Assembly (NCBI GenBank): GCA_951406725.2
Contig: OX597821.1
Span: forward strand, 56,978,001-57,042,000
DNA from: Octopus vulgaris
Taxonomy: Eukaryota
Direction of reading: 5' to 3'
DNA length: 64,000 nt
The notes below the pieces were generated by a model. The model searched no databases and was not told where the DNA came from. It saw only the letters and a program-made list of their open reading frames with translations. Every line of letters begins with the position of its first letter. The stretch's first letter is position 1. Both the position numbers and the translations under genes were made by a program. Below, one piece after another: positions 1-64,000 of this stretch.

Positions 1-1446
1 GTGTGTGTTTAAACGTTGTTACAACCGTCTCCTTCAATCTAGAGTAACAAAAGTTGGCAGGTCAGTTTATTAGATGTGTAGTAATGATATACTAAAATCA
101 CAATAATCTAGAACAGTTATAAATGCCTCTCCTAAGAGCTTCTGGAAATGGCCTCGTATATAGCATTTAGAGAAATGGTCGAATACATATGAACTATCAA
201 CACATGAGTCAAGAGTGTATTACCTGCATTTGCTGTATATACGTACTCCAGTATTTATTTGTCGGTGGAGCGTACATAATTGTCGACAACAACAGTGCCT
301 AGAGATAATTATTAAATTTATGAAGCTCTGAGGTGGAGAGAGACATTATCCTTAAAGAAAAGCAGATGACAAAGACAAGAGAGTGCCTTTTCCGTCGCTC
401 TTACTCCCCGGGCCAATACAATACATTGCGTTAACATATCATGCTGAATAAGCGTCTTCTATAAAAGTAATTATCATCATGACAAATGTTTTCAGGTTGA
501 CTGCTCTTCGCACGTAATTCCACCCATTTAAGATGTTCAAATGACCGATCTCTAAAGAACTAGATATTTTTCATCCTTTCACTCTTTTAGCGTCTTGCTC
601 AAGATCAATTAGCATTATAATATTACTGTAATTCGTTCAACAACTTCATATATGACTTGTATCCCGTCACATTTTGATTGATTTTCAATCTTTTAACAAG
701 GTCTCAGCCTCATGAGAGAGGTGAAATTTATGTTATAACATTCGAAGCATTAGCCCTGTTAGAGATGTGAAATGGCTAAAATTAAGTATTGAAACAGATT
801 TAAAGCAAAAACTGCAGTGTTTATGACCTTTGTTGAAATTTGTAGAGTATTCATTTTAGTTGGATATATTAATGTAACATGCTAAGATTATTCACAAAGT
901 TCAATGAACCTTCTCGTTTTCGGATAATGATTAATATGTCAATTATTTTTGTTTTGTAAATGTCTTAATGTAGACCGCATTAGAAAGAAGCTTATTAAAT
1001 TCACTATCATTTGATAAAATCTGATATCTTATAGATGCATGTGGTAACAAAGTATTAATAATAGAAGACACATAATTTGTCTGCTTAATATAATTTGTCT
1101 TCGTCTAACGTTACAAACATTCCCTGCAAATATTCTCTTGAGATTCATTCGTCACCAATTTGATTCTTATACATTCATCTCTTCATTTAGCAGCATTCTT
1201 CAAGTAGCATTTATTATATTACCGAAAAGCAATATATGAACAACAAATATATATTGCTAATGTTATAAAAAGTGTGTTTTGATTTCATAAAATTGCTGCC
1301 GTATGTGTGTGTGTGTGTCATAATCAAGCAGGAAATACAACAGTTTATTGTAATACTTAGTACAACAGTTGTCAAATAGTTGTCCTTAGTATAAATTATT
1401 CGTGAATGTAATTTCAAAACATTATTTTCTCAACGGTGAACATCAA

Positions 1447-1577
1447 AAATCTCCGCCGAGGTCGACTTTACCTTTCATTGTTTTCTGGATCGATAAAATG
1501 AGTACCAGTTGAGCACTGGGGTCGATGAAATCGATTTATCCGCTCCCTCTAACTTGCTGGCTTTGTGCAAAAATTTG

Positions 1578-1580
<3 letters not shown>
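1447..1580 (+). mobile_element. SINE family B, partial copy
   Basis: ccgccgaggtcgacttt...gtaccagtt...gcactggggtcgat core, shared with copies at 10.3, 22.7, 25.8, 46.7-47.3 and 49.8-50.2 kb. Confidence 0.75.
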
Positions 1581-1612
<32 letters not shown>

Positions 1613-1646
1613 GTCATCATCATCATCATTATCATCAACATCATCA

Positions 1647-1691
<45 letters not shown>

Positions 1692-1693
<2 letters not shown>

Positions 1694-2230
1694 GAGTGAG
1701 AGCGCAGCGCATGCCATCAAAGTGATTCTAGGATAAAATATACGAAGCCCGGTATACCCAACATGACTACCAGTCTGATAAGGGTATCCCAGGCACACAT
1801 GTCGCAACCATATGTCAGCGACATAGTGAATCTCATATCAAGACAAATAGTGTATGACCATGCAGGTGGGACCCAGTTAGAATTTTCCTTAATTCGAAAA
1901 GCCTATCCCACTCGAAGGTCCTTGAATAAGGTATTTTTTAACGATGATGAACGAAACATCTATGCTTCTAGAGGCGAATTATTCAAACCCCAAATAATCC
2001 CTCTCAACACATGGCTATGATGCTTCCCCACTACTTCTGCTCGCAGAGATACACATATCATCGGCCACTAACAGACATGCTCAACTAGTTATGGTGAAGC
2101 AACTGACTCGCAAATCTGTGGTATTGAGCAGAATATTTGCTGTAGCCCTTTTTTTTTTTATTTTTTACTATGTCAAAACATGTATTGCACATAACATTTC
2201 TAATCAGTTAAGATCAAAAGTCATGAGAAC
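1692..2230. mobile_element. Interspersed repeat between (ATT)n tracts, probably the 3' region of a non-LTR element
   Basis: Related sequence recurs at about 58290-58600 and 59940-60150 (e.g. gacatgctcaact, gagcagaatatttgctgt). Confidence 0.55.
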
Positions 2231-2398
2231 CACTGCTTGGTACTGCATCAGGGCATAGCCATTGCCTGGTACTGCATCAGGGCATGGTCACTGCTTGGTA
2301 CTGCATTAGGACAAAGCCATTGCCTGGTAATGCATCTGGGAATAGCCATTGCCTGGTACTGCATCAGAGCATGGTCACTGCCTGGAGCTGCATCACAG

Positions 2399-2400
<2 letters not shown>
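2231..2400. repeat. 29-bp minisatellite, about 6 units
   Basis: Unit ca(c/t)tgc(c/t)tggtactgcatcagggcat(agc/ggt). Confidence 0.85.
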
Positions 2401-2460
<60 letters not shown>

Positions 2461-2543
2461 GTTTGACTTTTGCTTTATGTTTGTACAAGTTGGCTCCAAG
2501 TCTCACCCAGAGACCTCAAGAGACAACAGGTTGGAAGTTCACG

Positions 2544-2606
<63 letters not shown>

Positions 2607-2689
2607 GCAAATGATGCTGGCTGAGTTATGCGTGAGACTATAACCTATCTTTATTACTCTACTATTGATAAGTTTCTGGAATGAACATT

Positions 2690-2915
2690 CCACAGATACG
2701 CGTACCCTTAACCTAGTTCCCATTGAGATTCAGTATGGTGCACGGTATTACAATGCTGGTTGTTTGAATTACAGGTAGAAATCATTTTTGTCAGCTAAGA
2801 GTACTGGAGCAACGTGAAATAAAGTGTATTTCTCAAGGACGCAAGACGCCGCAAGGTATCGAACTCACGACCTAACGATCACGAGCCGAATAGCTTAATC
2901 ACTAAGCCACTAGCC
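2690..2915 (-). mobile_element. tRNA-derived SINE family D
   Basis: Minus strand reads tggcttagtg (A-box-like) and gagttcgatacc (B-box-like), then cactttatttcacgttgctccagt; relatives at 30.7, 56.2 and 61.1 kb. Confidence 0.7.
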
Positions 2916-3340
2916 TTCACAATCTACACGAAGACAGATAGATAAATAGCTAGAGTGAGAGAGAGAACGTACCTCAACATCACTTAAGAAAAAAGCCGAT
3001 AGAGAACAGGCACCGAATTTAATAATTCCCTTATCATTATGTTCGTTGACGACGCATATAATGAAGAGGCAGAATGTACGTACATGCAGAGAAAGTTGAA
3101 ATGTATTCCTATTAAACATGCGCATATAAATAAATTGACAAACTTTTTCCCCCATTTGAAGGCTGAAAGATATTAGTTTAACGTTATATCTCTTCATGCT
3201 CAGATTCAATATGTCTTTTATGCTTAGGAGGTTGACAAATTAAGAATCAGACCAGTATGGCTGGATTCCAGTGACAGAATGCGCTCGCTCACAAGCACAC
3301 AACACACACACACGCACAAACACACAACACACGCACAAAC

Positions 3341-3375
<35 letters not shown>

Positions 3376-3434
3376 CACAGAGCTTATATCTGTGAATGTC
3401 TGGTTCTCTTACATGTTACTTTGTGTGCAAGTTA

Positions 3435-3903
<469 letters not shown>

Positions 3904-6604
3904 AAACCTAATTACAGGAAAAAGTATATAGAATAAACGGAATGGGAGGAATGATGCAAGTAATTTTATACATATCATGATGAAGTGCAATGAGATATCA
4001 ACTGTGACATATGCCGTATTATCAATTGATTTTGACGTAGTTTTAATTCTCAAATACTGTAATACTATCAATCATTAGTCTGTTCAGTAGCTATTACCCT
4101 ATTCATCTAAATGATAGATAATCTAGCATCAGATATTGCTTTTGCCTCTTTGGGTTTTTTTTTCTCCATCACTTTCGCTCTCTTATGTCGCACGCAAAAG
4201 TATTTGGGCACACACACTAATACACTTGCATATACATACATATCTATATTTAAATATACACAGATGCTTATAAGCAGTTGCCCATGCAGATTTTCACTTT
4301 TGTACATGCACAAATTCACACACATAAATATACATATATGTGCACATATATATGTTTATGTGTGCATATGTATGATTATTTCAAAGGAAACAAAAAAGGA
4401 AAAAACGGATAATTCGATATTGAGTAGAAACTGAAAGTAGAATGTAGAAAGCAGTGCCTTTATTGAAGCTGAAACCTCTAGAAATCGTTACTTCGATTTT
4501 TTTTTCTTTTTCGATATTCAGAGGATAATGAAAGCAGAAAGTGAAATAGTAGAGGGGGACATGTAAACATACAAGGCCCTATCTTTTTTTTTTTTCAGAC
4601 TCGTTTCCCAAGCACCTGTCAAATTTATCTTGACGGATGATATCTAAGGGGTGTTTTTGACCGTATTAGAACTTATTTACAAATATATTCGACATATACT
4701 ATATACTGTTTAACTGCCTCGGGATGTCGAGTTATAGTATACCTTCTCATCTACTTTTGTCAGTAAGTGTCCGTGTGTGAAAGCGCATCTACTTGCAGTA
4801 CGTCTAAACAATAGTCATTTACTAGATTTGCTCATATTCATTACACTTTATTCTGAGTCATACTGTCAGGTTTTATGTCAATTATTCTTAACAGACCATT
4901 ACGTAACTTCGCTTGTTTCCTGATATACCTCCTCAGAGATCAATACTATCAATCACAGTCCGTTTTCAGAAACAAGAGAGTCACATGCTTGGATTACAAT
5001 GACCCCGCAACACATTTCACGCCTGATAATTTTATATTTTATGTTATCTATTTATAGATTTGTTGGTTAGAATATAAAATTATTTCTTTACTTAAAATGT
5101 ATGGTGTTTGATGTAAATTGTTTGGCGAGTTCCGTTGAACTACTGTTATAGTGCCTGGCATCATACCTATACCCACTGAAGCTTTTATTTAATTGTTCTG
5201 TGGTATAGCCAACAAGCTGTGTTCAGTGCAGTCCGCCGCACCAAATGTTTCTATTTACAGCGACAGATAAAACTGTTTTATAAAGGAAAAATATTTTTTC
5301 CTTTAGCGATTATGAGACGAAGTCGAAGCTTCATATTATCCTGAGTAGACTCTAAGACAAATGGTAATATCGCCAGTCAGACCATCTGTCGTCTTCTAAT
5401 CTGCTTTCTCCTTTCTGGTCTTCAGAAACCTAATTTCACAATGTTGATGTTAAGGCAGTTTGTTACATATCCTAGTGTGCCAATAATTACGGGTAAAAAC
5501 CTGGTCTTGCAATCCGAGTGGAGTAGCTGTAAATTACCTAACAGGCGTTTTCTTTTTCACTAAAATGTGTCTTGTGCCATGTTGTTTTTCTGCTATTTAA
5601 CTGTGTTGCTGTAGTTGTCGTGACCAGCCATATTACTTGTAGCCAACCTCTGCATGGTAAAATCAGGTTTGAGAAGAAAATTGAATAAAAGCCTCCTTCC
5701 ATCAATTCATCTGAAGTTCAACTTGTTATCTAATAGGGTTGATAGCTGTGACTCCAAAGTGGGAGATAATATTTATCGTATTTTCAATGATTAGTCACCT
5801 ATACCAAACATACGACTTGCCACATCGATCGGTAAGTACGTGTATATGCATGTATTTATAAACGTATGTATGTGTGTCCGTGTGTCTGTGTGTGTGAAAT
5901 TACAGAATTTATTTCGATCAAACACTCTCACAGGGCAAGGTAGGGAACAAACCCCTATTTCTAAAAGTTAGTACATTATTGTTTTGTATCTTTACGAAAA
6001 CATTCACCCTTTAAATTTCCACATCTTGAAGATGTGCAGCGTTGTTCCAAATAACATAGTCATTTGATATGGCTTAGGCTTGAGTGAAACAAACTAAAGA
6101 GCTGAAAAGAATTAATGTGTCTGTAGCGTATGAAGTATGCAAGAACTCTTTGTCTCCAATAATTTAAGGCTCTCCGCTTGTTGATCCACTTGGTATATAA
6201 CTTATCGTTTCAGTAATAATGCATTTAAAGCCGAATGCGTATATTGTTTAGTCAATTCGCAAACACATCAGCAATCTACCATAGATGTCTTCTTTCACAA
6301 AATATTTTTCAAGCAAGTATATGTAGTTGAGTTCCACAACAGAGCTGGTTTTGGAGTCAAAAACAATATGAGGGCTACTTTTATCTTAAAGCTCTAGCGA
6401 TGTTGTTATTATCTAATATTCAGCTTTATTACTTTTCCATGCTTATTTTATTCTAGTTTGCTGTCTTCGATATCAAGCCTACAATACGCGCATGCGTGCG
6501 TGTCTGCGCGCCTACGCACGTGTGTGTGTGTATAAATAGGGTCAACGCGTTTTGCACCATTGCAAGTTTTGCATTCATACAAGCTCTTGCATATTCTATT
6601 TCAG

Positions 6605-6674
6605 TTGCTGGAATACTCATTTGGACCGAAGAATATTTTGGATTATTCGGGCTCCGTGTGTTATATCAGTTGGG
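6605..6674 (+). CDS. Class B1 (secretin/PTH-receptor-like) GPCR, internal exon encoding ECL2 and start of TM5
   Basis: ctatttcag|T TGC TGG...GTT GGG|gtgagt; 70 bp; translates CWNTHLDRRIFWIIRAPCVISVG, matching the family CW...WIIxxP motif. Confidence 0.9.
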
Positions 6675-7036
6675 GTGAGTCTCTTAACAGTTTATTTTCA
6701 AAACTTATTCTTATAAATTATTTTGAAAAATTAAGAAATATAAATACAAAATGTACGAACAATGTTGCAAACAACTGAAACTGTTGGGTTTGTATTCGAT
6801 TATCTTATTTAAATTCGACACATTGAGAAGAAAAAATAAGGAATGAGTTTGAAAAGTAGAAAAATACTAAACCTGTGTTCGGTCCATAAAAGAAAGGGAT
6901 TTGTCAACAATTTGGCCAGTTACATTTCTTTTGTTTTGTTTGGGTTCTAACAGTGAGATTTAAGGAGAGTATCTGTGGTCAAGCCGTAAATATTCGGAAA
7001 AAAAACACTCATTAGGGTTCTTATATTATATACGTA

Positions 7037-7158
7037 GGCACAGGCGGAGCTGTGTGGTAAGAAGCATGCTTCCCAACGGCTATAGCCTCGGGCCGACAAA
7101 AGCTTTGTGAATGGATTTGGTAGACGGAAACGGAAAGAAGCCCGTCGTATATATATAA

Positions 7159-7221
<63 letters not shown>

Positions 7222-7415
7222 TGTCTGTGTTTGTCCCCCATCATCGCTTGACAACCAATGTTGTTATTTATGTCCCCGTAACTTAGCAGTTCGGCAAAAA
7301 AGAAAGATAGAATAAGTACCAAGCTTACAAAGAATAAATCCTGGGGTCGAATTCTTCGACTAAAAGGGCGATGTTCCAGCATGGCCGCAGTCAAACGACT
7401 AAAACAAATAAAAGA
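7037..7415 (+). mobile_element. tRNA-derived SINE family A with internal (TA)/(GT) microsatellite, internally deleted
   Basis: Matches the full copy at 48072-48528 (gctgtgtggtaag...ggatttggtagacggaaac...catggccgcagtcaaa). Confidence 0.85.
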
Positions 7416-9012
7416 CTTGTATTATTTATAATATAATTTATATTGTATATAATTTTGAAGTAGTAATAGAAAAAGAAAACAGATTATGACAGTATGCATT
7501 AAAGAAATATGTACTTAATAGCTATGGACTTCATGACAGTATGCCGAGGAAGTACAGAGGAATCTGATGTTTAGCTGAAACAAAATTAATTTTTCAACAG
7601 ATGAAAAGTCAAGCCACTCTCCCCACCACCACCACCGCCGCCACAGTATACAAACTCGTGAACTCTACAATATAAATTTAACCAATGCAGACCGCTACTA
7701 GTTTCCTCGTACTGTTTTCTTCTCTCCGAATTAAGTTACATGAGTGTATGCAACATCAAGTCTACGAAAAAATTTTTTTTAGAGAGAATAGAATGGCTTC
7801 AGTGTCCGAGATCAATAAATTTGTGACAGAAAATTAGTTTAAACGAATCATGTGTTTCGCTTAAACTAGTAGACCGGTACCGACCCAAGGCAAGGGCTTT
7901 TTTGCTTAGCTGCAGAATTTTAGTACATTAGCTGCTCGTAGTCGAAACACAACAAATCATTTAGTCAAATAGCTCTGAATTATTTTTAGGTAGCAGTGAA
8001 TTGTGTTCCCTTTAACTTAGTAACCATCTTGATTATTTCCGATGGAAATGTAATTCTATGTGAAGTATCGGCCTATACATTTTGTATTCCTCCCGCTTCT
8101 GCCGCTACCATGTGCGCCGTTGTTTTTCTTGACTGTTTCTATGTAGATATTACACATAAGTACGCATACATAGATTCATTTTCTTTCATTTTAGCTTCAG
8201 AGGGAATATTTTATTTAGAATTAGAATCAAGAGCTAGTGAGGAAGAATTAAGTTCATTTAAAGATTAACAAGAAATTTTCCTCATATAAACACATTTCTG
8301 AATCTTTCATGGTCATATCTTAATTTCTCCAATATAAGTATTTTAGATCCATGAATATGAGTATCATTTCTTCTCATACACATTTTCCGATTTTATATAT
8401 GGTTAAATATCTTACAGATAACATATATCACCGAGTTTTATGGAATGGAGAAGCTTGAAGATACTGCTTACTTGTATTTCATTTAGAACAGTAGATTTAC
8501 CATTATTGAAGTCATATGTTGAACAGTAATTTTTTATCTGGATAACATTATTAAAACACTACATATCCTTTGCTCACTTAACTGTTAAAGATTTTGTTGT
8601 TAGCAGGCAATCGTCTTTAATTTCTTTAGTCACCAAATGGGTGTTCAGAATCAGTGAGGTATAGGACTAAAAGATAGCTTCTTCGAGAATATATTTTCGA
8701 AAAATCTTTTCAGACTAACAAGTCTCATGATACTTTTAGAAGACTAATATAGAAACATTAGATCAAGAGAACTACTGTTACATTGTTTTATAAGCATATG
8801 GTGAGATACTTCGTTTGGAAGAGCGTTACAAAATATAATAGAAATCGAAAGCTTTGAAACTACATTTAACGACGTAACTTTCTTAAGTTTTATAAGGAAT
8901 GCTCCGTCGTAGCAAAAGCACAAAAATTATGTAAATTTAAAAAATTCTAAGTGAACACCACAAATCATTCACTCAGGGAGTTGTAAAGTGTATTGTAGAT
9001 ATAAGCGAATCC

Positions 9013-9139
<127 letters not shown>

Positions 9140-9469
9140 TTACTTTATCTTCCCGAGTCATCATCTTGGAATTGTCGATTGAAATGCAACTCATTTTATA
9201 TGTCAATGTGGAGCCGTAAAGTCTGGCGAGAAATAACTTTTACGTTGAAGATATTCTAGCGCAAAAATAAAACAGTACAAGAATGCTTGGTGATAAGAAG
9301 TTCAACAAGAACGATGTTGATATTGTAATCAATTATGAATAAATTTACCAATAATTCTGTTTCTGTATGAGTTCCTATTTTTAGTGTCAAGTAAAAGAAA
9401 GTAATTTTAGTAAAGGAAATATAATTTCGTTTTTGCTTTTCAGAAGTGAATGATAATAATAATAACACC

Positions 9470-9520
<51 letters not shown>

Positions 9521-10317
9521 CTCTTTCCATAGTCTCCTTCAATAAAATCTATTTTCCAACAATGCAGTGCAATGAGAAAATTGATTCAAGTTGTCTATAG
9601 ACGCTGTCTGGAACTAAATATAATGCATTGAAGAAAAAGCTTAATATTTAGAGGTTTTCTCACCACCTGGGTGTGCTTCCATGGATTGGTCGGTCGATCT
9701 CCCATAATATTAAGAAGTTCAGCAAAGTAACATCATGTGTCTGTATAGAAGTGGTTTGCATGATCCTGACCTATGTATATCCACACCAGATATCCATACA
9801 AATATATCCATAAAATATTCCTACAATACGCACACATATCTTTCCAATGACATTCGTGCTTGCTATAAAGATGACTGCCATACAGTCTTTTTGGGTCGGA
9901 TGATTTTCCCACAAGGTGTTTCATAATTTATTAGAAATGTTTACTGGTAACCATCCTAGCTTCTTTTTACATCAATAATTATCAATTTTGTATCATGGGA
10001 TATATTCTGCAGAATTGAGATGTTATCTTATGATATTTATGTAGATATGCGAAACCCAGAGAAATCATTTACTATTCGAATGATAGTCTTTCAAGGGGTG
10101 AAGTGTACACAAAAGCAATATAGTTATGGAAGGTTGGAGATTTTCCAAGTGATGTAGATCCTATCCCTCTCCTTCGGTGCAAGCAGCCTGTGACCCACTT
10201 GGCAGCTTTGGGAATGTTGAAATGATTAGTGTGCAGGAATTTCCTCAGATGATGTTGATGGTGGCCTACTTATCTATTTCAAAAATGACCGAATCTTGAC
10301 CATTTCGTTGACTTTCT

Positions 10318-10500
10318 GCGAAATGTTCAGCGGTAAATATTTTTGTCTTTAGGTTCTGAGTTCAAATTCCATCGAGGTCGACTTTACCTCTCATCCTTTC
10401 AGGGTCTATAAATTAAGTACCACTTGCGTACTGGGGTCGATCTAATCGAGTGGCCCTCTCCCAAAAAATTTCGGGCCTTGTGCCTTGAGTAGAAAAGAAT
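10318..10500 (+). mobile_element. SINE family B
   Basis: gttctgagttcaaattcc...gaggtcgacttt...ctggggtcgat core. Confidence 0.8.
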
Positions 10501-13500
10501 ATGTCTGTGAGTGCGCAGTAGTCGGAGGGTCTGACAGATGTTGATAATTTGGTAAAGGCTTGGTTTAGAAGTGAGAAAGGTTGAAGAGATATTTGAGGTG
10601 TCTGTACCCACTTATATGGAGACGGTGATGATACTAAGTTTTACGGACAGTACGGAAAGATCAAATGTTTAGCTTCCCTGGAGAAGTCCGGACGATGTCA
10701 AGGACACAAATGCCAATGACTGTAGAGAGAGATTTCGCAAGTCGTTGATCTGAAACGACTGTTGGTGGACCGACCAACCCAAAGTTAGACTTGTAATAAA
10801 ACTCATCTTCTATGGTTTTTCTTTCTTCGTGTTGCCCATAAAATCTTAGGCTCGCATCTCTTTGAATAATAACATATTCTCGATCATTTCCAAGACGATC
10901 AAATAGAAGAAAAGATAGAATCTGAGCCATAGTAACTGAAAGTCTTTTTGCTTATGCCGACCTCTGAGAGATAAAATAGATGAGTTAATTAGTATTCAAA
11001 GATTAAATTAACCCTTATAATAGGTGCTAATATGCGTCTTGTGTACAAATAATAGGCAGTGTGCGGGAGCAATTGTGGACCAAATTTTAAGAAAGTATAA
11101 GGATAAATAGCCAACAAGTTACTGAGGGAGAAGAGGAAACTACGGTTTATAAATTTTATAAATTGTTCTAACTCATGCCGTACGTTGATATCTGTAAGTA
11201 GTCTACTTGATGTTAATAGCTGATTTTGGACCTCTCGTCATTATTTATTCGTTGAGACACGAATAATAAACTGCAAGAGAAGAGAGTAGTTGATTTTGCG
11301 CTAACTTGTAGGGCAACCTCTACAGACGTTAACAAAGATTTTATTCGTTGTAATGGAAAGTAATATTGTCCACATTAGTTAAGGTTCCTGCGTCACACTT
11401 AAATAATCTTATATCCAAGAACATTTCCAGCATGAAAATACAGATGGCAATATTAGTGGGAAAAGAGCTACAAAACAACTGCAGTTCCTTAAAAGACAAA
11501 TTAGACAGCCATTTAGAAGTAAATATGCGATACTGAGGTGAATAGAAAACTAGTAATAGCGTGAAGTGCTGATACTTGGCTGAGTCTAATAAAGACAGGA
11601 GATGACAATATGAAATGAGGTGAGGAAATGTGTCTGTCGAAATTATTTGACTTTTTTTTATAGAATTAATTCCGATGTTCTACTGCATTTGTGGCATGTA
11701 AAGAAAGAACCTTCGAATTTCTTGGTTCTTTGTTATTTGTTTATAAAAATTTGATGCTAATTTTGTTAGAGGTTAAGAAAATGGAAGAGTTTCAATTTTC
11801 TGTTTGACCATATATTGATTATTCAGAGGAACCCTGCTGAAATAAAATCACCTTGAAATGACTTCCTTTGTGAGTCAGAAGTTTAGAAACAATATTCTGA
11901 ATAAAAATTTTAAATAGAAAAATATCAATGAAATCCTACAAGCTTTTTTTTACCAAAAATTGCAATTAATCAAACATCGATAGCATAACCACGTCTCTGC
12001 GCAAAATCAAATTCAATCCTTGCAGTTGTCAAAAGTATATCATCTCATTTTTCAAATTTTAAATAGTTTATCTAATTTTCCTTTCCAATATTAAACAAGA
12101 GTCACATTTTTCTTTCGGTGACTAAGACGGATTAGTCCCAAATGGAAAGTCTTTGTCCATAGATCCCCTAGGTTGAAGCTGAAATCAATGTTTTGCCTTC
12201 CTTTTTAGGCCACAAATGACAATTCTTATACCAGTATCGCAATCTAATCAAGAAAATTCAATCATAAATTCCATATAATTTTGTACATTAAAGGAAAGTA
12301 CGTTTTCTTTCCTTGAACCAAACAATGTCAATGGTAAGTAATTTGATAAAAGAACAAGAATTGTTATTCTTATACTCCAAATATGTAAAATTATTCCAGA
12401 AGCAAGAAATAGATTGTTAACACTATTAATTTTTCTCTCTTTAAAGAACTTTTAGCATTCGCACGCAATAAGATACACATTTTCTGTCTCAATGACATTA
12501 ATGAAATCCTTGATGGAAACAAATGATATGCAATTACATTAAAGTTCAATGAACACAATCCCTAATACGAGGAATATAATGCAATTTCCTTATTGTTTTC
12601 ATGTACCTCAGATAAATAAAATCCTTTATCAACGCATGCGATTTATTTTATGACATTCATTATATTCGTACGCTATTAACTTTTATTTCAATAAGGTTTT
12701 ACTTGTTGAAGTTTATGTGAAATATAAAACTTGACATTTAAATTTAATAGCAAAAGCGAATGAACATTCTCTGTCAGAAAATATTATATCAGCTTTTATC
12801 TTCGAATATAAAAGAGGATTTCGAACATGAAGGATGAAAACGGTTGCAGAAAATCAAGCGTGTGTCATAGCTTAGCAATTTCATATAAATTTATTGAAAA
12901 CAATATCAAATTCAGTTAACAAAACTCGAGTTTCATCGAATTTTTTTCAAAAGAAATTCATGGAATTTCAATTACTGCTATGCAAAAATCCGGAGTAGGC
13001 CTATCATACACACGCAAATAATGGGGAAACATTCATAAAAACGTAGAGCACATAAGGTTTTGCTTTATTTTCGTTTGGCCGTTGTTTTCATTTCAAATCT
13101 TTCCATGGAATTACTTTATTCAATAACTAAAATAAGACTTAGTCACATAATAATTCCAACCTGGAATTATTTAATAATTTATACATGCTACTCACGTATG
13201 TATGTATGTATGTATGTATGTATGTATGTATGTATGTATGTATGTATGTATGTATGTATGTATGTATCGAACGAGAGAGTCTCGGATAACTGGTAAGTAT
13301 ATAAGGTAAAGTAATCATCTATGATATGTATATCTAATAAACTAGACTTCCGAAATCGATGAAATAAGTACCAGAAGATATATAAAAGTTTTAATTAATT
13401 TTTTTTTCACCACACAAGATTTATATTTTGCTAATTAGATATAATTGCCTTTGAAACATACAAGGAAATAAACATTTCTTTCATTTAAAGAAGACAATTT

Positions 13501-14260
13501 ATTTCTAGAGAGAATTATAATAGCCTTAAATTAGCCCCCGAATCAATCCAGAGGAAAATCAAGCAAATTAAAATATATTGATATCTATGAATAAACAATT
13601 CATGACAAATGAATTTATCCGTTACTGCGCTTTATATTCCATAAATATTTAAACATCAAGCTATGTATTGATGATTGCATTACGATAAGGCAGTAAATTC
13701 AGTGCGGTACTGCCATGAACGGTCTCTTCCTTTTTAAACCAACTACTACTTTTGTTCGTAAACATGTAAACTCTGATCAAAGACCAGTGGATAAAGGCGT
13801 TTCAGACACGACCACCCCCTTCTTTTCCTTTTCTTTTTAGATAATTTGATATAGCAGTACCTGGTATATCCTTCCCTTTTTAAATACGTTAAGATGCGAT
13901 ATAGGTGGATGGGGAGTGGGGGGATCTGGCTTCTATTTCTAACAAGCGAGCAACATCGTAAAGGGATTTCGCTCGTTGACTCAAAATGTATAAAGCTCGA
14001 TGTTATATGCCGAAGAGAGAGTAAAGCTGAAATTTCAGGAAACATAGTCATCAAAGAATAAATTTTACTGAAATATTTTCTTCTCATTATACCTCATATA
14101 TGGATGGTTTTTTTTGGGGGGGGGGGGGTTAAGGTTTTTTTTAAACAGTTGGTTGTTACCAATACAGATCATTTCAAACAATGGATGGATGGATGGATAG
14201 ATGGATCGATCGATCGATCGATCGACCGATCTACAGATATATCAGCAGATACGCAGATAG

Positions 14261-14451
14261 AAATATATTAACAGTTATATATAAGTAAATTTGTATCTGA
14301 AGTGAAATGACATGAAAATAACATCAATTGGTAAATAACGTAAACATATGCCACCACCAAGGCCCAGTCAACATTATTTACCAATTGATGTTATTTTCGT
14401 GTCATTTCACTTCAGATAAAAATTTACTTATATATAACTATTAATATATTT
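14261..14451. repeat. Fold-back inverted repeat, about 81-bp arms and 29-bp spacer
   Basis: 14261-14341 is the reverse complement of 14371-14451 with few mismatches. Confidence 0.9.
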
Positions 14452-14523
14452 TTATATATATATTTCGTTTTTGAATTTGGTTTGCAAGATTCTTTATGTG
14501 AGTTCGTAAGTTGAAGCATATAA

Positions 14524-15080
14524 TGTTGTGTCTGGGGAGAGTCATTCTCTTTTAGTGCCTTATAATTTAACACACTCACCGGTAAAATATCCACTCATTT
14601 ACTTATTTATTTTTCTAAAATTTTCATTGCGTCTTACAACCTTTTCAATAGTTTTGACTGTGTCCGTTAGTCACACTGCATTCCTTTTTGTTTGTTTGTG
14701 CGCATGTGTGGGGTTAGTGTGTGTGTGTGTGTGTGTGTGTGTTCCTACACATGCATGTATATATATATATGTATGTAAGTATGTATGCATGTATGTGTGT
14801 GTGCATATGTATATATGTATGTGTGTATATTTGTATGTATGTATTCTGAATATTCATGTGCTTGCGTGTCCGTGTTTGCATGTTTTTATGTATGTGTGTG
14901 TGTGTTTGTATATGTGTGTGAACCTCTGTCACCTTGTGTGTGCATATATGGTCATGTGTTTCAGTCTTCATTTGTGTATGTGTGCGCATGTGTGCTTCTC
15001 TGTTCATATATCCTATGTACCTATCTGTCTGTATGTTAATCTGTTTGCTTTCATATCCATATGCTTATATACATGTGGAT

Positions 15081-15129
<49 letters not shown>

Positions 15130-15473
15130 GGACATGCATAGGGGAGACATCTAGGAGCATTGTGAAATGACTAAATGAACATTTGAGACAATATGACGAC
15201 ATAAAACAGTCCTCCATACTTTACCAACATATCAAAGACCAACATGAGGGCAACCTGGGTCAGCTTGACATCCGCATCTTATCCAAGCACCCAAAAGGCC
15301 CAACACTCAGACAAATACAGGAGTACGTCCTCATAAATGAAACTTCCCCAATACTAAATAGGAAATATACATAGTAGATGTCATACCCCCATACCCACAG
15401 TTTACACAGGTAGAGTAGAATAGTTAGTGAGCTGTTATGTAGATAGATGTGTGTATGTATGTGTGTGTGGGTG

Positions 15474-15509
<36 letters not shown>

Positions 15510-16867
15510 CTACTCTACCTGTGTAAACTGTGGGTATGGGGGTATGACATCTACTATGTATATTTCCTATTTAGTATTGGGGAAGTTTCATTTATGAGGA
15601 CGTACTCCTGTATTTGTCTGAGTGTTGGTCCTTTTGGGTGCTTGGATAAGATGCGGATGTCAAGCTGACCCAGGTTGCCCTCATGTTGGTCTTTGATATG
15701 TTGGTAAAGTATGGAGGACTGTTTTATGTCGTCATATTGTCTCAAATGTTCATTTAGTCATTTCACAATGCTCCTAGATGTCTCCCCTATGCATGTCCTG
15801 TTCATGTCTTTACAAGCACCTACGCATCATTTGCTGCAAACTACATTTCTAGTTCTACAGTTAATGCCAGGGCTAATCCTACATACCATGCAGTTATCAT
15901 TGGTGCATATGGTATTCTCAAAGGGGTACGTCCTACATAGTTGTGATCTGACGGAGTTCCCTGGCTTTTCAACAATTTTAATGTTGAGTTTGGTCTCCTT
16001 CGGGGATTTTCTAAATCTACGGGCTAGTTCTCCATGGACTGTGGCCTCTACAAACATCACTCCTTGATATTTGTTGGTTTTATACCCCGTGTTCGCCCTG
16101 TTTGCTTTGTCACAAGTTCTAACCGAAGTTCAATATTAAAACTATTGTTGGGATGCTTAGTGGGGTAATCTATAGATACCTTGATACTTTGGTGAATGGA
16201 GTTAGCTATTTACTGGATTCTCTCCATTACATTCTTCTCAGTCTCTAGATTACCGTCACTAAAGTTGGTTCTAACTATTATATTAATGTCATTTACATAT
16301 CTACTGTAGAGTGAGTTGTGGACTGTTCTGCTAACATTTGTTTAAATTTACTGTCCCACCATGTCATGAAGAGGCCGGCCACATCTCCAGCTACACTGAC
16401 ACCGATGGCTGCACCTTGAAGCTGCATGTATGGTTTTTTGTTAAACTTTACCATGTGGTTCTTCAAGATGGTTTTTACACTGGCCCCTATTGCATATGCA
16501 ATCATTTCTTTCACCTGATTGTTGTTCTCAGGGTTTGGGGTTGGTGCGTCCAGCCACTCCAGCGCTCTGTGGTGCTTTTCTTCACTGCTGAAGTGATGGT
16601 GGGTCCCCTCTGTGACCTGGTGGGGCAGAATACATACATACATACATGTGTAGGCACACACATGCGCACTAACCCACACACATGCACACAAACAAACAAA
16701 AAGGAACGCAGTGTGAATAACGAACAGAGTGAAAACTACTGAAAAGGCTGCAAAGCGCAACGAAAATTTTAGAAAAATAAAAAAGTGATAGTGGAAATTT
16801 TAATTTTACCAGTGAGTGTGTTAAATTATAAGGCACTAAAAGAGAATGACTCTCCCTAGACACAACA
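14524..16867. repeat. Nested inverted repeats enclosing a PLE fragment
   Basis: Outer diverged arms about 14524-14848 and 16626-16867; inner near-perfect 293-bp arms 15128-15420 and 15508-15800. Confidence 0.88.
15508..16625 (-). pseudogene. Decayed, internally deleted Penelope-like element (RT, Cys-rich linker, GIY-YIG)
   Basis: YMQLQGAAIGVSVAGDVAGLFM (RT motif B); frameshifted RYVNDINI (motif C with D to N); CTNDNCMVC...CRTRNVV; IGETSRS; PTLRQIQEYVLI...PILNRK. Confidence 0.85.
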
Positions 16868-16930
<63 letters not shown>

Positions 16931-17258
16931 CGAATAAGCTTTATTTTAATTATCTTTTGTTTCCTTAAACTATGAAGCACATCATATCTGTGAAACATAT
17001 TAAAAGAAGGAAAATAAGCAATATCTTCTAAGTTCATTTCGATTATATTTGAAAGTACAATTCTTATTAAATGGCCAGATATCAAAAGAATTCTTTGACT
17101 TACACTATCGAATTTCCACAAGTCCTGTTAGTATAAAATAATTCACAAGCCTTGCAATCTTAATTAACTTTTGGAAGGTTTGTTTTAAGTATATGTATCG
17201 AATCTTTGAAGTTATATGAATATTTATAATAATAACTCTGTGTATCTCTAATTACCAG

Positions 17259-17350
17259 CTGAATTTCTGTCTGTTCCTTAACATCGTAAGAGTATTATTC
17301 ACGAAACTGAATTCGCAACAAAACTTGGAATCAAGAAATACTCGTTATAT
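17259..17350 (+). CDS. Class B1 GPCR exon encoding TM5 and ICL3
   Basis: attaccag|CTG AAT...TAT AT|gtaagt; 92 bp, phase 0 to phase 2; LNFCLFLNIVRVLFTKLNSQQNLESRNTRY matches the family NFxxFxNIVRVLxTKL motif; phases fit both neighbouring exons. Confidence 0.93.
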
Positions 17351-17401
17351 GTAAGTGATAACATTTTGGTTTTTTATTTTGTATATCATTAGTATCTAAT
17401 A

Positions 17402-17775
17402 GTGGAGGCGCAATGGCCCAGTGGTTAGGGCAGCGGACTCGCGGTCGTAGGATCGTGGTTTCGATTCCCAGACCGGACGTTGTGAGTGTTTATTGAGCGG
17501 AAACACCTAAAGCTCCACGAGGCTCCGGCAGGGATGGTGGTGATCCCTGCTGTACTCTTTCACCACAACTTTCTCTCACTCTTACTTCCTATTTCTGTTG
17601 TACCTGTATTTCAAAGGGCCGGCCTTGTCACTCTCTGTGTCACGCTGAATATCTCCGAGAACTACGTTAAGGGTACGCGTGTCTGTGGAGTGTTCAGCCA
17701 CTTACACGTTAATTTCACGAGCAGGCTGTTCCGTTGATCGGATCAACCGGAACCCTCGTCGTCGTAACCGACGAA
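17402..17775 (+). mobile_element. tRNA-derived SINE family C
   Basis: tggcccagtggttagg (A box) and ggtttcgattccc (B box); minus-strand relatives at 46212-46382, 36788-37050 and 31616-31694. Confidence 0.85.
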
Positions 17776-20154
17776 ATCAAAATATACTATAAATATAATG
17801 GTTAGATGAGATCATACTGCACAAATTGAATTATGCATTTAGCGACTAGCCTGCTTATAAAATTTCTTAATTGATTTACAGCTCGTAAAAGAGGAGAAAT
17901 ATATGTGGTATCTACAGGGAGATAAGGAATGAAGCTGATGAGAGGGGAAGTTGGGAATGAATGAGTGAATTAAACAGGAAAATGTCTATACATAACTGGA
18001 TAAAATAGACGAAGGAAGCAAAGGTTTTTCATATTGCATATGCTTATCTTTTTTTTCAAATTTTATGAAAATAAATTTCATCTCTTTTTAGATACGATTT
18101 ATATATGAAATCATAATCATGTTGGAAACAAATCTAAAATAGCTATAGTGACATTCGATATATCGAAACTTATATCGAAAATAATTATACCAAATAAGAA
18201 TGGTTCTTTGTTGCTTTTGATGATAAGCAATTATTTGTTCGATCGATTGAACCACCCAGCCGTTAAATTGACGCAAAAGTGGCTGAATATTCAAAAGAAA
18301 TGTGCCAAATAAATATTGTTTTCAGTTAGACTCGGCATGAGTCATTATGGAAACGGTGGGGAAAGGACTTCGAATTACAGGACTGCACCTGTAGTTCACC
18401 GGGTTTACGTCACGATTACTGCCGATATAATCTCACTCACAACGCTTTGAGTGACTCGAGGCTCTGGTAAAAGACACTTTCTTAAGGTGGCGTGTAGTGA
18501 GATTGAATACATAACTATATAACTGCAAGCAACTTCCCCACTCATTGTATTCATGGCAACCATATCCAAACATTGCTACGCCATCGGGGAATATCACAAA
18601 TTGGTGATGGGGGAGTATGAATGACGGCGTAATTGCGTTATTCTCATTATTATGATAAAGTTATTAAAACGTGCTTTATTGTTTACCTTCTTGCCAAGCT
18701 GGATATCAGTATATCAAACTCTTGGGAGTTGTTAATAAACCCTTGCTCAAGATAAATAAATCATTGATCAAACAACGTCGGAGTAGCATAAGATCAAATC
18801 AAAGAGAAAATTATTAGAAGCAATTAATAATCGACAAAAGAAATTAATACCAAAAATAATGATTTTTTTTTTTTTGTTCTTTTCATAAAACGATAAAATC
18901 TCGCTGACAATTATAAATATATGTCTCTTAACGATGTCTTAAGATCTTCCTTTATCATTTATTTATGATATTTATTTCCTAAGTCTGGTCATATCAGTTT
19001 AATATTACAATAAACACCTGCATCACACAATTTTTTTGGCTACAAATTATTATAATAATTAGTACTTTTCTGCCCTCGCATATCCTTCCACCTTTGTCCA
19101 TGCCTCCCTTACCCGTGCCAGCCAACGTTTGTTTTGAGGATTTCAGTTTTGATTTCCTTCCACTTGACCTTCCTGAAATTCAAATCCATGAGGGACGAGT
19201 CATGTTTGGTGTTATTTGAACCATATACAGACAATTGCATAACGTTGTGCTCTGAAATACCTGTTGCAATGACCTAAACATTGTGAACGAGGTCTGTATT
19301 AGTGGTAAAGACTAGGTCGTGTGTATTATTTCCCTTGCTGGACGAGTAATATTTTGTTGCACGAGAAAATCTGTGTTGGTATCGAGGTGAGCGTTCATAT
19401 TCTCCTGTTTAGTTGTTTAGTTCCACGAGATATAGCCTGCTGGCCAGCTGAACCTAGGAAAATTAGATTCCCGTGCTAAAAGTACATTAGCCTGTGAGCT
19501 GGCCTTACTAAGGGTTTGAATTATGAGTGACAAAGCAACTCTGAAATTATCTCCGTAGTTAGCCTGTTATCAAATCGCGGTCGATCACATGTATTATTAG
19601 TGCATAACACACTATGCTGAAGTGAGAGAGGAGGGCATTTGTTGTCAGCTCTTCACAGATGAAGAGCGTTACTCCTCCTTGTTTCCGTATTCTGCGGTCT
19701 GTTTTGTGTTGTACATAACCTGACATGTGTATTTCCGCATCCTATATGTCTGAGGTCAGGTGTACTTCACTTAGTGCTTCATTTAGTGCTACACATATTG
19801 GTTTTTCACTGTGCAAGGTCTCTTAGATATGATACCTTTGTTACAGTTGCGAAGTCTCAGAAACCTTGTATATTCAGCATTATTACTGGGTTGAATTTCT
19901 GGATTAATGATAGTAATGGTGTATGGTTGTGCACTAGGGTAACAACAGTGGTTAGTGCTGTATGAAAGCTAAATTGTTTTTCTTTGTTTTTGTTTTTGCC
20001 TAATTCATCATGACTAAAAAAGTATTTTCTTGTTTTCGGAGTTGGTTGTCTGGAGTTGTTATAGTTGCACTGTTGAATATGGTTATAGTTACGTAGTTTG
20101 CGGTTGTTGATTTTACTATTGTATCCAGTGGACACCTGGGTGAATTCTGGGTTT

Positions 20155-20535
20155 CAGAGAAAGTTTGAACGGATTTTTGTGGTTTTTGTCACTGTTTACA
20201 ATTATCTTTAAACAAATTTTTTAATGGATCATATAGATGTAATTTTTGACGCTGAATCCAAATTTGTTATTCATTTATTCCAGAAAAAATTCTGCAAAAG
20301 TGTTACAGATGTTCAAAGTTTGATAATTTTCAGAATTTTCAACCAATCAGAAAACAGCACGTTCGCTGCTGCTTCCACGATCGAGATAGGGGGATTCATC
20401 GTCGTGTCAAAACATTGATATCTCCCTTGTACAGGCCAGGCACACACATACTCAGACAGTTGAAACGCTGATTTTTCTCTTCAGCGTTGTTGAATTTTCA
20501 ACCTATTTCCATTGCATACTCATACACACGCACAC

Positions 20536-20595
<60 letters not shown>

Positions 20596-21004
20596 ACACA
20601 AGCATTCACATATCTCCCTTTTACATACACCTCTCTCATTCATCTATCACCCCTTCCTTTATCATTCATATGTTGTGACGGAAAAATACAAGAGTATTAT
20701 TATAGTAAGATTATCTTTCACGTATCTCTTTCTCCTTGTGCGCATGCGCAGTATCTTCGGATACTATGGAAACAGAGCTTTTCGCCACGGTGATGTGTAA
20801 AATACTCGCTTCTGATTGGCCTAAATACCCAGATTTCACAAATTTTAAAAGATAATAACCTTTTAATTATGGGTTTATAGGGAAAATGAATTTAATTTTC
20901 ATAATTAGTATACAAAACTTAATCCATATACCAAATTTGAAAACAATTGGAATAAAATTGTAAACGGTGACGAAAACCACAAAGATCCGTTTGGACTAAC
21001 ACTG
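20155..21004. mobile_element. Non-autonomous DNA transposon (MITE) with about 45-50-bp imperfect TIRs
   Basis: gtttgaacggatttttgtggtttttgtcactgtttacaatt (20163-20203) is the near reverse complement of aattgtaaacggtgacgaaaaccacaaagatccgtttggac (20956-20996). Confidence 0.75.
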
Positions 21005-21187
21005 TCACTGAAAGAGATGTTTCTACTGTGGATCTGGTGGTGGCTTGGAGCCATGCTTTTAATAGTATGTCGAGTCCTCTGGGAGATAAGTGAAGGACAG
21101 TTACTCTTCAGACATAATCTTTCGCATTGGAAGTTGCGGTAGATTTTAGGATTCCGGTTTATACGCGCGGAAACCTTTAATTTTGAT

Positions 21188-21538
<351 letters not shown>

Positions 21539-23212
21539 TAGGAAGACAATGGGGATGAGGGATCTCTTCTGTTATTCTGAGAGAATGAGGAATGTGATTA
21601 GCCTGTGTTGCTTAATAGGTCATCAATTGTTCTAGTATTAAGGAGTGACTGTGGTTGTTGACCTTGTTGTTGTTGTTCACTTATGATAAGAATATTAGCA
21701 GTAGAACATGATGACAATGATGATGATGTTGAGCCAGTTGAAGTATTCGGAGGGAATGCTGAATTTGGATAGCTGGACTGCGAAGGGCTGCTGATTGTGG
21801 ATATTAATAAGTCATCAATTGTACTGGTATTGAGGAGTGGCCATAGCTGCTGGCCATGTTGTTGATGTTGTTTAGTAGAAGAAAATACCAAAATGAGATT
21901 TTAAGATGTCTGAAATTGTTCCGTATCTGCTTCTCTGATCGGTTATTGGACAGTTTGGGTTTTCTTTTGCCAATACAATTCAGACATGAAACGTCTATGT
22001 TTTCAGTTTTAGAAAAACATAACTGTGCGTTTAGGAGGATGTTGATTTCTTTCTTAGTTCACATTTGTTTTTTTTTATGAACGTGTTATGTAGCCTTGAG
22101 TCCGCGTGACAGCACGATGTTGATATATGGACGTGGTGGCAAAAGATGCGTGAATGTATCTGGGTAAGTGTGTACGAGCGTGTAGGAAATCGCAGAAAAA
22201 GTTCCAGAGTACTCGTGGATCTATGACGATAGTAACATGTGGGTCCTCAGTAAAATTGCACCTAACATGAAGCTTTAAAAACTAATCTTGAGGCTTTTTG
22301 CAGGCACTGCTAATTCATAACTGTTTTTTCACATGGTATATGAACTTATTTAAATTTTCACAAAGTCAACTTTATCTCCTGATGATTACAAAATCGTTGA
22401 ATAGGTGGGTTTCCACTTGAATTCTGTTTCTTCGGCTGCTGATTGGCCAGAGTTATGGGTAACACGTCTACCCGGTAAAGTTCAGCCGTTTTTCACTAAT
22501 TTTGCAAACACGCAGACAGACAAAGATGGATGATTACAATACCCTGCTTTCGCTCACGCGCGCAGCTTAAATAAAATAAAATGGATTAAAATAAAGTAAA
22601 ATAAACAGTATAAGAAAAAACATAAACCCAGACAACACAAAATAAAGAAAGTAAAATACAATGAATATAAAATGAGAAAATAAGGGGTTTGATATGGGCA
22701 AATAAAAAGCTAATTCGATCACATCGACCCCAGTGCTCAACATGTACTTATTTCATCGACCCCGAGAGGATGAAAGTCTAAGTCGACCTCGACAGAACCT
22801 GAACTCGTGAGAGGAATCCTCTCTTCATCAAAAAAAAAAAAGAATGTAGTTGAAGTAGATTTGTGAAACAAGCACATAAGAAAATGATCTTTTCTGTTTG
22901 TGGGTGTTATCATATCTAATATCTCATGCGATTAATTTATTAATTGAGTAAACTAAACCATAAACGATTGAATAAACTAAACCATGATAGCACACAAAGT
23001 ACATGTCAAAAACAGCTATAGATTTATAATACTCAAATACATGTATAAAGTCCACAGTATATGCCATTTTTTTTATATATATATCACTCTGTAAAAGCAT
23101 ACCGTATTAACTCGGTAACGCATCTATGGTTTACTAAGTCGACTGATGCATTTGTATTAGCCAAGAGCTTAAGAAGTATTTTGCCCGCATTACTTAATCT
23201 CTTATGTGTGTA

Positions 23213-23291
<79 letters not shown>

Positions 23292-23569
23292 AGAGAGATA
23301 GAGAGAGAGCCCATAGTGGATGAGATAGTCAGTACAAGGAAAATAATCATTTCATAACTTTTGGCGAGATTATAGTTTTAAGTTGACAAAGAACAGATTA
23401 TAAAATGCTAAAGTAATGCATGGTAAGGATAGCCAACTAGAAATGTTCAGAAAAATTCAAGGCTTTAATGCCAACTTCTTCATGAGAGGTAGGTAGTATC
23501 GAAGGAGAAAATCAGCGGTTAAATCAGATTTCTTTTTTCTAGGTACAGAAACAGAAAACACAGACACAT

Positions 23570-23925
23570 GTGGTACCTTGGGCAGGTGTCTTCTACTGTA
23601 GCATTGGTTCGAAACAAGTCTTATGAGTGGATTTGGTACACGGAAACTAAAAGAAACCCATCGTATATATATATATCTATCTATATAGATATATATACTG
23701 TATATATTTATGTATGTGTGTCTTTGTGTCTGTGTTAGTCCCTCCACGTTCGCTTCACAACCGATGTTGGTGTCTTTACGTCCCCCTAACATAGCGGTTT
23801 GGCAAAAGAGGAGGATAGAATAAGTACTGGAGTCGATTTGCTCGACTGAAACCCTTTAAAATGTTGCTCCAGTATGGCCGCAGTCAAATGACTGAAACAA
23901 GTAAAAGACTAAAAGAATAAAAGAA
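23570..23925 (+). mobile_element. SINE family A, 5'-truncated
   Basis: cttgggcaggtgtcttctac...tggccgcagtcaaatgactgaaacaagtaaaaga. Confidence 0.8.
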
Positions 23926-23943
23926 TATATTCATATATATATA

Positions 23944-24155
23944 TTAAGTTAATCCAAACATGAAAACACAAAGAGAAAACACAACAGCGCGAGGACGTGG
24001 AACAAGTATAGTGTTATTGGACGCTCAGGAAAGAAGGAAAGAATGAGGGTTTAACGTTTCGAGCGGAGCTCTTCGTCAGAAACATAGGAAAAGGAAAGAT
24101 CCAAAGAAGGGAAGACGGAGGAAAAAAATCGCCAACGGTACACACGCGGTCACAT
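23944..24155 (-). mobile_element. Solo pLTR / retrozyme-like unit between (TA)n and (CA)n
   Basis: Contains a minimal HHR; its end resembles the fragment at 39165-39258 (acacaac..gaggacgtgg..tattgg/tattagc..tcagg). Confidence 0.7.
24049..24083 (-). ncRNA. Minimal type I hammerhead ribozyme
   Basis: Minus strand GUUU-CUGACGA-AGAGC-UCC-GCUC-GAAACGUUA-AAC: intact core, stem II and palindromic AACGUU stem III. Confidence 0.85.
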
Positions 24156-24759
24156 GCAGACATGCACACACACACACAATATTGGACATACATACACAAA
24201 GTATGATTTAGCTAGCATCGTGATTGCTTTGGGTATGCAGTATTGACAAATCACAAAAATGACGAAACATGGATGTCTATTGTTCCTCTATAAGATCGCA
24301 TACGAGTTATATCGCTTGTCTATGACTTCCAAATGTTTTAACACCATCTGCATTGAAGAAAATATATATTCTCTTACCGCTATAAATGCAACCTACCCAC
24401 GAACTGGTAAAACACATACTTTGTGTATGCGTGCTATTTAAATGACAGAAACTGCACTTTTTGTCAAAAAAACTATCTCTTCAATGAAGTATAATTTTTA
24501 ATGTCTTTTGGCTATTTACGACATTACTGTCAGAAAAGATTCTGATATTTTATATATCATAGCAGCGAGATTTGCCTGTCATGCAGTGATCGGACACCTC
24601 CCTCTGCTGATTTCCAGTAGAATGAAATCACGTGATATGGGAGTTCTGGTGCCTATAACTGACGATTCTCGTCTACTAGCTGGATATAGAAATTACCTCC
24701 TGCTGTTAATATTGCTTCCATTGCTATTTTTTCTTTCTTAATTTTTTTTTCTTTCTTTA

Positions 24760-25125
24760 ATTTTTTTTCTTTCTTTGTTTTTACCCCTCTGCGAAGTAAT
24801 TTTATTTTAATTCTCTCGCAGGAAGGGCTAGTTTGTCGAGTCGTGTTCTGTCCTACCTTCGAAACACGCTAGAGTTGAACTAGGGACAGCTGATGAAGGG
24901 GATTTTTCCTTGTGTAGTTTGTCTTGTACTCTGTTTTCTGTTGTAAAAAAATGGTTTGTTCCATGCTTGTTTTTCCGTTTTCGTCTCTCGTTGAGTTCTA
25001 CGTCTAGTTGTGGTGTCCTGTACTCACGTATATATATTTATATATGCATGTATATATACATGTAGATGTAGGTACGTACATATATGTATGTATGTATGCA
25101 TATATTTTATTGTATTGCATATATT
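24760..25125 (+). mobile_element. pLTR/retrozyme-like repeat, copy 1, with permuted HHR
   Basis: Colinear with the reverse complement of about 31136-31510; ends in (TA)n. Confidence 0.75.
24842..24901 (+). ncRNA. Candidate non-circularly permuted hammerhead ribozyme, copy 1
   Basis: CGUGU-U-CUGUCC-U-ACCUUC-GAAACACG-CUAGAGUUGAACUAG-GGACAG-CUGAUGA-AGGGG. Confidence 0.6.
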
Positions 25126-25136
25126 TTATTTATATA

Positions 25137-25177
<41 letters not shown>

Positions 25178-25363
25178 CAGCGACTTCATCTAAGAATATT
25201 TGGAGAAGAAATATTATTCCGAAATGTCATATCAGACTATGGATGACTAAATTACAACATGTATCTGTATTATAGTGCTTTGTTGTACCATTAAAAACTT
25301 TTTATTCTTTACAAACAATACGCAATGCTTCAAGCGAATAACAATATTCTCCCATATACATAC

Positions 25364-25394
<31 letters not shown>

Positions 25395-25745
25395 TATATG
25401 CGTGACAGCTTTCTGCATTGTTTCTGTTTACCATATTCCACATACACGATATTGCTCAAACCGAACGCAGAGTTTAAATACAACCCGGAACTACATAACT
25501 GCGAAGTCAACCACTTAATGGTATAGCTAAATACATTTAGATAAAGATAGATTGTTGGCTATGTCTATCAGCTCATCTAATCTACAGCATGACGGAAGTG
25601 TTCGCGAATTATTTCAGCAGTTTCAATTTTAAAGAAATCTTTTGTCTAGGCATCATTATCTTTTTTCTCTCTCGCATCATTTGCTTCTAACATTATAAAT
25701 CTATCAATGTATATGTATGTACGTACGTTCGTATGTATTATGTAG

Positions 25746-25776
<31 letters not shown>

Positions 25777-25824
25777 TGTATGTATGTATGTATGTATGTA
25801 TGTATGCATGTATGCATGTATGCA

Positions 25825-26043
25825 TGGCAGAGTCGTTTACACGCCGGGCGAAATGCGTAGCCGTATTTCGTCTGCCGTTATGTTCTGAGTTCAAATTCCG
25901 CCGAGGTCGACTTTGCCTTTCATCCTTTCGGGGTCGATAAATTAAGTACCAGTTACGCACTGGGATCGATATAATCGACTTAATCCATTTGTTTGTCCTT
26001 GTTTATCCCTTCTGTGTTTAGCCCCTTGAGGGTAGTAAAGAAA
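25825..26043 (+). mobile_element. SINE family B, ending about 40 bp before a GPCR acceptor site
   Basis: tggcagagtcgtt...gttctgagttcaaattccgccgaggtcgactttgcc...gggtagtaaagaaa. Confidence 0.85.
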
Positions 26044-26085
26044 CAAAATATGTAAACAATTCTCATTTTTTTCTTCTATCTGCAG

Positions 26086-26221
26086 ACGCTTAGCTAAATC
26101 CATTTCCATACTCATTCCACTCTTTACCGTGCATTTGATTTTTATATTTCAACCTGATGAAGTATCGGGGATACCCGAAATCGTCCTCCTTGCGCTCGAA
26201 ATGTGGTTGAGTTCATTTCAG
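26086..26221 (+). CDS. Class B1 GPCR exon encoding TM6, ECL3 and start of TM7
   Basis: ctatctgcag|A CGC TTA GCT AAA TCC...TTT CAG|gtgagt; 136 bp; RLAKSISILIPLFTVHLIFIFQPDEVSGIPEIVLLALEMWLSSFQ (family consensus RLAKSTLxLIPLFGVHY...SFQ). Confidence 0.93.
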
Positions 26222-26719
26222 GTGAGTTGAAGCATCGTGTTTTTTTTTTTTTTTGTTTGTAAATCTTGCCGTAGTTTCTTTCTCAGTATTTCATATTCTA
26301 ACATTATTCATGTTTTATCACTAATACCTAGTTTTAAAATTTTAATTTTAAAATTTGATAATATTCACTGCGATTAATTTATTGTTATGATAAATGTTGA
26401 AAAAAAATACATATGAGAGTGAGCATGTATAGGTGCGTGTATACGTACGATTTCCTCAATGCCTACATGGAGTTTGATGCGTCGTTCTATCGTTTTGGTT
26501 TTGTCGAAGTGGACGAAGAAATATTTTGGATAAAATTGGTACAGAATCCAGCAGCGACAATATTATGAACATGAAGGCACATATCTAAAAGTAGGTCATT
26601 CGGAATGTATTTCCATGTGTTCATCATTACGTTAACACACACATATATATATATAGATAAATGAATACATATGGATTGCATACCAATACACACATGCCAT
26701 AACATATAGTTGTTTAACT

Positions 26720-27295
26720 GCCTGTAGACTAGAAGGCGTGTAAGAGGAAAAGCCGTGGGGATAAAGATGCAACTTTTGATCGATAGAATGGTGCTGAAAG
26801 ACTGCAAGAAAAACATACTAAACTAGGTATGGCGTGAATCGATTATAAGAATGCTTATGACATAGTCCCGCATTCCTGGATTTCAGAAAGTCTTGAGTTG
26901 ATACAGATGTCTGATAGCATTTCAAATTTTATCAGATCAATGACGAACTAGAATATAGCTTTAACATCGTGTGGAAAAGTTTTGGTGAGGGTTAACATCA
27001 GGAGAAGTACGTTTCAGAGAGATAGTCTGTCACCATTGTTGTTTGCGATTTGTATGATACCTCTCACACAGATATTACGGTAAGTGACATCGGGGTACAC
27101 CTTGAAAAATGGAGAAAAAGAAGTTACCTGTTATATATGGATGACTTAAAGATCTTCGGTAAGAGTGAATGTGAAATAAATGGACAAGATTCAGCAGTGT
27201 AGTAAGGATATCGGGATGGAATTTGGGATTAAAAAGTGTGGTGTGCCTATCATGAAACAAAAGGCAAAGTAGTGTCATTTGATGGTGTAGGACTA
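26720..27295 (+). pseudogene. R4/Dong-like LINE RT fragment in a GPCR intron
   Basis: QLLIDRMVLKDCKK, IDYKNAYDIVPHSWI, FQRDSLSPLLF, LLYMDDLK, DIGMEFG, with stops and frameshifts. Confidence 0.8.
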
Positions 27296-27324
27296 TAATA
27301 AATCTTTTTTGCTTTTCTTTTCAG

Positions 27325-27366
27325 GGTCTCGTGATTGCAATTCTGCTTTGTTTCGCTAACTATGAG
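27325..27366 (+). CDS. Class B1 GPCR 42-bp TM7 exon
   Basis: cttttcag|GGT CTC...TAT GAG|gtaacg; GLVIAILLCFANYE, the characteristic 14-codon TM7 exon of secretin-family receptors (GxxVAxxYCFxNxE). Confidence 0.93.
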
Positions 27367-27592
27367 GTAACGATATCTCTCTTTTCATAGACCATTTTTA
27401 GAATTTTCAAATAGTGAACTTTTCGATATTTAGTTATATCTCTTTCACTTCCGTTATACTGCCAGCGTGCTGGAGAATTATTTGAACATCACCTGGCTTC
27501 ACATTTCTGCTTTGCAGAACTCAATGTTTATGGATATGCAAGAAATCACTGCATTTTTTAGTGAATGCCGTAAAGTATATATATATATATAT

Positions 27593-27787
27593 AGGGAGAG
27601 TTTACGAAAAAGACAAAAGACGAAGACAGGTGGTGTACAAAACAAACAGATGTATTAGTATAATGCTCAGGAATTGAAAAAGTCTTTTACGTTTCGAGCC
27701 TACGCTCTTCTACAGAAAGGGACACAGAAAAAACAAGGAGAGAAACAGAGAGAGAAAAAATGTGTGTAGTGGCTAACGATCTATCAT
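27593..27787 (-). mobile_element. Solo pLTR-like unit in microsatellite, with HHR variant at 27684-27719
   Basis: Minus strand CUUU-CUGUAGA-AGAGC-GUAG-GCUC-GAAACGUA-AAAG (core A6 to U); flanked by (TA)n and (TACA)n. Confidence 0.7.
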
Positions 27788-28706
27788 AGGCTCGTACACA
27801 TATATACATACATACATACATACATACATACATACATGTATATATATATAAACTTAAGCTCGTATACATACATACCTACATGTATGTATGTATGTATGTA
27901 TGTATGTATGTATGTATGTATGTATGTATATGTATATGTATGTGTGTGTATGTATCTTTTAATCGTAACCTGGTTATTATTCATAAAGAAACCTTTTCTT
28001 TTCTGCCTTCTCTAAGAGTGAGACTACGCTTCGCTCAAAAAATAATTATTGGTTTCCCAGACAATAAAACCAATTTTTGTATACCATAGTTATGCCATGT
28101 TATAAAACATGCAAACGTAACGAAATACTGCACGATATTTCGTTTAAAACTATTGGGGGTGCTTGTCTCCCCCTTGCAAACATAAGGACACAGGAAATGT
28201 GTCAAGGCCGACAGGAGGCGTTGATGCTTCCTAGTGCTAAATAGCGGTTGTGTGATTCTCTTTATGGGACTGTCACTTTAAGTTGACAGTATACAACTGC
28301 TCTATCGTACCACCACTGCTTATATCTCTCTCAGATATTTAAAAATGTAATATTTCTATTATTTAAACTTAGTTACTCGTTTATCTTTCTAAAACATAAT
28401 ACAGTACACTATTACTTTTACAGGTTAAGAACTATTTTAAAACTAAAAGAACAGACCGAAGCGAGATGAATATTATTCGTGTTCTAAAAGACTAGAAGAT
28501 GTATCTGTATAATTAGTATATTTTAAAACCGCATGATATACTATTTATCATATCAATATACTATTTATAATATTTATCACGCTATGTATCTTCAGTATTT
28601 ATGTTCAGCAAATGAAATTAGGTATTAAACTATGAATTTGCTTTGCCTATGGTTTGTTTAATCAGTTAGATTCTATTCTATTCTCTGATTCATTTCTTTA
28701 TTGCAG

Positions 28707-29045
28707 GTGAAAACAGAACTTGCAAGATTTTGGAGGCACCATACTTTTGATCATAACAGCTCGCACCGAGGTTTACCATTTACCAGTCTTTCGGAATACT
28801 TTGCCAAAACTCGACATTCCATAACTGAGCAGAAAATGACCTGTATTGAGGAATCTCATAAAAAGTTTGACGAATACAGTAGTAAAAAAACGAAAGATAG
28901 TGTGAAGGATCAAACAACATGGCAGATTCCAATAAATGAAGACACGCCATTAAATGAACCAAACAGAGACTCCAAATGCCAAGCAAATGGTCACATGAGC
29001 TTTCCATTGCATGATGATTCAGTTTCACACTCAAAAAAAATATAG
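28707..29045 (+). CDS. Class B1 GPCR terminal coding exon (helix 8 and C-terminal tail)
   Basis: ctttattgcag|GTG AAA ACA GAA...; VKTELARFWRHH continues NYE|V into helix 8 (EVxxExxxxW); open to TAG at 29043-29045. Confidence 0.88.
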   Translation: MKTELARFWRHHTFDHNSSHRGLPFTSLSEYFAKTRHSITEQKMTCIEESHKKFDEYSSKKTKDSVKDQTTWQIPINEDTPLNEPNRDSKCQANGHMSFPLHDDSVSHSKKI

Positions 29046-29658
29046 CCGGAATCAATTTAAGACTCTCAAAAGATATTCACTATTTTCACTTTTTTACGAA
29101 AAAGCTAAATATCTCAATTACACGTCGGCTATTTGTTAACCGCAGAGGAGTTTTCTTCACACAGAAAGCTAATAAGTGGAAATTCTGTAATTGTAAATGT
29201 GGTATATTTATTCTTTTAGAACCCCAGTTGAAACGTTTTAGCATCCCGAGGGACAGAGAGAATATTGATAACGAAAAATATTTTTCTTAAACCCATTGAC
29301 TTTGAATATTATCATCATAAAGGAACGCCAAATGATTGATACCGCCAGGATTCTATGGAACAATTCAATCTCACCGATTGCATAATAACATATATATGTG
29401 TTTATAGTAAAAACTATTTACATTTAGTTCCCAATACAATTTTAAATTCATTCTTAATTCAGACAATATTGTTTCGATTTTTGTGTATCTATTGATATTT
29501 GCAGTGTTCTATAAAGTCACATTCAGATACTTTATATTAACTTGACTAACAATACAAATCAGTATGAGTGATCTTGTGTAATATTGTTGTTGTGTAAATA
29601 CGATATCATGCTTAGGTAAATCTATTTTAAATGATACTTGCGACACTGAAGAGGATTT

Positions 29659-29664
29659 AATAAA
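29659..29664 (+). promoter_or_regulatory. Candidate polyadenylation signal of the GPCR gene
   Basis: AATAAA about 610 nt after the stop, at the end of the unique AT-rich stretch before repeats resume. Confidence 0.4.
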
Positions 29665-29812
29665 TATGTGGTTTTAAAGTATAAACATAAGTACATTACG
29701 AGGATTATTGATATCTATACACACATATAAATATGGATATATGTAGATATACACATATACACATACACACACGCATACATACGCACATACACATACACAC
29801 ATATATATATAT

Positions 29813-29858
<46 letters not shown>

Positions 29859-29959
29859 CAAAAAAACATCCGGACAGTTAGACGATACAAAAAAAGGGCG
29901 GGGGGAAAAACACGGATGGGTGGGTCATTAAGAGCTTTCTATCCTCGTCTTTGTAGTTT

Positions 29960-30579
29960 ACCTTATTGCCAACCACCAGCCGAGTATACGTATGGAGACA
30001 GCCAAAAGAAGCATTTGACCCAGACTGCCTTCTTCAAGCTTTTAAACATGGAGGAGGGTCTGTGATGATCTGGGGGTTATATCTTGGAAATCCGCTGGCC
30101 CAATGGTTTCCCTTCATGGGAGAATTAATAGTCAAGACTAATCAAACATTTTATCTGATTAAATTCATCCTAAGGTTGCAGAACTGTTTCCAGAGGAAAA
30201 CGCAATCTCTCAGGATGATAATGCACCAATTCACACAGTTAAATTTGTTACTGAATGGGGCCAGGAACATTCTAGTGAAGTTGAACATCTTATCTGGCCA
30301 CCACAGTTCCTAGATCTCAATATTATTGAACATTAGTGGAGCATTTTAGAAAAACAAGTAAGGAGCGAGTCGATATCATCCACCATCATCACTACAAGGA
30401 TTGGAGACTGTTTTAGATGAAGAGTAGACAAAAATTCCTTTGGAAACAATTCAAATTTTGTACGAGTCCATACCTCGTAGAATTCAAGCTGTAATTACTA
30501 CCAAAGGCGATCTTTCCCATATTAAATTAAATTTGTTTGAAATTTTAAGGTGTTTCCATTATTTTGTCCAACCTCTGTA
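29960..30579 (+). mobile_element. Tc1-like transposon, 3' fragment
   Basis: RVYVWRQPKEAFDPDCL..FKHGGGSVMIWG, QDDNAPIH, WPPQFLDLNIIEH; probable TIR ending ccattattttgtccaacctctg-TA. Confidence 0.85.
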
Positions 30580-30604
30580 TGTATGTGTGTGTGTGTTTGT
30601 GTGT

Positions 30605-30644
<40 letters not shown>

Positions 30645-30649
30645 ACATT

Positions 30650-30982
30650 AAGGAGCACTCCGTTGGTTACGAAGACGAAGGTCCCAGCTGATACGATCAA
30701 CGAAACAGCCCGCTCGTGAAATTAACGTGCAAGAGGTTGAGCATTCCATAGACATGTGTACCCTTAATGCAGTTCCCAAAGAGATTCAACGTGACACAGA
30801 GTATGACAAGGCTGGCTCTTTGAAATACAGGAACTGCTTACTCATTTTTGACTGCTGAGTGGGCTGGGACAACGTGAAAATAAAGTGTCATGCTCAAGGG
30901 CACAACGCATCACCGGGAATTGAACTCACGACACCTTTCAATCGTGAGCCGAATATCTTAACCACTAAGCCACGCGCCTTCA
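30650..30982 (-). mobile_element. SINE family D
   Basis: Minus strand gcgcgtggcttagtggttaag...gtgagttcaattcccgg (A/B boxes). Confidence 0.75.
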
Positions 30983-30990
30983 CACACATA

Positions 30991-31083
<93 letters not shown>

Positions 31084-31135
31084 TAAACATACTGGGAGAA
31101 AGGAAAGAAACGAAACGACACGAGGGCGCTCAGTC

Positions 31136-31615
31136 ATACAATAATGTAATAAATAAAATATATGCATACATACATACATATATGTACGTACCTACATCTA
31201 CATGTATATATACATGCATATATAAATATATATATGTGAGTACAGGACACCACAAATAGACGTAGAACTCAACGAGAAACGAAAACATAAAATCAAGGGA
31301 ACGGACTTTTTTTTAACAACGAAAAAACAGAACATAGGACAAATAACACAAGGAACATTCCCCTTCATCAGCTGTCCCCGGTTCGATTCCATGCGTGTTT
31401 CGAAGGTAAGGACAGAACACGCTCGACGGACCGATCCTTCCTTCGAGGGAATTAAATAAAATTCCCTTGCAGAGGGGTAAAAACAAGGAAAGAAAAAAAT
31501 GTGACAAGAACAGGACGTAAAAGCAATACAAATAAAAATACGAATACAAAATAAAAATACAAATATAAAAAATACAGTACACATAAAGAATAAAAACAGG
31601 ACAAAAAAACAAACA
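31136..31615 (-). mobile_element. pLTR/retrozyme-like repeat, copy 2, with permuted HHR
   Basis: Reverse-complement homology to 24760-25125. Confidence 0.75.
31360..31422 (-). ncRNA. Candidate non-circularly permuted hammerhead ribozyme, copy 2
   Basis: Minus strand GCGUGU-U-CUGUCC-UU-ACCUUC-GAAACACGC-AUGGAAUCGAACCGG-GGACAG-CUGAUGA-AGGGG. Confidence 0.62.
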
Positions 31616-31739
31616 TTTTAGGTGGTTTCGGTCAAAAAATACTCACAACGCCCGGTCTAGGAATCGAAACCGCGATCCTACGACCGCGAGTCCACATACA
31701 TACATATATACATACATACATACATATACACATATATAT

Positions 31740-34026
31740 ATGGAAAACCCTTCGGTTTTCTTCTTGGAAAACCCTTCGGTAAGTCTGATCTGTCCAACTA
31801 GGTCGGACATCGGCCGACTTAGTAAATCTATCTTGGATACTGTTCTACCCCAAATAACCCCTCTTCTCCCCTTAAACCTATGGCTAAGTACCGATGAAGT
31901 TCTAAAATGGTTTAACTCTCTAACTAATACTAGTAGTCTGTCCTTTATTCAGTTCGATATTAATAGTTAATAGTTATTACTCTAGCATTTCCCCTATCTT
32001 ACTCAACAAATCACTAATATTTGCCATGAATCGCTCCCTCATATCTAGAGAAGAAATCAATATTGTGCTACTAGCTAGGAAGACATTTATAGAATTTGAA
32101 GATAAATTATGGACTAGAGCAGATACACCTAATTTTTTTGATATACCAATGGGTTCCAGTGATTCGGCTGAGGTAACCAATCTAGTAGGCGCATATCTAT
32201 TAAAATGCATAAGCAAGGATATCCCAGAATTACAGGGGGGTCTATATAGGGATGATGCTCTGTTTGTTATCCCTAGTAATAATAAATCTGTTATAGAAAG
32301 GATTAGAAAGAAAATTAATAAGTTCTTTAGGGATTTCAACCTCAGTATAACGTATGAACCGGGCACTAAAATAGTTAATTTCCTAGATATTACGCTAGAC
32401 CTTAACTCCAAGCTACATTACCCATTTAGAAAGGAAGGCGAAATCACGAATTACGTAAATAAATTATCAAATCATCCCCCAAATATTATAGAATCTTTAG
32501 TAAGAAATATTTCATTAAGAATTTCAAAATTATCATCCAATAAGGATATTTTTAACTCCCATTCTGAGCATTATAATGCGGCGTTAACTAAGGCTGGATA
32601 CAACCAAAAGATTACATTCGTTGATAAGGGGAACTCACGTATTCCTAATAATGAAGTTATCAATAATCACGTAAGCAGCAATAAAGACCAAGCCCGAAAT
32701 AATAGTAGAATTAAACTAACGGTAAACGCTAATCTAGCGTACAGGCCCAACAATTCAAATAGAAACATTGACCAGAACATAGGTAACTCGGATAATATTG
32801 AAGTAGATAAACCTAAGATGCACACAAATAAAAATAAAAATAATGGTAATAAATACAATAACTCCGGTGAGATGAATAGTAATAATTCTACGAACCCTAA
32901 ATTTAATAAAAAAGATATATTATGGCTGAATATTCCTTTCAACTGTGCGATACAATCGGATATACAGAACAAATTCAAAGTGATTCTGGAAAAAAATTTC
33001 CCTATCTCTCATAGATATCATAGAATTATTTCTAGGAAAACAGTTAGGATTTCTTATTCAACCCTCCCAAATATGTCCACTTTAATAGCTAAGATTAATA
33101 ATAACAACATTAAACTAGCCAGGAAAGATAGAAATAAAAATAATAATATCAGCATGAATACCAATAGCAATTGTAATAATACTACCAACAATAAAAACAG
33201 CAATAGTAACTATCAAAACATAGGTGAAATTAGTAACCACAGAATGACTAATAACATTAACATTAATAGTAATAATAGCAATGCCGATATTAATAGAAGT
33301 AATAATGTTAATAATAGAAATAATAGAAATAGGGATAATAGAGAAAATAAGGAGAATGAAAATATTAGTGATATCTATAACAACAATATGCAGTCGGATA
33401 AAAAGACTAGCAATAATATTAACATTACCAATAATATAAGAAATCATGGTAGGACTTTAGATCTAAATGATGAAACAGAAGGATCAAGAAATAATAGCAA
33501 TACTTTAGATATCAGCACCAACTATAGAAATGATAATCAAAATAATAGGAACCTAAAACATCTACCCAAGAATAATCCAAAGCCTGAAGGTGTTCCTCCT
33601 GTGTGTAAGTGTAGAATAAAATCAAAATGCCCGGCACCTGGTCTATGTGGGGAAAATAATGTAATCTATAAATGTACCATATCCACGGAGAATAACAAAT
33701 ATTGTTACATTGGATGTACAATTAATTTTTTAGCCAGAGTTAGAAATCACATCTCGACTTTTAAATTACGTCATAAAGCTGGTACCACCACACTTTCAAA
33801 CAAAATCTGGGAACTCAAAAATAATAATAAAAATTATAACCTTAATTGGGAAATAGTTAGGAGAGCAATTCCGTATAAAAATAGTAGGGTTGGTTGTCAA
33901 CTATGCTCCATGGAGACATATGAAATTCTAAAGCATAGAAAACATAGAAACCTATTGAATAACCATATCGAACTAGGTCAAGTTTGTGTCCACGCTAAAT
34001 TGAAGACTTTAAAATATTTTAAATGA
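31740..34026 (+). pseudogene. Naiad-type PLE RT-GIY-YIG ORF, 5'-truncated, with one frameshift
   Basis: LICPTRSDIGRLSKSILD; FDINS/YYSSI (motif A split by a TAATAGT duplication at 31961-31974); FDIPMGSSDSAEV; GLYRDD; VNFLDITLDL; SNHPP; CKCR..CP..C; VIY..YIG.T..F..R..NH; C.LC..E..LLN..EL..C.H. Confidence 0.9.
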
Positions 34027-35742
34027 TTAGAATATTCGTAACTAGATAGATAGATATAACTTGATTTCTACTGGTATAGCACTGCTTTAAGTAGATAACT
34101 AAGAGTTCTCACACTACAGTTATCTTTTTCCTTATATCTGCATCAGTTTTTTGTGAACAGGGAAATGAATAGCACTTATTCGCTGCTTAATTGAGGCTTT
34201 ATTTAATTTCAAACTCACAATTTTTAAATTCTTAATTTTAAATCTTAATTGTAATTTTTAATTTTAATTCCTAACTTAATCTAATTTAATTAGCATAACT
34301 CTAATTAATTAAAATGAGTTACTATAGACCCATAATTCTATTTCAAAATTAAATAAATAAGGCTATTCCCTCGGTGATAATATGATTATCTTCATTATGA
34401 TAGACAATCCCCTAACACCTTTTAAATGATCTTCTAAGATTTGACCTGTAGTCCGTCAATGTATGAATAATAACGGCAACTCCTTAAGACAATAAAATGA
34501 ATAAATTAAATAAGTAAATTTTAATGACTTTTTGATAAGATTATACCTAGTTTTTCCTAATGTATTTTCTGGTGATTTTAGCATCTGACCTCTAAACCCC
34601 TAACTGTGTTATCTCTTTAGATTCTCTTTAAATTCATAGCTGATTCCAACAGCAATAAATTAGCTGTTTTACTGGTCAAAGAATAATATTCTCCTATAAT
34701 TCCTAGATGCCTGTAAATTAAAACCAGACTTGCCGTCTACTAATTCTTCTGTATAACTAGAACCCTCTTTTTTTTTTTTTTTTTTTTCTTTTTCTTTCTT
34801 CTTTCTTCTTTTTCTTTTTCCCTTCCTTCCCTATTTCTTTCTCTTTTCTCTTTTTTCTTTTTCTTCTTCTTATTCTCTTTTTCCTTTTCTCTTCTCTTTG
34901 AGTCCCCCTCCCCCCCTTTTTGCTCCCTCCTCCTTTATTTTCTCTCTTTTCTTCTATTCCCTTCCCTTTTCTATTCTATACAGCTCTAGAAAGCCCTTCA
35001 GCCTTTAAAAGTTAAATAGCTACAGCCTCTTGTAAATAGCAGTAATGTGATTAATGTGGCAAATACCTAATCATATAACAAGAATTGATACCTACCTCAT
35101 TGTGCTCAACCATTGATAAATTTATCGCCTGTGAATATGAAATTCCTTGGAAATTTACATCTACACCATTGGAAATTGTGCATCTATACAAAGGATTAAT
35201 TCACCCTCTCTGTAATGCTAATAAGCAGGAATTGAAACCCACCTCGTTGTAATTAACAATGGATAAATTTGTCTTCTGTGAGTATGTAATCCCTCATCAT
35301 ATCTCTGGAAATTCATATGTGCACTATGGATTAGGTCACCTCCTCTGTGATGCTATTAAGACTTTTTAAAATTCTGTGATAAGACTGTACATCATCTTTA
35401 AAGAACTTTAATGAACTTTTGAAATCTGTTTATGTTACTTAATTATCTACATTACTTCATGAGTATAGCCTCAACCACTAGGATGTCTAGAGAACTCACA
35501 TGTATTTTAGTTGATGAGTACGGGACACGTTTATATGCTGTAATTTTTGCAACTTTTAATAAAACCTGTCCTTGTATGAAACGATTGTACTAAAAACCTA
35601 TCCATTCTTGTTGCTTCATTCTCGCTTATAATCACCCCACATTACTGTATTGTTAAATCAGTATAGTTTTTTTTGGTGCATCTAAGTTAGGTACCATATT
35701 CAAGTAAATTCATTTAAATTAACTTGAATCTTTATTGCTTTT

Positions 35743-35744
<2 letters not shown>
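31741..35744 (+). mobile_element. 5'-truncated Penelope-like retroelement, Naiad-type, inserted in (TA)n
   Basis: Flanked by (TA)/(TACA) tracts on both sides; RT plus GIY-YIG ORF, about 1.7-kb 3' region and HHR near the 3' end. Confidence 0.9.
35505..35595 (+). ncRNA. Type I hammerhead ribozyme in the PLE 3' region
   Basis: UUUUAG-UUGAUGA-GUACGGGACA...UGUCCUUGUAU-GAAACGAUUGUA-CUAAAA; 6-bp stem I, long stem II, near-palindromic stem III, C3 to U core variant. Confidence 0.75.
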
Positions 35745-35794
<50 letters not shown>

Positions 35795-35798
<4 letters not shown>

Positions 35799-37057
35799 GA
35801 TAAAGAGAACAAAAGCATCCATAGACAATAAGTATCAAGTCAGGTTTATACATATACTAATACAATGTATAGAGAAAAAATGTGTAGCAGAACATATGTA
35901 GCTAGCTCCCTTATCTGTCAGTAATAGTTCAGACACTTGTAAATATTTTAATAGTATACATAAGGATGAGGCAGAAAGTCCTTTGTTTTGATATAACGTA
36001 GTTTGGTAGGTGGATGGAAATTATCACAATTAAACCCGAAGAAATGATAGGAAAAATGTGTGTTGACAGTCCAGAAAGCACCAGTCATAGCCACGTATTA
36101 AACAGCTGATTTCACTCACATCACGTTAGGAATGATTTAACCTCTGATAGATTCAAATAACAAACATCGTGGAAGCTTATCCGATAGGAAGATATGCAAC
36201 TTTTAGCCTAGACGAGGAAAAAATTCGGAGCGCAGGAAATAAGTCGTCTTGAGTTGTAGCAGGCTGGAGTGAAAAGGAAGTAAGGTCGACTCAGTCGTGA
36301 GGGAGATGAGGAGGAGTGAGAGAGAGAGAGATAGAGAGAAAAGGAAACCAGAATGGGGGAAAAATAAGGAGAGAGACAGACAGGAAGGAAGCAAAGGTCA
36401 AGCAAAGGGTTACAGAGTTTCGCGTCATAATTATATATAAAAACATACTGGGAGAAAGGAAAGAAACGAAACGAAACGACGCGAGAGCGCTAATGTTTGT
36501 TGCCACTTGAACATGGTTGTTCCGTACGGATTGACATTGCTACCCTTGCTTAACCCCAGGAGAACACCTTCAACAGCTGGTTAACGACACAACCTGTGTC
36601 CGATATATTGCAAGCAGTGGAACGAACCCCTACCATCTAACGAATTAATGACAGTGTGACTCAACTCCATATGATTTAAAGTTTAAGTCATGGATTTAAG
36701 GCAAACTATTATTAAAATATGTGTAACTCCTACAAATGTGTTAAGGGCCATATATACATACATACGTACATACATACATACATATATCACGTGATCACGT
36801 GACGGACCAGGTTATCAGATGTTGCTACACATCGCTGGTCACAATGCGCTTCGCATTGTTTTAGCCTTCAAATGACGCCACCCCGCTGGCTAAGCGAGCA
36901 GGCCAACAGAAGAAAGAGTGAGAGAAAGTTGTGGCAAAAGAGTACAGCATGGATCGCGCCCCCCCTGCCGGAGCCTTGTGGAATTTTAGGTGGTTTCGGT
37001 CAAAAAACACTCACAACGCCCGGTCTAGGAATCGAAACCGCGGGTCCACATACATAC

Positions 37058-37114
<57 letters not shown>

Positions 37115-37543
37115 GATAAAGAGAACAAAAGCATCCATAGACAATAAGTATCAAGTCAGGTTTATACATATACTAATACAATGTATAGAGAAAAAATGTG
37201 TAGCAGAACATATGTAGCTAGCTCCCTTATCTGTCAGTAATAGTTCAGACACTCGTAAATATTGTAAATATGAGGATGAGGAAGAGACAATTATAAATAT
37301 GAGGATGAGGCAGAAAGTCCTTTGTTTTGATATAACGTAGTTTGGTAGGTGGATGGAAGTTATCACAAGTAAAACCCGAAGAAATGATTGGGAAAATGTG
37401 TGTTGACAGTCCAGAAGGCACCAGTCATAGCCACATATTAAACAGTTGATCTCACTCACATCACGTTAGGAATGATTTAACCTCTGATAGATTCAATTAA
37501 CAAACATCGTGGAAGCTTATCCGATAGGAAGATATGCAACTTT
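35795..37543 (+). repeat. Local direct duplication (35795-36203 and 37091-37543)
   Basis: cagagataaagagaacaaaagcatcc...gatatgcaacttt occurs twice, highly similar apart from an indel. Confidence 0.92.
36788..37050 (-). mobile_element. SINE family C variant, head-truncated
   Basis: cacaacgcccggtctaggaatcgaaaccgcg is the reverse complement of the family C head. Confidence 0.75.
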
Positions 37544-37900
37544 AGGATACCTGATAATTGCCCCTTGAAGAATAACTGTTGTAGCTACGACATAGTTTAT
37601 AAATGTACTGTTCATAACAAGCACCAGAATTCGACTGAACTATACATGATACCACAGTTAACCTTAGCTCATTTGCTTCAACTAAACCCGGGAGATTCAT
37701 CTCATTAGGTAACTACTTACATCACATAAGGAATAAGATTATATCATATTGTATTACTTAGTCTATCATCAATAATAGATGCCATATCAGGGAAAAAATG
37801 CTCCCAGTAACTCATGTTCGAAACAATCCATGCAAATGTTAATGCATAACGCCTATCATCAATTAAATTGCCAGAGAGAAGCTATTACCTTCACAGATTC
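37300..37900 (+). pseudogene. Older, highly decayed Naiad-type PLE linker/GIY-YIG remnant
   Basis: 37535-37620 reads CNFRIPDNCPLKNNCCSYDIVYKCTV, parallel to CKCR..CP..C..NVIYKCT in the upstream element. Confidence 0.6.
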
Positions 37901-38154
37901 TTGAAAACATTCCGATTTTACCATAGACCTAAGGAATCACCTTAGAATCTATCCGCACAAGTATCACCAACACGAAAATTTGGATCTTTGTTCACTATGT
38001 TTCTTATTTCAATAACTTACCACATCCCCAGTTCAAACTTCTTACATTAGGTTATATCTCATCATTATATTTTCACTTACATCTCTCGATATCCTTATTG
38101 GTTATAATATATTTATAAATAAAAATATTTTTTACACTTATTACAATAATACAT

Positions 38155-38286
<132 letters not shown>

Positions 38287-39089
38287 ATAACTTATAAAAT
38301 AAGGGCAAAATAAAAATTCTAATACCAAATATGCCGAAAATAGACAAAAGTGTCAATAACCATTATGATTTATGCGTCTTGAAACAAGCCGAAAGAAATT
38401 TCTAAAAAATTCCGTTATTACCGCATTGGTCCCAATTTCAGAGTTAATTCATAAGAATTTTCCCCTCCTCAGCGATAAATACGTAAGACATAAATGAAAT
38501 ATTCATACTCATGAAAAAAGCAAGCACTAAGTCCCTAGCAGACCTAAGTACCCCAAATATATCCAAAATAGAAATCTTCAGCACATTGATAAATTTTTCT
38601 TTTCGAAAAAATTTTATCCTACATTAGATGTAAATTTAATAGTGTTCACTTGCGGACTCTCTCACTCTGTGAGGGTTTCTAGTTCGAATCCCACGTGTCT
38701 CGAGATGTGCTGAAGATTTTCTATTTTGGATATATTTGGGGTACTTAGGTCTGTTCGGGACTTAGTGCTTGCTTTTTCCATGGGTATGAGTAAGTATTTC
38801 ATTTATGTCTTACGTATTCATCGCTGTGGAGGGGAAAATTCTTATGAATTAACTCTGAAATTGGGACCAATGCGGTAATAACGGAATTGTTTACCAATAT
38901 CTTTCGGCTTGTTTCAAGACGCATAAATTATAATGGTTATTGACAATTTTGTCTATTTTCGGCATTAGAATTTTTCTTTTGCCCTTATTTTATAAGTTAT
39001 TTATAAATTTAACCTTTAAAGGTATTTTTTAATATGCTGGCCATTGATAAAAATGTTTTTTTTTCGAAAAAATTTTTATCCTACTTTAG

Positions 39090-39092
<3 letters not shown>
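38287..39092. repeat. About 300-bp inverted repeat with directly repeated tail; pLTR-like, HHR-like motif in each arm
   Basis: 38287-38586 is the reverse complement of 38705-39000; 38585-38631 recurs at about 39043-39091; flanked by (TA)/(TG) and (TA) tracts. Confidence 0.85.
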
Positions 39093-39165
<73 letters not shown>

Positions 39166-39390
39166 TGTCCCCAAAAAGAAGAACAAACAAAGAAACACAA
39201 CGCAGGACGTGGTACATGTAAAGTATTAGCAGACATTCAGGGAAGGAGGGAAGGAAAGAAATGACTGAAACAAGTAAAAGAGTAAAAGAGTAAAAGAATG
39301 TAAAAAAGTAAGAGGGGATAAAATAAGATGAAATAAAATAAAATAAAATAAAATAAAATAAAATAAAATAAAATAAAACGTTGCTTTTTT

Positions 39391-40360
39391 CTAAAGGAGT
39401 TTGTAGAGACAGTCGTTAAGAGGAGGGAGTTGTGTTGAATCCGGAAGGAATTTGTGTTTGTAGACTGAAATTGTAACGCTGTTCCAGGCGGAGGCATTAG
39501 AGGGAGAGTGGTTGGTCAAGCGGGAATGACGGGCGACGGGATCTCTTAGATGTTCGGTGAACTGTTCAGTCACCCGGCGGCCCGTCTGACCAACGTAGAG
39601 TTTATTGCAGAGATTACGTCCTACGTAATAGATAAGAGGTGCAGGAGAAGAAGTTTCTAATGTGGAGGCTGTGCTGGTTGGATTCAGTGAGGGAGGTGGT
39701 GTTGGTGAGGAAAGGACAGGTGCGGCATCGTGATTGGTGTCACGTATATGCGATGGGAGGGCAGCAACTACAGGGGACAGGATGCGGTCGAGGTATTTTG
39801 AAATGAGTTCCGTGCAGCAATTACAGGCGGAAACAATGGGGCAGCCAGGGTTGTCAGGTTTATGTATTTTGGAGGTACGAGCTACTCTGACGATGAGGTT
39901 GGTGACGGTGGGGTGGAGGGCTGAAGTGGATACGAAGTCATGGATGGTGGAGGACACGCGCTGTTGGTAGGAGGAGGTAGGGTCGGAGGAGAGGAGGCGA
40001 TAGAAGAGGGGATTTCGAAGCTGGTTGAGCGCTTCCTCCCTGTATAGATCCGCGCACCACACCACCACTGCTCCACCATTGTCTGCCGGCTTGATGACGA
40101 TGTCACTGCAGTGACGGCGGTCGCGAAGGGTGATCGATTCAGCCCGAGTGAGGTTGGCCCAGAGGGAAACTGAATAGGTCGACCAGCGCATTGCAACCGT
40201 GCACGAACAAGTCTAGGCTACCGAGCTGGCCTGGAGGCGGAGTCCAGTTGGATGGGTGGCACCCCAGATCCGAGAAGCAATCCCTATTGCTGTGTAGACG
40301 TGTGGAAAAACGTGCGTAGTCTGATGCGGCGCAGGAACTGGCTGATATCGGTGCGGTCCC
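39391..40360 (-). pseudogene. Internally deleted PLE (RT N-terminus fused to GIY-YIG remnant)
   Basis: DIVIKPADNGGAVVVW, KIHKPDNPGCPIVSACNCCTELISKYLD..LPSHIRDT, LYVGQTGRR...EHLR..PVARH, FSLQTQIPSGFN. Confidence 0.85.
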
Positions 40361-40373
40361 AAATATATATATA

Positions 40374-41605
40374 TTGGGTTGGCAACTAAGTTCCCGCCGT
40401 TTTTTAACATTTAAATTTTTAAAAGGTTTAATAAAAAATAACAACTAATTAATCAATAATGCATTCACCCTTGTTGTTTACAACTTCTTCCCAACGTTCA
40501 GCAAGATATTCAATACCTCGTTGGTAGAAATCACCCGATTTCGACTCCAAAAATTGATCCAACCAAGCTCTCAATTCTGCATCAGTACCGAACGAAACTC
40601 CGCGCAGAGCATTTGAAAGAGATCGAAAGAGGTGGAAATATGTTGGTGCCAAATCAGGAGAGTACGGCGGGTGTGGCAGCACTTCCCAGTCATACGTTTG
40701 AATGGCTTCCTTGGTCATATTGGCGTCGTCGTGCAGCAAAAGAACTCCATGCTGCCGATTAAGTCTTTTCTCTTAAATAGCCGTGTTGAGTCGTTCCAAC
40801 TGTTGAACATAAAGTTCCGCGTTGACCGTTTGGTTCCGTTCAAGCAATTCGTAATGGATAATCCCTTCCCAGTCCTATCATACGCACAACATCGTTTTAC
40901 GCAAATGAAGATCTTGTTTCACGCGCGGTGTCGCTTGTTTACGCTTCCTTACGCTGCTTCATATTGATGTACAGGCACCATTTTTGTCGCCAGTAACGAT
41001 TCGGTAACGAAATCGTTACTTGTGTCCTTGAGGTGAGCTTAACGAGCAAGAAACCAGCGGAGATTGTGGTTCGTCGATCTTTGTTGTTGTTACTTGAAGC
41101 ATGCGGAACTCATGCTCCATATTTCTGAACCTTTCCCATCGAGTGACGATGCTTCTCTATAGCAGTGTGGGAGCATTCCATTTTCTCTGCCAAGAATTTT
41201 CGTGCAAAAGTTGATTTAATCGCTCTTCATCGAACTCAACTGGACGGTCAAAACGAGGTGCATCACTGAGGTCAAAATTTCCATTGTTGAACTTGGCATA
41301 CCAATCACGAGCGGTTCTTTCAGCTATGGCACCCTCTCCATACACAGCACAAATATCGAGAGCAGCTTTTGCGGCCTTAGAACCTTGATTAAAAAGAAAA
41401 AAAAAGGAGGTGTCGAAAATGCACGTTTTTCTTAACTTGACATTCCATTTTAATGATCTGAAAATAAACAAAAATTAACTAAAATTAAGTAGAAAAAAAA
41501 ATAGATTCCAAAATTATTAAAATATAGAATTCTCGAAAAAAATAGATTCTAAAATTTAAAAACGCAATAAATTCCAAAATTTAAAAAAATCAGTTGCCAA
41601 CCCAA
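40374..41605 (-). mobile_element. Near full-length decayed mariner transposon (about 1.23 kb)
   Basis: TA-ttgggttggcaact...agttgccaacccaa-TA termini; GEGAIAERTARDWYAKF, VPH, HDDA, PHPPYSPDLAPTYFHLF (third catalytic D to Y); frameshifted. Confidence 0.92.
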
Positions 41606-41609
41606 TACA

Positions 41610-41744
41610 TACACGACGGGCTTCTTTCAGTTTCCATCAACCAAATCCACTCACAAGGCTTTGGTCGTGCCGAGGCTAAAGTAAAAGATACTTGCCAAGG
41701 TGCCACGCACTGGGACTGAACCCGAAACCATGTGATTGTGATTG

Positions 41745-41745
<1 letters not shown>
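41610..41745 (-). mobile_element. SINE family A, partial
   Basis: cgacgggcttctttcagtttcc...gggactgaacccgaaaccatgtg. Confidence 0.75.
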
Positions 41746-41786
<41 letters not shown>

Positions 41787-41858
41787 ACCGGAGTAAACAC
41801 ATAAATGTGAAACAAGGTGGAAAAAAGAGTACTCAAATACCAGTGGTAGAGTAATATG

Positions 41859-41920
41859 CTTTATTTAAAGCAGCAGAAAATTCAACAAAATCTGTTGAAT
41901 TTTCTGCTGCTTTAAATAAA

Positions 41921-41921
<1 letters not shown>
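41859..41921. repeat. Perfect 29-bp-arm hairpin at the end of a short insert between (TA)n tracts
   Basis: ctttatttaaagcagcagaaaattcaaca-aaatc-tgttgaattttctgctgctttaaataaag. Confidence 0.9.
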
Positions 41922-41980
<59 letters not shown>

Positions 41981-42243
41981 GTATATATATATATGTATAT
42001 GTAGTTTCAAAATTTTAGCAGAAACGGGAATTTCACACACAGGACAAGATGTTACTCATTCCTCATTAGTTATCGTCCATAAGGTCCTTACAATTTTGAT
42101 GGCGTCATTGGCAAGAAGCTGCTTGGAACAGCGATCGAACAGGAGACAGTGATGAAAACAAAGACAGCAAAATGCGAAAATACAAGCGAAAGAAAATGAA
42201 TATACATTACACAACAAATATACATTTTTTTAATTATTATTAC

Positions 42244-42277
<34 letters not shown>

Positions 42278-42286
42278 CATACATAC

Positions 42287-42362
<76 letters not shown>

Positions 42363-42910
42363 TGATGATAATAATAATATTAATAAGTGCGTGTAAACAC
42401 ATGAACAAAATAAAAATAAACAAAAACAAATTACACGAACGTATATAAACAGGAGATACAAATATTACAGGCATCCCTCCCACACACACACACACTAACT
42501 AAACATAGACGCACATAGAGATATACGCATGCGCAAATGAAGACACATACAATAGAAATACAAAATGGCTCACGGTTAGTAAGGAGAGACACACAAATAA
42601 GAAAGCAAAGGACCACTGATGCGGTCACAGGAGTGTGACGAAAGAACTCTGGCCGAAGTAAGATTAAGATTAATGTAAAAAATAAATAACCCTGAAGCAA
42701 AGTAACACCAAATATATAGTGCGTGTGTTTTTATTGGCTAAACTGGCAAAATGACCATTCCGAAATACAACAACAACCAATAAAGTTTTGCGGTTATAAG
42801 ATGACACGAATAACTGAGTAAGGCAAGGAAAATGTCCTAAAGGAGGGGGTAACGAAAAAAAAAGATTGTAAGAAAACAGACCGTGTTGAAAGTAGAGAAG
42901 GGAAGAACGT

Positions 42911-42978
<68 letters not shown>

Positions 42979-44076
42979 AATTATAGTTGTCTGCAATCAA
43001 TACATGCAAATCTCTCAAATTTATTTCATATCCTGAGGCTATATTTGATAATTTGTTATCCATTATAAATTGCAATGTTCATTAATTCGACATTTCCCAG
43101 ATGTCTGTATATTCATGAGTCGGAAAACTAAATTGGAAGTGCATTTTACTATGACATCTGCAAATTCTTATGGCAGCGTTCTTTATTTTCTTCCTCTCTC
43201 TTCTTCCTTAACTTAAACCCTTTCTCTCTCCCATCTATCAAACACTGACTATTTGTCTTGACTTTACTACGCAGATAGCTCCTGTGAATACATACATTAT
43301 CTCTTAATATGCTTCTTCTCCGGTCATCTTTAGTTTCTTTTTTACTCTCCTTATAGATTGGCCGAACTAATAACGCCTGACTCATTTTCTCTACTTCACC
43401 GTTATACTTATCGTCTCATCCTTCTCGTATCATCCCCTCTCACCCTCTTATCTATATAAACACATATGTTATCCACGTATCTAGTTTTAGGTCTTTAATA
43501 AATCTGTCTCTATGTTCACTTCTCTAAATCTGACTCGCCTCTTCCGAAGAAGCGATAGGATGCCACCTAAACAGAAAAGATCGATGCGGGCAACATTAAG
43601 AGAACTGCGCCTATTACGCAATCATTCTTGAAACAGATGTAAAGATAGATCTGCACTAATATGAATGTGAGTCTGTGTGCGCACATAGTTTGTGTTACGA
43701 ACACACACATATTCTTTTATTCATTTAGTCCATCCTGGAGAACCGCCTTTAGTCGAGCAAATCGACCCCAGGACTTATTCTTTGTAAGCCTAGTACTTAT
43801 TCTATCGGTATCTTTTGCCGAACGGCTAGGTTACGGGGATGTAAACACGCCACGATCGGTGGTCAAGCGATGTTGTATGTATGCATGCATCTCATGTGTG
43901 CGTGCGGGCGCGTGTGTGGATACTATGGGCGAGGATTTAAGAGGCTGCTCTGTCAACTGTAGCACAATCCCGCATCCTCTTTTACTGCAGTTTGTGACCA
44001 GTGTCCGATCCAGAGCAGGAGTTTGAGATATTTTTCAAAGTCATGGTTTCCAGTCACACGACATAAGATTAACGTC

Positions 44077-44137
44077 TGTGTTTGTGAAGTTCAGAGATCG
44101 GGTATATATATATATACCCGATCTCTGAACTTCACAA

Positions 44138-44142
<5 letters not shown>
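44077..44142. repeat. Perfect 66-bp palindrome centred on (TA)7
   Basis: tgtgtttgtgaagttcagagatcggg-(ta)7-cccgatctctgaacttcacaaacaca. Confidence 0.93.
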
Positions 44143-44183
<41 letters not shown>

Positions 44184-44188
<5 letters not shown>

Positions 44189-44566
44189 TAAATAAATGGC
44201 ACAACGAAGTACTGATATTTACTGGAAAATAGCGAACGTAATAAATACGACGCTAATGTATAGCTTCACTGCGTATGTACTAGCAAAAATGCGTGTGTGC
44301 AACAAACATGAAAAAAATTGTCTTACCTCTAGGGAGAACATCTGAAAAATGAAATACCTAGAAATGGATAATGCGGAAACGGTTTCAGATTTTTCAAAAT
44401 ATGTCTGCCCACATATATTTGATTTATCCTCATCAGCCACATATACCTCGACAATATTTCAAATGTTGCCACATCTATGCCAGTACATTTATTTACTTTT
44501 ATGTATAATTTTACCCTCTCGGGCTATCCTTTACTGGAAAGCAATACTCTCGTATTGCATTACTAT

Positions 44567-44570
<4 letters not shown>
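44184..44570 (-). mobile_element. Solo pLTR/retrozyme-like unit between two (TA)n tracts
   Basis: About 390 bp of non-simple sequence bounded by (TA)n and containing an HHR. Confidence 0.7.
44371..44442 (-). ncRNA. Type I hammerhead ribozyme
   Basis: Minus strand AUGUGG-CUGAUGA-GGAU-aaa-UCAAAUAUAUGU-gggcag-ACAUAUUUUGA-aaa-AUCU-GAAACCGUUU-CCGCAU. Confidence 0.78.
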
Positions 44571-44606
<36 letters not shown>

Positions 44607-45234
44607 GCATGTATGTGTTCACGCAGCTATGAATGTATGTCAACACCATATACAGAAAGAAAGAGCGAGAGAGAGTATAAATCTTTTACAAGAAAGTATA
44701 GATTTTTGCTTTTGCTTCCTTTCACTTCCATTGTTGTAGCTTTCTAAAGCACTTTTAAGTTCATTTCACAAATATTCCTATGAACTGTACTATTTTAATA
44801 TAATTAGGCCTGACACAAGCTAAAATGCCATCGTGAAGAATTTCTTCTGTCTGTTTCAGAGACGAACGAAATCACTGCCAAAATAATTTCTTGAAACACT
44901 GCTTGAGTCATCCCTAACGCAATCAAGAACGTTCACGTACATAAGCGCCACCTTTTGTCTAACAGCAAAAGCTCGCTAACTTTCACGCTTAAATACGTGT
45001 TTAAGAAGTTTCTGCCACATTTTCATATTCTACTCACTACATACAATATATTTTATGTCTGAAATTAATACTTGACTTACTTCTCGGTACTTTACAAGCA
45101 CACTTTGCAGAAGCTTTTAAACCATGCAACCACAATTGAAAACGCTTATGATAAGAGATGTTTTGTTTCACAAAATAAACACTCTTACATCGATTTTTAT
45201 TTTACAATCACTCTGACAGTGGTCCCAACAATCA

Positions 45235-45992
45235 CACCAACTCCTCTCCTGCAACTCAACTTGATTTCGAGCGGGGTCGTCTGCTGCCGGAGAAGACCGA
45301 CCAAGTAAAGGACCTGGGTATCTTGGTGGATTCTTCCTTTTCGCCTTCGGCCCAATGTGTCCATGCTGCCAACAAAGCACGCGGAATTCTGTTTTTGATT
45401 CGACGGTCATTCGGAATGATCACAGCAGCCATATTCCTACCGCTCTATGTCACGCTGGTGAGACCCATATTGGAGTACGGGATTCAAGCCTCTTCTCCTT
45501 ATCTCCTCAAAGACATACATCATCTCGAAAGAGTTCAGAAGCTGGCTACCCGCATGGTTCTTGGTCTCAAGCATTTGTCTTATGAAGAAGGGCTGAAGAC
45601 GCTCGACCTTTATTCTCTAGAAAAACGACGACGCCGTGGTGATCTCATTCTCGCTCACAACATCATAAGCGGAAAGTGTAACGTCTCGAAAGAGCTATTC
45701 TTCATTCCTACTCCAGAACGTTGGCTGTGGGGTCACTCCGAAAAGCTCTATCTACGATGATTTCATCTCAATCGAAGGAGAGGGGCTTTCTCTGTCCGGG
45801 TTGCGGATCTGTGGAATTAGCTGCCGGACGAGATAGTGAAGATGCCGACGACCGCTCGGTTCAAAGTCTCTCTTGACCAGAAATGGCCTGAACTCTTTGT
45901 ATGACCACCCTCCCTGTACATAACTCCCTGTCCCCCTACATGGCCTTGCTTTTGCTTTTTGAGCCAATAAAAATTGAATTGAATTGAATTGA
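45235..45992 (+). mobile_element. CR1-group LINE 3' end with (ATTGA)n tail
   Basis: KDLGILVD...AANKA...LYVTLVRPILEY...LERVQKLATRM...LSYEE..LYSLEKRRRRGDLI...WN.LP; aataaaa-attgaattgaattgaa tail. Confidence 0.9.
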
Positions 45993-46164
45993 ACTCTGCT
46001 CCCAGTATGACAAATATATGGTCATTCGATTCCACTCAAACACTATCACAGTTGTGATTGTTTTCCACTCAGTTTAATGTTTATCTCAACCCAACAACTA
46101 AGAAACTAACTTGTGGGGTTCCACTGACAATTTACTAATTTTTTTTTTTTTTTTTTTTTTTTTG

Positions 46165-46382
46165 GTACTTGTTTCAGTCATTTGACTGCGGCCATGCTGG
46201 AGCACCGCCTTTAGAGTGGTGAAAGAGTACAGCAGGGATCACCACCATCCCCTGCCGGAGCCTCGTGGAGCTTTTAGGTGTTTTCGCTCAATAAACACAC
46301 ACAACGCCCGGTCTGGGAATCGAAACCGCGATCCTCCGACCGCAAGTCCGCTGCCCTAACCACTGGGCCATTGCGCCTCCAC
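46165..46382 (-). mobile_element. Chimeric SINE: family C head joined to family A tail
   Basis: 46212-46382 is the reverse complement of the C head; 46165-46212 is the reverse complement of the A tail, followed by poly-A on the minus strand. Confidence 0.7.
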
Positions 46383-46747
46383 TAATCATGCCTCCACTAA
46401 TCAACAAAATTTAACGTTAAATTCTCTAGACTTAAGCATTGTATACCCAATATCTCAGAGAAACATTCAACATCAGCCATTAACTTCTCGTGGTCCTAGT
46501 CTTGCACCTTATAATGACTCACGATCTTAGGACCTTCACACAGCAATAGCAGTAGCATTTCATATATACGTAGGGGTATGAGCGTGTATGTATTACGAGT
46601 AATAGTATGTCAAATGATGTAAAAATAATAGGCACATACAATAAGTGTTCAAATCAATTTTATACGTTAGCTCCAACTCAGGAAGAAATTCCGGGTAATC
46701 GAAAAGATATATAATGACCAAGCGATCAATCATTTAAACAATGTAAT

Positions 46748-47290
46748 TCTTATTTCTTTATTGCCCACAAAGGGCGAAACATAGAGAGGACAAATAAAGG
46801 TATTAAGTCGATTACATCGACCCCAGTGCGTAGCTGGTACTTAATTTATCGACCCCGAAAGGAATTTGAACTCAGAACGTAACGGCAAACGAAATACCTA
46901 TTTCTTTACTACCCACAAGGGGATAAACACAGATGGGACAAAAAAGGACAGACAAACGGATTAAGTCGATTATATCGATCCCAGTGCGTAACTGGTACTT
47001 TATTTATCGACCCCGAAAGGAATTTGAACTCAGAACGTAACGGCAAACGAAATACCTATTTCTTTACTACCCACAAGGGGCTAAACACAGAGGGGACAAA
47101 AAAGGACAGACAAACGGATTAAGTCGATTATATCGATCCGAGTGCGTAACTGGTACTTAATTTATCGACCCCGAAAGGATGAGAGGCAAAGTCGACCTTG
47201 GCGGAATTTGAACTTAGAACGTAGCGGCAGACGAAATACCGCTAAGCATTTCGCCCGGCGTGCTAGCGTTTCTGCCAACTCGCCGCCTTT
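46748..47290 (-). mobile_element. SINE family B with about 3 tandem body units
   Basis: attaagtcgatta..atcga.cc.agtgcgta.ctggtactt occurs three times behind a single head. Confidence 0.85.
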
Positions 47291-48071
47291 AATGTAATTC
47301 TATAGGAAACAAACAGTCATTGATATCACATGTAACTAGTTAGAAAATATAAATACTATTTGAACAAAACAATTATGCTATCTAAATCATTTTTCTTTTT
47401 TGTTTTTGTTTTTTGTCTTTGGTCAGTGTTATTTCCTATTTGCTTCTATCTAGAAATCAAAGGAAGTGACTACTATTCCCTTCCAACTTTGCTTTTGTGA
47501 CCTGAACATCAATGATTTGAAACTGACCTATTTTCCATTACATTTCAGTCAAATTCAGCGTGAGTTACTGAAGCAGAAATATCGTTATAAAAAAATATCC
47601 TGCTCATTACCACAGAATTGCTTATCGGTTGATGGCCTTAACCGCTTGAGCATGTCCTATGTGTTGAGAGAGATTAAAACCGGTCGAAATCTCTACACGA
47701 TTCTAGGCTTATTCTAGAAGTGCGACTCTGCGTTATACAAATATAAATTTTAGGGTCAAGAGAACTATTATGTCTTGTCGTCTCGAAATAATATTCGGAC
47801 GAAATGATATTCGTTATGGATATTTTTAGTTTAATTTGATAAAATAACAGATATCGGAAACCACTCAACTATATTAAGAAAAAAATTCAAGTGATGTTAT
47901 AATTCTTAAAATGTTGGATTGTTATAACACCTACTTCGGTATACAGTATACTTAGTAAAACCAGTAAAGACACGACTATCTCTGACCACCTACTATGTAC
48001 TCTGGTACTTCACGTACTTCTCTTTACCTATAGTGACTAGCGGTGTACCATTGTTACTAATTCCCTAGAAG

Positions 48072-48242
48072 TGCAGGAGTGGCTGTGTGGTAAGTAGCTT
48101 GCTAACCAACCACATGGTTCCGGGTTCAGTCCCACTGCGTGGCATCTTGGGCAAGTGTCTTCTGCTATAGCCCCTGGCCGACCAATGCCTTGTGAGTGGA
48201 TTTGGTAGACGGAAACTGAAAGAAGCCTGTCGTATATATGTA

Positions 48243-48294
<52 letters not shown>

Positions 48295-48528
48295 TGTGTG
48301 TGTGTGTGTTTGTGTGTCTGTGTTTGTCCCCCTAGCATTGCTTGACAACCGATGCTGGTGTGTTTACGTCGCCGTCACTTAGCGGTTCGGCAAAAAGAGA
48401 CCGATAGAATAAGTACTGGGCTTACAAAGAATAAGTCCCGGGGTCGATTTGCTCGACTAAAGGCGGTGCTCCAGCATGGCCGCAGTCAAATGACTGAAAC
48501 AAGTAAAAGAGTAAAAGAGTAAAGAGTA
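48072..48528 (+). mobile_element. Full-length SINE family A
   Basis: tggctgtgtggtaag (A box), gggttcagtccc (B box), internal (TA)/(GT), (GAGTAAAA)n tail. Confidence 0.9.
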
Positions 48529-49280
48529 AGTGAGTTTAAAGACAAAAATATTTCGGCGAATAATAGTGATGCGTTGAAACCGTCTACTTGGTTATGATTG
48601 AGATATCTTTACAGGAAGAGGATTAAAACTTCAAAGTGGACTTATGTTCAACTGGAGAACTATGAAATAATAAACAAAATCTTAAAAAGGACACAACGAA
48701 TACATATGAAATATTAAAAAAAAAAACTTTAAAATAATGCGAAAATTGTTTCAAAATCACTCTATGACATCTCTGCAAGTTTCTAGACTAACTCAATAGC
48801 GGCAGCAGTGTGATATACAACTAACCTTGTTTATGGGCGTTACATACACACAACATACATAACACACACAACACACACAACACACACGCACACACACACA
48901 CACACACACAACGTCAAAAAGATGGTTTTCTGTCTCCTTTCAGGAATTGTTAATGCTTCATTTTCATCGCATTTCATTTTGTCTCCTTAACATATTTCAT
49001 TTTTTAATTCGAGCTTTACTTCTGTATTTTCAGTTTTTTTCTGTTTTTCCTGTGATTTGCTGCATTTCTTGCTATTGCTTTTTCGTCTTTTGTTTTTTCT
49101 TTTTGGTAATCTTTCTCTACATTTTGAAGTTCGACGCGAAGCCATTTCTCTATGACTAAGAATTTCTTCGTCCGTTTGACTTCCATTTAGCAGTTGTAGT
49201 CTTAAAAAATCGCATCTACACTTCCTAAGTTTTCCCTGTCACAACTTCACTCTCCTTTCCTATTCCCCACTCTATTTATA

Positions 49281-49695
49281 TACTCTTTTTACTCTTTTAC
49301 TCTTTTACTAGTTTCAGTCATTTGACTGCGGCCATGCTGAAGCACCGCCTTTAATCGAGCAACTCGACCCCGGGTCTTATTCTTTTGTAAGCCCAGTACT
49401 TATTCTATCGGTCTCTTTTGCCGAACCGCTAAGTAACGGGGACACACCAGCATCGGTTGTCAAGCGATGTTGGGAGGACAAACACAGACACACAAACACA
49501 CACATACATATATATATATATACATATATACGACGGACTTCTTTCAGTTTCCATCTACCAAATCCACTCACAAGGCTTTGGTCGGCCCGAGGCTATAGTA
49601 GAAGACACTTGCCCAAGGTGCCACGTAGTGGGACTGAACCCAGAACCATGTGGTCTGTAAACAAGCTACTTACCACACAGCCACTCCTACGCCTA
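49281..49695 (-). mobile_element. Full-length SINE family A, inverted relative to 48072-48528
   Basis: Reverse complement of the preceding copy. Confidence 0.9.
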
Positions 49696-49769
49696 TATGT
49701 ACACTTCCATTTTGTTTCTCTCACTGAAACGCAGCCGCTATCTTTTCCTTTATGTTCTGGTTTACTACC

Positions 49770-50260
49770 CACAAGGGGCTAAACACAGATGGACGAACAA
49801 GGACAGACAAACGGATTGAGTTGATTATATCGGCCCCAGTGCGTCATTGGTACTTATTTAATCGACCCCGAAAGGATGAAAGGCAAAGTCGACCTCGGCG
49901 GAATTTGAACTCAGAACGTAGTGGCAGAAGAAATACCTATTTCTTTACTACCCACAAGGGGCTAAACACAGAGAGGACGAACAAGGACAGACAAACGGAT
50001 TAAGTCGATTATATCGGCCCCAGTGCGTCACTGGTACTTATTTAATCGACCCCGAAAGGATGAAAGGCAAAGTCGACCTCGGCGGAATTTGAACTCAGAA
50101 CGTAGTGGCAGACGAAATACCGCTAAGCACTTCGCCCGGCATGCTAACGAGTCTGCCAGCTCGCCGCCTTGATAAATCAAGTACCAGTTCTGTATTGAGA
50201 TCGATCTAATCAGCCGGCCCCTCCCCAAAAATTTATGGGCCTTGTACCTAGAGTAGAAAC
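49770..50260 (-). mobile_element. SINE family B tandem dimer plus adjacent tail fragment
   Basis: tttactacccacaaggggctaaacacag...gaatttgaactcagaacgtagtggcaga repeated twice. Confidence 0.85.
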
Positions 50261-50729
50261 GAAAATTTTTTCCCCACATTTCGACATCATACATCCATTT
50301 TCCTCTCTTTCTCTATCTATCTATCTGTTATTATTTCTAATTTCCACTCACTATGCCTTTCTTGCTCTATCTCCACTCTATTGTACAGCTCTATTTTTCT
50401 TCTTTCAACCTCTACTCTTCTCTCACGCTCTCTTCATTTATCTCCAAATTTCATTGTCTATTTGCCTAACAACTAAGCTTGTTTCATAGATGACGCTTGT
50501 TACTTCTGTCTCTCTCCCCTCTCCCCTCTCTCTCTCTCTCTCTCTCTTCCTTCATATATATATATATATATATATACCAATTATATACGTTATTATTTTT
50601 TTTTTTGCAATTTACTTAATCATTGGTATTGTTATTTTAATTTTAATATTTCTATCATATGTAATTTTCTAGATGGTGTAATTTAATTGTTCATTTTGAA
50701 TTGATAAAAGGTGGGGTTTTTTTTTATTT

Positions 50730-50794
<65 letters not shown>

Positions 50795-50804
<10 letters not shown>

Positions 50805-51173
50805 AACGGCAGTTTGTCTGTGCGTTTTCTGTGTGTCTGTTTTCTCGTACCCTCACTCTGACCACGGCTTTCAACCGATTCTGATGAAACTTGACACACA
50901 CATAGCCCAATGTCATAATTCAAAACTAACGCAGCGAAAATTTTGAAAAGTTCCCCCAGTTCTGAAAAAAATCGATAAATTCGACATGGGGTCGAGAATC
51001 AGAAACCCAAACCACAGACCGTCTAGGGGACGCAACTCCACCTTTTTTAACTCTCAACAGAAATTTACCATCATTTTTTTTCCATCTTTTTGCTATTTTT
51101 TGGCTATAACTCTCTAAAAATGCTTTATAGTTATTTCCCTTACAAACCTGAGCAACGCCGGGCGATACTGCTA

Positions 51174-51174
<1 letters not shown>
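50795..51174 (+). mobile_element. Non-autonomous Helitron in (TA)n
   Basis: TATATATAAA start followed by gtctgt motifs; imperfect 3' hairpin cctgagcaacgccggg, then CTAG|T at 51171-51175. Confidence 0.75.
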
Positions 51175-51227
<53 letters not shown>

Positions 51228-51448
51228 CTGTGTGAAATTTGATTTAGTATTTCTAAATTGAATTTTTTTCCCTGTAAGTTTGGATTAATATTCCCTCAAA
51301 TAATTATTATATATATATATATATATATATCTTTGCGTCTACCTTCTATTCTCTCTTTCTCCATGTCTCTTTTCTCTCTGTTCCCACACTGTCGATATTC
51401 CACTTATGTAGCTAATTCATCTCTCTTTTTAAGTGTTTCTTTTATCTG

Positions 51449-51483
<35 letters not shown>

Positions 51484-51853
51484 ATACCCACTGCTTTCTC
51501 CTTCTACATTACATATCACGTTTCATTTCTTATATCCTCTCTATAGTATACAGCTACATCTTTCTTCTTTTCACGTTGTCCATCTGTTCAACTAGCGTTA
51601 TCTTCCACCTTTACTAATATATTTCTCTCTATTTTCTCTCACTGCTCATCTCGATTATTGGTTTACTGCCGCTTGTTACTGTCTTCCTCACTTCCAATTG
51701 TTTATTTACGTAGCTAATCCAACAGATTTTATAACACATTCTTTCCCTTTCACCTCTCTTAATACTTACTGCCACTGTTATCTCCATCCGCATTCCTGCA
51801 TTGAGAGAGAAAAAGAAATAACAGCCAATAGGAAAACGGTGTGGAATTTGGCG

Positions 51854-51889
<36 letters not shown>

Positions 51890-54025
51890 CATTCACCCCT
51901 GTTAGTGGGTGAATCTTAAGGTCAGCTTTTAGTTACTCGCGAGCAATTTTAAGCTTCATTACCAAATTCTCAACCGAAATGAATGCGATTTTCTTAGCAA
52001 TGATGGTCCAGTCCTAAAATACATTTTGAGATAAAATAATTGAAATTTGGTTCATTAAAAAAAAAAGTTAGGTCAAAATATGAGGTCAAAAATGGGAGAG
52101 TAAGGCAATAAATTTACTTTGAATGAAAATTTCTCCGTTATTTTATTTAAAAGAAAAGTATTGATTAATTGGCGTTTTTAAAAATGTACTCATTGAGAAG
52201 AATCTTTTGGTGAAAACCCCGTTGAAAAGTATTTGCTACGATAAAAGTTACGTAGCTTAAAGTGACAACAAAATGTTAAATAACCACCAATACTGACTTT
52301 GAATCAAAATATCTCAGCTATTGTAAAAGAAAAGTATTCAATAATTGTGAAACTTACGGTGAAAATTTCGTCAAAAAATTTTAAGGATAAAAAAATGGTG
52401 TGGCTTGAAGTGACGAAAAGGTTATCATTTTAACGAACTGAAATATTTTCATTTTAAGATATTTAGCGTTATATAAGGTTTCTGATGTTATAGGTCTCTT
52501 AATTTAATGGTACAGGGCGCTTAACCGGAGTTCGCGAGGTACAGAGCTTGATAATCTGTGGCGGCTTGCTGACCACTTTTTTTTTACCTTTTTCTAAGGA
52601 TATTTAACCGATCTAAGCTGCTTTCAAAGCTATTTCGTTTTCGAAATTTACTGCAGATAAATGATCTCTACGAAAAGGATCTTTTGGTGAAAACCGTCTT
52701 ATATAAATTTTTGTTAATTTCCATGTCAGATCATGCCTTCTCTGACAGATCAGAAGTTGTGCAATTTTTCTCAAAAAAATTTTATTGAGGATTTTTTCCT
52801 TTTTAAATTATTTACTTGCCTATCCTACCATTTAACAAGACTTTATTCATTAAAACTTATTAAAATTCCAGAAATTCTTACAACTTTGGTAATCATGATG
52901 CCTTGCTTTCGTGTGTTTAATAAAAATCTTCCTCGTAATTTTTTTGCTTTCATTTTGTGATAGACAGCTTTCATGCAGAAAATGCTAGCTCCCGAATCCT
53001 GTTTTCTGATTAGGTAAAGTTGATTAAACCCTAAACCTCAATAATACTTTTCTGCTATTTTTCTGGAACAAATAAATAACGAAATTGAATTTAATGTAGA
53101 AAATTATTTCAAAATATCTAATTTGGAAATTTTGACATAAGTTTAAAATTTCACAATACGTGACAGTATAGGGAAGACCCTACAAAAGTAGAAAAACAGA
53201 TATTTATAAGACGTCTCACACACAGACACACACACATTTACAAACGTACACACAGATAATCAAGAGTTTAAAATTGTGTATAATAAGTATATGTATGTAT
53301 GTATGTAAGTATTATGTGTGTGTGTGTGTGTGTGTGTTTCTTTGCAATGGACAGCAGAAAAGCCACCTACCCCACTCTCTCCTTAAAACTACTTATTCCG
53401 CACACCCACCTTTCTTTCCCTTCTTCGGCATTTTAAAAGTTAGTTATGTGTAAGATGCGCATGTGTGTGCATGTAGTGTGTGTGTATGTGCGTGTGTGTG
53501 TGTGTGTGTGCATCTATGTATTTATGAAAGTATGTATACAATGTCACGTGTATATCCATGAATGACAGCTGTTTCAATGTTCTCATCCCACAGCCACTCC
53601 ATATTTGTTACTTAAACAATGCTGTTCTCCTCTTCTCTGATATCAACCACATTTCCCTCAAACTAACACTCTTTGCATCCTTCTCATTTTATCAAATAAT
53701 AGCCCAACCCCTGCTAAGGAGCCCATTGTAGGTTTTTATTGAAATCTAATTAGCTTGTAATTGAACTGGATGTTAGTTTAACATGTATGCAAAGTTTTGC
53801 GAAGGTTGATTCACTGATGTAGGCATCAAGATGGTATCAGACAGATCGACAGATAAAAATTGCACTTTATGTACAAGATTTAATCCTTTAACCTGTCAGC
53901 TCCTGTCAAAGCATGCAATCTGTGCAATCCATGTCAGCATGCAGATACAGGTGCTAAGTGACGAGGATGATGATGTTCACACACTCACACACACACACTC
54001 AAGCAAATATAAATGTGTGTATGTT

Positions 54026-54057
<32 letters not shown>

Positions 54058-54114
54058 CATTTTTTTTTAATGACCGCCCTCCATACTGGCATGGGTAGGG
54101 CAGTTTGACAGGAG

Positions 54115-55150
54115 CTATATTTCTGGTAAACTTTGGTACTTGTCTTTCATTGACATGGAGAAAGCCTTTGACAGAGTCCCCTGAGCCCTTATCTGGTGGT
54201 CAATGTGGAAACTAGGGGTAGATAAGTGGTTAGTGAGAACTGTAGAATCCATGTACAAGGATGTTGTCAGTAAGGTGAGGGTTGGCAACAAGTACAGTGA
54301 AGAATTCCGGGTAATAGTAGGGGTCCACCAAGGATCAGTCCTCATCCCCCTTTTATTAATCATAGTCCTCCGGGCAATAATTGAAGAATTCAAGACAGGA
54401 TGCTCTGGGAGCATCTCTATACTGATGACCTTGCTCAAATAGCTGAGTCACTATCAGAACTAGAGGAGAAGTTTCAGGTGTGGAAGCAAGGATTAGAATT
54501 GAAGGGCTTTAGAGTCAACCTAGCTAAAACTAAAGTCCTAATAAGTAGGGAGGCAGACAAACCGCAAATCCCTTCAGGTAGATGGCCCTGCTCGATCTGT
54601 AGAAAAGTCGTAGGTAGAAACTCTATAAGATGTACCCAGTGTAAGCTATGGACATGTAAGAGGTGCAGCAATATCAAAGGAAGGCTAACTGGGAAGATAG
54701 TTTCTGTATGTGGTAGATGCTCAGGAGCAATAAACATTGAAAATGTGCGGAGAACTGCTTCTATCATATACCAGGGGAAAAATCTAGAAGTAGTTGATAG
54801 TTTCCATTACCTAAGTGACCAAGTCAATAGTGGCAGTGAATGTTCTGAGAGTGTAGCTGCTAGAATAAGAATAGCCTGGGTAAAGTTCAGAGAGCTCCTA
54901 CCTCTGCTGGCAACAAAGGACCTCTCACTCAGAGTATGACACATGTGCAAACAGCCATGCAACATGACAGTGAAACATGAGCCATGACTGCTGAGGTCAT
55001 GCGTAAACAAGAAATGAAGCTAATATGCTCCGCTGGATTTGTAATGTCAGCATGCATGCACAATAGAGTGTAAGTGTCCTGAGAGAAAAGTTAGGCATAA
55101 GATGCATCAGATGTGGTATGCAAGAGAGATGGCTGCACTGGTATGGTCAT
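54115..55150 (+). pseudogene. RTE-clade LINE RT fragment with Cys-rich PHD-like insertion
   Basis: FIDMEKAFDRVP, GVHQGSVLIP, WEHLYTDDL, WPCSICRK..CTQCKLW..RCS..VCGRC, ARIRIAWVKFRELLP. Confidence 0.88.
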
Positions 55151-56819
55151 ATGCTGGCAATGACCTCGCTTGAATCTTTTACACATGCCACTTGCACAGG
55201 TGCCAGTAAGACAATCCTGGTAACGATCATGCTCGAATGGCGTCTTTTACGTGCCAACTGCACGGAGGCCAGATAGCCGCTCTGGCGATGATCACGCTCG
55301 GATGGTGCTCTTAATACTCTACTAGCATGGGGCTTGAGTGCCAGTAAGGCGACACTGGTAACGATCACGCTCGAATGGTGCCTTTTAAGTGGCACTGGCA
55401 CGGAAGCCGGTTAGCCACTCTGTCAATGATCACACTCATATTCCATTTCAAACAAGGACAAAGATTCACATTTAAAACCAATTTGACTTGTGCATCTGAA
55501 AATTTAATTTATATGATAACTCAACCATACTCTGGACACAATTATATAGACCAAACAATGACATCACAGATGGAGAGCTACACTGCATAAGCAACAGATC
55601 TATTTCCCATGGCATAGACAGACACCTTTGAGTGAACACTTTGGTAGATGTGCAGAGAATCTCCAACCATCTACCAATGCAAGGAAACAATTTCTATACA
55701 AGAACAGATAAATAAAGAAAATATATTTATTGAAAAATACAAACCATGCCTAAATATAAACACATACACAATTTTGGTGTTTGTAAATATTTTAATTCAT
55801 GAACACAACCAACTTTAGACATATTTTATCTCACTATTTTAACTTATGAGTTTATATAAATTTACCTGTCTCCCAAATTCAAATACCATTCCTGTCTCGA
55901 ATAATAACAATCACCAATTATCTCACCTTAGCATTTTTCTTTTTGTTTGTTTTTATTTTTATATTATTAGTTTTTCTTTGTTCTTTTTTTTTATTTTGTT
56001 TTATATAAATCCCACTAATTTTGTAACTCTTATTTTCAGTTTTTTCAACTGCAGAGTAAACAATTTTGTCCCAGTCACTCACTATCAACGGAAACGATAA
56101 TTTGCATAGTGTATGTATTTAAATATTTATATCTAATTCCATCTTTATGTTTTCTATGTGAAGATGTGTGACCTAGTGGTTAAGCTGTTGCATTCACAAT
56201 CACTTGAGCATAGGTTTGGTTCCCAAGCATTGTGTTCTTGAGCAAAACACTTCATTTCACATTGATACAGCCCCTATGTCAGTCAGTGGGAAAAGTTGGC
56301 CTACTCACCTAGCTATCCAGTGGTGTCATTCAAAGGCTAAAACTATTCAAAGCACATTGTGACTGATGTGTAACAATCTGATAATTTGATTGGTCATGTG
56401 ATCGCATGATCACATGACATTTTCTGTATCTGATTTTAAGAATGTTTGTGTGTATCTGTATACTTTTGTATATTTAAGGCAGTGCTTTTTAACCTTTTTG
56501 CTGGAGCGGAACCTCAAGGAAACATTCCACTGGCTCGAGGAACCCCAGTGCAATAATTTAATTGTCTTATGCAAAAAACAGCATTTAATTAATGAAATAA
56601 AAATACTCGTGTTCAGATTTATTTACAATAAAAACATAAACTGTAAAAAAATTGTCACGTACATATGCAATTTTATTCTTGCATCTACAGTTATTATTCA
56701 AACATGTATTAAAAATCTTTAGTTTGAATAGATTACATTTATTCTCATCAAAACCTCAATGAGATTCTTGAACCTGGTGTTTCTTGCACAACTCTTTAAG
56801 ATTGGGTCATGTTTTTGAT

Positions 56820-57935
56820 AGACACACACGAAGTCCACTGTTTCAATCATGTCGTTGCAGAATCAGCATTTTGGGTCTGATCCATTTTTCATCACATGGC
56901 CTGGTAGTTCCGGGTTAATAGGCTCTGATCTTGAGTGGCCAGGATGAAACCTTCGCTCTCTGCTTTTAGCCCTGAGCTCGTAGCCATTGATGGGTTTGCT
57001 TCTGGTCAACATCAGCTTGTTTGCTATGGGCCACATATTTGCCGTGCAGAGGTTTCTCCTCCCACCTATCAGCCAATTGCTCATGCGCTTTTTCGTTGCC
57101 ATTATTTTCACCTTCTTTGCAACAATAGTTGCCGTACTTCCCTTGGGTTGTTCAGTTTGGGTATCCTGCACGAGATCAATAGCAAATTTTTTGCTTTCCT
57201 TTATGATAGAATGAAGCTTCTTTCGTCTCTCGTGATTTTCCACGAGCTTTAGCATCCAGTCATTCGTTATTTCAAGATATTTGGCCAGTCCAATTGTGGT
57301 TGTCTTGTAAGCTAGTTCAAATTGGATCAGGCCTCGACCTCCTTGGGCTCTGGGAAGGTAAAGGCAATCTACATCTGCCTTTGGGTGGTGCATCCTATTA
57401 CAACTCAGCAGCTTGCGTATTTTCCTATCTATATTCTTTACTTCACTCATATTCCAGTTCAACACATTGTAGCTATAAGTAACAACTGGAACTGCTAAGG
57501 AATTTATAGATAACACCTTGTTACGTGCATTTAGTTCAGATTTCAGGACTGCACAAACTCTCCTATAACATTCCTTCCTGATCTTCTCTTTCATGCGTGC
57601 ATGCTGAATACCAGAGCCTTCATTTATCCCTAAATATTTGTATGTTTGTTCTTGCTCAAGCTCTCTTATGACTGTGTCAACATCTAACACGACTGAATTT
57701 GTGGTCTTCACTTTCCCTTTCTGGAAAGTGGCCTTGGCACACTTCTCAAGCCCAAACTCCATCCCGATGTCATCACTGAATGCTTTCACAGTGCGCAATA
57801 GGCCTTCAAGTTCATTATCGTCTTTACCATAGTTTTAAGTCATCCATATATAATAGATGGCTTATTTTTTTATTGGCAATTTTATACCCATACCCTGTTC
57901 TGTTTAATTCACTTGTAAGGGGTATTAGGGTTATG
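56820..57935 (-). pseudogene. R4/Dong-like LINE C-terminal RT and zinc-knuckle fragment
   Basis: HLLYMDDLK, FSDDIGMEFGLEKCAK, YKYLG, HHPKADVDCLYLPRAQGGRGL, C*FCNDMIETV. Confidence 0.88.
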
Positions 57936-58659
57936 CAGAATTTATTATTATTATTATTATTGTTATTATTATTATTATTTCCATTTTACTTGTACCAGTT
58001 AATTCCGTAAGAACGGACAGCAACCTGTTGTTGAAAGTCTCACAAAGTTTCTTCCTACATACTTAATATATAAGTACCAATTTCAAAATCTTTGCTGTTC
58101 CCAATAGAGCAGTTACCATCATCATCAATCTTCAAGAAGCTACTTCTTGCTAATTTAATTAGAAGACTTGTCATTACACCTCAAAATGACATTCTTAGAT
58201 TTCTTGCTGAATATGGAATGGGAATTTTCTGCAGGTCAACAACACAAGTCTCAGTTCCAGTATCATTCAGTCTCCTCGGTAACAGTTTGGATGTTGTGCT
58301 CTCCAAAACCCAATATACGCATCATGACTACCCATCTGATAAGGTTACATCAGACACATTGCATCACATCCATATCTGAGCAACATGGTGATCTCATGTA
58401 AAGATAAACAGTGCATGACCTTACAGGGGAGGGGGGGGCAGTAAGAATTTTGCTCCAAGTCAAGTAGTCCATCCTGCTCAAAAGGTCCTTGAATAGGGGC
58501 TGTTTAAGCATGAAGAAGAAAATACCCATTTTTCCTGGGGTGAATTATTCAAACCTTAAAGAATTCCTCTCGACACATAGCTGTGATGCTCCCCAACTGT
58601 AGCAAGTCATATTAGCACTACTTTGTGATGGTAGCTTAATTTAGTCGTTTTGTCTGTGG

Positions 58660-59458
58660 CAAGAATGGATGTGGATAGCTGTGTGAAAAAGTGCCACACC
58701 CTAGCGGTTGAGAAAACCTACGAAAGAGGTAGACCCAGGAAGACCTGGGATGAGGTGGTGAAGCATGACCTTCAAACACTGGGCCTCACTAAGGCAATGA
58801 CTAGTGACCAGGACCTTTGGAAATATGCTGTGCTTGAGAAGACTCAGCAAGTTCAAGTGAGACCATAACCTTGTGGCCTATGCCAGGGATGTAACCAGTC
58901 CACTTATGCATACCTTTCCTTCATTGGACACTAAACTCTGCTTGCAAAGACCTGTTGAGGCAAGTGAAATCGAAATCAAAATCAAATTCTATGATTTGCA
59001 TCCATGCTAGTGGGGCGCTAAAAGTACCATACGAGCATGATCGTTGCTAGAGCAACAAGCTGGCCTCTGTGCCAGTGACACGTAAAAACCACCATTCGAG
59101 TGTGATCGTTACCTGTGTCATCTTACTGGCACTTGTACTGGTGGCTGGTGAAAAAACATTCGAGTGAGGTCGTTGCCAATGCCACTAGACTGGCTCCTGT
59201 GCAGGTGGCACATAAAAAGCACAATTTGAGCATGGCTATTGCCAGTACCGCCTGACTGGCCCTCGTGCCAGTGGCACATAAAAGCACCCACTACACTCTA
59301 GGAATGGTTGACACTAGGAAGGGCATCCAGCTGTAGAAACTCTGCCAGATCAGATTGGAGCCTGGTGCTGCCATCTGGTTTGCCAGTCCTTAGTCAAATC
59401 AGCCAACCCATGCTAGCATGGAAAGTGGACGTTAAACAATAATGATGATGATGATGAT
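58660..59458 (+). mobile_element. RTE-clade LINE 3' end with repetitive 3' UTR and (TGA)n tail
   Basis: RGRPRKTWDEVVKHDL..LGL...DQDLWK; 3' UTR subrepeats (gtggcacataaaa.gca); atgatgatgatg tail. Confidence 0.85.
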
Positions 59459-60334
59459 AACCAATCACTGCTGGCCACAGAAGGATACACATAGCCTGGG
59501 CAGTGAAACATGAGTTTTAAAAAGAAAGGCCAGTAGTCGAGTAGAGTGGACATGGTAAGCAGATTAGATGAGCTTTGGCCCGGCAGGAGTTTGATCAGAA
59601 ATTAGCACTCATCAACGGAAGGACTTCTACCTTTATGCACTGATTTTTTTTTTCCAACTCATGGGAATATACAATTGACGGGAAGGCTGATATCTACGAT
59701 ACACGGATTGAACAATTACTAATAAATGAACATTTGATTCCTTCCCGATTATCGGGAAAGCTTACCTGCAAAGCTCCGGTAATATCTTGATTGCACCAGA
59801 ATAAATTCTCAGGTTTGTTAACCAAGAGGGAATATTGTCTCCTGGTATTCTATTGTGCCTTTTATGCAAACATATATTTAAATGTTACTAGTCTTCTGAC
59901 ACACATTCATTCAAATTGGTACCCTACATTAACCAGCATCTCCTTTGCCACACAACTATTTCTGCTCATGATCATATATGCACATATTATCAGCCACCAA
60001 GGGACATGCTCAACTGGTTATGGTCAAACAACTAACAAGCAATTCTGTGGTTCTGAGCAGAATATTTGCTGTCGCTCATCTTTTACACCAAGACGAAACA
60101 TGTACATGATAGCACTTTCAATCAGTTCAGATCAGAAGTGTTGAGAGCCATTACCTATCACTTCTATTGTGTTTGTTGAAATATGTTATCAGATAGTTAA
60201 AGAGCTTTAATTATGTCATACAATGTACCTGTGATGACACTTTGAACTATCTTATCTTGATGTCTTAGCTTTTTATACTTTTTTGTTATTTGTGGTGTGT
60301 ATGCATGTTCAAATACATTATAAACACACACTTC

Positions 60335-60400
<66 letters not shown>

Positions 60401-60779
60401 ACAGTGTTCAGGTTAAACTTGACTGATTAAGAGGAAAAGAAAATACAACATCCCATTTAAAAGTAAAAGTATTATAAGAAATAAAGAGATATCAACTAGA
60501 TTTTGGTTGGCTGATAACAATTTACTCAAAATAGTTGTCATCAGCTTCTACCAAGGCCTCAAAATGTCTCTGGAACCTGGTGCATTTCTCGTTGTATCCC
60601 TGGGAAGATCTTTGGATGCCTCCTCAATAATTGCCACTACCTTGATGTTGCAGGAAGAGCAGTTGGTGTCTTTCTCAGCCACACCCAACACAGTAATCCA
60701 TGGGATTATTGATCAGTGGAATTAGAAGGCCAAAAATTGAGGCTAACAAAGCCATAGAAATTCTCCGACTTTTTTGGAG

Positions 60780-61135
60780 ATGACCATGTAGAGATTTAAT
60801 ATCCAAGGTGCAAAAGTGTCCAGGCAGAGAAGAGAATGAAATGAAGAGGTATCTTTAATGTTTGACACTAAGGATGCTACAAGAGGTGGTAATATTTTGT
60901 CAAGGTACACAGAGAGAAGTTCAGCAAGGCAGATGCAGCTTGAGACAACAGGAAGGCTGGAATTGTCTGCGAATTTTGAGGACGAAGTAGATGGTGAAGG
61001 TTTAGGGTGTAGTTATAGTGAAGTTTGTGAAAGAGGGTGGAAGTGAGACAGAAGAGGTGAATTCATGCACAGTGGTAGACCTTTGTTTCTGGTAGTGGCT
61101 GGGGATATCACTTGGTATCTTGCTGTAGAATCAAG
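60780..61135 (-). pseudogene. Decayed PLE RT N-terminal fragment
   Basis: Minus strand FYFVLKI, PVVSSCICLAELLSVYLDKILPPLVASLVSNIKDT, LDIKSL; parallels 39391-40191. Confidence 0.7.
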
Positions 61136-61137
61136 GT

Positions 61138-61420
61138 GGAGGTACATAGCTTAGTGATTTTGGGTATTCAGCTCAGAATTGTAAGGTCGTGAGTTCAATT
61201 CCTGTTGCCGTGTTGTGCCCTTGAACAAGACACTTTATTTCATGTTGCTCCAGTCAACTCATCCTTGTCACATTCTGTCACACTAAATCTCCCTGAGAAG
61301 CACATTAAAAATATGCGTGTCTGTGGAGTACTCAGCCTTTTGCACATTAATTCCACAAGCAGGCTGTTCTACTGATTGAATCAGCTGGGACACACATTGT
61401 TGTAACTGACGGAGTACCAA
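61138..61420 (+). mobile_element. SINE family D
   Basis: tagcttagtg...gtgagttcaattcc...cactttatttcatgttgctccagt. Confidence 0.75.
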
Positions 61421-62004
61421 TTAAGTAGAATCAGGGATTGTTGAGTTGGTGTTGTACTTGTTGCCTCTACAGGCTGGTTCACTACATTACAACTGTAACA
61501 TCCTTATCAATTGGTTCTCAAGCATACAGCAGTGCTCCACAACCGTTTTTCACTTATGGTACACTTAAATTCTTTTCAAAATTCAACATCACACCTAAAC
61601 TAAAAATATAACTAAAAGTATTCTTTTATTCTTTTATACTTTTATTCATTTTTTTTTTGTTTCAGTCATTTGACTGCAGCCTTGCTGGAGCACCGCCTTT
61701 AGTTGAGCAAATCGACCCCAGGGGTTATTCTTTGTAAGCCTAGTACTTATTCTATTGGTTCTCTTTTAGCCAAACCACTAAGTTACGAGGACGTAAACAC
61801 ACCAGCATCAGTTGTCAAGCGATGATGGGAGGGACATAATCATCATCATCATCATTTAATGGCCAGCATGGAATTGGATGGTTTGACCGGAGCCGGCAAA
61901 GTGGAGAACCACATCAGGTTTCATCGTCTGGTATGGCATAGTTTCTACAGCTGGAGGCCCTTCCTAATGCCAATCACTTTACAGAGTGTAATGGATGCTT
62001 TTGG

Positions 62005-62531
62005 TCAGCTGAAAGCAGTTTTGGCACAAACTTGGTAGACATGTGTCTCATACTCAAGTCTCAGTGATAATGAACTGAACTGAACTGAACCATAACTAAT
62101 CTTCACATCCTTTGATAACTTATGGATGAGGATTGAATGATTTCCCCTCACAGCTGCATGTACATCTGTGATATTTCTCTCTGTTCTGCTGGTTGTGGGT
62201 CTCCCAAAACATTCATTGATATCAACATTTTCAGGCCATCTTGGAAACGTCTGAACCACTCATACACTTGCATGTGGCTCATACACTCCTCACCATAATT
62301 TCTGCAACTTTGCATAGGCCTCTGAGCAGGTATCACTATGATAACATTCTCTGTCATGGACAATGCGATGATCACATGTTACACACGTTCCTTCCAAGCA
62401 CTTCTGTAAACATCAGAAGTGAGCTAGAATCTTAAAAGTTAGTGCACGTGCACAGCAGAGTTCAAGGTCAATGGGTGCTTTAGCTTCGTTACTATGGCAA
62501 CAGTCCAGATATTTATTGATCAGATCTTGTA
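62005..62531 (-). mobile_element. Mariner 5' fragment
   Basis: YGEECMSHMQVYEWFRRFQDG, GRPTTSRT..NI..V (HTH region); probable TIR near 62503-62531. Confidence 0.75.
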
Positions 62532-63263
62532 TTGATACATTCGTAATGCATAACTTTGTTAAGCTAAACATAAAAAACAACTACTAACAAGAATGTGTTG
62601 GTGTATTTATATTGTGAGGGTTAGGCGGATACCTTCAACCATCCAACATCTCCATTTCCTTTTCCTGCCTAACTGGAAACCCCTTTCTTTGCTGACCAAC
62701 ACACCAGCTAGCCCACAATTCATCTACTGTCCTTGGGCAGTGTCCTACATATAGCTCCCTGCCAAAACTGTTGACTGTCATTGGAACTGGGAGGGTGTTT
62801 TAACCACCCTGCCTGTGTGTGTGTGGTTACTCGGCACTTTGGCGACTGTTTGTAGTCTGGGGCTAGTGTGATTTGCCTAGGTCAGCCTTTGTTTGGTGTT
62901 TGAGCCACTTGAATAGGGTTGTCAATATGGAGATGCGCCAGTTTCAATCTATTGGTGGAAACCCTGTCGTGTTGTCTGGCAATCAGGAAGTACTTTTTTC
63001 TGCTGACCGGTACTCTAGCTAGCCTGCAGTGAAGTTCTTGTCTACAGTTCATCTACAGTTCGATACTTGGAATGACCAATTTTAAATACTGTTGGATTTT
63101 ACTCATAAAGTATTTGAATCTTACATGTATACCATTCTGCCTAAAAAAATGGATCTACAAATTCAATACCCCTACATATCTCACATCTATTTCCTTTCCT
63201 CCACCTCACTCTCTATTTTGTATCATATCTAAATTAACTATTACTTAACTATTCTCTCACACC

Positions 63264-63311
63264 GTCTCCAATGAAGGGATATAGAAAATATCCTGGAAAC
63301 AGCTGTAAGAC
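63264..63311 (+). ncRNA. Degenerate minimal hammerhead in a pLTR-like remnant
   Basis: GUCU-CCAAUGA-AGGGAUAU-agaaa-AUAUCCU-G-GAAACAGCUGUA-AGAC; stems intact, palindromic ACAGCUGU, core mutated; (TA)n follows at about 63380. Confidence 0.6.
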
Positions 63312-64000
63312 CTTCTATCTATAAATGTTCTAAAATCTACTCAGCCTTGGTTTTTTTATTTCATTATGAAAAAAATTGTTATATATATATATATGCATAT
63401 ACAAATTATTTGTGATCAGAGTTGTTCGAAAACCGAGGTACTATTGTATTTGCAAAACTGTAACAATTTTCCAGTACAATTTTTGAATAATTTAAAAAAA
63501 GAAACTGAAATAAAATAGCATTTCTGAAAAATAGCATTCCAGTATTTAACAGACACTTTATTTTATCACCAGTGGAAAGATAAAAGGGAAAGTTCACCTG
63601 GGAATGTAAAGCACCGAAATAAATACCTCAAGGCATTTTCTGTATTGCTTTAACGACTCAACTAATCCCATCTCTTAGTTTTTTTTAATTTACCAACTAA
63701 GTAAAGTATTTGGTACTGGTGAAACCCAAGGGAGGTTATAGCAAATATTTGTAGGAGCAGTTATTTCCCTTTAATACAAAATAATAAATGAATTTTTTTT
63801 AAGTGGAGAGAGAGAAAGAATCATTACGTCAATATTGATGTAATGATTCTCCCTAGACATAACAAAATTTGTTTCAACACATGAATTCACATAAAGAATC
63901 TTACAAACCAGATACAAAAGCGCAATAAGTGGATAAAACGTGGAAATAGTCAATTTTTAAATGCCATCATCAGGCGTGACTGTGTGGAGGCACATGCGTG

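What the first reader, a model, noticed from the sequence alone, without database searches (positions are those of the whole stretch)
26086..27366. Class B GPCR lacking three near-invariant activation-switch residues
Seen: TM6 reads AKSISILIPLFTVH and TM7 reads FQGLVIAILLCFAN. Established: class B1 receptors conserve T6.42 and Y7.57 of the intracellular HETx/HETY polar network and the P6.47-x-x-G6.50 hinge needed for the TM6 kink; substitution of T6.42 (T410) in human PTH1R causes constitutive activity. Here T6.42 is I (26102-26104), G6.50 is T (26126-26128) and Y7.57 is L (27346-27348), while splice sites, phases and frame are intact. Inference: a divergent paralog with altered activation (constitutive, decoy or non-Gs), not an obvious pseudogene.
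Basis: partly seen in the sequence, partly recalled or inferred. Interest (0 to 1): 0.72.

Follow-up and report, generated by a model that had tools for sequence, protein, structure and literature searches.

The report
Octopus peptide receptor with rebuilt hinge
This is an intact, spliced octopus hormone-receptor gene in which two of the three flagged changes also occur in other molluscs, but its sixth membrane helix carries changes at the activation hinge not seen in any relative examined, which likely leaves it peptide-activated with weaker or redirected signalling rather than permanently on.

Summary
The three codons are as reported (I6.42, T6.50, L7.57). The gene has 13 GT-AG coding exons, translates exactly to annotated P0002, keeps H2.50, E3.50 and P6.47, and appears as spliced contigs. 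The 'three near-invariant residues' framing holds for one residue only. Position 7.57 is Phe in 74 and Tyr in 7 of 89 invertebrate homologues, and the cuttlefish orthologue has Leu there with a canonical TM6. Ile6.42 occurs in 9 of 89. Thr6.50 is unique: 0 of 242 homologues (Gly 228, Ala 14). Best reading (inferred): a Cluster B (PTH-receptor-like) receptor, probably for PXXXamide/QSamide peptides. Loss of the T6.42 lock would be offset by a stiffer hinge and a weaker Gs contact, giving ligand-gated but weakened or redirected signalling. Constitutive activity and a decoy role are minority readings; a pseudogene is rejected. Modest interest: a natural TM6 variant with a ready cuttlefish control.

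The parts
6605..6674 (+). Coding exon 9 (aa 304-327: ECL2, first half of TM5)
   Evidence: AG/GT ends, exact translation to P0002
17259..17350 (+). Coding exon 10 (aa 328-357: TM5 with N5.50, ICL3); the codon for position 6.36 is split across the next intron
   Evidence: its 3' end is the loose end of spliced contigs
26086..26221 (+). Coding exon 11 (aa 358-403: TM6, ECL3, first half of TM7)
   Evidence: spliced contigs
26102..26104 (+). Ile at 6.42 (usually Thr, the T of HETx); recurrent in other molluscan paralogues
26105..26107 (+).
26117..26119 (+). Pro6.47, retained
26126..26128 (+). Thr at 6.50 (usually Gly, PxxG hinge); 0 of 242 homologues
27325..27366 (+). Coding exon 12 (aa 404-417: G7.50 to E8.49)
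27346..27348 (+). Leu at 7.57 (Phe in most molluscan homologues, Tyr in vertebrates); shared with the cuttlefish and argonaut orthologues
28707..29045 (+). Coding exon 13 (aa 418-529 and TAG stop: helix 8 and C-tail). Exons 1-8 (signal region, ECD, TM1-TM4 with H2.50 and E3.50) lie upstream of the window at G000:C8:56833269-56975052

Best explanation
This is an intact, spliced class B1 receptor of the invertebrate Cluster B (PTH-receptor-like) group whose inner TM6 differs from that of its cuttlefish orthologue at four conserved positions, and it likely remains peptide-gated but with weaker or redirected G-protein signalling. Shown: gene integrity, splicing, orthology, the residue frequencies, the clustering of the changes in TM6, and near-identity of the 7TM across three Octopus species. 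Inferred steps: (1) the intact ECD binds a PXXXamide/QSamide-type peptide; (2) T6.42I removes the E3.50-T6.42 hydrogen bond and loosens the inactive lock; (3) G6.50T puts a beta-branched residue where active structures need positive phi, raising the cost of the sharp TM6 kink; (4) L6.43S weakens a hydrophobic contact to the tip of the Gs alpha5 helix. Steps 2 and 3 oppose each other, so the predicted net result is low basal activity with a smaller TM6 opening and reduced or re-routed coupling. Three paralogues with canonical TM6 would free this copy to specialise. L7.57 is an older trait of the coleoid orthogroup, not part of this event.
For: 13 exons, 12 GT-AG introns, translation identical to P0002. 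HRM + 7tm_2; six ECD cysteines. R2.46, H2.50, N3.43, E3.50, N5.50, R6.37, P6.47, H6.52, Q7.49, G7.50, N7.61 and E8.49 are retained. Exon-joined contigs in 4 of 4 runs and in X19. 7TM 278 of 280 identical between P0002 and P0001 versus C-tail 95 of 103 (Fisher p = 0.0006). The orthologue clade with P0008/P0162 (T6.42, L6.43, G6.50, L7.57) has SH-aLRT 100. The four Octopus-only departures among 76 conserved columns are 358, 364, 365 and 372; 4 random columns fall within 15 residues in 0.12% of draws (post hoc). Literature passages: G6.50 takes positive phi in G-protein-bound structures and G6.50A thermostabilises GLP-1R (PMC10166269); T6.42A raises GCGR basal activity and L6.43 contacts Gs L394 (PMC7355025); T6.42A in GLP-1R gives 30% expression and lower efficacy (PMC5050443). 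Octopus paralogues P0038, P0074 and P0088 keep T/G/F.
Against: No functional data. All effects are extrapolated from vertebrate mutants, and I found no data on Thr at 6.50. Ala6.50 is kept across a gastropod clade (8 of 89), once together with Ile6.42 (Haliotis P0041), and unnamed P0309 has Ile/Ala/Leu at all three sites, so this family tolerates hinge changes. The receptor is not unusually degenerate overall: 13 of 82 homologues depart at as many or more conserved columns, and the rate test against P0008 is not significant (27 vs 17, p = 0.17). The ligand is unconfirmed for any lophotrochozoan Cluster B receptor as of PMC8557429. dN/dS was not computed.
Confidence: 0.5

Rival explanations
1. 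Functionally ordinary receptor: the TM6 changes are tolerated or fully compensate each other, and it signals like its cuttlefish orthologue.
For: Ile6.42, Ala6.50 and Leu7.57 each recur in other invertebrate Cluster B receptors. All other polar-network residues are intact. The overall rate is not significantly raised. Human PTH2R lacks P6.47 and CLR has F7.57 (PMC10166269 passages).
Against: Thr6.50 and Ser6.43 are each 0 of 242, and four changes cluster in one helix.
Confidence: 0.25
2. Decoy or scavenger: it binds peptide through the conserved ECD but cannot kink TM6 enough to engage a G protein, and it clears or buffers ligand, perhaps through arrestin.
For: Hinge Gly replaced by a beta-branched residue, Gs-contact Leu6.43 lost, basic residue at 6.36 lost. 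ECD 94 of 100 identical between P0002 and P0001. Canonical paralogues exist.
Against: R2.46, L3.54, N7.61 and E8.49, which line the Gs pocket (PMC10861504), are retained, and the whole 7TM is near-frozen.
Confidence: 0.13
3. Constitutively active receptor: loss of T6.42 and of the 7.57 aromatic ring breaks the HETx lock and gives tonic cAMP.
For: T410P in PTH1R and T351A in GCGR raise basal activity. Aromatic 7.57 stacks on H2.50 in the ground state.
Against: G6.50T should oppose opening. T6.42A and Y7.57A reduce GLP-1R efficacy. Ile6.42 is common in molluscan paralogues and L7.57 sits with a canonical TM6 in cuttlefish. The ECD is conserved as if ligand still matters.
Confidence: 0.1
4. Decaying pseudogene or sequence error.
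For: None beyond the substitutions themselves; one low-depth contig skips exon 10.
Against: Intact 1590-nt frame, same residues in three named species, spliced contigs, 7TM far more conserved than the C-tail.
Confidence: 0.02

Closest known systems
Public models of this same gene: O. vulgaris CAI9726853.1 (P0002), O. sinensis XP_029639999.1 (P0003), O. bimaculoides XP_052826124.1 (P0001)
   Same: The exons translate exactly to P0002; all three carry I6.42, S6.43, T6.50 and L7.57.
   Different: Their names ('PTH receptor 1', 'GLP-1 receptor') are similarity labels; no description of the TM6 variant was found in the searches run.
Cuttlefish orthologue (Sepia pharaonis CAE1167678.1 = P0162; full-length unnamed P0008) and argonaut fragment GAB1609912.1 (P0164)
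   Same: One clade with SH-aLRT 100; L7.57 is shared; P0008 is 198 of 280 identical in the 7TM.
   Different: The cuttlefish protein keeps R6.36, T6.42, L6.43 and G6.50. The argonaut TM6 is not covered by the fragments found.
Lophotrochozoan Cluster B receptors (e.g. Lymnaea 'Cluster B receptor 2', P0032) and insect iPTH receptors
   Same: Same architecture and tree neighbourhood. Insect members are activated by iPTH/PXXXamide (PMC7224569, passages).
   Different: Most have T6.42, G6.50 and F7.57; a gastropod clade has A6.50; none examined has T6.50 or S6.43.
Human PTH1R (best solved-structure match, E = 4e-81) and its Jansen T410P mutant
   Same: ECD + 7TM, H2.50, E3.50, P6.47, central and cytoplasmic polar networks.
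   Different: T410P is a single activating lesion on an intact PxxG hinge; here 6.42 changes together with 6.43 and 6.50.

Membership tests
Class B1 (secretin-like) GPCR | N-terminal hormone-receptor domain with six cysteines | tested here: met
   PF02793 73.6 bits, cut-off 26.2; Cys 51, 67, 76, 90, 107, 129
Class B1 (secretin-like) GPCR | Secretin-type 7TM domain | tested here: met
   PF00002 224.5 bits over profile positions 5-250 of 250; best PDB sequence matches are PTH1R, PTH2R, GLP-1R
Class B1 (secretin-like) GPCR | Helix anchors S1.50, H2.50, E3.50, W4.50, N5.50, G7.50 | tested here: met
   S160, H185, E256, W283 invariant in alignment A1; N329, G404 present
Cluster B (PTH/glucagon/secretin receptor co-orthologues) | Groups with lophotrochozoan Cluster B receptors in a tree | tested here: met
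   Nested in the 97-row protostome group (SH-aLRT 98) that holds P0032 and insect PTHR-like rows. Caveat: the tree held no calcitonin, Cluster A, CRF or PDF receptors; calcitonin receptors rank lower.
Cluster B (PTH/glucagon/secretin receptor co-orthologues) | Activation by PXXXamide/QSamide (iPTH-type) peptide | not testable with these tools
   Shown for insect receptors; predicted, unconfirmed for lophotrochozoans
Canonical class B1 activation apparatus (a conserved motif set, not the family definition) | P6.47-x-x-G6.50 hinge | tested here: not met
   P-L-F-T; Thr in 0 of 242 homologues
Canonical class B1 activation apparatus (a conserved motif set, not the family definition) | HETx lock (H2.50, E3.50, T6.42, aromatic 7.57) | tested here: not met
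   H and E kept; I6.42 and L7.57. Both variants occur in other homologues.
Canonical class B1 activation apparatus (a conserved motif set, not the family definition) | Central (N3.43, H6.52, Q7.49) and cytoplasmic (R2.46, R6.37, N7.61, E8.49) polar networks | tested here: met
   All retained; position 2.60 was not tabulated
Constitutively active or decoy receptor | Ligand-independent signalling, or binding without G-protein signalling | not testable with these tools
   Needs cell assays

The most novel reading that the evidence does not exclude
A natural class B1 receptor that has given up the glycine hinge: it either signals without the sharp TM6 kink (non-Gs or arrestin-directed) or is a dedicated peptide decoy, fixed by selection in Octopus while its cuttlefish orthologue stayed canonical.
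Probability: 0.17. Interest if true: 0.65.

Novelty: new variant of a known kind. Interest (0 to 1): 0.33.

Why it matters
The sharp TM6 kink at PxxG is treated as the hallmark of class B1 activation. A conserved natural receptor with Thr at 6.50, beside an orthologue about 71% identical in the 7TM with a canonical TM6, would test cheaply whether the glycine hinge is obligatory and whether loss of the T6.42 lock can be offset by a stiffer hinge. The survey also shows that the vertebrate HETY rule does not carry over to molluscs, where 7.57 is mostly Phe and Ile6.42 and Ala6.50 recur. If the receptor behaves normally, the finding is only a footnote on motif tolerance.

Tried and rejected
Alternative canonical TM6 exon: none; 1 hit above threshold in a six-frame scan of the window. 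Lineage-wide acceleration: not supported (27 vs 17 derived sites, p = 0.17; 13 of 82 homologues as deviant). Y7.57 as an invariant: rejected. Run search: no RNA holder listed on record; expression rests only on exon-joined contigs. Wider octopod sampling: X22 did not cover the exons, X15 and X18 gave intron-spanning pieces, and X19 showed 4 other letters over 26086-26204, of which only 2 were listed, both synonymous. The argonaut TM6 was not recovered. dN/dS not computed: no orthologous coding DNA was on hand. The AlphaFold job had not finished, so there is no model and no fold search. Yin 2017, Schipani 1997 and Cardoso 2024 were not held. Earlier scan findings: none by words or sequence; 8 of 86 shown by place, none on this gene. 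Literature searches gave no paper on this receptor's TM6 or on a natural Thr6.50; most subscription journals are outside the library, and no supplements were opened.

Full report
Observation. Alignment to human PTH1R and GLP-2R/PAC1R has no gap over these stretches, so they are positions 6.42, 6.50 and 7.57; P6.47 is intact. Only one TM6-like exon exists in the window.

The gene. The TM6 exon retrieved one protein among 15 candidates, P0001, whose cluster holds models from three Octopus species. A genome search placed the upstream exons before the window. With five fetched stretches, 13 coding exons with 12 GT-AG introns translate exactly to P0002, 529 aa. The protein has HRM and 7tm_2 domains, six ECD cysteines, and intact R2.46, H2.50, N3.43, E3.50, N5.50, R6.37, H6.52, Q7.49, G7.50, N7.61 and E8.49. 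In 4 of 4 runs laid (four coded studies; run type guessed by the tool), single contigs carry exon 11 followed by exon 12 without the intron, with loose ends matching exon 10 (4 of 4) and exon 13 (3 of 4). X19 shows the same in a 2436-base contig. None of the 25 genome matches is an intronless near-identical copy. Between P0002 and P0001 the 7TM is 278 of 280 identical and the C-tail 95 of 103 (Fisher p = 0.0006). This points to purifying selection but is not a dN/dS. A pseudogene is rejected.

How rare the substitutions are. I tabulated the 120 listed of 246 hits and the 150 listed of 2831 representatives; rows are not phylogenetically independent. Among 89 non-orthologous invertebrate homologues: 7.57 is Phe 74, Tyr 7, Leu 3, Trp 1, gap 4; 6.42 is Thr 75, Ile 9, Val 3, Leu 1, gap 1; 6.50 is Gly 80, Ala 8, gap 1. 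The 28 vertebrate rows are all Thr, Gly, Tyr. Among the 150 representatives: 6.42 Thr 121, Ile 13; 6.50 Gly 131, Ala 7; 7.57 Tyr 72, Phe 46, Leu 7. That HMM alignment did not reproduce every column of P0002, but it placed these three correctly. Pooled, leaving out the orthologues (253 rows): 6.50 is Gly 228, Ala 14, gap 11, Thr 0; 6.43 is never Ser in 242 rows with a residue. Of 226 rows complete at the three sites, 1 (unnamed P0309, a long branch among insect-type rows) lacks Thr, Gly and the aromatic together, 3 lack Thr and Gly, and 2 lack Thr and the aromatic. So two of the three flagged changes are ordinary for this family; human CLR also has Phe at 7.57 (PMC10166269 passages).

When they arose. 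The Octopus proteins form a clade with an argonaut fragment (P0164), unnamed P0186 and cuttlefish sequences (P0162; unnamed P0008 is 95% identical to it over 146 aa), SH-aLRT 100 in quick trees. The cuttlefish protein has L7.57 with canonical R6.36, T6.42, L6.43 and G6.50; the argonaut fragment has L7.57, and its TM6 is not covered. L7.57 is therefore an older coleoid trait compatible with a canonical TM6. Of 76 conserved 7TM columns, P0002 departs at 8; P0008 departs at 4 of the same columns, and the other 4 (R6.36I, T6.42I, L6.43S, G6.50T) all lie within 15 residues of TM6. Four random conserved columns do so in 1519 of 1,282,975 combinations; this test was chosen after seeing the data. Against an exceptional reading: 13 of 82 near-complete homologues depart at 8 or more columns, and the rate test is not significant (27 vs 17, p = 0.17). 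Octopus paralogues P0038, P0074 and P0088 keep Thr, Gly and Phe.

Mechanism (inferred). From passages read: HETx stabilises the inactive state, T410P activates PTH1R, G6.50 takes positive phi in G-protein-bound structures and G6.50A thermostabilises GLP-1R (PMC10166269); T351A raises GCGR basal activity and L6.43 lines the pocket for Gs L394 (PMC7355025); T353A in GLP-1R gives 30% expression and lower efficacy, and Y402A lowers efficacy (PMC5050443 table rows); removing the Y7.57 hydroxyl lowers GCGR cAMP by 40% (PMC10861504). That beta-branched residues disfavour positive phi is general knowledge, from no call. I recall, unverified, that many T410 substitutions activate human PTH1R while the equivalent proline does not activate several related receptors; that paper was not held. 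The Octopus changes thus pull in opposite directions: a looser lock, a stiffer hinge, a weaker Gs contact. I put 0.50 on ligand-gated but weakened or redirected signalling, 0.25 on no functional change, 0.13 on decoy, 0.10 on constitutive activity and 0.02 on decay. The likely ligand class is PXXXamide/QSamide: first described in cuttlefish and shown to activate insect PTH-like receptors (PMC7224569 passages; PMC8398477 passages), and predicted but unconfirmed for lophotrochozoans (PMC8557429 passages).

Relation to what is known. It is a class B1 GPCR by domains and anchors, and a Cluster B member by tree position, a group described as the most diverse in molluscs (PMC7200681 passages; PMC11551080 passages). 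The tree lacked calcitonin, Cluster A, CRF and PDF receptor rows. It fails the canonical PxxG and HETx motif tests. The octopus class B expansions described in PMC6408891 (passages) are adhesion-type and Methuselah-like groups; those passages do not mention parathyroid-like receptors. Ten library searches found no account of this TM6 variant, but the main molluscan class B1 review was not held and no supplements were read. The structure prediction did not return.

Verdict. New variant of a known kind; interest 0.33.

Noticed in passing
window 26126-26128: The Thr6.50 codon is ACC; A-to-I editing of its first base would give Ala, the only other non-Gly residue seen at 6.50. Contigs of 4 runs show no other letter, but contigs drop minority variants.
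   Followed up: partly
window 17259-17350: One short, low-depth contig of run X1 joins exon 9 directly to exon 11, skipping this 92-base exon and shifting the frame (record 1); probably a minor mis-spliced form.
   Followed up: no
window 31924-34026 (+): A 700-aa stop-to-stop frame that by eye resembles a Penelope-like retroelement (reverse transcriptase plus GIY-YIG-like end; label recalled). No Pfam hit at E <= 0.001.
   Followed up: partly
window 26760-27270 (+) and 56863-57834 (-): LINE-like reverse-transcriptase remnants (label by eye). The first lies in the intron between the TM6 and TM7 exons, has in-frame stops and is multi-copy by contig depth.
   Followed up: partly
proteins P0011, P0020, P0024, P0035, P0036, P0041, P0044, P0056: A gastropod Cluster B clade (SH-aLRT 100) has fixed Ala at 6.50; Haliotis P0041 adds Ile6.42. 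An independent natural hinge variant.
   Followed up: partly
protein P0309 (unnamed representative): An insect-type Cluster B sequence with Ile6.42, Ala6.50 and Leu7.57 together, a convergent version of the flagged triple; long branch and short ICL3, so the model may be imperfect.
   Followed up: partly
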